Shown here in pieces: positions 1 to 64,000 of a stretch of DNA of 64,000 nucleotides; position 1 is the first letter of the stretch, and every line of letters starts with the position of its first letter. Origin of the DNA: Mytilus trossulus. Its lineage: Eukaryota. The DNA is taken from contig NC_086373.1 in NCBI RefSeq assembly GCF_036588685.1, forward strand, positions 90,954,001-91,018,000. Reading direction: 5' to 3'. The notes under the pieces are model-generated. The model had not been told where the DNA came from. It ran no database searches and worked only from the letters and a program-made list of their open reading frames with translations. Made by a program: the position numbers and the translations under genes.

Positions 1-339
1 TAACCAATCACTTGTAAAAACATTGAGAAGGCAAAACAATAGTTAATAAGTAAATGTCAGGGGTGTTGTTAATATTCATGAAACATTTTTTTATAGACAT
101 ATACCTCATTCTATTGCAAATCCATTGAGCTTTTCTAAAGAGAAAAATAATAGAGCACTTAGCTACATTTTGATTATTGGCTATCACATTCCCAAATTGG
201 TTGTTTATTTTGATATACTATAGGCGATGTTATTCTTAGGCTGGGTTAATCAATTGTTCGAACGTTTAAACTAATTATTTGTAACGCCCTTTGTATTGAA
301 CAGTATTGCTCATTTTTTTACCTTTTTAATTATGCATAG

Positions 340-895
340 TGTTACAGATAAGGGTGAAGGTTGGTACCTATTATAACGTTTAAACCCACTGCAATTGTGT
401 GCAGCTATTCTAAGTCAGGAATCTGATCTTAAGCAGTTTTCGTTTGTTGATGTGGTTCATTAGTGTTTCTCGTTCCTCGTTTTTTATATAGATTAGATCG
501 TTGGTTTTCCCCGTTTGAATGGTTTTACATTAGCTATTTTGGGGGCCCTGTATAGATTGCTGTTCGATGTGATCCACGGTTCCGTGTTGAAGACCGTACT
601 TTTACCTTCAATGGATATAGGAAGTTGTGGTGTGAGTGACAATGAGACTACTCTCCATTCAAATAACAATTTAAAAAGTAAACCATTATAGGTTAAAGTA
701 CGGCCTTCAACACGGAACCTTGGCTCACACCGAACAACAAGCTATAAAGGGCCCCAAAATTACTAGTGTAAAACCATTCAAACGGGAAAACCAACGGTCT
801 AATCTATTATTTTACCTTCAATGGTTTACTTTTATAAATTGTGACTTGGATGGAGAGTTGTCTCATTGGCACTCTTACCACATCTTCTTTTATCT
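340..895 (-). mobile_element. Abundant interspersed repeat containing an inverted partial copy of the same family (615-808)
   Basis: Ends ggagagttgtctcattggcactcttaccacatctt. The same family is on + at ~5520-5865. Confidence 0.75.
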
Positions 896-1080
896 ATATA
901 TACAAAAATGAAGTAAATGTTTAAATGAGCTGATACTTGAATTACAAAAGCATTGTCTTATCATACGTCTTGTCTTTTCTTGTTAAACAATAATGACAAG
1001 GCTAAATGTATATCTTCTCGTTTACAAGTGTTTATAATCCCTTTATAATAAATGAGTATTACGACTCAACATAAAACTTT

Positions 1081-1389
1081 GAATTTGAACTTGCAATTGT
1101 ATAAGTATGACAATGCCTAGGATGTCTTAAAGATGACTATCTCAGAATCATGAAACTGGTAAAATTTAAAATAAAAAAAAAATAAAAAAAATTGTAATTA
1201 AATGTTATATAAAAAAGAAGATGTGGTATGATTGCGAATTTGAACTTGCAATTGTATAAGTATGACAATGCCTAGGATGTCTTAAAGATGACTATCTCAG
1301 AATCATGAAACTGGTAAAATTTAAAATAAAAAAAAAATAAAAAAATTGTAATTAAATGTTATATAAAAAAGAAGATGTGGTATGATTGC
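1081..1389. repeat. Near-perfect 155-bp tandem duplication
   Basis: 1081-1235 and 1236-1389 are identical apart from an A-run length. Confidence 0.95.
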
Positions 1390-4232
1390 CAAAGAGACAA
1401 CTATCCACAAAAGACCAAAATGACACAAACATTAACAAATATAGGTTACCGTATTTTTGCATTTATACATGCTGATCATTATGAAATGCAACCAAGCTCA
1501 CGACATGTGTATTTTTTACGACTTGTGCCAAGGACAGAGCATAATGTTACAAAAGTATAATCTGCTCTTGTCCTATATGTAATATTTAGGATAGTGAATA
1601 TTAATGGAAAGTTCGCATGATACAGTCATTTTGACATCCGACATTAATTCAGTATATCCTATAGGAAATGAGCATATCAATCAATTTTAAGACTATTTAT
1701 GATTCAGGAAAGTGAACTGTTATCATTTGATTTATAAGCAATAAGCCAATAACTGGTATGATCTTTATTTCGTTTGTGTGTGAACGCCATCAATTACTTT
1801 TCTTTCTCTTTTTAATTATAAAGCAATAATAATTGTAGATGTCACAAAAATAAGGAGTCAAATGATTAAATTTGAATTTGCATTTGTAATTTTGTTTGAA
1901 AGAGTAACTGATCTGTTTTAATGCCTTATATTTGTAAACAGTGAAACAAATACCATATTTCAAATCCATTGGTTTACCGCCGAATGTAATAAATATGATA
2001 AAAGCCATATCAATTTTCCAAGACATTCCGACAAAGTTATCGTCAAGAGATTTATCATGCTTTATTTTCATGTATTCAATGAAATCGTTGACTCATATAC
2101 ACTCAACCATTATTTATTTCCTAGATTACCAAACGAAGAGCACATGTCATCAGCAAAAAAATGTAAATGTTATAAAGTTTATTACATCATTGAAGAGTAA
2201 ATTTGTAGTAGGCGACCCAAGACAATTAGCTTTTGCTCGGCGTAATGTAAAGATTACATCATGTAGTGATAAAATAACGTAAAAAAATAGACCTTGAATA
2301 ATACTTCGTTTTGGTATCTATATGTCCCATCTCCGTCGCTATTCCCGTGTCTGTAGTGACGTTTTTAGATTTCAATGAACGCAATCATATACTACTGCAT
2401 GGTGTATTATCTACATAACCACAAATTACGTAAATCTTAAATAAGTTCTTATATAGATCAAAGGTTTGGCTGTACCTGTAGAAAACGTATTATGTTTTTT
2501 TTGGTGTCCTTTGTAACTGGTAGTTCGTTATGTTACACTACTATTACCGGCTCGGATGGTATACCAGCAAATGTGTTTAACTCCACCACATACTGTTTGT
2601 GCCTGTCCCTAATAAATTCCTGTAATTCAGCTCTTGTCTTAAGTCAGGACGTTATAACTGTTTTACATTTGTCCTTTTGGGGCCTTTACAGCTGATTATG
2701 CGATATGGATTTTGTTCATTGTTGTAGGGCATACGATGACCTAAATTTTGAACGTCTACATCATTTTATCTCTGTTGGAGAGTTGCTTCATTGTCGATCA
2801 CAATTATTCTTACAGCGGATGACCATGAGGGCATTCTGGTGTTTTGCTATCATCTAGAGTTCTATTACGTTATATTTTTTTGGCGGGTTTTTAACCGATC
2901 TATAAACATGGTGAATACGTAGACATCATCAAGTGCAAATTAAAATTCCTTATCTCTTGTTATAAATTCATTTCTTCAATGAATACTTATCAAATACTTT
3001 AAAAAAAAAAAAGATGAATTAACAATAATAAAAAGTGTTGTTATATGTATATTTAATAAGTAAAAATCATTAACATCTATGCACATGCATGCGGAAGAAT
3101 ACCTCAAGAACGTTTGCAATCGCAAGGAACGATAGCTCTGCATGGATGATTAACTTTTTTTTGCGGGAAATGCGAATGCCTACTCAAATCTATTCTATTA
3201 GAAAAATCCCATAATTACAGAAGAGTGACGTATCCACCATGCACTTGCACTGCACTTTTATTAATTTAGTAATAGAATTCAAATGATATACAAATACATG
3301 AAAATTATATATACTATATACATGTAAATGTTACAAATAGATATTTTAAAATATAATGTTTAACAATAAACCAGAGTATACTGATTTGTATCACTACAAT
3401 ATAATATTCATTACGGTGAGAATGAATTCCCTGTCATGTTAATTTATCATCCACGCACGAATTAGTCACAGAAAAAAATATATCTGTTCATTAATCTCAC
3501 TTTCAGGTATAGAGATGTCATTTTTTTTTCTCTGAGACAAGGTGCTTGTCGGACCATCCACAAAAACTTGCGGTCATCAGATGTTCAGTACTTCAGCATT
3601 TTAATTATATTTTATATGGATATAGTGTTCAACGATTGTTACAAAATTATAAAAGGGATCTCTAGTATGGTGACCATGATGTTAAAATTATAAACTTTTC
3701 TTTATCTGACTCTGATAGCTTAATATTTTAAATTAAAGAATTGATAGGTCAACGTCAACGAGACAACAACCCTACATCACAAGTTCACAACAACAGAAAC
3801 AATTATAAAGTATGGAAATGAATAGACAGCTAATAAAATAGAGTCAATGTCATATAGATGAAATTGTCTGAATTTTAGTAATTTGTCTAGAATAGAAAAG
3901 CAAGAAGATATTAGATCTAACTATATAAATCCTTGGAATAATGTTTACATCACGAAATTAATTTCCAAATACTTATTTTGTCGATTTCGAGCTCACCCAA
4001 AGTTCACTTAAATTATTGACAAACTAATTTATATGGAACCCAGACAAAGTTTAGTCGTCAAATATACCGAGGATTTATTCAATATTGAGTTGCATTGATT
4101 TGTTTAACGTTGTTTATTTTATCAAATATTCATAATTAAGATGTGGCAGACAGTTTTAAGTAATACAAAGTCTATTTTTTTCACTACACTTTCAAAATGA
4201 TTTCCAGGTGAAATCTTTAAATTGCGTTTTAA

Positions 4233-4662
4233 GGTTCCACTAAAGTCAAAATATAGGACACTTCATAAACATCTAAACTTTGCCTGTATTTTTCAACCTA
4301 TAATGAATAAAGTCATAAACTTTGAGAACATATGTTCATTTAAACATACTTTACATATACACACTGTGTAAATTGTAAATAAACTTGAAATTGTTATGTT
4401 GTGGCCAAACCGGTTCTTGGTGTCAACACTAAATTTTCAAAAAAATCTGCAGGCCTGCAAGACGACTAAATTTGCTTAAAATTGGTATGGAGGAATACTG
4501 TTACATGTAATGCAGGGCAACCTCATGCTGATTTGTCACATACATATGTTTTAATGGCATATTTTTCCAATTTCTGTATTGTACCTTCGATATTCGTTCA
4601 CTTAGATACATGAAATTAACTGAAACTCGAAAATCAATACATTTTATGACTTTAGTGGAACC
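4233..4662. mobile_element. Non-autonomous TIR element with TTAA target duplication (Kolobok/piggyBac-type)
   Basis: TTAA|ggttccactaaagtca … tgactttagtggaacc|TTAA. Confidence 0.85.
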
Positions 4663-5519
4663 TTAAGCCCGTTAGTTAACTCCTTAGCCACTTTATACCA
4701 TATGAAATAGTAATATCGTTGTTCATTAATATCTATAGTTTAATTCAATACCAGCTATTAGATAACATATTTTTTTCTATTTTTCTAACAGTACATACTG
4801 TTCGAGGAGTATCTGTGCCCGCTGTTCACACCATGTTGGTAAAAAGAAAACCAACTAGTTATTTCTAAAATCGTACTTATATATTGAACATCCATTATTA
4901 AAAAATTATTCTATGATGAAATAAATGATAACCATCATAGAATCAAATAAATACTGAGGATTCAGATTTTCTGTTGATCCAAACATGAAAAAAATAACAG
5001 CAACGGAAAAAAAAGCTGGTCCTTTATGATTGATAATAATGGATTTCATGTTTGTTGTCTATCAATTCCAGATAAACTAACCCCATCAGACATTATTCGT
5101 GATGATATATAATATAGGTCTTGATTGAATCTTTGAATTTTGACAAAATTGTCTCTGAGGACAAAATGTTACAATGACAAAAACACGTGTTAAGTCGTAC
5201 GTGTTATTAAAACTGTTTATAGAAACAATTGTATCAAAATATTATGAAATTGTGCTAGACTTGTTGATATTTGTCTACTAGATAAGATATAATACGAAAA
5301 TAAATAACGGAAGGAGTAAAAGCACACGTTTTCCTTCCCTCCTTAAATTCCTATAAATATAGATTGAAAAATCCTATCTTAATTAAGCAACAAGTTCTCA
5401 GTTTAGCCCTCACCAAATAACCTATCACACTTCAGAGTACGACAGATGAGGAAAGCTTATATCAGCTATTGCTTTAATAATAATTGCGACGGTGGCTTAG
5501 TGTATTTGTTTAACATTGA

Positions 5520-5865
5520 TTTAAAAAGATGTGGTACGAGTGCCAATGAGACAACTCTCCAACCAAGTAACAATTTGTAAAAGTGGTTCATTATAGGTTA
5601 AAGTACGGTTCTCTGTTCAACACGGAGCATTGGCTTACACAGAAACAGCAAACTTAAAAAGGCTAAACAAATTACAAGTTTAAAACTTGTCAAACAGGAA
5701 AACCAGAGGTCTAATCCATATATAAAAACGAGAAAGAGAAATACGTATGGACCAAATCAACAAACGACAATCAATGAACATCAGGTTATTGACTTGGGAA
5801 AGGTACAAACAAATGCAGCAGGTTTGAACGTTTTTTACAGGTGTCAACCTTCACCCTAACCTGAT
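5520..5865 (+). mobile_element. Interspersed repeat, same family as 340-895
   Basis: aagatgtggtacgagtgccaatgagacaactctcc … aaccttcaccct. Confidence 0.7.
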
Positions 5866-6675
5866 ATAGTGATGCAATGTAACACTACAACATAGAAAGA
5901 CACATTATTTAATATAAATTGAAATGGCTTAACTCAATACTAATTGATAAAATATTGAATCTGAATCTGTAATGTGATACTACAACACAGAAAGACACGT
6001 TATAAATATCAATTAAAATGGCTTAACTCAATTCTCAATTTGAGTTAATTTTATTTACCATTCAGTGTCACAAACAGGGCCAAAGAAATCGAATTAGTAA
6101 ACCTCTCCACCGAATTCTTCGTTTTATCAATGATTTTACTTGTTTTAAGTTGAACGTAGAAGATATATGCATTGTATATTGTTGTACTCGAACATGATGA
6201 TAGATGAGAAGCTTTGTATAAGTAAACACAACTTAACACAAGTTTAATGGCTTATTTTTATTTCAAAGGTTCCATAATTCTATTATTTTGTTTCAATGTG
6301 TATATGTACTACATTATAAACATGCTGTAACAATTAGTGAAAATGGTTTCTGGTTCTTTTGAAAGTTTCTAATCTGTAAACTTCAAAAATAGTATGTATA
6401 ATTCAACAACTTGTAGTAAGTCAAACACTTAAAAATATCTTCTTCATATAAGTTTGCAAATCAGTTTGCTTTTTACTCTATATTGTTTCGTTTATCGGAT
6501 TCTTATCTTTGTAATTCTTGAAATGAAAATTTCTCCTGTAATTGCGGCGAAAGATATGTCCATCAAATTGTTTGAAAAAGGTTTGATTACTTTCTTTTAT
6601 ATTATTTTTTTCCATCTTTTATTAACAGGGCTACACAAACGCCGTTTCGATACTAAAAAGTAAAATAACAAACAC

Positions 6676-9600
6676 AAATCAATCAATTAATCAAGTTCTG
6701 TAAATTATTGGTTGAAATAAGTTTTTGGTAAATAAGAAACATGAAAATTTGCATAATAATCCATCTTGCATGTCCAAAGCCTTTATATACTGAAATATGG
6801 AAATGACAAAGGTAAACTGGTTATTAAAACCCATAACCTAAATGTTATACTGTTCAACATTGATTGATTTATTGCATTGCTGGGACTGTTAAAGCATAAA
6901 ACATTTTACATGCATGTTTATAACCAACAACCAAATAAATACTACCTTGGTGTGCACGACATATCTTAATGGTAAATTAAGCTCGAAGTTTGAGAAGCAA
7001 AACCTTCAAAGATATAAAACAACAAAGGCATGAAAGTAAGAAGTTTCTAGCCAGAACAATCAACGGCCGTTAAATTAACCTGTTAAAACTGAACAAAAAT
7101 TAGATGAAAGATATTGAGCCGAATTGTATAAATTTAAACATGAAATGACATTATTAGGTTTTTTGTCAATTTCCTTATAACTACTGGAATGTATTTGTAG
7201 TGGTATAAATTGTACGGTATCTGATCAGTATTTTCCAGAAAATTACATAACATTGGGACACATCAGTGGTTAAAGCAGTTGTAACAATCAGATTTATAAC
7301 AGACTTCATCGCAGGAAATCCATTTTATTTGATTAACTTCACGTAACATAGACATATCAATACATAATCTGTCATGAATTCATAATGCGATAGATGACTT
7401 ATTTCCTAAAATAGCATGGAAATATAAGGAAGTAAGAATCTGAAATATCTATGTAAAACGTGGCACTGGATAGTCTAACTGTGGACTGTATTATGTGCCT
7501 GTAATTTCCATGGCATTTGTCATTTGCTTTTTAGAATTTACATTGTTTTCTTCCATAAGTAGTTATACGAGAATAAAAATAATACTACTTAGCCGTCCTA
7601 AAACGAACTGTTAATCTACAAACTACAATAATGTTAATTTCAATATTGACTGTCTCTCCGACTTTTTTTTCAAAACCGTGAACAAAGAACGAAAAACATA
7701 TGACCTACTGTTAAATTGGTTTACCCAAATGAAAAAATTGTACCTATGATTACGAAACATCTATTATAGCTTATTGGGATCCTTAGTATACTACGAAGAT
7801 AGCTTTTTATATTCATATGTTCACACTGCTGCCTAGATAAAACATGTATATGAAGTGACTGTAATGTCAAAGATACACTTTTAAAATAACATAAAAGTAC
7901 ATTATAGCAAGTAATCAATATTTGATTATACAAAATAATTTGTAATTGACTTTCATTATGATTGAATTGTTGTTTGTTTTATTTGATTGTGACCATCAAA
8001 ATTATGTAATGTTGTCATTTCTATTCCTTCGAGACTATTTGTAATCATATAATCGTGCAAATAAGAAAAGGGTATGCGATATGGAAATATTTTTGCTGAA
8101 TAATTACATGGAGTAACCATTAATTAGATTAATAGCAGATGATGTAAAGTAAATGAATAATCCCATGAAAATTATCATCTAGCTGTATGTGACGTTTGTC
8201 TCTAAACGATGCCATGTGATTGTATGGAGGACATGTACATCGTTTGAACCTGTCAAGTCGTACGTAAATTTACGAATAGCGAATGGAAGTTTCGAAAAAA
8301 ACACATGAGACTGACTAGCCAATCAAATTGACGATTTTTGCATCATACTCCGCAGTGTGCACGTGGTAAATGTACGAGGAATATATCTTTTTTTCTCTAT
8401 GTATATACTAGTAGCCATATTTCCTAGCCAAGGGTTCCGATCCAATCCCCTCTCTTTATACAAAAAACATAATCTAAAATGTCACTTTTACTCTCATCTG
8501 AAAATGCAATTTTCATATTTTCAAAATACACAAGGTTTATATAATGGAGCTTTATTTGTTTTTAAGTATCCATATGATTTATGGTTTTGACGCCATTATT
8601 TTGAGTAAGACAATTATTGTTAACGCTTTCCTGTTAGTGATAATTGGTCTTTAAACGTTTCCACAATGTTATAATACAACAATTCAGATCGTTATTTTTT
8701 TTAAAAGTTCGATGTAAATCAGTAAATATGTAGTGTAACAACTGTTTATTACTTTATATAATATTATTATCTCATTTCGGTGTTGCGTTTTGTTATTCAT
8801 CCTTGTTCTGAACAAAAACCATTCTTTCGCAATTTCAGAGACAGACTATACTTATATGAGTGCAACTATCATGATTCAAAGGTACCGGTAAAAGCTGTAG
8901 ACATATAAGTACAGATTGCATGAATTTTATAGCGGGATCTCATGATATCATAAAGTCAAATATGTAGACAGTTAGTTTTATACTCCCAATGCCGTAAGAT
9001 GATAAGTCGTAAACAACATTATATCCCGTCGGTCGACTATTCGATACGGACAGTATGAAACCATGTAACAATATATTAAGCGTTACACCTTTTCCTCCAA
9101 TATCCATAACTTGCATAATCAAAGTTGCCATTTTGATTGTTAATATGTTTATGAAACACGTTTCTGGGGTGGAATTGCCTGATGAGAAGCTATATAAGGT
9201 AACTTTGTCTAACATATCAGACAGTTGTAGCGGGAATATCTGCTTTCCAAATACTGAAACATCAGTTACTATTCCTTATGGTCGTCTGATCTGTAAATTG
9301 ATTGATTGTACTTTATTTCCGGTAGTGAAATTTTGACTCTGTGAATATATTTACTTGGTGGATGATGCGTGAATAGCAGTTGCTGTTTATCCGGTTACGC
9401 TGCTTTTTGGGTTCATACACTTCCCATACTTTATTTTTTACCTTGATAAATGTACTTGATCGTAATTATATTGATGGGTATCTAGCAATGTTGTTCAAAA
9501 AATCTTTCAAATGACACTGAAAGTAACTTTTATCAACAGGAAACTATTGGTTTTTTTTTCTTTCGTACTTAAGAATCAAACGACCAATCATATTTTAACT

Positions 9601-12600
9601 GATGGAATAAAAGCTTTCGTGTGTTATCGGGAATGGTTGATGTTGATCTAAAGTAGCCATTTTTCTTCACTGTTTTGACGATTTGTTAGATTCAATGTGG
9701 TGAAAGCGTTCATGTGGTACTAACATCTTAGAATTTTAGGATTTCGTGTAATGATGGCTTTAAATGGCACACGAACTAACTTTTTATTATAACTTGATGT
9801 AGTATTTTTTCTTCTTTTATTTCGACTTTTTAATTTAAATATCATTAATGTAATTCGGATTTTTAATTAAAATAATTTGAATGACAAATTCAAATCGATT
9901 TGATATTAATTTGAAGTCCCCTGCACTATTTTTCAGATAATTCTTGAAAGGTCATAGTCGGTATTGTAAAGATATATACGTTTCCTGTCTGAATAAACGG
10001 ACAGTTTCATTTATTCATGATTGAAATTTAAAAGAAAAATTTAAATCGTTTATTCAAAACGACAGATTCATACAAAACTTCATGGAAAAAAGAAAGAATT
10101 ACGGAAATAAATTTGGCCTTACAAACAAAACCAATCTTATGTATGTTGTAATATGCCGCATGAGGTAATAATAGATCTTTGTTATTTTTATATACGATTT
10201 GATCCATTCTTATATATCATTATATTTGCAAATTTGTAATCAAACAAATCTCATAGAAACTATACAACAAGAACATGTCTTCAGACGGTGTCTTACTTTA
10301 GAGAATACTCCTTAGTGTTGATATTTTCATCGAGACTCTTCACATGGTGTCTTACCCTAGAGACTACTCCAAAGTGATGATACTTTCATCAAGACTCCCA
10401 TGATAAATATATATAGAAACTTTGTAAGCATCTACATTGATTTTCTTTAGTGTGTCTACGTGAAGCTAATTTCTAGTAGACATTTCACAATATAATTACA
10501 CATATTTTATATAAAAACCCAGAGATATGTGTTGCTTGTCAATGAGACAACTATCAACTAAAACAAACGACTTGAATAGCTAGTTATTAAATATTTAATA
10601 GTAGGCATAAATTTAAACATGCTAACATTAGACCTTTATCAATATGCAAAAACGTCATAAAAGTAAGCTATGTATTGACATTATTACAACTTTAACAATG
10701 AGCAAAGATCTGTTCCGGAAAGTAAACTTATCTAAAGTGGAGATTAAGACAAGCTTGAAGGCGTCAGATTAAATATTTTGTTTCCTCTTCTAGGTTGGTC
10801 CGTTTGTTAATGACCTACAGAAATGAATTTTGGTCGGTAGTTTTTTTTAAACAGATTTATAACCATTCTTCCCATAAGCATGTAAATGCATTATGGAAAC
10901 CAAATACCGTTGTTTCTTTTCTAACAACTGTATAACATAATTTTCCAATGTCCGTTAATGTGCCTTCCTTGCGAGTCATTATTATCAGGGAATACAACAG
11001 TTTGTCAAGACAATACAAACTTCCTATAAATTGTTAAAGATAAGGCGCCAATCTAAAATCCTTCTGCATGGTATTAAGACAGAATGACATTATCAAACGT
11101 TGTTTATTCAGTTCTGTAAATCTGAGAATAAAGTAAGATAATAAATTCCAATTCAGTTTGGTTGCATAACATTTATCTCTTTGTTGTATATGACTGTATA
11201 TTCTCAAAATCATGAGTGTGCAAACAATGATTCCGAAGTCTGTATGTTCACGACTTATTTGCGACACTTATATTTACTACCTTTAAGGTATAGAACCACT
11301 AATTCGGCCCCGGTCGGAAAGAACAGTTCCTACGTAAAACTGTATATAGTTATCAAAAGTACCAGGACTATAATTTATACGCTTGTATCTTTGTCAATAT
11401 GGGAAATATTTGAGTAGTTTTGCTATCAAATGAAAGCTTGGGAACTTAAGTCACTGTAGAATCCTGGTTGAAAGTTTCTTTTGAATAATAAAAAAATTTA
11501 AAATTATAATAGGAAGTACCTGTTTTTGTATTATCAAACTTCCGGGAACATGTATGCTCTAACATGAAATTAAAGGTATGTTAATAAAGTTATAACACGA
11601 TATGACTGTCTCTTTATTTGAAATTGAGACAACGTAGCCATTCAGCTTAAAATTGCAGAATTTAGCAAAGAAAGCAATGGGGCTATGAATTAGTGGTTTT
11701 ATACCTCTTGTTTACATTTTTTACATTGAGTAAATGTAAGTAGACAAGGGACGTCATCATTACTATAAAAACTAATGACGTCAATAAGATCTATCGACTG
11801 TTCTAGCAGGATAATATGATTAACAGCATGTTTTGTCAAGAAAGGTTCCTCAGTGACTTGACAATTTAGTTCTACTCGAGTTTAAATACATTAAAGACGC
11901 CAACTTAATCATAGAATGTACAAGAACATATTTAATTTTTATTTCTAGATGACAGATTAGATCCCAATATCAAATATATCTTGCAAATGCTTTCACTGGT
12001 AATAACAAATTTTCCAATAACAATATACCACATTAATATAGCTGAGAATGTTATCGAATGACTGTTTGGTGTCTATGACACTTCCAAGAAAAGAACTGCA
12101 ACTTAGTAAAGACCGTATTACATTAAGATATTAAAACTATATAAATTGGTTTTGGTACTTTACTTTTATGGAACTAATACAAAATAAGACGATAAAGCTT
12201 TTCTATTTTAAACGCTTATAGATTACGCTTTGATTTAGTAGTTAAACGTGCTATGAAAAGTTCGTAGTTCGGTCCAGAGATTACATTACAAGTTTTATAT
12301 GGTACTTTCCACATTGTGCAATTATTCGGGAACAAAACAATTACAGAAAGAACTTATGAGTTGAAGGGAAAGAAAAAGAAAGATTTTTCCAGTTATGTGT
12401 GTACACTAGACGCACACTTTGTCCGGAAAAGACTCATCAGTGGAACTCGAATCAACAAAGTTAAAAAGCTAAAATGAGTACGAATTTGAGGAACAGAGAG
12501 AATATAAAATTCCGAAACATTTTGCCAAGGATGAATAACTAATATATAATTTACGTCATTGGTTTTGAGAACGCAGCTAAGCTATTCTTGGGATAAAAAT

Positions 12601-13950
12601 CATGTGATTTTCTTGTTTTCATGTACACCTCATTTCCATATTTTCAAAGAAAAAATAAACACACAAACTAAAATCAGAAGATAAACCTGACCTCGTGATA
12701 TTTATTGTCGCATGTTTCACCCCTCGAGAGTGATACATATTGTTTACTCATTTCTATGATAAAGTTATATAATTTGAGCTTCATAATAATAGTGCTCTTA
12801 TATAGAATGTATAATGAACAAAACAACATCTTTGTTTGTAACAGTTTTTCATTAAGTTATGAATGTCCCTTTGTCGATGTATTCGACTGGCATAAAATGT
12901 TAATATCAATAAAGTAACTGGGATCTCTTTGATCAAGCAAATCTAAAAGATTAAAACACACCATGCTTCAACAATAATGTTAAGTGCTTGTGGTCAAACA
13001 CAGTTACGTCAAGATCAGAATAATAATGATTTACACATTCTAATAATCGTTTGAGAAATGAACTGACTGTAATTACGTCATCCACATTGCGTTTTACTTA
13101 TAAAATTCTTTCAGCAGACAGTTTAGTTTGAAACATGTCAATTTTCAATTTTTTTGTGTAATTTGACTCAACAAAACGCAATAGTAAGTAAGCAAAATTG
13201 GAAAGAACTGATACAAAATACAACATGCACTTTTATTACTCAAATTGTACATTTACAAAATTTATAGTCACGAATCACACTAAACCACAAAGTTCAACTC
13301 ACATAACTCTTTAACAGGAAAAAAACATCACATCGAGTTCAAAAAAGAAAAAAAACCGTGTTTAATTTTAAACAAACCTCAGTTGTTATTGGTGATATAT
13401 ATTCCCTTCAAAAATAAATTTGATTAAATCTTTGATGAACTGTTTTCTAAAATAAAAAAGATAAAACTCAACAATTGTCGTCGGCCTTAATCATTGGTAT
13501 CAATATTGTATTAAACTTCAAACGAACTCTTACGGTAAAATCTAAGGATAAATATTCTTCCGAAAATTACAGAAAATATTAAATGTAAATTATTTCCACA
13601 AACGCTTATTACACAAAAAGTTATATTTAAAGCAAACATTGTTAGAAAACTAAATGCATAAACAGGAGATAACCTTATATTTAGGCAAAATATAATTCCC
13701 CTATATCACAATCAAGCTTTTGGAAACTGCTGTAAACTTTGCACATGCTCTTAGAAATGGCGCAACAATGGCAAAACATAACCAATAAACGCAGAGGATA
13801 AGCAAACGAATATAATACTGCTGTCCATAATAGGTTATTACATTCTTATTTATTCTAGTTGAGAAACTTTATTTAATTTTATAAAGTCTAATGCTTTCGT
13901 ATATTTTTTACCAATAAATTATTGACATACCAAAAATATACACGGAAACT
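6676..13950. repeat. Tandem segmental unit, copy 1
   Basis: Collinear homology with copies 2 and 3, e.g. gtaattatattgatgggtatctagcaatgttg at ~9462/18535/28605 and aagataaggcgccaatctaaaatcctt at ~11037/20483/30362. Boundaries approximate. Confidence 0.9.
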
Positions 13951-15390
13951 CAAAAATTGGTAATATGGGGTGATACCGTGAGAGTTGTTTTGGTGAGTAG
14001 GCAATTTGATAGCAGGGTGCATAAGTACGCAGCCACGTCTGGTTAGTACGAACACATTATAATCAATGCCTTCGTGCGGAAAGAAAACTACGCTCTGTAC
14101 ATATTAAAAAATCAATTGCAACAACTCCTTTATTTCTCCTTGTTGCCTGTAGCTTGGCAAAATGTCACGGTCGAATTCCTACCTCCTAGGACCTAAATTG
14201 TTGTTTGTTTATATGTTCTCACCATGGACACACATGCAATATTGGCACTTGACGTAGAGTAACACAAATCAATCAATTTATCAAGTTCTGTAAACATACA
14301 TTTGAATAAGTTTTCGGCATATAATTAGAAATTAGAAAGTTTCCAAACCATAACCTTAATGTGATGCTGTTTCACAAAACTGATCGATTTATTGCATTTT
14401 TGGACTGTTTCAGTATAACATATTACATGTATATAACCAACAAAAAACCTCAAAATTTAGAAGCAAAACATTTCAAAAACATAAATCAATGTAGACATGC
14501 AACGAAGAAATTTCTAGCCAGAACAATCGACGTAGTTTAACTGGTCGTTGAATTAACCTTTAAAACAAAACAAAATGAGATGAACGATATTGAGTCAATT
14601 AGTATGATGCTATACATAGCATGACGAAATGACATTATTAGTTTTTTTCCCATTTCCTTACTGATATGTATTTGTAGTTGTTTGAAATTGTGCGGTATCT
14701 GATCAGTATTTTCCTAAAAATTACATAACATTTGGACACAGCATTGATTAAAGCAGTTGTAACAATCAGATTTATAACAGACTTCATCGCAGGAAATCAA
14801 TATTATTTGATTAACTACACGTAACATAGACATATCTATACATAATCTGTCATGATTTCATAATACGACAGATGAATTATTTCCAAAAATAACACGGAAA
14901 TGTAAGTACTGGTCGACTAAGTAAGTATATAAGTTCTTATAGGCAACGTGGGACCTGATAATCTAACTGTGAACTATATTTATTATTACTTTGAAAGTCC
15001 TTGGTTTTTGTCATTTATTTTTAGAATTATTTTCTCCAAATAAATATTTATACGAGTATAAAAATAAAATTTATTTGATATTATAACTTAGTCCTACTAC
15101 TTCGAACTGTTCACCTACAAAACTACAATCACGTTAATTTCAAAATTGAGAAGATTTTGTCTGTCTTTCCGTTGAAAACCATGAACAGTGAACGAAAAAC
15201 GAAAAAATTAAAATGACATACATCAACAAACGACAACCAATTGAATTAATATATCATTGGCTTTCTTGTCCTTGGGGGGAGGGGGTGTTGAGCTTTCTAG
15301 ATAAGAGTAGACACATAAATGCGCTGGATGCTGGAACAGGAAAACGAAACATCTATAATAGCTTATTGTGATCCTTTGTAGACCATGAAG

Positions 15391-15522
15391 ATGGCATTTT
15401 ATATTAATATATGTTATCACTGCTGTCTAAAGAAAATGGCATTTTATATTGACATGTTCTCACTGTTATCTGAAGAAAATGGCATTTTTATATTGACATG
15501 TTCTCACTGTTGTGTAAAGAAA
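15391..15522. repeat. 43-45-bp tandem repeat x3 specific to copy 2
   Basis: atggcatttt at 15391, 15436 and 15479. Single in copies 1 and 3. Confidence 0.85.
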
Positions 15523-17984
15523 ACATGTATATGAAGTGACTTTAATGTCAAAGATGCGTTCTATAGATACACATTTAAAATAACATGAACGTACTTTATA
15601 TCAACATGATCAAGTAATCAATATTTGATTATACAAGATAATTTTTAACTGACTTTTATTATGATTGATTTGTCGTTTGTTTTATTTAATTGTAAACATC
15701 AAAATTATGTAATGTTGTCATTTCTATTCCTTCGAGACTATTTGTAACTATATAATTACGCATATTTCAGTTCATTGATGTACTTATCTATAAAATTTCC
15801 GTTCTAAATCGTGCAAGTAAGAAAAAAAGGTATGCGGTATGGATGGCCAATTTTTTCCTGAATAGTTACACGGAGTTACCATTATTTAGATTTATATCAG
15901 CTGATGTAAACTAAATTAATCCCATGAAATTTATCATCTTTTCGTGACGTTTGTCTTCAAACGATGCCTTGTGATTTGTATGGAGGACATGTACATCGTT
16001 GGAACCTACTAAGTCATACGTGAATTAAAGAGTAACGAATGGATGTTTTGTAAAACCGTTTCATGATGCTGATCAAATTGACGATTTTTTTGTATCACAC
16101 TCCGCATTGTGCACGTGATACGAGGAATACATCTTTATTCTATATGTAGATACCCATATTCGCTAGCTAAGGGTTACGATCCAATCCCCTAGCTGCTTCG
16201 TACAAAAATCAAAATATAAAATATTACTTTTACTCTCATAAGAAAAAGCAATTTACATATTATCGAAATACACAAAGTTTATATGATGGAGCTTTATTTG
16301 TTTTTTAAGTATCCATGTGATTTTTTGTTTTGACGCCGTTACTTTGAGTTAGACAATCATTGTTAACGCTTTCCTGTTTGTGATTATTAGCCATTAAACG
16401 TTTCAACAATGTTAAATTTCTAAGTCTGAGTCGACATTTCTGATGCAGATATTTTTATCCTCTGCTATATGAAACAACAATTCAGATATCGGTTTTTTTT
16501 TTTATTTCGATGTAAATCAGTAAATATGTAACGTATAAACTGTCTATATAATATTAATATCTCATTGATATGTTGCGTTTTGTTATTCATCCTTTCACAC
16601 ATTAGGAGACAGACTACTTATGTTAGTATAACTATTATAATTAAAAGTTACCCGTAAAAGCTGTATTACAGATTGTATGATATTTTATAACGGGATCTCA
16701 TGATATCATGAAATCTAACATTTAGACAATTAGGTTGATACTCCCACTGTCGTAAGATGGTATCAGTCTTAAACACATTATATTTCATTGGTCGACTGTT
16801 TAAGACATTATGGAACCATTTAACCCTATATTTAGCGTTACTCCTTTTCCTTTAATATCCATAATCCAAGTTGCCATTTTGATTGTTAAGATGTCTATGA
16901 AACCCGTTTCATGGGTGATTGCCTGCCAAGCAGCTATATAAAGTAACTTTGTCTAACGTATTAGACAGAAGCAGCGGGAATATCTGTTTTCAAAGTCATG
17001 TAATATCTGTTACTATCTCTAGTAGTCATCTTAGCTGTAAATTGACTGATTGTACTCTATTCCTGATTGTGAAATATTGCATGGAAATGCGTGGGGTGGT
17101 AAAACGTCTTTTTTTACTCACTTCTTCCTTTCAATATTGGTCAATTGCAAAGCAAAAAGAGTACACTAAAAAAAAGGGGGAATATCAATTTTACATTTAA
17201 AAAAACAACCTCAAAAGAACCATTAACATTAAGTTGTACGCTTACGTGCTATGTTAAAGTTTTTAAAATTTCAAATACTAATAAACTGTCCCAATATTGA
17301 TTTTAAAGATACATGAAACGCGTCTGCTGTAATTAGAAAGAAATATAATATTTTAAAGCAAATAAAAAATATCATATGTTTTACTGTATTTTCCACGGTC
17401 ACTACAACCTTATGTACCATAATCGAATAATGTGTCACTCGTATCATACTATTGGTATTAATGAGCAGCAAGTACTCTATTTCATTCTTACTTAACCTAA
17501 ATATTTGAAATCAATGCGTTTATCTTCATCAAATTAGTTGTTAACGGCAGATTGCAGGAATCATGCAACTGTGATTACATAACAGTAGTCGAGTTAAATG
17601 TGATATCTAGTTTCCATAATCTAATCACCATTCCTTAATGAAAACTAATACTAAATTACGTTTAAAAATTACTTTATTCACCGAGCATGCTTTGATAATT
17701 GAACGCAACAGAGCACATATTGAACAAATCACTTCAACAGTTAAATGAGTAAAGAAATTACCAAACATCTACCGCTGATGGTCGAATATAATGTGTCCCG
17801 AGGGTGTCATAGCCAATGACTAAATACTGTGGACTGGCATGCTTGAAATCACACAGTTTGTATATAAGTTTTCTAGTTGATGAAATCTTAATCTTCGGTC
17901 TCAACTCCTTTGTGAAAAGTATATCTACAAAGCTTTGATAATGCTGGTTACACCCTTTTGAATATTTTATTTTAATTAATACGG

Positions 17985-18280
17985 ACTCGTCTGACTGTTC
18001 TGATTATTCCGTTGATTATTCTATTTTCATCACTATGGATGTTCTGTTTACACTCTTATGACCGTTCTATTTATTATTTTGATTGTTATTTTTACAACAT
18101 TTTTGACTGTTCTGTTTATTGTTTTGATTGTTCTGTTTACATCATTTTTGATGTGCTGTTTAGACTCTTTTGAATGTTCTGTTTCCACTCATGTTCTGTT
18201 TACAATATTTTCAGTTTTCTGTTATTCCTCTATGATGTTCTGTTTAGACTCTTCTGACTGTTATGTTTAGACCCTTTTGA
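17985..18280. repeat. Degenerate ~21-22-bp minisatellite (tgttctgtttagactcttttga); homologue at 28240-28460
   Basis: Repeated ctgttctgttta / gactcttttga motifs. Confidence 0.75.
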
Positions 18281-19604
18281 ATCTTGTGAACTTTAACGTT
18301 TTATGTCTTGCTTTTCAAGCTTTAGTGTCGAGTGTATGCTACGAAGGTGATTCCAGTAAAACGTATCATATCTCTGTGTTTTCTATACAGTTGTGCTGCA
18401 CGACTAGAACTTAACTTTATATTTGATTGATAGTCCGCATTCGTGACAATTTTAGATTCCATATGTTGTTTATTTAATCAAGGCTACAAATGAAAGTAAC
18501 GTTTTGAATAAACCGGAAATAGATGTACTTGATCGTAATTATATTGATGGGTATCTAGCAATGTTGTTAAAAAAATCTTTCAAATGACACTGAAAGTAAC
18601 TTATATCAACAGGAAGTAATTGTTAAAAAAAAATCAAACGACCAATAAGATTTAACTGATGGAATAAAAGCTATCGTGTGGTACCGGGAAGGATTTGATG
18701 TTGATCTGAAATAGCCATTTTGCTTTATTGTGTGGACGATTTTTTAGATTCAATGTTGCAAATGCTTTTATGACTGTGATACTAAACTCTTAAACTTTTT
18801 AGATCTAATGTTCTGGTAGCTTTAAATGGCGCACGAATAAACTATTTTTTGATAACTGGAAGTACCCACTTTACCTTTGATAAGTTAATTATTCTGACTA
18901 TGTTGAACATCAATAATGAAATTCGACTTTTTGTTTAAAGTAATTTGGTTTTTTTTGTATTGAAAATCATCTTAACAATACAAACTTTAGTCATGTCTTC
19001 TATTTCATTTTATTTGCATATGTGTAATCAAACATATCTTCCAGAAACGATACAACAAAATAAATGTCTTCAGACAGTGTCTCACCCTAGAGACTACTCA
19101 AAAGTGATGGTACTCTCATCGAGACTACCATGATAGATTTGTATCGAAACTGTGTTGTCTACGTAAGCTAATTTCTAGTAGACATTTGTCAAAAGAAAAA
19201 CAAAAAATCTATATCAAAATCAAGAAATGTGTATTTGCTTGTCAATTAGACAACTATCCACTAAAACAAACGAGTTGAAAAGCTAGTCATTTTATATTTA
19301 ACAATGGGCCCAAATTTAAACGTTTTAACGTTACACCTTTAACAATGAGCTAAAACGTCAAGAAAGTAAGCTATGTATTGACACCATTAGACTATTAACA
19401 ATTAGCAAAGATCCGTTTCAGAAAATAAACTATATTTTTACATCAAAATGGTAAACAATGACTTTCGGTCTTATTTCAATCAATATCTAATATAAGAACA
19501 AGAACTGATGCAACTGATATCCAAAACAGAGACCAATACAAAAAATGTTGCTCTTGCCAGGACAAATTAACTTTTCAATGGGAGTATGAAACGGTATGGC
19601 AGCT

Positions 19605-19760
19605 CAGGCCCGTAGCCAGGAATTTCCCAGGGGGGATCGTTGGACTCACAAACTCGACTTAAACAATCACAATTCGAACAGAACATTGACTTTAACAGTG
19701 CTTATTTGTTTTCAAGGGGGGGTCGTCCGAACCCCCCGAACCCCCCTGGCTACGGGTATG
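19605..19760. mobile_element. Short hAT-like MITE
   Basis: TIRs caggcccgtagccagg / cctggctacgggtatg. Absent from the homologous site in copy 3 (~29680). Confidence 0.75.
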
Positions 19761-20810
19761 CTGGCTTTATGAGAGATAACCCCTTTGTATAGTATATGAG
19801 AAATCATACATGTAGGTTACATGTTGTCATTTATAAAGATACTTGATACATGTATGTAAAACTGAGAACGGAAATGGGGAATATATAAAAGACACAACAA
19901 CCAGACCAATTATACCAGCCGAAGGCCTCCAATGTATCTTCGACACAGAGAGAAATCCCGCAACGGAGGCGGGTTTCAGATCAACCCTAAATAAAATGTG
20001 TACTAGGTCTGTGAGTGTAGACCTCATACTAATCTCCAAAATATAAAAAAAGAACTAAAATTTAAAAAAAACCAGAGACTCCCTTCTTATGACAGGCTCA
20101 AACATGGGTTTGTATAACATGTTTTGTGAGATGTGTAAATGAAGAAAAGAAACGCAACCTAAGGTCGAGATTCAGACAAGCTTGAAGACGTCAGATTTAT
20201 TTTTTGTTTTCTAAGTGGGTCCGTTTGTCAATGACTTACAGTTATGAATTTCGGTCGGTATTTATTTTTATAGAAAAGTCTGTGTTAACATTCTTCCCTC
20301 ATCAATGTCAATGCATTATGGAAACCTTGTAAAATAGTTCTTTGTTTGTTTAAAACAATTGTAAAGCTTGCTTTCACAATAATTGTTCGTTGCCTTCAAT
20401 ACGAGTCATTTCATTCGATTCGATAGTTATTATCAGGGAATCGCACTTTGGCAAGACCATACCAACTTCCTATAAATTGTGTAAGATAAGGCGCCAATCT
20501 AAAATCCTTGTTCATGGTATTAAGTCAGAATGACATTATCAAACGTTATTTATTCAGTTCTGTAAATCTGAGAATAAAGTAAGATAATAAATTCCAATTC
20601 AGTCTGGTTGCATAACATTTATTCCTTTGTTAAATGACAGTATATTGTTTTAAAAAAAAATGTACAAGTCCTGATTCTGCAGATGTGGGTATTTGCCCGA
20701 CTTATCTGTGACCCTAAAGTGTACTACCATTAAAACGAAAACGGAATTAAGAGAGTGAGAGATTAAGTTTAAAAAAAATTTAGAATGACAACTGTTTTCT
20801 TTTTTACACT

Positions 20811-21055
20811 TTTGTTTTAATTGTGAACGCATGTGCGTTCGATTCAGAGAAGTCATAAACAACCCAAAACACGGTTGTTTTAAGTGTGAACGCATGTGCG
20901 TTCGATTCAGAGAAGTCACCAACAACCAAAAACACGTTTGTTTTAAGTGTGAACGCGTGTGCGTTCGATTCATAAAAGTCATCGACAACTAAAAACACGT
21001 TTGTTTTAAGTGTGAACGCATGTGCGTTCGATTCAGAGAATTCATCGACAACTAG
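20811..21055. repeat. 63-bp minisatellite x4 with internal palindrome
   Basis: gaacgcatgtgcgttc-type core at 20825, 20888, 20951 and 21014. Confidence 0.95.
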
Positions 21056-24000
21056 AAATACTTCTTAAGTCAATAAGATCTATCAGCATCATGTCTTGTC
21101 AAGAATGTTTCCTCAGTGACTTAACAATTTAGTTCTACTCGAGTTTAAATACATTTAAGACGCCAACTTAATCACAGAGTATACATAGTTATTTAGTTTT
21201 TATTTCTAGATGACAGACTAGTTCTTCAATTTTGCATTATCAAATATACGTGTATCTAGACAAATGTTTTTACTGGTAATATCAAATCCTCCAATAATAA
21301 TATACCACTTGTACATGTTGTAATAGCCGAGAATATTATCGAATAACTGTTTTGTGTCTATAACGCCTCGAAGAAAAGAACTGCAATTTAATAAAGACAG
21401 TATTACATTAAGATTTTAAAACGATAGATAAATTGGTTTTGGTACTTTATTCTTATGGAACTAATATAAAATAACACGATACAGCTTTTCTATTTGAAAC
21501 CTTTATAGATGACGCTTTGATTAAGTAGTAAATGTGCTATGGCTATGAGTGAAATGTTCGTAGTTCAGTTTTAGGATTGCATTATAAGTTTTACATGGTA
21601 CTTATAACATAAAGCAATAATATCCTTACGTTAAGAACTTATGAGTGTTGAGTTTGAAATTATAGAGGAAAGCATAAGAAAGATTTGTCCCCGTTATGTG
21701 TGTGCAGCCGACGCACATTTTGTCTAGAGAAAAGACTCATCAGTGGCACTGGAATCAAAAAAGTTAAAAAGCCCAAAAGAGGACGAATTTGAGAAGCAGA
21801 GACGATATGAAATTACAAAACGTTTTGTCTTGGACGTTTGACTTACATATAATGTACGTCCTTGGTTTTGCATAATGCAGATAAGCTATTTCTGGGTTAA
21901 AAATCTTGTGTTTTTTTCTTTTTTTTTACATTCACCTCATTTCCTTCTTCCCAAAGAAAAAAAATACACTCAAACTTATATCAGAAAAAAGACCAGATAT
22001 CGTGATAATCATAGTCGCATTTTTCACCACACAAGAGTCATGGATATTGTTTACTTATTTCTATGATAAAGTTAATTGATATGAGCTTTGAAATAATTTT
22101 CTCTTACATAGAATGTACGATGAACAAAATAACATCTTTGTAAGTAACAGTTTTTCATTAAGTAATGAATGTCCGTTGGTCCATATATACGACTGGGAAC
22201 ATAATATTAATAAAGTAACTTGAACTCACTTTGATCAATCAAATATAAAAGATTGAAACAAACCAGGCTTCAACTATAATGCTGAGTGATTGTGGTTATA
22301 TGTGTAGTCAAACAAGTATAGTTACGTCAAGAACAAAATTATAATGATTCCATATACTAAAAGTCTCGTGAGAAATGAACTGACTGTTATTACGTCATTC
22401 ACATTGCGTTTTACTTATCAAGTTCTTTCAGTTATCAGTTTATAGTTTGAAACATGTCAATTTTTAATTAATTTGTGTTATTTGACTCAAAAAAATACAA
22501 AAGTAAGAACGCACTTTTGAAAGTACTGATACCGTATACCGCATGCACTTTTATTACTAAAATTGTTTGGTAGTGTAAAACATAATAGTTAGAGATTTTG
22601 ACAGGTTTCATTGCGTGAAATACTTAGGTTTTTTTTTGTCACCTATACCCAAGAGGTTTCACTACAGAAACAATTGGAAAGTATTAAAAGCTGTTTTTAG
22701 TTTATAGAACCTGTCTCTACAAAAACAACTCTGCCTCCCAGTCAAGCTTATTACGGTATTTGGTGAAATTGCGCGTCTGGTATGATCAATGTTATCAGGC
22801 TTGAAATTTTTATGAGTTTTTTAGAGTAAATTCTACAAAAAGTACATTCACGAATCACGCTAAACCACAAAGTTCAACTCACCTAACTAATTTATAGGAA
22901 ATGGAACCTCATATCGAATCGAAAAAAGAAAAAAAAATGTTTAATTTTACAATAAACCTCAATTATTATTGGTGATAAATTTTCCCTTCAACACTAAATT
23001 GGATTAAATCTTGATGAAATGTTTTCTAAATACAAAATACAACTCAACAACTATCATCGAACTTGATTATTGGTAGCATTTGTGCTTTACACTTCAAACA
23101 AACTCTTACGGTAAACTTTAAGAATACATTTTCTTCCAAAGATTACTAAAAATATTAAATGTAAATTATTTCCACAAACGCTTATTTAGCAATAAATTGT
23201 ATTGAAAGCAAATATTGTTAGAAACCTAACTTATTTGAAATAACGATATCAAAGTTTGGTAAAAGATAGAAATCACTGGAAAAAGTCTAAAACATTACAT
23301 GGTGACACGTTGGATGCTGGAACAGGATAACGAAGCTTCTTTAGCTTATTGTGATCCTTAGTAGATTAGGAAATTTGCATTTTCTATATGGATTTGCACA
23401 CTGCTGTCTAAGAAGTCTAAGAAAACATGTATTTGAAGTGACATTTATGTCAAAGATATGTTCCACAGATACACTTTTGAAATAACATGAAAGTACATCA
23501 TATCAAGTCATCAATATTTGATTAAACAAGATAGTTTTTAATTGACTTTTATTGTGAGTGATTTGTCGTATGTTTCATTTAATGCAACCATCAAAATTAT
23601 GTAATGTTTTCATTCCTATTCCTTCGAGACTATCTGTAAATATATAATTACGCATAATTCAGTTCATTTATGTACTTTTAAATCAAATTTCCGATCCAAA
23701 TCGTGCAATTTGGAGGAAAAGGTATGCGGTTTGGAAATATTGTTTGCCGAGTAGCCATTACTTAGATTAATATCAGCTGATGTAAAGTAAAAGAATAATT
23801 ACAAGAAAATTGTCTTCTTTACGTGATGTTTGTCTCTTAACGATGCCTTGTGATTTGTATGGAGGAAATTATATAGTAGCAGTTTGGTCGACAAAATTCA
23901 TACAGCCGATCACAAGTGTAGCAATGCCCTATGTTGCAGTCGTCAGTATTTATTAAAACTTATAAACGCTATATTTCAGTTACAGAAGCAGCCATTGTTG

Positions 24001-25860
24001 ACAGCATTTCAACCTTTAATACTAGTACGTCTTTAAATCATCAACTTATAATTTACCTTAAATAAGTTTGGTTTCAGTTGGAGCAGGATCTCGCTCAAAT
24101 ACATAAGAACTGATTTTGGGGGATAATATCCCGTCTTTCGTAAAGCTTGAAGTCATGTAAATATTATTCGGTATCAAAAGCAGTGATATATTAGGAATCC
24201 CCTTTTTAAAATTTGATATAGTTGCTTGATGTTACCACTATATTCTATTTATACATTTTGTAGTTACAAATATCAGACAAGTTGCCCTCGATGTCATCCT
24301 CAGATAAACGTGACAAAAAGACTGCTCTGACTATGATTTGATCATTGTCTGAACAGAATTTCAGAGTAGAATATTATTCATAATGGATGTTAGATGATTG
24401 TAAAATCTCACACTATAGGCAAAGCAAGGGAAAATAGTGGAAAAAAAGTTATTCAAAAAGGATGACGTCATTTTTCAAAACATTTCGTCAAATCTAAGAT
24501 GCAATGTTACTTTAATCTGTTTGACCTTTAATAGAGTCAACACAATCTAAAATATCACTCATACTCTCATCAGAAAATGTAATTTTCATATCTTTGAAAT
24601 ACACAAAGATTATATAATGGAGCTTTATTTGTTTTTAAGTACCCATTTATGGTATTGACGACATTACTTTAAGTATGACAATTATTGTGAATGCTTTTTT
24701 GTTTGTGATTATTAAAAATTAAGCGTTGCAAGAATGTTAAGTTTGTAACCCTGAGTCGACCAACTTCGATGCAGATATTTTATATATTCTTTGATATAAC
24801 ATTTCAGAAAAGAGTATTTCTTTAATTCAATGTAAATGTAAATGTGTATAGTGACAACTATCTCTATCCTATTAATATCTTATATCGGTGTTGCGTTTTG
24901 TTATTCATCATTCTTTCACACATTAGGAATCAAACTACTTATGTAAGTATATCTTTTATGATCCAAAAGTAGACATTAAAGCCGTACTACAGATTGCATG
25001 ATATTTTATGTCGGGCTATCATACATTTAGACATTTGATTTTATACTCCCAATGCCGTAAGATGCTATCAGTCTTAAACACATTATATTCCGTCGGTCGA
25101 CTTTACGATAAGGACATCATGTAATCATTTAACACTACACTTTTGCCTCCAATATCAATAATCAAAGTTGCCATTTTGATTGTTAAGATGTCTATGAAAC
25201 ACGTTTCCTGGGTGACATTGCCTGCCAAGCAGCTATATAAGGTAACTTTGTCTAATATATCAAACAGAAGTATTGGGAATATCTGCTTTCCAAGTCTTGT
25301 AATATCTGTAACTATCTCTAATACTTGTCTGATCTGTAAATTAACTGATTACATATTCTATGCCCGATTGTGAATCATTGACTCGGTGCTTGTATTCGCA
25401 TAGCACAGCAGGTGCCGATTTCCGGTTAAGCTTCTTTAGGAATTCATGCACCTCCCGTAATTTGTGTTGTTGTTTGTTAACTTGACTAATATCTTCTAAA
25501 TGTGAATATGAGATGTGAACATCGAAAAACTACTGATGCCTTTAATTTATTAGTGACAATACTACTTTTATAAATGTATATATGGTCTACACTCCAAAGA
25601 AAGAGCATCGCACCAAAACAAAAAACGGAATAAAGAGACATCTATATACCAACCTTATTATCATCTTCATTAGACAAGTATTAAGGTATAATAGCCGACA
25701 ATATATACAAGTTGAGAAACAGATACTACAAAAGATATGCAGTCATCAGCACTATTCTAGGAATATTTTGAAAAAAAATATGTTTTACAGCTACTTTCAA
25801 AATTTCTGGCTAGACAGTCACATTGAAATGGTCAAACGAGTTTTGATTACCCACTTCTTA

Positions 25861-27398
25861 GGCCGTGTTCACACCGAACGCCGTGTAGAGTAAACATGTT
25901 TACAATTAGATTAGTGTAGTGTACACTGGTTTCACATTACATTTGTTCACATCTATACATCCTGTTAAGCTACCTGTACATAAGATTTGTTCCCACTTGT
26001 AAACTAAATGTCATTTGAATGTTCATTACGTAGAACTGAATTCAAAATTTTTAGACAACTTTTCTAGCGGTAAGGGAACAACCATTTGATTTCAAAAGGG
26101 GGGTGGGGTGGGAATGGAAATATTCCGATCCCCAATTTGATAAAAAAAAATGGTCATACAGATAATAAAAAAAATATTCTAAATCAAGAGTTTCCCCATA
26201 CATTAAAGTGTTAAATATTGAAAAAAAAGTATTGGATCACCAGCATCGAAAAAAAGGAATAAAAGCGTACGAGCGAAAACAAATCTGACTTACATAAAAA
26301 AAAAAAAAAAAAAAATCCCCCTTTTTTTTTAAAGTTAAGTGGTTGCTACTTAATGAAATCCATTTTTATAATTTGCAGTAGTTTGAATAAATTAGAGATG
26401 TTTCGATTACGCATTAGAAAACGTTAGCTATAGCAGGGTGCTTTCAGCCGAAAAAAAAGATTGAGATATTAGGGATCACTACCTTTTTATCTTTTCTGTT
26501 AGTTTCAAATGGTATTTCTTCTCCAAGGAGTATTTGGTAAAGGAATAGGGTAACGTTTTTTTTTATTCATTTTAAGTGTAACTAAACGGATCTGAGATAC
26601 TAGACAAACATATCATTTACCTCACACTTTTTAGTCATGCATTTATGCATGAATCGTTGTTTGAGTAAAGACCATTGGCGAATATTTTTGTGTATGTCAA
26701 GTCGATTCGGGAAGACCTTTTCAAAAAAATTAGGCAGCAACTATTTACTTCATTTTTTGTGGAGGGGGAGCGGAGGTAGGGGGCGTGAGCTATTAATTTT
26801 ATTCGGGACAAATTTTGGTGACAAGTCGAAATCAATTTAAGCATTATATATAGTGGCAGCTGAGGGTGAAACAAACAAAAAAAATTTCAGGGCCAAAAAC
26901 TTGAATTATTTTTTTGTTTCCAATACAAAATTCATAGCTCACCACCCCACCCCCTTGCCTTTATGTTTTATACTTAACTATAAATCCCCCCCCCCCCGAA
27001 AATCAATTGGTTGCTGCCTTATGGGTTCGGAAATGATGCTGCTTTGAGTCTTGATCAGAGGTTAATAAAGTATGTTATTTTTTTTTAACAAAAAAAATCT
27101 GTAAAATTTAGACAACAATTTCAAAAAGAACTATACTAATAACTATCAAAAATATCAATTTAACTCAAAAATAGTTTCCTTCTTAAATATATACACGGTA
27201 AAACTAATGTCCTAAATGCCTAGTTTTGTGTACACTTAACCTACACAAGGCCTACATTGACTATCGACTGTGTGTAAATAAAACATGATTTAAACTACAT
27301 GTAAACATTGAGTTTTATCAATGGGAACGCAATTGTGTTTAGTTTACGTGTGAGTTACACTAACACAACACCGAATTTAGGTCAATGTGAACACGGCC
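25861..27398. mobile_element. PIF/Harbinger-type non-autonomous element with two nested MITEs
   Basis: TTA|ggccgtgttcaca … tgtgaacacggcc|TTA. Nested TIR elements at ~26074-26349 and 26733-27018 (TTA|ggcagcaac…gttgctgcc|TTA). Confidence 0.85.
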
Positions 27399-30300
27399 TT
27401 ACTTTCAATATATGTCAATTGAAAAGCAAACGTACATAAGAGTAGGCTAAAACAAAGTGGGGATTTAAGTTTTACATATGAAAAAACAATAGGACCATTA
27501 ACATTACCCTTAGTTATGTATTTGCGTGCTTTATTTTTATAATATATCAAGATTCCAATCATTAAAAAATTGTCCCAAAACATAGTTAACGAATAAATGA
27601 ATAGTGTATCCGATTGGCAGCATTTAAATGAAATGCCCAGTCTGCTATTTGAAAGAGATATTATTTTATCGCAAATAAAAAAATAACATTTTTTGTCTGT
27701 ATTTCCCAGAGTCAGTGAGAAATTTGTGTACCATAATAAAAAATTGCGATAATCGTATAATAATTTTGGTATTTTATGAGCAGCATGTACTCTATTTCAT
27801 TTTTTACAAAACCTCAATGTTTAAAATCAATGCTTTTATCTTCATCAAATTAGTTGTTTACCGCAGATTGCAGGATTCATGCAACTGTGATTACATAACA
27901 GTAGTCGAGTTAAATGTAATATCTAGTTTCTATTATCTAATCACCATTTTTTTTATTAAAAATTCTAAATTACGTGTAAAAATTACTTTATACACCCAGC
28001 ATGCTTTGATCATTGAACGCAGCAGAGTACATATTAAACAAATCACTCCAACAGTTAAAAGAGTAAAGAAATTATCAAAACTCTACCGCTGATGGTCGAC
28101 TATAATGTGTCTCGATGGTATCATAGCCAATGGTTAAGTACTGTGGCCTTACATGCTTTAATTGCAACGGTGAGTCTATAAGTTTCTAGATCGTCGGTCG
28201 CAACTCTATCTAAGAAGCTTTTAACCAATTTTGTGAGACCATTTTGACTTTTCTGTTTACATCCTTTTTGATTTTCTGTTTCAATTAGACTCGTTTGACT
28301 GTTCTGTTTACATTCTTTTCTATGTTCTGTTTAGACTCTTTTGACTGTTTTGTCTACATTCCTAATGAATGTTCTATTTAGACTTTTTGGTTTTTTTTTT
28401 CGTCCTTTCTGATATTCTGTTTATACTCTTCTGGCTAGTTTGGTAAGACAATTTTTAATCTTGTGCACTTTTACTTTTGAAATTTTGTATTTCAAACTTT
28501 TTGTGTCGAGTGTACGTAACTAAGATTTATTTTTATGTAAAACGGAATCGTATCTTTGTTTTCTAAAATTGTACTGCAAGCTGAACTTGTAAATGTACTT
28601 CTTAGTAATTATATTGATGGGTATCTAGCAATGTTGGTAAAACATCTTACAAATGACACTGAAAGTAACTTATATAAACAGGAAGAAGTTGTTTTATTTT
28701 TTTATTTTATACAAAAAAATATAAACGACCAATTAGTTTTTAACTGATGGAATAAAAGCTATCGTGTGTTACAGGAATGAGTTGATGTTAATCTGAAGTA
28801 GCCATTTCTTCATTATTTTGACGATTTTTTTCAGATTCAATGTTGTGAAAGCGTGTATTTGGTACAAAAACATAAAGGTTTAAGGATTAAGTGTAGTGAC
28901 AGCTTAAAATGGCACACGAACGAACTATTTATTTTAACTAGAAGTAGCTATTAGCTCTTTTATCTTTGATAATTTTATTTCGACTATTTTGAATATCATT
29001 AATGAAATTCGGCTTTTTCTTTAGAATAATATTTTTTTGTATTGAAAATCATCTTGACGATACAAACTGTCTTCAAGTCTTATATTTCATTATATTTGCA
29101 AATTGATAATCAAACATATCTTCCAGTCACGATACAACAAATAAATATCTTCAGACGGTGTCTTACCCTAGAGAATACTCCTAAGTGATGATATTTTCAT
29201 CAAGACTCCCATGATAAATATGTTTCGAAACTTTGTTGTCTACGTAAGTTAATTTCTAGTAGACGTTTGTCAATAGAAATGCAAATATTCTATAACAAAA
29301 TCAGAAAATTTGTGTTTGCTTGTCAATGGGACAAATATCCACTAAAGCAAACGACTTCAACAGCCAGTCATGAGATATTTAAAAGTAGAAACAAACATGC
29401 TAACATTAGACCTTTAACACTATGCAAAAACGTCATGAAAGCAAGCTGTGTAATGACATTATTAGAACTTTAACAATAAGCAAAGACGTGTTCTAGAAAG
29501 TAAACTTTAATTTGCCTTTAGAAAACAAAATGTTAAACATTGACTTTCGGTCTTATTTTAGTCAATATATCACATAAGACCAAGAACTGATGTAACTGAT
29601 ATCTAAACAGAAACCAATCAAAAATAAATGTTGATCTTGCCAGGACAAATTATTTTTTTCAATGGGAATATGTAATGGTATGGCTTTATTGGAGATGGTA
29701 CTTTATATAGTATATGAGGTATCATAGTCTGCATGTTGTCAAGTATAAAGATCGTTGATATTGGCCTAGCCTATGTAAAATTAAGAATGAAAATGGGAAA
29801 TGTGTCAAAGAGACAACAACCCGATATAAGATAACAATTGGAAGGCCACCAACGGGTCTTTGACACAGCGAGAACATATCAGCCCGGAAGCGGGCTTCAG
29901 TTCACTCTAAAATAAAAATGTGTACTAGATCCTTGAATATGGACGTCGTAATAATCTCCAAAACATTATATAAAAAGATGCTCCTGACTTGTGACAGGCG
30001 CAAAAATACGGCGGGGTTAAAAATGTTTTGCGAGATGTGTATATGAAGAAAAGAAACGCGAACTAAAGTGGAAATTCAGACAAGCTTGGAGGCGTCAGAT
30101 TTTTTTGTTTTTTGTTTGCTGTACTGAGTTGGTCCGTTTCGTGTGTTAATGACCTATAGAAATGAATTTCGGTCGGTATTTTTTTCCAATAGGGATGTTT
30201 AACCATTTTACCAAATGAATGTCAATGCATTATGGAAACCAAAATATCTTTTATCTAACAACTGTATAGCATTATTTTCTAATGTTTTTTTATTTGTTGC

Positions 30301-31179
30301 CTTCATTGCGAGTCATTATTAACAGTTTGTCAAGACAATACCAACTTCCTATAAATTGTTAAAGATAAGGCGCCAATCTAAAATCCTTTTTCGTGGTATG
30401 AAGGAAGTATGACATTATCAAATGTTATTTATTTAGTTCTGCAAATCTGAGAATAAAGTCCGATAATAAATTCCATAAAGTTTGGTTGCATAACATTTAT
30501 CTCTTTGTTGAATGACAGTAGATTCTTTCAAAAGAAGTATGCAAGCTTAAATTCCTAAGATGTCTGTATTTGCGCGACTTATCTGTGACACAAAAATATA
30601 CTACCTTTAGGAGAGTGAGATCAATTATATTTTTCTCTCCTTTTTCACTATTTATTAGAGTTAACGTAAGTTGATTCAGAGAAGTCATCAACTACTAGAA
30701 ATAATAATGACTTCAATAACATCTAGTAACTGGTCTAGCAGGATAATGATTAACAACATGTCTTGTCAAAAATGTTCTTCCTTTTTATATTTTCTCCCTG
30801 ACTTGAAAATTTACTTCATCTTTAGTTTATATACATTAAAGACATTAACTTTATCATATAATGAACATGTTAAATTTTTATTTCTAGGTGACTGATTAGT
30901 TCTACAATTTTGCACTATCAAATATATCTTGAAAATTCTTTTACTGGTAATAACAAATTCTCCGATAACAATATGCCACTTTTAAATAGCAGAGAATGTT
31001 ATCGAATAATTGTTTTGTGTCTTTAACTCTTCGAAGAAAAGACTGCAACTTAATAAAGACATTAAGATATCAAAAAGATATAGATTGGTTTTGATACTTT
31101 ACTTTTATGGAACTAATAAAAAATAAGACGATAAAGCTTTTCTATTTGAAACGTTTATAGATGGCGCTTTGATTTAGTA

Positions 31180-31651
31180 CAGTCCTTGGATGGTGTAAAC
31201 TTCCCACTAACACCATACACCATAACACCATACACCATACACCATACACCATTATACCATACACCTTGTACCATTACACCATACACGTTACACCTTTGCA
31301 CCATACACCTTACACCATACACCATACACCATTACCCATTATATCTACACGATCCGAATTACCCATAATTCAATTAAATTTCCAATATTGTGATTATTAT
31401 TATTGTTTATGTATACAATTTGAAAAAACTAAATAAAAAGAACTTCGTTTTCAAGTAATGAAATGTCGTACACCATCATTTACACCATTCCCGATCACAC
31501 GTTACACAATCACACCATTCCTCTTACACCATTACACCATTCCCCTTACACCATAAACCATAGCACCATACACCTTACACCATTGCACCATACACCTTAC
31601 ACCATTACACCATACACGTTTTTTTGGGAAGTTTACACCATCCGAGGGCTG
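31180..31651. mobile_element. Tc1/mariner-type MITE filled with (ACACCAT)n-like microsatellite
   Basis: TA|cagtccttggatggtgtaaacttccca … tgggaagtttacaccatccgagggctg|TA. The homologous site in copy 1 (gatttagtagtt, ~12232) is empty. Confidence 0.9.
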
Positions 31652-34114
31652 TAGTTAACGTGCTATGGCTGAGTAGAAATACGTAGTTCGGTCCAGAGAT
31701 TGCATTTAACGTTTTATATGGTACTTTCCACATGGAGCAATTATTCGGAAACAAAAACATACGGTAAGAACTTATGAGTTTAGAGTTTGAAATTGTACAG
31801 GAAAGCATGAACAAGTTTTTTTCCCGTTATGTGTGTACAGCAGACGAACATTTTTTTTCTAGAAAAGACTCATCAGTGGCACTTGACTCAAAAAAGTTAA
31901 AAGCCAAAAAGAGTAAGAATTTGAGGAACAGAGAAGATCCAAAATTCCGAAGCGTTTTGCCAAGTACGTATAACTAACATAAAATATACGTCCTGGTTTT
32001 TGCAAAATGCAGCTAAGATTCCTAGGATAAAAAATCATGTGATTTTCTTGTTTTTACATTTATCTCATTTCCATCTTCCCACAAGAAAAAAATAACACAC
32101 AAACAAAAATCAGAGACAAAAAACACCTGACCTCGTGATATTTATAGTCGTATGTTTCACCACACAAGAGTCATTAATTTTGTTTACTCATTTCTATGAT
32201 AAAAACGTTATAATAAAAGTGATCTTACATAGAATTTACGATAAACAAAACATTCTCTCTTTATTAGTATCCGTTTTTCATTAAGTAATGAACGTCCATT
32301 GCCCAAATCATATGTACAAGTGACTGGGAACAATGTTGATATTAATAAAGTAACATGGACTCGCTTTGATCAATCAAAAAAAGATTGAAGCAACATGCTT
32401 CAACTATAATGTTGAGTGATTGTGGTTATGCATAGGCAAACAAGCATAGTGGCATCAAGATCAGAATCATACTGATGTGTATAATCTTTTGAGAAATGAA
32501 CTGACTGTAATTACGTCATCCATATTGCTTTTTACTTATAAGTTCTTTCAGCAGTCAATGTAGTTTGACAGGTGTCATTTTTCAATTAACTTGTCTTTTT
32601 TGACTCAACAAAACACAATAGTTAGTAAGCACTATGAAAAGTACTTATACTAAATACAGCATTTACTTGTATTATCTAAAGTGTTTGGTAGTTTGAAATG
32701 TTGCAGTTACAGGTTTTGACAGGTCTTATTACGTGAAATATATTTTTTTTTGTAACAAATACCATTGACAGGTTTCATTAAAGAAACAATTGGAAAGTCT
32801 TAAAAGCTATTTCTGGTTTACGGGATTTTTACGGAATCGGCTTCTACAAAAACTCTGCTTCTCATATAAGCCATAAACGGTATTAGCATGAAAACGCGCG
32901 TCTGATGTGACAATTTATAAGGCTTGAACCTTATGAGTTTTAACGTATGAATCATGAATCACACTTAACCACAAAGTTCAACTCAAATAACTCATTTATA
33001 GGAAATGAAATGTCGCATCGAGTACAAAAGAGAATAAAACAGTGTTTAATTTTACAATAAACCTCAATTGTTATTGGTGATAAATTTTCCCTTCAACAAT
33101 AAATTAAAATAAATCTTTGATGACAAGTTTTCTCAAATAAAAATACTCTCCAAACGTGATCTGACTTAATTATTGGATCATTATTACATTAAAATTAGAA
33201 TGAACTCTCACAGTAATCTCTCAGGATGATTCTTTTTGACAAAGATTACTGAAAATTAAAAAAAAATGTAAATTATTTGCACAAACGCTTTTAAAGCAAA
33301 AGGTGGTATTGAAAGCAAATATTGTGAGAAAACTAAATGCCTAAACAAAAGATACCATTATATATCAAGGCAAAAAATAATTCCTCCTTAGAATAATCAA
33401 GTTTTTGTAAAGTGCTGTCATCTTTGTGCATATTCTCAGAAATGGCAACACAAACCCAAGAGACCCAAAAGATAAGAAGATGAATATTTTACAACCACAT
33501 AAGTCACATAACGAGATGTCATACACGAAGAAAAAGAAGGGAATTGGTGCTACAAAAAGTAGAGAAATCCGTGGTCTGTGTGACAATACATCCAATAACG
33601 ACCGACCATAAGATATAATCGAACATTGTCCTTTCTAGAGTCCCGGCAAGGAAAACAAACTTTAAAACATCTTTCGCTGATAGCATAATTATTGGATAGC
33701 TTTTAAAACAGAATTACAGATTCGTGAAAATTTTAAAATAAGACAGATGTTCCGACATTTGAAGAAAGGGAAAACTGCAAGTTTATTGCAACAGAACAAA
33801 CGATATCCATAAAAATGCAAATAAAACACGAATTTCAAATGCTATCCAAAATTATCACAAACTATAGAGTGAACATTCAATCATCATAGTACAGAAAACG
33901 TGGTCTAGAACACCAATAAAACCAATTGAACTATTTTACAATCGTCGTACAACAGAGAATAATTGGGAGAATACCTGTAAATCAATCAGGAAAATGTCTG
34001 AGTCATACGGAAATATATTCAAATAGACTTCTCGGCGAACTGTAAGGAGACCCATACTAAGGTAGGAAGGAGGCCCATACTAAGATGGGAGGAAACGATG
34101 TTTATTTGGAAAAT

Positions 34115-34288
34115 TACCTGAGATCACCTCTAGTTTTTGATGGGGTTCGTGTTGTTTATTTGTTAGTTTTTTATGTTGTGTCATATGTACTATTGTTTGT
34201 TTGTCTTTTTCAATTTAAGCCATGGCGTTGTCAGTTTGTTTTAGATTCATGAGTTTGACTGTCCCTTTGGTATCTTTCGTCCCTCTTT
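34115..34288 (+). mobile_element. Solo 3' tail of the same Penelope-like family
   Basis: Reverse complement of ~43966-44140 (…gtccctttggtatctttcgtccctctttta). Confidence 0.8.
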
Positions 34289-35640
34289 TAAATACGCAGC
34301 CCCGAAATTGGAACGTTGAATTATACGCATCGAGAACGTATGTCTAGTGTTATGATATCATGCAGTTATAAAAACAGCGTAGCAACTCTTTGAGGGGACC
34401 AGTATGTGGCAAGTTTCCGGTTTCAATCTAACATACTCTGTTTTTTACGAGGCAGTTTAGACATTATAGCCCGTCATCATGGTCAACCAAATTTGACTTT
34501 ATATGTTTTAGTTCTCCATGAAAAATTAGTTGACACTATTTTTAAGAAAAAAATAGTTTAATTACACAATATTGTGATTTCATGTAATATATCCTTATCA
34601 AAATGATGATTTTTGTTTTATACATATAAAAACCTGATGAATTTAAGATGATGTATAAAGCTAAAAATCCCAATGGTTAAGGTAATGTGAATGTGATGTA
34701 AATGAATTGTTTTTATATTGTAATAATGATTAGTAAGAAATGATCTTCTGAACCCTGACAAATCACGATAAATATTATCTTCCTTACTATAGCGATGGAG
34801 CTGTATCATACAATAATAAATGCGTCAGTGAACAAAACAATGGCATTAATCACAGTAAAACATACATTTACCACGTAAAATCAATTTCATTTCCGCTGAT
34901 TACCCACACGCAATCCTATAACGAAAGCTGTATCAATGCGCAATCGGTTATAAATTATAATTTGATACTATAACAACCAAAAAGCAGTTTAGATTTGTTG
35001 AAATTTCATGTATATGGAATGATAACTGCAATTGCTATGGTTTGATTGATTTTAAGGCCATAAACTCTTCAATGCCGTCTAGTCAAAAAGGCAAATATAA
35101 ATTGATTGCATATACTAGTACATCAATTGCACATGTACTTTTGTATTATTACGTTTTTGCTACTCAAATGTATAATTGAAGTAACAATAGTTAAAATACT
35201 TTTATGCTTCAACAAAGACTGCATTAAAAACTGCTGCTAAGCACGTCAAGATTCCCACTTTGTATTAGCCACAAGTAGTATAATATAAAATTTAACCATG
35301 CCAATTTCGTTATATATATGCCTGAAGTAAATGCTGTACAAATGGTTCTTCTGACCTATGTTCTTACAACTGGTAAAAACTCGTTATCAATACTGCAACA
35401 AAAGTCTTAGATCGGCTACGTTCCTTTTAAAGTAAGTATCCCACTATTGACAGTTATAGTTGTCTAATACAAATTATTTAACCAAATCTGAGTTTTGCCA
35501 TTCTTTATTGAAATAAGGTGTGACAATATCTACTTCGGTCTTTACAATTCCTTTAAGTCATAACACTTACATCGGATTCACAAATTTGTGATGAAACGAA
35601 ATGTTTAAAGCCATTAAATGATTGTTTGATAATATACAAT

Positions 35641-35782
35641 GCACAAAACAAACTATCCAGGCTACCAACACAACATATACAGCATAACATAGAAAGGAAC
35701 AAAGCACAAAACAAACTATCCAGGCTACCAACACAACCTATACAGCATAACATAGAAAGGAACAAGGAACAAAACAAACTAT
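35641..35782. repeat. 63-bp tandem repeat x2.3
   Basis: gcacaaaacaaactatccaggctaccaacacaac at 35641 and 35704, plus a third partial copy. Confidence 0.9.
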
Positions 35783-36845
35783 TCATGACAACATGATATT
35801 GTTCAATGCACATGCATACTTTTAAATTAATAATTTCTGTTAAATTTGTTCTCGAGTCAGGACGATTTTCAGATGTACAAATTGTAATCAACTCTCTTTT
35901 GCTGAAGAACTTTTATTGGTAGAGGATTTTTCAAGGAAACACTCATGCCAAAAGTAACATTATATTAGTTTTTTTATAGTTACATCCAGGAGTAAGTGTC
36001 CACTCATGATCATTACTTAACCGGTCATAATCAGTACGATGTGTCTTTTGTCTTTTCGCTGCATTAAAATATGTCGATTGGGTATTTGATGCCATAATCA
36101 TCTTATTTTGACAGTTAGTTACTATGTTGTGCTCTACACTGATACAGGTTAAGCAAGTTCTGGGATATTGTATTAAGCTAATACATGTAAATGAAGGAAA
36201 TATTTGTTTTGAGGCAACACATATTAAAAGCTTCAGCTTAATATTGACATATCGTTATGATATGATTTATTACTCAAGAGAGATCATAGTGATTCTACAA
36301 TTATCAGAGTCAACCGCCCGAGTAAAATATTATATAAATTAATGATTGGTTATATCAAATACAATCAAATCTGACAGCATAGCTTAAAATCACATTCATA
36401 GTTGATTTATGTAGTTGACGGATTAGAACTCATTGTATACACTTAAAAGTAGTCAATGGAAATACGACATTTCGTAGTGGTCTTTTCTTATAACCTTTTT
36501 TTTACATTTAGTCTATGGAAGGAACATCCTGACTTTAACAGTACTTATAGAAACATAACAAAAAGAAACTTTAGGGCTGGCTATTTTTAGTTTATAAAAT
36601 ATGAAGGGTATAGTAATAGTAAGAGGGACATTCTGACTGTAACAGTGCTTATTGAAAAATGACAAAAAAAACTTTAGGACAGGCTATTTTTAGCTTATAA
36701 AATAGGGAGGGTATGGTAGGAGAAAACACACATCTTCTTTTATTTGGCCTGAGTGTCCCTTCCTTAATTTTTAGTTTTCTACTCCTTATTCGTATTCCTT
36801 GTCTTGGTTAAAGAGATGACGATTATAAAACCTTGAATTACTTAA

Positions 36846-37112
36846 GGTAGTACCAAACATTTTCGCTCGTTCAATGATTGTAAAATTTTTGACAAAATAT
36901 TTTCTTTGCCCCTTTGACAAAAATATAAGAATTTACCTAAAAAACTTGAATCACACACTTTAGCGGAACAAATTATTGAACATGTAGCAGTTTGATGCAA
37001 AAACACTTAAATTTTATTCATTGCGTGACTCAATAGTTTCTAACAATAGAACGCGATGAAAACGTTCAGCTGACTTTCACAGAGTTATCTCCCTGCAGTG
37101 TAATATACCAAC
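36846..37112. mobile_element. Degenerate TTAA-type MITE
   Basis: ttaaggtagtacc at the left end; degenerate right end cagagttatctccctgcagtgtaatataccaac. Confidence 0.45.
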
Positions 37113-37570
37113 TAAAACCTTCCATTTATTTGAACAGAGACTACTATATAGTAATATATAGTAGTCTCAAATTTGAGATAAAGTGTAAAATGATTATGAG
37201 GTTATTTCATATCTGTAATAGATATCATATATAATCTGTTAAATATTAGAAATGATGTGCAAGGCTATATAAACAAACGAGTCAGGTAACGTCCTGTTAG
37301 TATTCATGTATTTTTTTAAAGGACATTTCTATCTATTATTTGGTAAAATAATTCAATTCCTGTCACGTGACATACGTACTTGAACGTGTTCATATTTTCA
37401 TATTAGCAGGAATATCATGAAAAACATGCACGTAAGTATATGTATGTAAGTATTAGATTTGACAAAAAAAAATGAAAAGTTCCCTAGGAAATTCAATGAG
37501 TTAAGTCATTTACAGGTCTCTATATACGGGCACAAACATGCAGGAAGTAATTTAGTGTTATATATATACA

Positions 37571-38853
37571 TTACATTTATTTGTAGGATCCTTTACTATA
37601 AATAATTTAGCTGATCTGTAAGAATAACATCTGCATGCCTTATATATCATGTACTATAGTACGGCGCTATATTAAAACTGACGTGGAAATGTAACACCCG
37701 ACCACCGAAAACTTATTTTTTATGAAGCCCAGTTGGTCGTGTGGTCTAGCGCTACGGTTACAGTGCAGGCGATTTGATGTCACGGTATCTCAGTAGCATG
37801 GGTTCGAATCCCGGCGAGGGAAGAACCAGATCTAACATTGTTGGGTTGATGTTTAGACGAGTTGTATATATATATATATATATATATATAAGTACGTCTG
37901 AGTCAATGACAACTCTACAACAGATGTATCCATCGGATCACCAGCAATGATGATGATACATGACTGTGTACATTATGTATATACAACTCGTCTAAACATC
38001 AACCCAACAATGTTAGATCTGTAAATTTGCTTTCACAAATTTTTGGCTCTTCCCTCGCCAGGATTTGAACCCATGTTACTGTGATATCGTGACACCAAAT
38101 CGCCTACACTGTATCCGATGCGCTAGACCACTCGACCACCTTGGCTTCCCAATAATAAAGCTTTCGGTGGCTGAGTGTTACCTATATATATATATATATA
38201 TAAGGTAACATATGGCCACCGAAAGCTCTTTTTTGAGAGCCCAGGTGGTCGTGTGGTCTAGCGGGACGGCTGCAGTGCAGGCGATTTGGTGTCACGATAT
38301 CACAGTAGCATGGGTTCGAATCCCGGCGAGGGAAGAACCAAAAATTTGCGAAAGCAAATTTACAGATCTAACATTGTTGGGTTGATGTTTAGACGAGTTG
38401 TATATACATTATGTACACAGCCATGTATCAATATCATTGGTGGCGATCCGATGGATACATCTGTTGTAGGGTTGTCACTGACTCAGACGTACTTATGAAT
38501 ATAATTATTTTCTGTGACTGTATCTTACATTAATTTGTAGGATCCTTTACTATAGATAATTTAGCTGATCTGTAACAATAACATCTTCATGCCTTATATA
38601 TCATGTACTGTAGTACGCCGCTAGATTAAAACTGACGTGGAAAGGTAACATATGGCCACCGAAAGCTCTTTTTTGAGAGCCCAGGTGGTCGTGTGGTCTA
38701 GCGGGACGGCTGCAGTGCAGGCGATTTGGTGTCACGATATCACAGTAGCATGGGTTCGAATCCCGGCGAGGGAAGAACCAAAAATTTGCGAAAGCAAATT
38801 TACAGATCTAACATTGTTGATGTTTAGACGAGTTGTATATAATATATATATAT
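37571..38853. repeat. Cluster of 440-bp tRNA-headed (Pol III A/B box) repeats in +,-,+,+ orientation, joined by (TA)n
   Basis: A-box-like tggtcgtgtggtctagcg and B-box gggttcgaatccc at ~37727(+), ~38147(-), 38239(+) and 38679(+). The last two are exactly 440 bp apart. (TA)n runs at ~37865-37890, 38184-38202 and ~38843-38853. Confidence 0.85.
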
Positions 38854-39407
38854 AGTGAGAGAGGGATAGTTAATATAGTATAAAATATTTAATTTTGCGC
38901 AACATGCGTGCAAAATAAAATTGTTATATATCAATTATGAAACATGACACAACGCACTATATTGTCATGATTGTATTATCTCCATTATTTTCATATTAGA
39001 AAAGGAAACAAGCCAAAAACTTACTGCATCGATCGTCAGAAAAAATAATAAAATGTGGCCTGGTGTCATGGAATCTTACAAAAAAACTTTTTATAACGTT
39101 TCTTTAATTTAGACAGCTGACGATAACAACTTAAAAAAACGGAATCTAACGATGTTTATAAAGTTCAATACTTGGCAGTTAGCTATATCATCAAAAGGAA
39201 TTTCAAAAAGACCAATCCTATCCACCTATGTTCAATTGTGCATGAATGAATTTGAACCTTAGTTCCGATTTAATCATATATATGACCAGGTATGTCAAAA
39301 ATTATGTCAATGCTGAAGAACTGACTCCTGAGCCTATTTATTCTCATTTCAAGAGAATTGCTTTAATTACAAGTACTTGTACTATTTTCATTCTTTTTCA
39401 TTCAGAG

Positions 39408-41952
39408 ATGGAATTAAGCAGAAAAGAAAATGTCAGGAAGTACAATGAAGTTTTTGCTGCTGTCTTGGAATCTGACATTGAAATTCTTAAGTCAATTGTT
39501 GAAGAAGAGGGTGTGTCTGTATTAGAGAAGAAGACAAAAGAAGGTTGGACAACGTTGCATGTTGCAGTCATATTTTCAAAAGATTGTGTTGTTAATTTTC
39601 TCCTTGACCATGGTTGTAATGTTCATGTACAAGACACAGATTTAAAAACACCACTTCACTGGGCAGCTTTTAATAATGTGCCGTACAAAATTTTCGAAAA
39701 AATAGTGCATGTGGCTTCAAAAACGAAAGGTGCGTTAGACACAAACGACGCTCTTAGAAGAACACCTCTACATTATGTATGCATGAATAATGCAGCTTGC
39801 AACGAAGAAGAAATTATCTCTAATTTTTCTATTGAAATAGTAAAAAAAGTGCACTTATTGCTAAGTTTCGTCGGTGATATCGATTCAATGGACAATGAAG
39901 GTAATACTTCTTTGCATCTATTTTGTTCTAACATCCACAATTGTGTACAATCGCAGATTGTAGATCATAATTTGATTCCAGAGGAACTGAAAGAATATAA
40001 ATCAAAATCTTTATGTGGTTTTATCACAGAAATATTCATAAACAAAAAGGCAAATATTTTCTTGCCAAACGAATATAAAATTACTCCTTTTCATCTGGCT
40101 TGTAAATTTCTCTGCGTTGAAACGATAAATGTAATGTTATATCAACATTCTCTTCCGACTTCATTGATGGACATATGTGATACACCTCCGATGTCAATGG
40201 TGTTCAGTCATGCACCATGTACATGTAAATCTCTTCCAAACAAAAGGCAGCAGTCAGACTGGTCCTACCTCTCTGATCACAAGTCACGATTTGAAGACAG
40301 TCTGCGCCCTGTCTTAAAACATATGAAAATTTATATAAATAATGCCAAACGTGTGACTGGTTCAACAGCCCTGCATCTCGCAGTTTCGGATTTAAAGTGT
40401 TCATCTAACGTTGTAAAGGGTTTATTGGAATATGCTAACGCAAATGTCAATGCAAGAAATTTTTTTGGTAAAACTCCAGTACATTGTTTGATAAAAGGAG
40501 ACATTAGTGCATCTGGTCAGATAAAGAATGTAATGCAAACAAACTGGCAAAATAAAATAGCTTTGTTGTTCAAGCATGGTGCTCACATCGACTGTCAAGA
40601 TATTTTCGGATTTTCTCCTTTACACTATGCTGCATTGTATTGTGACGTAGATTTTCTAACGTGTCTTATCGAAAACAATGCTAATGTGTCTATGCGTAAC
40701 AAACACGGAGCTACACCGTTCCATCTTCTTGCTATTAATACGAGAAAAGAATTAGACCCAGATCTAAACGATTTCTGTACTGCACTTGACATACTATTGA
40801 AAGCTGGTTCTAACATCAATGGTCAAGATTCGTACGGCTCGTCGGCACTACATTACGCAGTATATGGCGGCAACACAACAATTGCGTTAATTTTTTTGGA
40901 AAAAGGAATAGATGATGGTTTAAAAGATGTCGAAGGAATGACTGCTTCAGATCTCTGTTTTATTGTTAATCGTGTTGAATTCAAAAACTTCTTAGTTGAG
41001 GGAGTTAAACTTTTTGACGATAAACTAGACATGTTTTTAGAAACCGTTCATATCAATGATGTGTCAAAGTGGTTATCTTGTAACATTTCAAAAATTACAC
41101 TTAGTGATGAAGAAATCCTTCATTTACTGCATCCTTCTCAAAATAGCTCTTTATCAAACAAGGTCTCAGACAACATTGTTTTAAGACAACTTCTTGATCT
41201 CATGAAGTCAGTGTTTACTGAGGTGGAACGTCGTGACAACAGATTTAAAGTTTCGATAGAGCTTTCAGGGAGCACTAGAGAGGGTACGAAAGTTGACGCA
41301 CCCGACGAGTTCGATATTCTGTGTTTCTTTGATAATTTCGAAAATCTTTGCGATGTTGAAGAAATCCAGGAATTATACTGTGTACAATGTAGACGAAAAG
41401 AAGATGAACAAAATCAATCATATAATGAGTTCTTTAACGAAAACGGTCTCTTGATGGGTAATCGAATTGCCAAAAAATTCTACCTTCATTTAAAAGAATG
41501 TCTTGGAATACCATCTGTTTGGAAATGTGCTCCTGGATTATCAGAAGATACTGTTGGCTTTGAATTCCCCTCCGCAGAAGACTTTCCGAGTATTCTTTGT
41601 CTACATTTCTTATATACTGATGCAAAGCGTAAAGAGATGCCATTAAGCTGCGATATCGTACCCGTAATACGTCAGAGACATTGGTGGCCATCTTTTGCAA
41701 AACAAGACGGAAGATTAAACACAGTGAATATAATGGAAAATGGTTGTATGATTATGTGTAGACCTAACAAACAGACTATGCTTTCTGGTGAAGTTGTCAC
41801 ATTCCTTACTCGTTTTACAGTGTCAGTTTACTTGGCGGAACTCTGCATAATTCAATCTCTTCCCAAAGCCGTGGTAGATGCCTACAAATTGGCAAAGATT
41901 CTCCTAAAACAGAAACACTTATATCCTCCATTAACGGAAATTACTCAGCAAG
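39408..41952 (+). CDS. Ankyrin-repeat + Mab-21/cGAS-like (cGLR) nucleotidyltransferase, main coding exon
   Basis: About 10 ankyrin repeats (GWTTLHVAV, KTPLHWAA, RTPLHYVC, GNTSLHLFC, ITPFHLAC, GSTALHLAV, GKTPVHCL, GFSPLHYAA, GATPFHLL, GSSALHYAV). These are followed by the NTase motif GSTREGTKVDAPDEFDI (41268-41318), a third acidic residue in SCDIVP (41652) and the Mab-21-type helix AYKLAKILL. A pyrimidine tract and CAG acceptor end at 39405, just before ATG 39408. Donor AG|GTATGT at 41952/41953, phase 1. Confidence 0.93.
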
Positions 41953-42299
41953 GTATGTGAACTAATTTGTTGAAAGATTATGTCATTATTGTCTAAATAA
42001 GATACTATTTTTAGTTATCGTCTAAGTGCATGACACTTTGTATGAGTTATGAAAATTATATTTCAAAGTTCAAAATCTGCTAAGAATAATTCACATTGAT
42101 AAGGTGTTTTTTTTATTATTGTATGTATTTTGACATTTCGATTATTGGTCATTACAAAACATAAAAAATTTAACATATATAACATTGTTGCTGACGTTAA
42201 ATCGTGTTACATTGTATATTATTTTCAAAACGGACTGCTTGTTTACATATTATTCGAATAAACTAAAACGCTAATACATTTTTTTATATATATAAATAG

Positions 42300-42667
42300 A
42301 AATAATCAGTAACGAGGAGCAGGGAATGGACATTTTCTTGTCAGCCTTTCATCCAATGATGGGAGTGTTCAGCAAAAGAAATATGATAACCAGCTATGAA
42401 TTAAAAAATGCTTTGTTTTATGAGCTCGATTTGGAACCTAATATAAAGATTACGGATTGTCTGGATATCAAGACGACCAAAGAATGGGCTGTGAGAATTT
42501 TCAAGCGTGTTCATAGTTTCATATCGAATGGTTGTTTCACACCCTACTTCATGCGAACATTATCCATCAGTTCATCAACATGTGAAAATTCTTTGAAAAA
42601 TATTGAGTGTATGTTTTGTAAAATGATTATAACCATATTGGAAGGTAGTTTGAAAGAAATTGAATGA
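42300..42667 (+). CDS. Terminal coding exon of the ankyrin-cGLR gene (Mab-21 C-terminal helical lobe)
   Basis: Acceptor TAG at 42297-42299. The phase-1 join gives GAA ATA ATC AGT AAC GAG GAG CAG GGA ATG, in frame with ORF 42326-42667. Contains ITSYELKNALFYE (the SYxLK motif of Mab-21/cGLR proteins) and a PYF motif. Confidence 0.88.
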
Positions 42668-42974
42668 TACTGTGAATGTTAAAAGTAATCACGTGAGAGG
42701 TACGTTAATGGCCAAAAGAAAATAATTCGGATAAGGAAGAGGGTTACTATGTTCAAAAGCACCTATGTGGCTCGTTAAATTCGAAAGGAAAAAAAACGGA
42801 AAACATTACTGCCAAATAGATATTAGACATTATTCTGTCAGATTTCAGTTTTGATATATTCTATTTGAATTATGCGCTAATATAGTTTCTTCAGATTATT
42901 ACAAAATTATCAAAAACTTCTTAAATAATCCTCAGTTTAAGATGTTGAAATGTTCCCCCTATTTTGGTTCTTAA

Positions 42975-43565
42975 GGTGGTATGGGAGTCTAAAATAAAAA
43001 TGATAGAATTTGTTCATACTTTGCCAAAATGTAGTATGTATTGATACATTTTCAAAAATATTATAAAAATGATAGGTCACCGCGCATTTTCTCAAGCAAC
43101 AGGTTGTGACAAAATGACAGATTTTGTATGGATTATACAGGAAAAAACACAATTTTGTGAATAGAAACTAAACAAAATGATAGAATTGTAAAATAAATTG
43201 GGAAAAGATAGCTTTCAGACAATGCTTTGAGAATATCAAAAGAAAAGATAGGGTCACCGTACGTTTTTTCCAACTAAAAGACAAAAAAGGAAAATTCCAT
43301 GAATAGTCCTTCAGAAAATGCACTGTATTAGAGTTATCTCCCCTAAAAATGCCAATTTGAAAATATTTAAAAACAACCAAAAATAATCAACGCTTGTAAC
43401 AATATTAATATTTATAAGTTATGTACTTTTAAACTTGGTTCTTTTAAATGAGAATTCACATTAAATATCGACATTCCGCATCAAATTTTGCTAACTTGAT
43501 AGAAAATACGGACCTAAGATTCTCTGTTTTTTACAATCCAAGATGGCGAAGACACCCATACCACC
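42975..43565. mobile_element. Non-autonomous TIR element with TTAA target duplication (Kolobok-type)
   Basis: TTAA|ggtggtatgggagtct … agacacccataccacc|TTAA (one mismatch). Confidence 0.88.
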
Positions 43566-43965
43566 TTAAAGGTTCTACGCCTAATTCATGTACGTCCGTC
43601 ACAAAACATGTTTCGTATTTGATAATATCGCAAACCCGTATTGGTAGTTTATGCAGTATTTGTCTATTTATCGTTCTCCTAACATCAAATGATGAATTGT
43701 ATTCATTTAACTGTTTTATTACTTCAATATCGTACTTCTGGACTATATGTCATTTCCTTCACAGTAAAGTTAATTTTAATTGACTTTATATTGCACACCA
43801 GACATTGGTCTGCATATATGCTGATGATGAAACATTTGATTCATGTAATGTCTTTAAAGTCTTACGATATATAATAAACACGATTGCTATCAATAACTAG
43901 TGCATGTGTCATTGATTAGTATTTTTTTCTTGGTGTTGCTACATTTTATTCGTTTGGTTTCTTTA

Positions 43966-45113
43966 AAAGAGGGACGAAAGATACCAAAGGGACAGTCAAA
44001 CTCATAAATCTAAAACAAACTGACAACGCCATGGCTAAAAATGAAAAGGACAAACAGAAAAACAATAGTACACATGACACAACATAGAAAACTAAAGAAT
44101 GAACAACACGAACCCCACCAAAAACTAGAGGTGATCTCATATGCTCCGGAAGGGTAAGCAGATCCTGCTCCACATGTGGCACCCGTCGTGTTGCTTATGT
44201 AATTACAAATCTGGTAAATAGTCTAATTCGGTAGGTCACATTCATGAAAGGGAAGGAGATTGTAGTTACGACGTAAATTTACGAAGGGATGATTTCAACT
44301 TCACCATTTGAAACTCTTGGTTTAATAGCTTCCTTGTGAGCAGTAACCCTCTATCAAGAAAATTATGATAGGAAATGCAAGCACGGGAATATCGTATCAA
44401 TTGGGAGATATATACCCCGTTTGCAGGTGCTACTGGAATGTTGCTACTTAGAAATGGAAAGTTTACAATTGGAAAGCTGAAATCATCTCTTTTGTCGTAA
44501 AGTTTTGTTTTCAACCGACCCTCATTGTCAATTTCTAGTTGTAAGTAAAGATATGAAGCCGACATAACTGTATCTGTAGTATCCTTTATCTCCAGTTCGA
44601 TGGGATAGCTGCGTTCCACACAGTCACCAAATTTTGAATTGTTTAGTGAAAGAACATCATCTATATAGCGGAAAGTAGAGTTAAAGGATATTGCTAACTT
44701 TTTATCTTTCTTCCTAAGAAGTTCCTGCATGAAGTCAGCCTCATAATAATAAAGAAACAAGTCGGCAAGTAGAGGGGAAAATTTTGTACCCATTGGAATG
44801 CCGACAGTCTGTTGAAAAACACGTCCTCCGAACGTAACAAATATGTTGTCAATCAAGAAATCAAGCATCTTTATAATATCAGTTGCAGAGAATTTTTTGT
44901 TTGGATCAGAGTGATTCTTTACAAAGAAGCATTTATCCCTCCCTAAGACAAGATACTTGTATCTACGTTGACCATTCTTTTTTATAAAGCAAAGTAATAC
45001 CAACTCTTTCAATTTGTCTTTTAGTTTGGAATGCGGAATACTTGTGTAAAGAGTAGAAAAGTCAAATGTTTTGATACTGTTACAAGATGAAAGAGAGTTA
45101 GATTGTATGTACT
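43966..45113 (-). mobile_element. Penelope-like retroelement, 5'-truncated RT fragment with 3' tail
   Basis: Open frame 45113-44266 with IKTFDFSTLYTSIPH, FQQTVGIPMGT, FRYIDDVL and LYDKRDDF motifs. The 3' tail is also found at 34115-34288. Confidence 0.88.
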
Positions 45114-45424
45114 TATAACCTGCTCTTGATTGTAGCCTTATTCAAGAAACACGTAACTTGAACACTTAAATCAATATCATGCGATATAATTTTATTCATG
45201 GTTACCATTTATTGCGTTTCATTCATTTTATGCATGCAAAATTAAATTGAAAGATTGGAAAGAATTCTTGTCGGTTAAACATTCTACTTTTCTCGATACT
45301 GAGGATCGCTAGAATTGCAAACACAACTTTAAATGATTATTTTTTGTGTTGTGAAAGCTTCAACTGTATTTGAACTTAATTCTCTCTGATAGCTATACGC
45401 ATGCAAATGAAGGCGTTATTCGAA

Positions 45425-45800
45425 ATAAACTCATTATAGAAACCAGGATTTGAGTTTTATATTAACGCCAGACTCGCGTTTCGTCTCAATGAAACTCGAA
45501 TCAAAAAATGTTAAAAAGGCAAAATTAAGTACGAGTTTGAAGAGCATTGAGGACCAAATATTCCTAGTTTTGCCAAATACAGCTAAGGTAATCTTTTCCT
45601 GAGGTAATAAAGCCTTTGTATTTAAAAATATTAAATGTTTTGTTAACAGTTAATTCATAATTATGAACATATGAATGCTAACTCAAGTCAACACAGTAGT
45701 GCTACTGGGCTGATGATACCTTCGGGGAATTAAAACTCTACCAGCAGTGGCATCGACCCAGTAGTTGTAAAGCAACACATCATAAAGCCCAGGATTTAAA
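45425..45800 (-). mobile_element. Hammerhead-family (retrozyme-like) repeat unit, ribozyme core partly deleted
   Basis: Bounded by two copies of aaactcattatagaaaccaggattt / catcataaagcccaggattt about 350 bp apart, and contains ccagactcgcgtttcgtc. Related copies at ~55770-55860 and inside each tandem unit (~12405, ~21705, ~31840). Confidence 0.6.
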
Positions 45801-47020
45801 TTTTAATGCGAAACACTGTTATGTGATGTTTCTCTTGTCTCCGTATTCATGTATTCGATATCAGATTAGGAATAACAGTCATATTGATGATACATCCATC
45901 TAGTTTACTATCTAATTATTAGATGACTTTTTTGTTGGTATTATTGCATGTTAAATACACTTGTTACTATGGATGTAAAGCTTTGCTACGCTATATCCTG
46001 GTAATATTACCATCATCACTTACATGAATACTAATTGTCTATTGCGTTATTTCGATTCGTCACTTTTATTCCAGATATCCTGGTCAATAACACTTTCTGT
46101 CATGTTTTATTGAATAGAGACATGTGATAGTGTGAACGGAACATGCTTTCTTATGGAAACATATTCTTGTTTATTTGTGAAAACCTCATTATTTAAAAAA
46201 AAAATGTTTTATTAATAATGGAAAGGAATATATATTGTGTATTCATTCATATCACAAAATCCCTTCGCACACATGACAAAGTAAAAAAATAGCAGATTTT
46301 TTTTCTGCTTAGAATTAATGTGTTCATTATTCTAGTTGTACAAACAATCCAGTGTAAATACAATACAATTATTTTGATGCATTCAATCGACTGATTAAAT
46401 ATTAAACTCAGAAAGACAAATTATATAACAATATAAAAATAAGAAGATATAACAAAGATTCTTTTATCTTAAATTACGTTTTTGAAATATGAAATAAAGA
46501 TATCTAGAGGGTAAATATATTAAAGATCTCTTTGAAGTGTTGCATGAAATGCTGTTTATGGTCTGTTTTCTGTGCTATGTAATTATTATGTTCTGTTCTA
46601 CAGTCACTCGTTTCATTAGTCAAATGTCAAAGATAAAATTTCACATTAAAGTCAAATTGCAGAATCCTTTTGTGCTTTTCGTGATTTGAATTCCACCAAG
46701 AACTGCATATCTTCTTTCGTGTATTCATCAAATGCAGCACAAAAGTTAAATTTTCTATGACGATATCTTATTGCTAGATCCAGATAGGTTTCAATATATC
46801 ACATGTTTTAAACGACTGTGCTTTATTTTGTAGTGAACGGATTTGGGGTTTTCTTCCTACTCACGTCTGTAGAAATAAACAAGCAGATTGTGAACAGTTT
46901 CGTTTATATATATGCAAAGCTCTGATTCCTTTCACGAATTTGACTATACTTTTTGGACCTTTTGGATTCTAGCTCTTCATCTTTTATATAAGCTTTGGAT
47001 TTCAAATATTTTGGCCACGA

Positions 47021-47064
47021 GCATCACTGAAGAGACATGTTTTGTCGAAATGCGCATCTGATGC
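47021..47064 (+). ncRNA. Minimal type I hammerhead ribozyme within a retrozyme/Penelope-derived repeat
   Basis: GCAUCA-CUGAAGA-GACA(UGUUU)UGUC-GAAA-UGCGCA-UC-UGAUGC: intact core, 6-bp stem I, 4-bp stem II, palindromic mini stem III. Confidence 0.75.
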
Positions 47065-47174
47065 AACAAAATTGGTACCGTTGATTTTTTTAATACAGAT
47101 GATTTTTTTTTTTCATAACGGAAATTGCTTAATCGGAATAAATAATCTTAGTACTACCTTGTACAGCTTTAACA

Positions 47175-47430
47175 GGGATTATGGTAGCGTATTTGTCTCG
47201 GGTGTAAGAGATCGTAGGTTTGAACCCGGACGGGACAAACTAATGACTTAAACAGATATTTGCTGATTCTCTGCTAAACAAGTGTGATTAAAGACTGGTC
47301 GGGTCAAAGTCAGAATAATATGTCCGGGAAGGGTTGCATATCGTGCTGCAGAATGCTGTATTGTGAACTAGCGAGTTAAATATTCGGCTCGCCGTGTTAG
47401 TCTTGAACGAAGCAGTGGTAATATTCATAT
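47175..47430 (+). mobile_element. Degenerate tRNA-derived SINE (V-domain-like core)
   Basis: B-box-like ggtttgaacccgg followed by ttgctgattctctgctaaaca…aaagactggtcgggtcaaagtcagaataatatgtccg. Confidence 0.5.
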
Positions 47431-50400
47431 TACCTTTATGTGTGTTTCGTCCTGAATAGGCAATTGATTTGCCAGTGGATGTTAAACATTCATCTTATCA
47501 CACCATTATCCACAATATATCAGCCCTCAACCCATCTTAACTATTGTGATATTTATGGGAGTCCCAATGTTATACCAGTACAAGTACTCATATCGGAAAT
47601 GTCTTTTTATTTATTATATGGTACTTAGCCCTGAATGACTTCGAGCAATTATTATTAACTACTAAAAGACATGCATAACTTGAACCTAAAGCGCTTTACT
47701 CCCACTTCTGTTCTGCTACTGAACATTATCTTTTCTTATTAACTATAGTACCCTAACAATGTATTGATTCTTCCATTAGTTTTATGGTTTCGTTATTTAA
47801 TATTGTAACAAGCCGCTGTTCTATAACATATAATCGATGTAATAAAGTGGAGGGAGAATTTGTTTTGTTACAAATGGACATTTACCCAAACAATGTCTTT
47901 GGGCTTTTTTTTCAAACTTAAAGCATACTTCATTATCTTGGAAGTAATATTGCTAAATTCAAATCCCTAATGAACAACAAAGGAAGAGCTAACATGAGAA
48001 TATGAATAACTACTCCAATCAACTCGTAATCAACGTTTAAAAAACGATTTTCTTAAGTGACTGACACTGTTTTCTCTAAGACTTTTTAAAAGTATTAAAG
48101 ATGATAAATAGGTTTCATGAACAAAAATTTTCATCCATCAAATAATCATGAAGTCATGGTACTGTAGCATCAATTCAAACCAGTTTTACATATTTCAAAG
48201 CATTGGTTATATAATATTCAATGCAAATCGAGTGCAGTATATTAAAATACGAGGTTCAAACGCAACAAATCTCTTATGTAATTTCACCAATTGAAACATA
48301 TAGTTTAAGTAGTTGTTCTGTTAAGACAAAAAGTAATGAAAGTAAAAATATTAAAAAAATTTAAAAAAAAATCATTCAATAGTATCGGTCTTACAGAACA
48401 CAAAACTACAGCTACAGCTACAGCTCACTGACACATTTTCTCAGTTGATGAAGGCAATGTTGGTGTTCTTTATCTGTCTATAACGAAATAACGCCTTCCT
48501 TTTCTCCATTAACTCTAAGGCGATTTCAAACAGCAAACCTCACAAATAGTAAAACACGATATAGTTTGTTATCATAAGCTTAATGTATTCTTGTAAACCA
48601 TTGTAGTTACAACTGTATACAGAAGAATATTGTACAATGTGCATTGTACTTTAGTTTAATTCCTGATATAGTAATTATATCTAAGTGTTTTTTTCAACCA
48701 ATGTAAACATTTCTATGTTTGATTTCTTCTTTTTAACTGGCAATTGAATTGGAAAATTAATAAAATAAAATTCATATATAGTATTCTATTCAAGAATGTT
48801 CATACATTTCTAGTTTTCTTAATCGATACGATGTGCATGCGACTTTTAATGCTATTATTTCAAAGTTTAAAGCAGATACAGATAAACGCTGAGAGTACAA
48901 ATAGATGAAGTCGCATGAGTTCTAATTAAACCAAGATCAAGTGTGTTGACAGAGTTGTAAGGCATGTTAACTAATACTTCATGTTCTTAATGTCTCATTA
49001 ATCCGTGCCATTCTGATTGAAACACTAACAAATTATGTGTCCATGATCCAGGGAAAACGAAGCATGAACACAGGATTTTCACTTTAATCAGATTGTATTC
49101 TCTTGACAAATATTGTAAAATAAACATTTTGGAAGATATCATAACATCATAATGCACATTGGAGTCATCGGGCTCATGTCATAAGGCACACGAGTCAACA
49201 TAATTTTAGCGTGAATTCCTTCCTCATTTTATAGTCCTATTGTAGTTTTGGGCCATATTGAAGGAATCCGGAGCTCCGAAACATTTCTTAAAGGGGCTAA
49301 TAGGTGGGCCGCCCTAGAGGCTAACGATAAAATTTAAATGGAGCACAGACCACTGTTATCCCAATCTAATTAGGATTAAATCTTTTAATTGCTCCCGTTC
49401 TAATATGTCGAGCATCAAGGACGGGAGTACTAATGATTTAAGGATTCAATTTTAATTAGATTGATGTTATCCCCAAGTAGCTCATATCACTTAAACCTTC
49501 AGTTTTGATTCGATATCTATTTTTAGCAGATTTTTCGTAGTTATCTATTTTAAAGAACATTTCTTTTTCCATCGAAATTCGTTTTAGAAATAACAATATT
49601 GTATTAACTTATATGTTTTATTTGCGTCAAAAACATTAAAATATTACTCTTTTGAATGTGTTGTCTTTACAGAGATCATTTATTATTTGCATGCCTCCCA
49701 AAGGAAATAGTTTCTAACGATTTTTGTCTTATTACTTATATTTTAGATGTTACGTAACCGTATAGATCGAATATATTGCAGGATGGAGAGTGAAATCGAA
49801 AACAATATGATAAAAGAATACGAAAAAATAACAAAACAAAACATACATACATACCTAATCCATGCTTTTATTGACCTCTTAACAGCAAAATGCAAATGAA
49901 ATTATCGTAAATAATACTGAAATGTTTATAAATGACGAGTAGCTTTTTCTCCTAAGATTATTTTGTAAAATGAGTCGATCAATAATTTACAGAAAAAACA
50001 TATCATATAGGCTTTTTTTAATTTTTCAACCTGGATGGGTTTATCCACATGCATCTCAGCATCAAACATAAATGTTAATACTAAGATTAATGCATCCTGA
50101 AACTCCTGCAACTCCATTATAAGAAAGCCATTGCAGCAAATTCATATTCTCAGCCTTAAGATAAGAACCAATGAACGTGCGATCATGTTCTAATTTTCCA
50201 ACAAGTAAACTTGATTGTAACCTGTTACTTTCTGTCTATGTTTATATATGTTGCTTGTGATTTAAAGTATATAACAAACCGCGATAGGATTGAAAGGAGC
50301 AATATTCAAGGTTTTGTTATCATTCAAATATGCTCCTTCCAATATGAGTGAAAATATAAGAAATAAGAGAGTTTAGAATAAATCAAACAATCTAAATGAT

Positions 50401-50907
50401 GTATATGTTACAGTAAATAGGTGAAATTAGGAATTACATGTAATTACTAAAATTTAGGAATTACAGGTAATCCCCGATGCACTTAGTTAATACAAGTAAT
50501 TCCTGAAACGGCCCAGTTATTACCAGTAATAACTAATTTTAAAAATAATTTTTACACCTATTTACTGACTGCTAAAACAATGTTGTATTATGGTCAGTTG
50601 ATCAAAAGTTATGGTAATACTAACTAAAAGATCAGTTAGTACAGTACAGTAAAATTTTGAATGGTTGATTTCTTTAAAAAGATATCTTGAATAAATATAG
50701 ACTTTCAAATGTTTGGTTAAATCAGAGTAACTTTAGTTTTAATCCAAAATGGTTCAAGTTGAGCATTATACAGATAATTTTTTACCAATTTCAGCAGACA
50801 TGGAAATCAGAAATGGAAAATTCTCCTAAAGCATTATGTTTTGATTTTTCAAAGAAAACTTTGAATTTTAAGAATATTTAGACTAACTACCTTATACAGA
50901 TAAGATA

Positions 50908-51455
50908 AATAAAGGCAACAGTAGTATACCGCTGTTCAAAACTCATAAATCCATGGACAAAAAACAAAATCGGGGTAACAAACTAAAACCGAGGGAAACG
51001 CATTAAATATAAAAGGAGAACAACGACACAACACCGAAACGCAACACACACAGAAACTGACCAAGCATCAGACAAAACACCACGACAATAACAAATATAA
51101 CATGAAAAACAAATACATGAATTTGGGAAAGACAAGTACCGTGCCACGTCTTATCTTAATATCTCTAAAATAAGAGAAAACACAAACGACTCAACGTTTA
51201 AATGCAACACACACAGAAACGAACAATAATATAACAATGGCCATCTTCCTGACTTGGTACAGGACACTTTTGGAGGGGAATAAAAGTGGTGGGTTGAACC
51301 TGGTTTTGTGGCATGCCAAACCTCGCACTTTAATGGCAAAGTTAAATATAACATTGAAATGACAACACAATTTTACAGGACTACAATACAAATAAATAGG
51401 AGAACATATTAGACAGAGAAAAACATGATTCATAGATAACAAAAAGCATCAGGTT
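50908..51455 (+). mobile_element. Interspersed repeat family starting aaaggcaacagtagtataccgctgttc
   Basis: Highly similar copy at 61203-61513; related copies at 55097-55435 and inverted at 55440-55615. Confidence 0.8.
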
Positions 51456-51699
51456 TAGATAACGTTATATAGGTTAAGAACTGGAATGAACTGTTATGTG
51501 CATTAGCTTCGAGATATGAAAAAAAAATAAAGATATTTTTTGTTGTTGTTAAATCATTGATAAAAATGATATAGTGAAATTAGAATTCACTGTTAGCAGC
51601 CAATCTGGTTATATTTTGTTAAAATAGCAGAGAAACAAGATTGATGAGTTGTGCACTTGCGACCTAATGGAATACGTATTCATGTGACCTTTAATTCAA

Positions 51700-52512
51700 G
51701 GGAGACTCGTCCCTAATCCTTCCTGTTCGAACAAGAACAGCCCTGTATTCAAATTATTTTTTTACCAGCAACTGTACGTTCATGGAATCTCCTCCCTGAG
51801 AATACTAAGACCAGTATTTCGGTGGGGGCATTCAGGAATTGTGTCCAGTCTCGGGCGATTAAACCTCCAAATTATTTTTACATTGGTAAGCGATTAGGTC
51901 AAATTTATCACTCAAGACTTCGTATGCAATGCAGTTCTCTAAATCATCATCTTTTTGTTTATGTGGTGCTATAGAAACGACAGCGCACTACTTGTTGCAC
52001 TGCCCCCGTTTTCACATTATGCGTGAACAGCATTTTTATAACATCAATATAATACATTTTTTGTCGGAAGAAATCTTGCTACAGGGTTCAACAGACTTCA
52101 GCTACGAGCAAAACATTGAAATATTCTTGGCAGTTCAAACATTTATACTCAGTAGCAAAAGATTTGTCATATAATAGCACACATCTTGTTCAACAAGTAA
52201 TACTTATATCTAAAATAATTGTGTCCGTTCAGAAACATACACTTTATTATTGAATTTTTTATGTATATATTTTTTTTTCCTTTTTGTGTGTGTCACAAAC
52301 CTTATTATATGTTTTTTTCTTCTTTCCATCGTGTGTAACATTGTTATTTTTTATAACATTTTACTCCTTGAGTATTAAAATATGAAATGTTCTTATTAGT
52401 AAACGGATTAATATAAGGTAAGAGCTTGTTTTTGGATCCTATTAATTATTTCAATTGTATCATTATGTAAATGCCTATGTAAGTACCTGAATATAATTAA
52501 TAAAATATGTTA
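51700..52512 (+). mobile_element. 3' end of a CR1/L2-like LINE
   Basis: Frameshifted PATVRSWNLLP…IGKRLGQIYHSRLRMQCSSLNHHLF…CLCGAIETTAHYLLHCPRF, followed by an AT-rich 3' UTR ending aataaaatatgtt. Confidence 0.75.
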
Positions 52513-53952
52513 ACACTAAGGGAGAGATCCGTTTGCGCCAAAAATGCGTCCTTTTGCGCCACAACTTTTTTTCTCAAATGCTACGTTTGCGCCATATGTT
52601 TTAAAATTAGAGGGTATCATTTGCGCCAAAAATCAAACATACGATTGCGCCAGTTAAAAAAAATACTTCCTTACTCCTTTCAACCTCTAGCTGGAGATGG
52701 GTTATCGATGTTTTAAGCTATTAAAGTTGTAAGGGTTTTGCAGAACAAATAGTCTCGCCTACTTTTGCTGTTAATCGCAGGTTCAACAAAATGAGGAAAA
52801 ATATTAAAATTTTCCTCTAGATACTATCTTTTGACTAGTACTGTAAGAAGCTTCTGTCAAAATTGGGGGAAAATCCAAATTATGAAAATCAATTTTAGAT
52901 AGATATCATTGTCTTGCATGCATATATTTACAGAGTTTCAAAACCTATATAAAACAACCATTTACCAGTTTCAATTCACAAACACTCAAGAGTATTCACT
53001 TTTGATGTGCCTTATATTCCCACATCCTTAAGTAAGCTCCCTTAAAATCCCTATCCCTTTACTTACTTATTTGGTATCTTGAATTGTGTTTTAAATTTTA
53101 AAACAAAAACATCAAGTTAGTAAATAGCTGTAAAAATGACAAAAAAACTCAGTGATTACCAGTAATCATTGAAACAACTAGTAAATACATGTAATTACTA
53201 AATTGGCTAGTAATTACAAGAACTTACTGAAACGTTTAGTAATTACGTGTAATTTCTAATTTCACCTATTTACTGTAACATATATACTGAATGTTTCCCT
53301 GGTTTTTATAATACCGTTGTTACGTGTTTCACATCCATCTCGTATTTTTTTCTTCTTCAATCAACTAATTGTATACAACGTTCCGTTACATTCTATGCTT
53401 ATGTTACTTATTACATTTAACTAATTGCAGCATGGAATGAAAGCCTGTCAGTAAATTATGTAAAAGAACTGGCAGAACAAGTACGACATAAATGGTTTAT
53501 TGATAATTATGTAATTTTGGCGGTTTTTATGCACATATCAAATTGACCTTATAAATAATTGACGCCTTACTGATATTAAGAAAACAAAATGTTTTCATTC
53601 TAAAAAAAATAACTATTATTTTAGTGAAGAAAATACAAATTAAAACTCTGCGATGTTAAAAAAACATGAAGTTTTGTCAGATAAGGATTTTTCCTCGTAG
53701 GAAATATTGATATCTTAACAGAACTGATAGTTTCTATTTCCTAATCAATTCTTGTTTTGTCCAAGAATATTTTAGATGCATAACACTACAAGAACTGATA
53801 TTTATTTCACAATTGTAGAAAATCTTGATATTTCTTATCGATTTAAAACTTGATATTCTTATGCAAGTCATTGTCCTAACATGTTTCTTTTGTATCATAA
53901 CAATCAAAGGCGGTCAATGTTTGGACAAGTGGAATAAAATAATTATACTTAC

Positions 53953-54037
53953 AGGTAAAAGCCCACATAGAATTCTCACTATTGTCAACAGCCATGACAA
54001 CAATTCGTTGACCTGATTCCTCTTCCATCTCTGCCAT
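53953..54037 (-). pseudogene. First coding exon of a universal stress protein (USP)-family gene, apparently orphan
   Basis: Translates MAEMEEESGQRIVVMAVDNSENSMWAFT, matching the USP N-terminal hhhAhDxSxxSxxAF pattern, and is followed by a phase-1 GTAAGT donor at 53952. I found no downstream USP exons (GxRG, GSVS motifs) by eye. Confidence 0.65.
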
Positions 54038-55866
54038 CGTTCAGATTTGTTTGTCTCTCTTTCTTAAATCCTTAAAATAAATATGATATTGTATCTGCAC
54101 CTCCGACTCGAGAATGAATACGTTAATAGATCATCAAAGATACTAAATATTTTCACGACAATTGTGTCCTTAAAATTGCTAATTTCACAAATCGATGGCT
54201 ATTAATTTCATAACCTGGCAGCGAAGGTGTATAATTGAAACAACTTTTCTGACAGACGATTCCAATCTCTCCGGAGGCATCTACAGAGATCAATACGACA
54301 CGAGAGGTTCCAATAGTAAGACTCGATGAAATTCTTTTAGAATTAACTTCAGTTTCCATCCATAACGTAATAATGAAGTATTGACTTTACGGATCACCAA
54401 TGCTTGCAAGCTATTGGTCAGGAGAATGGTTCGTCTAAGCTTTGACAAAAAGGTGTACTTAGTACCATAATTGCAGAATAAGTCGTCGCGAAATTCTATA
54501 ATGAGTTTCAATCTATATTATATAATGGTAAAACAGTGCAGCATATTACATTGATAAACTGCTTTCAATCAGTGTACAAATTGCAGTAATAAAAAAGATT
54601 AAAAAAAATACAGTTTGATTTAAATAGTAAACGACTTTTTATGGTACAGGACATGTTTATAAAAATTGTAGGTTGAACCTGGTTTTGTGGCTAGCCAAAC
54701 CTCGTGCTTTTATTGCAATGTTAGATATGGCTAATGTTATATTAAAAATAATCTTTTCATTGATATGTTCAAAGTGTACTATTGGTATTGTGATTTTTAA
54801 ATAGTTTGTTGGGTACAATGTTTTGCTTACAATTATGATATAGTGATGCAAATTGACTTTGATATGCATATATATCTGATCAAACAAGAAACTGAAAATG
54901 CACGTGCAAGGTGTTTTCACTTTAGATATTTTTCAACAGTATTTTTTTCATCATTTTACAAATATTATACAGATGTATCTGTAAAAGTAGCTTGGCATTG
55001 TAAAATATCTGATTTTCGTTATGATTTAAAAGGAGTTCCTGATCAATTTGACAGATTCTCTTGTAAAAAGATATTTCTCAGAATGTTACAGCAGTGAAAT
55101 AAAGGCAACATCGGTAAACTGGTGTTCGAAATACATAAATCGAGAGAATGAGAGAAACAAATCTGGGTTACAATCTTAAACCGAGAGGAAAACATCAATT
55201 ATAAGAGGAAATAAAGGCAACAGTAGTATACCGCTGTTCGGAAACAACGAAAAAACAGAAACACTAAAGTGTAACAAAAAACCTAACGACAATGTAACAC
55301 ACACAGAAACGAACTGTAAGATAACAATTGCCCTTTCTTGACTTGGTACAGGACATGTTTATAAAAATTGTAGGTTGAACCTGGTTTTGTGGCTAGCCAA
55401 ACCTCGTGCTTTTATTGCAATGTTAGATATGGCTAATGTTATATTATAGTTCTTTTCTGTGTATGTTACATTTTAATATTGTGTTTCTGTTGTGTCGTAT
55501 TTCTCCTCTTATATTTGATACGTTTCCCTCAGTTTTAGTTTGTAACCCGGATTTAATTTTTTTTATCAATCGATTTGTGAATTCGAACAGTGGTTTAATA
55601 CTGTTGGCTTTATATAACACTAAAAGGACAACATTGCATGATAGGACTACAGAACAAATAAATGCAAGAACATTCAGGACAGACAAATACACAAATAAAC
55701 AATACAACGTTAACAATACGACAATAAATTTCGACATACTTTTAGTTATCAAAGGTACCATGATGAACCTTAATACACCAGACGCCCGTTTTATCGACAT
55801 AAGACTCATCAGTGACGCTCATATCAAATTAGTCAGAAAGCCAAACAAGTATAAATAAACTCATAA

Positions 55867-56031
55867 TCACTGAACTAGTATATATTTGTTTAGGGGCCAG
55901 CTGAAGGACGCCTCCGGGTGCGGGAATTTCTCGCTACATTGAAGACCTGTTGGTGACCTTCTGCTGTTGTTTTTTTATTTGGTCGGGTTGTTGTCTCTTT
56001 GACACATTCCCCATTTCCATTCTCAATTTTA
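55867..56031 (-). mobile_element. Abundant short interspersed repeat inserted in a hammerhead-family repeat
   Basis: Ends cgggttgttgtctctttgacacattccccatttccattctcaatttta. Older copies at 19858-20130 and 29778-30035. Confidence 0.75.
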
Positions 56032-58139
56032 TCATCATAGATACCAGGACTAAATTTAGTATATAAGTTAAATAGCATTTATGACCAAAAATTCCAGTAA
56101 AACAAAAGTGGAACAGGCCAAATTAAGAACATAGTTGAAGAGTATTAAGGACTCAAAATTCAGAACGGTTAGCCACATATAGCTTTTATAATGTATTCCT
56201 GTTTAGAACATTCTAAGTATTTCGAAAAATTTAAAGTATTGTACCATCTATACATTTATATATACGAATAAGAAATAACGGTTGCACTTTAATTGAAAAA
56301 TTCAAACCACTGCAGAACTTATAAACACTATTAAAACATACAAACACAAAATAACTGTCAATTCCAAAATTGTTACAGACACATCCCACTTGAAGTGATA
56401 ATAAACCTCATCAAAGATTCGAAGTTTATAGGTTGCTACAAATTGGTTTACAATTTGATGTACGCCAGGTGTTAAGTTTAAAAAACTAGTGAATCCAAAT
56501 AACTGGTTCATTAATCAAACAAGAAATAAGGTATCAAAATAATTATATTTATAAACATCTTTATGTTAAATCAATGTAAAAACCACGAATAGGCAAAAAA
56601 CAATTACAAACAGGAAGCTAACGACACGACCCTCACAAAGTAACGGATGGACTTACGTATTTCGGCAGCGTTTAATGGTCTAAGCAGGTCCTTGCTCGTG
56701 CAAGTACATATTCGATAATAAAGCTCATTAGGTAATCGAAGGGAACAGAATTGTGGTCACAAAAAGTGGAACAAATCCGATGTGATTATGATGTCTGAAA
56801 AAAACCGTACACCTTAACTAAGTCAGGAATATGACAGTTCTATCCATTATTCGTTTGATGTGTTTGAGCTTTTGTTTTTTTGCCATTTTATTAGGGAATT
56901 TCCATTTTAAATATTCCTCTGAGTTCAGTATTTTTGTTATTTTACTTTTTTCGTAAGTATATTCTTTGTTAATTAAAGGGAATAAAAGTTTATTGTTCGC
57001 TTTACCCTTTATGTCCTTTTTATCAAAGAGCTTCTAACTTTTCTATGTTTTTATACATTTTTAGCTTTCAAGTATAAAGGTTTGAGTGTCCTGATGAAGG
57101 TTAATTCAGAAAAGCGTTTCAGACTTATGAAATTATTAATGTTTTGTCTTTATTGTTTTATTTATCAAGAAAAGGGCTTCAGACACGGAAATTACAAATC
57201 CTTTCCATAGATACAAAAAAGGTGAAGAAACACTCTAGAGAGACATTTGGAGATACCAGAGGGACATTTTGATAAGGTCTAGCACTGAAGGGCTCGTTGG
57301 CAATTTTTAAAGAGCGGCCCTAGGTACGTCGAAAGAGCATCCTGTTCTATTAAGGCATGCTTCACGAGGCCTTCTTGTAAAAAAAAAAATAACATATTTA
57401 CAGATCTGACAACAACTCTGTTAACCAAAGATGTAAATTATGTCGCTAGTGGATTCAGACATAGATACATCGTATCGGTTAAACAATTTGTGATGGTGAG
57501 AGTCAAACTTATGAAGTGTCAATTAAGGTAGTCTCTGTTTAAGCAGTCTTTTTGTGATGAGCATACTTAAATATACACCAGCAAAATTACTGTGCCATAT
57601 CTTTTGATTAAATCATAGTTTATAAGTTATTTTTGAAATTAAAAAAATATAACATATCTTGTAAGATATCAGTCGAAACAAACTAGATAAGTTTGGAAAT
57701 AAAAGGTGGCTTATAACTTTTTACTTATTTTGTATATTATTCATTATTTGACTCTGTAAACAATATCTTGATAAAATTCTCTATATATCTATACTTAGCG
57801 CAGAATCAGAGATATACAGAATAATGGCTCATACAATATACATTTTTTTCTGGTATTTCGAATAGACAGAAAAATATTACTGTAATTTCTTATAATTAAA
57901 CCATGAATTCCCTTTTAAATCGGAGTACACCATGAAAAAACGTTATGTTATTATGTACATGAGCTGATAAACAAAAAAGGTCAGCAAATCAGAAGACACG
58001 ATACATCCAAAATTATAACTTTACGTTCCACTACATGTTTGCTCTAACCGAAATTGAGTTACTTTTATATATATATAGAAGATTTCATAGTTCTTAAAAG
58101 TCTGCATGAGATCATAATGGAACCTTGGAGAACGCATCT

Positions 58140-58800
58140 TTTAAATCGAAATTGAGATAAAGGATACAATTATTACAGTATTGTTAATGGTAATCCTCTT
58201 TAAATAAATGAAGAATTAAATTAATTCTGTCTCATGTATTGACTTATATCTAGAAATAAAGAATGGAGGTCGGTTGGATACAACGCTTTACGATAGTAGA
58301 GATGATTTGCAGCTTCCTAATTGTGAACATTCCTTTTCTACGTAGCAACATTTCCACAGCGCGTGTATATGGAGTATACATCCTCTAGTTAATACGATAT
58401 ACTAGGGCTTATTTTTACGGTTATGATTTCTTGATAGAGGATTGCTGCTTACAGAGTATCAATTTGTGAAGTTGAAATCATCCCTTCGTAAATTTTACGG
58501 ACTTTATCCCGACTATGTTGACTGATATGGAATACCGTTTTTCACAGACAACGACTGATACGTCCCTATTATCGTATTAAAATGCCGATCCTTATTTACC
58601 TGAATGTGACTTACTGAATAAGACGTATCACAAAAGAAAGAGGAAATGTGTACCATTATGGGGCAGATGAGATAACCCCCGATTTCGGAAGGTTCCCGTT
58701 CTTTAGTTTCTATGTTGTGTTTTGTGTACTGTAGTTTGTTTTCTACTTTTTGGTTTGCCGTCTTATAGGTTAGAATGTCACTTTATTATCTGCTGCATCT
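58140..58800 (+). mobile_element. Degenerate Penelope-like RT C-terminal fragment
   Basis: Decayed EIEIKDT..DLYLEI..GRLDTTLYDSRDD and gttgaaatcatcccttcgtaaatttt, both homologous to the 44.3-44.6 kb element. Confidence 0.7.
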
Positions 58801-61202
58801 CTTCTACGTAACAAAATTGACGTCAAGCGTCGTTTGAGAAATAATATATACCGAAAAAAGAGACAATTGCGATTCTCAGTTTGTTAACTTCCCATTTCTA
58901 TGTAACATCATTCTAGTTGATATGTTCCCACTATTTGTGTTTCTTTTTTTATCTCGATAAAAGTTAGATGCTTGAAAGTTAGTTATCGAGTTGATTGCAT
59001 CTCTTTAAAAGTTTCAAGTATCCTCTACTTGTAGTGACATTTACGTCCAATTTTCATCAGGCGTAATATCATTGAATGCAACTTTTTAATTTAAGATATC
59101 AGTGTTTTGAGAGGAAAAAACATATCGAAGCAGGGGGAAAAGTTCCATTTACGAAGTACCAAGCTCCTGTCTGTTTACTGTTTTGAGATATCTATGTTCT
59201 CATAAAGTGGCAGACATAACATTTTATTAAGTTAACTTAGTTTTAATCCTGATAGCGAGTACTTCGGCACTGACATGAAAATAAAGATAATGTTTAATTG
59301 AAATTTGATGTTAAAAATTGGAAATCATTTAAAATTGCGTACAACATATACTTCCTTGCTTGGATATAGAAATGTTGTTGGTCTTTTCGAGTTTATTAAT
59401 TTCTTCAATTACTAAATTAGATTTTAGATCTTCAAATATGCTGTCCTCGAGCATCACTGAAGAGATTATGATTGTTAAAATGTGCGTCTTTTGCAATAAA
59501 GTGGTAACGTTTATTTTATTATTGTCATAATTAAGCCTTGTATCTTTGGTGATTATGATTGTCGAAATACGCGCCTGTTGCAGTAAAATTGGAACTGTTT
59601 ATTTATTATTGTTATAATTAAGCCTCATAATTAAACTCATCATAGATACCAGGATCAAATCAAGTTCATGTTGAAAAGTACATTTCCTATGTGTTCGACA
59701 AAATAGAAAAAAAATGTGATTATTTGTAATCAAACAAGTAAAGCTATTTTGAAAGTGGGAATATTTTTTTCCAGCTGCATGTCTGCTGTTGAACTGTCCT
59801 TCAAACAAAAACAAATTTTAATATAAAATATAAAATTCCAATTGGAAAATATAACAGTTTGAATTTCATTGGAGTTAAGTATTTTTGTGATTGTACTTTT
59901 TAAATTCTTCTATTGGTTTATATGCAAACATAACTAACATATTTTGTATTTGTGGGTGCATCTTAAATGATCAGGACACAGTTTCTTAAATATTCTACAA
60001 GAAAGACTGTTTATTAAGAAATTGAAAAAATCGAACTTAATCTAAAAACAATAAATATTAATTAAATGAAGCAACAAGTATATAATTCCTACCATCGGTT
60101 AAGGTGATTTATCAACAACCGCTTTATATGGTGTGAACACTTCAATAAATGACTTCAAATAGAACAATTATAAAAAGAAAATTAATGAGTGTTATTCAGA
60201 CGACAGCCGATGAAAATCATAGACAGTATTACATGGATGATATAACGGATCATCAATCTTTTGTTTTATATCATTTATAAGTAAATTCACTGAAGAAATA
60301 ACAACGAATTGTCCTTGCAAAAATTTTGTTTGATTTGATTGACCTCGATATGTATATCGAAATTGTTTCAAAATATACGAATAATGCACCGAGAATCTGC
60401 ATTTCGACTAGACATTGCCGGTGGAGATTTAATAATCAGGGATATATACATTCCAGTAGTCAGCATTTCAATTTGTCGAGTTGATCCGCCTTGATACATT
60501 ACTCGAACGATAAAGACCTAATCCTGAGGCTTCTTAAGGAGAATGAATATAAACCTGAAGTATCATTCAGCTTCGTGACATTTCCCTTTATAGATGATAA
60601 CCTATTATGTAATACGTAAAGTTGAACAGTAAAAGTCGATTGAGACTTTTATTTCAAAAATGAGACGAACAGAATACAAAACGCAACATAGAAAACAATC
60701 GACCGAACGTCTTCATCCCTACCACAATCCAGCGATAATCCCAGGTTCTTCTGAAGAAAATGCAGCTCCACACGATCCGCTCATCTTGATTCACCTACAG
60801 CAATAAATAAATGTATCCTTAATCTTATCTATAGATATTGCATCTAATATTTGTTGTGATTGCAATGGAAGATATTATGACTTTGAAAACATTTCAATCG
60901 GATGATTTAATGAACAACAATATTTTTTTGGATAAGAGCATGAATCGACTAGAAATTTCAGCAGTTGGAATTCGAATTCTACGTTGTTACCATGACTAAT
61001 AATTTAATAAAGAATGCATCAATCAACTTTAATATTGCACATAAAAATGTGTATAAAAAGCCTATGGTATTTACTGATATTCTGAATATAAATAGTATAG
61101 CGATATTAAACTAATAGGATAGAAAATTTATAAAAAAAAGATGTAAATTACATCTCAATGCCAAGCATCTGAACATGATGGAATCAAACTATTTTCGATA
61201 TA

Positions 61203-61513
61203 TAAAGGCAACAGTAGTATACCGCTGTTCAAAACTCATAAATCCATGGACAAAAAACAGAATCGGGGTAACAAACTAAAACCGAGGGAAACACATTAAA
61301 TATAATAGGAGAACAACGACACAACACCGAAACGCAACACACACATAAACGGACCAAGCATCAGACAAATTCCCACGAGAATAACAACTATAACATCTAA
61401 ACCAAATACATGAATTTGGGATAAACAAGTACCGTGCCACGTCTTATCTCAATATCTCAAAAACAAGAGAAAACAAACGACACAACATTCAAATGCAACA
61501 CACACAGAAACGA
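61203..61513 (+). mobile_element. Truncated copy of the 50908 repeat family
   Basis: Collinear with 50910-51222. Confidence 0.8.
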
Positions 61514-62989
61514 ATCTGTCCTATTGTATTCTTGTGACAATTTTCAAAACAGTAAAACACTGAAAACGTCCAACAACAATATGATAACTGAAACATACAA
61601 ATGTAAGAGAACAATATGTTTGAAATAAACACCAAATAGTTAGAAGTGCTTGTGGAATCAATATAAATGAATTATCGTAACTTTAACTTGTGTTCGAAGA
61701 TGTAAAGCGACTGTATGAATTAATCAAAATAAGAAAAAGATATTACTATGCTTGTCATATTTTGTAATTTCGTCGTGAAACCTAACGATAAAAGGACACC
61801 AATCATTTTCACGAGGAATGACATTTATAGCCATGGCGTTGTCAGTTTATTTTTTTTCTTCTTAGAGTTGGAATGTCCGTCTGGTATTTTCGCTTGTTTC
61901 AACTTTTTAATTATAAGTGTTAAATGTTGTGTATAAAATGTCCTATCGAGAAGTAGTGTGTTGTCGAATTTTAATAAATTAAAGGTTGAAAATTACAAAC
62001 GCTACCGAATTTTCATAGTATATATCTTTATCTCCAGACAAAAAAAACCTTCTCCAACAGGGTTATGAGGAAGAAAGTCCGAAATCAACATAACATCAGT
62101 ATTAAGGACAGCATGAGGGTTTTATTGACCAACACAAACTCATAAGTTGTTGTGGTCTTAGATCTTTAGATACCATTTAAATCGTCTGATCTTAAATCGA
62201 CCGATCATGACTTATTCTATATTATGTGACATTTTGACTGAATGTGAGTTTATTCATAGGGGCGTCTGGAGCATTTATATAATCTGATTTGAATTCAGAT
62301 ATTTAGTAATAAGATTGCTCTATATTTTAGTTATATTGCCATTTATTGCGTAAAAAGTAAAATCACAAAAATGGCAAAATCAAAAGCTTAAACACATCAA
62401 ACGATTTGATAACAACTGTCATAATCCTGACTTGGTAAAGGCATTTTCTTAGATTTGATTTTCTCGCTCTTGTTATTTTTATCTTGATTTGTATCTATAG
62501 AAAGGATTTGCGAGATTTAAGCATCGGTAAACTACTTTTGTCTCGAATCTATAGGAGGATATCAACAGCTAAAAGTTTTTCTAATGACTACCACAAGAAG
62601 AAAGATTTGTTATAACTTTCAGGTACGTGATATTCATAGTGAAAAGGAAACTGATTATAAAGATTGGTGAATGATGCATTCTATTTCATCTCATTTTCAC
62701 ATTTTCAGTTTTGAACCTGAATCGTACTAAACTCCTTATGTTGGTTGACAAATTGTTTAAACATGTAAACGGAACATGACATTTGACATGAACAAAGTTA
62801 CATGACATTTGAACATGAACATAACATCTCGTTTATAAATTTTGAAATTAAATAGAAACTAAGGTTTCAACTCCATCAGGCAAAGTTGGCTTTAGATGAA
62901 TTTGGCTATTAGTTTTAGGTATTTTTGCATACAGCGCCTCAATGGTTTCGATACTTCTACATCTTTGGATTTCCGATGTTTGGCTTTGA

Positions 62990-63031
62990 GCGTTCCTGAT
63001 GAAGGTAAATCCAGAAAAGCAATTCGGACGC
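62990..63031 (+). ncRNA. Minimal hammerhead ribozyme, partly degenerate
   Basis: GCGUUC-CUGAUGA-AGGUAAAUCCA-GAAA-AGCAAU-UC-GGACGC. Stem I pairs but stem III is damaged. A related copy lies at ~57085-57125. Confidence 0.55.
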
Positions 63032-64000
63032 AAGTTATTATAAAACGTGTTGTTTTCCATTTTTTAATCATTAAGCCTATTTTTCGAGGTGGCGAAATTT
63101 AGAGAAAGGGATCATTATTCGAAAGAAATATCTGAAATCACTTATTTCAAACTTAACCATACTCTTCTATATCACTAACAATATGTACTTTATATATCAT
63201 CAGCTTCTTTTAATCAATGCATCCTTCTGAGAGAAAAAAAAGCTTCTAAGTTGCATTTATTAACTGCATTGACGGATTAGTTGATGAATTAACAAAAAAG
63301 AGGGTTCATATCATTATTACAAAGAACATATAAATTTCTTAAATTTATTGTTGTTGACAGATGATATGTGTTTCCTTAGATAAGTAATATAGCTAAAGTT
63401 GATCTGTTTCATTCTTTGCGAATAAAAAAAATGTGCTTTTGGCGAATTTTGTGTTTGATGGTTGCATTGATTGCGGGGTTTTACATCCATTTACTTCTAT
63501 TATCGGGACTAAATGGATTTTTTTAGTATAGGGAGCAATGTTCACTGGTTAAAAGGGCTCTTATCAGATCAGTGATGTTCATTCGCCAATTATTAAATTT
63601 TTCAAGGTTAATGAATGCTGAAGTGTGCATTTGTTGCACTCCACACAATCGAAAAGTGATTGTTGTATGCGTCAAAAGTTCAGGCGGCCGGGTCAGCCGG
63701 GATAAGCGATAAAGTGTGTTAGAGTCATAAGAAAACAATCAATAATAAACAAACTAATTACTTAATACCAGATTGTCTTGAAATAACGGTGCTACTGGTA
63801 AAAGGAAATTATATAAAACTCAAAGAGTTTTGCAACTTTACTGACACAAATATTCACTGGTAAAATAAAATAATCAAATTCATTCTACCCAAAATAAAAA
63901 CCTTTTTCTCGTATATATTTCATCACTATCGGCTAATACTAGTAGTTTTTTCTTGTAAAAGTAGCATCGTTCTTTTCCAAGCTTATAATATGACATTTTA

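Follow-up and report, generated by a model that had tools for sequence, protein, structure and literature searches.

The gene at nt 39408–42667 of the Mytilus trossulus window examined in this study (64,000 nt; NC_086373.1, positions 90,954,001 to 91,018,000, forward strand) encodes an array of ankyrin repeats fused to a cGAS-like receptor (cGLR) domain, and is intact and transcribed; of this identity and intactness we are practically certain. An initial annotation, made from the sequence alone, had described the locus as an intact ankyrin–cGLR (ANK-cGLR) fusion of about 970 aa in a mollusc, and this description holds, as the RefSeq protein has 970 residues and carries the full catalytic set. 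The further suggestion that it belongs to a newly seen class of cGLR does not, since ANK-cGLRs are listed as a recurrent architecture, including examples from Stylophora pistillata, and Mytilus accessions are among those already catalogued (Li et al. 2023, bioRxiv 10.1101/2023.02.22.529553; PMC9980059). The gene belongs to a kind that was already known, though uncharacterised, and is not unique.

Gene structure, transcription and selection

The locus corresponds to RefSeq LOC134690351 (970 aa, named 'uncharacterized protein'), which has two coding exons on the plus strand, the strand to which all coordinates below refer. Two open reading frames are present, one of 904 codons (nt 39246–41960) and a second at nt 42326–42667, and a phase-1 donor (41952|41953, CAAG|GTATGT) together with an acceptor (42299|42300) unites the exons in frame. 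The RefSeq protein begins with the ATG at nt 39408 and uses exactly this exon junction. Coding exon 1 (nt 39408–41952), which is covered by transcript contigs and whose translation is identical to the RefSeq protein, specifies residues 1–848 and the first base of codon 849, while coding exon 2 (nt 42300–42667) supplies the tail of the RefSeq protein, residues 849–970 and a TGA stop, and forms the C-terminal helical lobe of the cGLR fold. The two exons were searched separately, and full-length analyses were performed on the RefSeq protein record.

The intervening phase-1 intron (nt 41953–42299, 347 bases, GT..AG ends) is spliced out exactly in contigs from three public runs belonging to two studies (X1, X2 and X3), all of which show the joint 41950>42298 (cut +2), and contig depth within the intron is zero. 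Paralogue L013 has an identical donor and a matching exon 2. Spliced contigs extend to nt 42987–42998, giving a 3' untranslated region of approximately nt 42668–42990, the end of which is imprecise, with repeat-derived cover from about nt 42970. At the other end, an AG following a run of pyrimidines (nt 39406–39407) lies immediately 5' of the start codon and resembles a splice acceptor, which implies a probable non-coding 5' exon further upstream. The alignment of the X3 contig begins at nt 39408, leaving 32 letters at its 5' end without a match, and contig depth is zero across nt 38882–39275. Both parts of the fusion are therefore carried by a single spliced transcript, and lie on one polypeptide in RefSeq. 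No convincing neighbouring genes were found among the long open reading frames of the 64 kb window.

Orthologues occur in M. galloprovincialis, M. edulis, M. coruscus and M. californianus. In a single pairwise comparison, between LOC134690351 and a paralogue of 89% identity in the M. trossulus genome, dN/dS was 0.27 overall, 0.31 in the ankyrin part and 0.18 in the enzyme core, showing that the gene is under purifying selection, the ankyrin part included. The notion that LOC134690351 is a product of faulty annotation or a copy in decay was rejected, and its chance of being correct is negligible: nothing was found in its favour, and it conflicts with the open frame of 970 codons, the exact splicing in three runs, the orthologues in four Mytilus species and the overall dN/dS.

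The ankyrin array and the enzyme domain

The ankyrin array occupies residues 1–530 (nt 39408–40997), as judged from Pfam, a motif list, the helices of an AlphaFold2 model and Foldseek. Pfam reports Ank_2, Ank_4, Ank and Ank_5 at E-values of 1e-26 to 1e-40, and the region shows the tandem helix-turn-helix solenoid of roughly 33-residue repeats by which ankyrin proteins are recognised. An array had been noted previously and is confirmed, but its count of about 10 repeats was too low: 11 cores of the TPLH type are recognisable which, with a capping repeat, make up the 12 helix pairs of the model. The latter also shows N-terminal cap helices and irregular inserts, one of which (residues ~283–305) harbors a conserved motif unrelated to ankyrin. 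The array is joined to the spine helix of the enzyme by an acidic helical linker (residues 531–590, nt 40998–41177; pI 4.8), with helices at residues 538–574 of the model and low pLDDT at residues 531–539. Beyond ankyrin and Mab-21, Pfam detects no domains in the 970-aa product.

Foldseek matches of the array include ankyrin-R, as well as DARPin and ankyrin-B (AnkB) structures at E-values near 1e-19. In RNase L, 2-5A is bound by the ankyrin domain, and by analogy the array of the mussel protein might bind a small nucleotide signal, so that the protein would relay or amplify the messenger of another cGLR or of an OAS-type enzyme. We regard this as very improbable. What speaks for it is the analogy itself and the very great number of cGLRs in mussels (218, with 9 STINGs, in M. 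galloprovincialis; Li et al. 2023, PMC9980059), but the array has no specific similarity to RNase L, and the proteins matched in structure are generic ankyrin proteins.

The nucleotidyltransferase core of cGAS/cGLR fold occupies residues 591–848 (nt 41178–41952), as assigned by Foldseek, VIA-align and a sequence match in the PDB. It carries the cGLR catalytic pattern, [DE]h[DE]h..h[DE]h plus a GS loop, in the form of G621-S622 (activation-loop motif, nt 41268–41273), E634-F635-D636-I (the first two metal-binding acidic residues, with EFD at nt 41307–41315) and C-D749-I (the third catalytic Asp, nt 41652–41654). The initial annotation had recorded a complete GS-x9-EFD motif and a third Asp within SCDIVP. 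The motif is indeed complete, although its spacing is GS-x11-EFD (residues 621–636), and the SCDIVP residue was correctly recognised as the third Asp, D749. No substitution of G621, S622, E634, D636 or D749 is seen among 11 close relatives or among 20 genes of the M. trossulus genome, and in 62 relatives of about 20% identity these residues are invariant or nearly so. Across the four alignments used (A1–A4, of which A3 has 62 rows and A4 has 30), D636 and D749 are invariant throughout; E634 shows no change in A1 and A2, and is nearly constant (at least 90%) in A3 and A4; and the GS pair is invariant in all four, except that S622 is nearly so in A3.

The full-length AlphaFold2 model, built on alignment A4, has a pLDDT of 81.7 and a pTM of 0.80, and includes the C-terminal helices (residues 847–963). 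As ankyrin proteins filled most of its Foldseek list, in which Cv-cGLR1 took rank 48, the exon-1 part of the enzyme was modelled alone (pLDDT 87.1, pTM 0.84; this model excludes the 122 residues of exon 2). Its top Foldseek match was Cv-cGLR1 (8gjw), followed by cGAS, and VIA-align gave Z-scores of 17.6 for Cv-cGLR1, 16.6 for a Tribolium cGLR, 16.1 for mouse cGAS, 14.8 for Sp-cGLR1 and 14.7 for MB21D2, then 13.5 for MiD49, 11.8 for MAB21L1, about 10 for bacterial CD-NTases and about 9 for OAS. The predicted structure is the bilobed cGAS type, with a Pol-beta-like nucleotidyltransferase core, a long spine helix and a C-terminal helical lobe. Structure prediction, one of the checks proposed at the outset, thus gave an unambiguous cGAS-fold match. 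Another, a profile search, succeeded for the array (E ~1e-40), but Mab-21 (PF03281) scored 18.6 bits and Mab-21_C (PF20266, exon 2) 16.1 bits, below the cut-off of 24.1 that applies to each; relatives at 50% identity clear the PF03281 cut-off, with 36.5 and 44.5 bits. A sequence search of the PDB returned 8gjy (E 0.002) as its sole significant match, and a search of a protein atlas returned generic Mab-21 clusters only, without structures.

The catalytic spacing departs from a published cGLR pattern. D749 lies 113 residues after D636, leaving about 110 residues between the motifs, whereas the pattern cited by Li et al. (2023, PMC9980059) allows X50–90 from the second acidic motif to the third. 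Across the ANK-cGLR genes of the M. trossulus genome this distance is 108–119 residues, and the long spacing is an insertion common to the whole family, not a defect of the LOC134690351 copy.

Together with the sub-threshold Pfam scores and the good structural matches to MiD49 and MAB21L1, the unusual spacing could be taken to mean that the Mab-21 domain is non-catalytic, a module for protein interaction or nucleotide binding as in MiD49/MiD51 or MAB21L1, and the protein an adaptor. This is improbable, as relatives of about 20% identity strictly conserve the GS loop and all three acidic residues, dN/dS is lowest in the enzyme core, and active cGLRs and cGAS outscore the non-catalytic relatives in VIA-align. 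Intact catalytic residues are no proof of enzymatic activity, but the enzyme is quite likely to be catalytically active.

Family distribution and previous descriptions

At least 20 open frames combining ankyrin and Mab-21 are present in the M. trossulus genome, and relatives occur in clams and in one hydrozoan. Ankyrin repeats were found in 20 of 20 open frames from this genome and in all 43 database relatives tested, with Mab-21 at an E-value of 0.001 or better in all but three (values given by name are 0.002 for the window protein and 5e-4 for the M. californianus orthologue); among the M. trossulus genes the figure is 19 of 20. The array is thus, as far as domain searches can tell, a fixed feature throughout the clade. 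Its extent differs, the stretch N-terminal to the enzyme domain varying from about 230 to 700 residues, and at least 300 residues precede the enzyme domain in 110 of 149 cluster representatives. Only these N-terminal lengths were taken from the survey of representatives, in which a regular-expression count of ankyrin repeats missed arrays confirmed by Pfam.

Most animal cGLRs (87%) are single-domain proteins, and about 13% carry extra domains; for the ANK-cGLR fusions, roles in protein–protein or protein–ligand interaction have been suggested (Li et al. 2023, PMC9980059). Table S2 of that survey includes ankyrin-bearing cGLRs with accessions of the M. galloprovincialis, M. coruscus and M. edulis types (e.g. 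VDI82392.1, CAC5388653.1, CAG2223019.1). The accessions of the present orthologue group (VDI66391, CAC5409865, CAG2234779, XP_052095962) gave no match in the accessible portions of the supplements, which shows neither their inclusion nor their exclusion. As accessions of the XP_052 and XP_053 series are also missing from those tables, so far as they were available, we judge that the M. trossulus gene is later than the survey. None of the ANK-cGLRs is characterised in the text of Li et al. (2023), and the literature provided no ANK-cGLR with a reported activity, product or ligand, nor any report of what cGLR fusions with extra domains sense. LOC134690351 adds an example and several family facts, and no new principle: the clade is fused throughout, mostly acidic, present at 20 or more copies per genome, and found in bivalves and a hydrozoan. 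An expressed ANK-cGLR that appears catalytically complete, with close paralogues and orthologues and an acidic enzyme domain, offers a practical entry to the question of what such fusions sense.

Possible mode of action and comparison with known systems

To our knowledge, all cGLRs whose trigger has been established detect double-stranded nucleic acid, and do so with the enzyme domain itself. The mussel enzyme domain has a pI of 5.5 and a net charge of -8, and most paralogous enzyme domains (16 of 19) likewise have a pI below 6.3. By comparison, cGLRs that sense dsDNA or dsRNA have a pI above 8.5, and ligands other than nucleic acid have been proposed for acidic cGLRs (Li et al. 2023, PMC9980059). 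The low pI of the mussel domain fits, as far as composition can indicate, a trigger other than nucleic acid.

In the explanation we favour, the enzyme domain would make a nucleotide second messenger, probably a cyclic dinucleotide, to be read by a mussel STING protein, while the ankyrin array would dock on the enzyme, bind a ligand or partner, and gate its activity; since the enzyme domain is acidic, the trigger would not be a nucleic acid in the usual cGAS groove. A cytosolic location of the protein is assumed. Exons for the STING ligand-binding domain were found in the M. trossulus genome. Taken as a whole, from intact gene and messenger-making enzyme to array gating and non-nucleic-acid trigger, this explanation is held with moderate confidence. 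The proposal that the array senses for the enzyme, or regulates it, is evenly poised, and a ligand that is specifically a protein can be suggested only tentatively.

The initial annotation had proposed just such a protein ligand, with the array activating or autoinhibiting the enzyme, and this was not supported. Among four close sequences, the canonical binding-surface positions of the ankyrin repeats (-4, -3, -1, +7 and +8 relative to each TPLH core) showed no excess of substitutions over the rest of the array (19 of 55 positions variable, against 127 of 475; odds ratio 1.45, p 0.26), so that this surface bears no sign of an arms race. Docking of the array (residues 1–530) against the nucleotidyltransferase (residues 560–970) scored 0.56, compared with 0.01 for the best control, and was rated 'weak support' by the tool; in its benchmark, passes at 0.60 or below were given by just 5 of 78 solved complexes and by 4 of 4 passing mismatches.

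These observations bear also on a different role for the array, that of a scaffold or address label serving localisation, oligomerisation or recruitment of partners, with the enzyme domain sensing a ligand of its own, for example a positively charged one in an acidic groove. Such a ligand has been proposed for the acidic, auto-active, stand-alone cGLRs, which have no ankyrin repeats (Li et al. 2023, PMC9980059). That precedent, the acidity of the mussel domain, the lack of excess change at the binding-surface positions and the purifying selection on the ankyrin part would all be expected of a scaffold. Retention of the array from bivalves to a hydrozoan, at a length that nevertheless varies so widely, would fit a specificity module better. 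The weak support for direct docking on the enzyme and the high pTM of the whole chain also speak against a scaffold. A pure scaffold is, on balance, somewhat unlikely, and gating by the array is the reading carried forward here.

Several known systems resemble the mussel protein in part. The ANK-cGLRs of Li et al. (2023), among which the genus Mytilus is represented, likewise join ankyrin repeats to a cGLR domain whose active site is putatively complete. Cv-cGLR1 (Crassostrea virginica, 8gjw) and Sp-cGLR1 (S. pistillata, 8gjy) match the mussel enzyme domain in structure (see Z-scores above; Foldseek E 6.6e-11) and have the same GS..E.D..D residues, but are only 15–18% identical to this acidic domain and lack an ankyrin array. 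Vertebrate cGAS has the same fold (Z ~16) and the same catalytic residues, but its N-terminus is a disordered basic tail instead of an ankyrin array, the catalytic spacing of the mussel protein is longer by about 20 residues (the human catalytic Asp pair being D227–D319), and a basic DNA-binding surface is not expected on a domain of such negative charge.

In RefSeq the M. californianus orthologue is called 'alpha-latrotoxin-Lt1a-like', which points to a resemblance that is confined to the long ankyrin array: the Foldseek matches 9go9, 9goa, 7ptx and 7pty all align within it. In the alpha-latrotoxin family an N-terminal wing and a helical-bundle domain precede the array, while Pfam shows only ankyrin and Mab-21 in the mussel protein, the C-terminus of which is a cGLR enzyme. 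From these domains and array matches, a latrotoxin-like identity was rejected; ankyrin similarity accounts for the name, which is not evidence of a toxin.

Receptors of the STAND/NLR type use repeat domains as sensors, LRRs as well as the ANK, TPR or WD40 repeats of fungal and invertebrate forms. They share with the mussel protein a repeat solenoid of variable length on a signalling enzyme or switch, and membership of a large, lineage-specific family, but the mussel protein has no NTPase switch and its output would be that of a nucleotidyltransferase, so that the likeness is one of analogy and not of homology over the whole protein. More speculatively, ANK-cGLRs may represent an old branch of cGLR immunity common to cnidarians and bivalves, in which the array, and not the groove, would sense a protein or other non-nucleic-acid ligand and so release or activate an acidic cGLR to give a nucleotide signal. 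If so, they would be to cGLRs what LRR- or ANK-based sensing is to NLRs, and the 20 or more diversified copies in each mussel genome would constitute a repertoire of specificities.

Gene structure and transcription of LOC134690351

Two open frames on the forward strand, of 904 codons (nt 39246–41960) and 113 codons (nt 42326–42667), are separated by an intron (nt 41953–42299). The donor (41952/41953, consensus CAAG/GTATGT) lies at the end of the 904-codon frame, and the acceptor (42299/42300) is pyrimidine-rich and restores the frame in phase 1. The start codon is at nt 39408 (+), the earliest ATG preceded by a pyrimidine run and AG. A genome search placed the window at G000:C1:90954001-91018000 of the M. 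trossulus genome. The exons were searched separately, and exon 1 retrieved a RefSeq protein (P0001; XP_063406389.1, "uncharacterized protein LOC134690351 [Mytilus trossulus]", 970 aa) at 100% identity, with the same start (39408) and exon junction as read from the DNA; the full-length analyses are based on this record.

Four small public runs contain the locus, and their contigs were aligned to nt 37700–43600. In contigs of three runs, from two studies, nt 41953–42299 is skipped with GT..AG ends, and no contig covers the interior of the intron or nt 38882–39275. The runs are presumed to be RNA; intron-less contigs with uncovered unique flanks are the pattern of a transcriptome. Their low depths have no bearing on tissue or induction. 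The alignment of one contig begins at nt 39408 and leaves its first 32 letters unmatched, which points to an upstream non-coding exon 5' of this position. The 3' ends of spliced contigs lie at about nt 42987–42998.

Repeat-derived contigs are stacked to depths in the thousands over nt 37900–38880, and nt 38650–38810 is a tRNA-like, SINE-type repeat with box-like segments such as GGTTCGAATCC. Immediately 3' of the 3' UTR is another repeat (nt 42970–43600); contig depth over it is very high, and variants are numerous. The reverse strand just 3' of LOC134690351 has a 248-codon open frame (nt 44266–45012), probably left by a retroelement, whose match to the reverse-transcriptase family RVT_1 is weak (E 1.5e-4, under the cut-off).

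Domain architecture, fold and catalytic residues

The initial annotation described a fusion of an ankyrin array with a Mab-21/cGAS-fold NTase, and this is borne out by the intact spliced frame, the Pfam ankyrin families (E ~1e-40) and structural matches to cGLRs and cGAS. In the Pfam check that it proposed, only the ankyrin part held: Mab-21 (PF03281) scored 18.6 bits, under the cut-off of 24.1, and Mab-21_C, on exon 2, reached a sub-threshold 16.1 bits. These low scores are probably the reason for the RefSeq label "uncharacterized". Relatives at ~50% identity score 36–44 bits, above the Mab-21 cut-off. The solved structures matched by sequence were exclusively cGLRs and MAB21L1 (best 8gjy, E 0.002).

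The full-length AlphaFold2 model (pLDDT 81.7, pTM 0.80) consists, in order, of N-terminal cap helices, 12 ankyrin helix pairs (residues ~40–530; about 10 repeats had been counted originally), a helical linker, an alpha/beta enzyme domain and a helical lobe. Within the array, 11 TPLH-type cores are recognisable. For structural comparison the exon-1 portion of the enzyme part was modelled alone (pLDDT 87.1, pTM 0.84), and this portion matched oyster Cv-cGLR1 (8gjw; Z 17.6, Foldseek E 6.6e-11), Tribolium cGLR (Z 16.6), mouse cGAS (Z 16.1), Sp-cGLR1 (Z 14.8), human MB21D2 (Z 14.7), MiD49 (Z 13.5), MAB21L1 (Z 11.8), bacterial CD-NTases (Z about 10) and OAS (Z about 9). Because of these matches to cGLRs and cGAS, the predicted cGAS/cGLR fold is a solid assignment, the Pfam shortfall notwithstanding.

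A non-ankyrin insert (nt 40254–40322, residues ~283–305) separates repeats 6 and 7, and is preceded in the model by a low-confidence loop (residues 270–284). Six of its residues (R294, F295, D297, L299, R300, P301) are invariant in 11 of 11 subfamily members, and the insert may serve in contacts or in regulation.

The catalytic motif reads G621-S622, x11, E634-F-D636 (the spacer had been given as x9), with D749 as the third acid. All five catalytic residues are invariant in 11 close relatives and in 20 M. trossulus genes; in alignments of 62 and 30 distant relatives at ~20% identity they are either invariant or conserved to 90% or more. The catalytic set is complete, as first described. The product is an intact and probably catalytically active ANK-cGLR. 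The D636 to D749 spacing is 113 residues (108–119 across ANK-cGLR genes of the M. trossulus genome), longer than the X50-90 between second and third acids in the active-site pattern quoted by Li et al. 2023 (PMC9980059).

Family distribution and selection

When the M. trossulus genome was searched in six frames with the enzyme part as query, the matches were a paralogue at 89% identity, 10 Mb off on the same chromosome, and 21 more (24–38% identity), nearly all within open frames of 640–1215 codons. Twenty matched loci were retrieved; 19 have a long open frame, and each of the 19 carries both ankyrin and Mab-21 (Pfam). On contig 14 (G000:C14:7504000-7577000; loci L022, L023 and L024), three 898-codon ANK-cGLR frames form a tandem series at intervals of about 30 kb, suggestive of recent local amplification. 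The phase-1 intron splitting the enzyme domain appears to be specific to the LOC134690351 subfamily. The 89% paralogue (L013, G000:C1:80866500-80874500) shares this donor and has a second exon that matches, distant M. trossulus paralogues have the entire enzyme domain in one open frame, and database relatives at ~50% identity all stop matching at the position of intron 41953–42299.

An exhaustive profile search gave 226 clusters at the 50% identity level (E 0.001 or better). Of the 149 representatives with the domain start covered, 110 have 300 or more residues ahead of the enzyme domain, and ankyrin and Mab-21 occur together in all 43 database relatives scanned (Pfam). Named members belong to other mussels (M. 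galloprovincialis, M. edulis, M. coruscus and M. californianus), to clams (Mercenaria, Ruditapes) and to a hydrozoan (Hydractinia symbiolongicarpus). In UniProt, two of the orthologues (M. galloprovincialis, M. edulis) already carry a label. The M. californianus orthologue (P0003, XP_052095962.1) has the RefSeq name "alpha-latrotoxin-Lt1a-like", which is misleading, the likeness being limited to the ankyrin array. Two clam proteins of the same enzyme clade (P0023, Mercenaria, 2287 aa; P0025, Ruditapes, 2255 aa) are more complex, each combining long ankyrin arrays with a MYND zinc finger and a pair of matched Mab-21 stretches.

Comparison with the 89% paralogue gives an overall dN/dS of 0.27, with 0.31 in the array and 0.18 in the enzyme core; both genes are under purifying selection, with the array somewhat freer. 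Canonical ankyrin binding positions showed no excess of substitutions among four close sequences (odds ratio 1.45, p 0.26).

Comparison with catalogued cGLRs

According to Li et al. 2023 (PMC9980059), 87% of cGLRs are single-domain, and TPR modules, ankyrin modules or tandem cGLR domains are present in some. Their Table S2 has ankyrin matches for cGLRs with VDI/VDH, CAC5 and CAG22 accessions, prefixes that among the database matches mark entries from M. galloprovincialis, M. coruscus and M. edulis. The class is thus not new, and LOC134690351 is a further example of an already catalogued, uncharacterised ANK-cGLR kind; no accession of its own orthologue group came up in the examined part of the supplements (PMC9980059). 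Literature searches yielded no functional study of any ANK-cGLR, and the gene is of interest chiefly as a tractable test case for this kind.

The earlier interpretation is partly supported, as regards an intact and probably active ANK-cGLR; its protein-sensing part is conjectural. Docking of the array (residues 1–530) against the NTase (560–970) scored 0.56, against 0.01 for the best control, which the docking tool rates as weak support. Of the tool's 78 solved complexes, 5 passed at 0.60 or lower, as did every one of the 4 passing mismatches. Docking runs had at least 58% of contacts in common, with partner pLDDT of at least 74. Together with the whole-chain pTM of 0.80, the docking score hints at a fixed intramolecular arrangement of array and enzyme. 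Across paralogues the array varies from about 230 to 700 residues ahead of the enzyme domain. The M. trossulus genome contains STING ligand-binding-domain exons, and M. galloprovincialis has 218 cGLRs and 9 STINGs (Li et al. 2023, PMC9980059).

The enzyme domain of LOC134690351 is acidic (pI 5.5, net charge about -8), as are 16 of 19 paralogous enzyme domains, and the linker has a pI of 4.8. In contrast, dsDNA- and dsRNA-sensing cGLRs have a pI above 8.5, and acidic cGLRs have been argued to answer non-nucleic-acid ligands (Li et al. 2023, PMC9980059). Such a predicted charge argues against classical nucleic-acid sensing by the LOC134690351 product.
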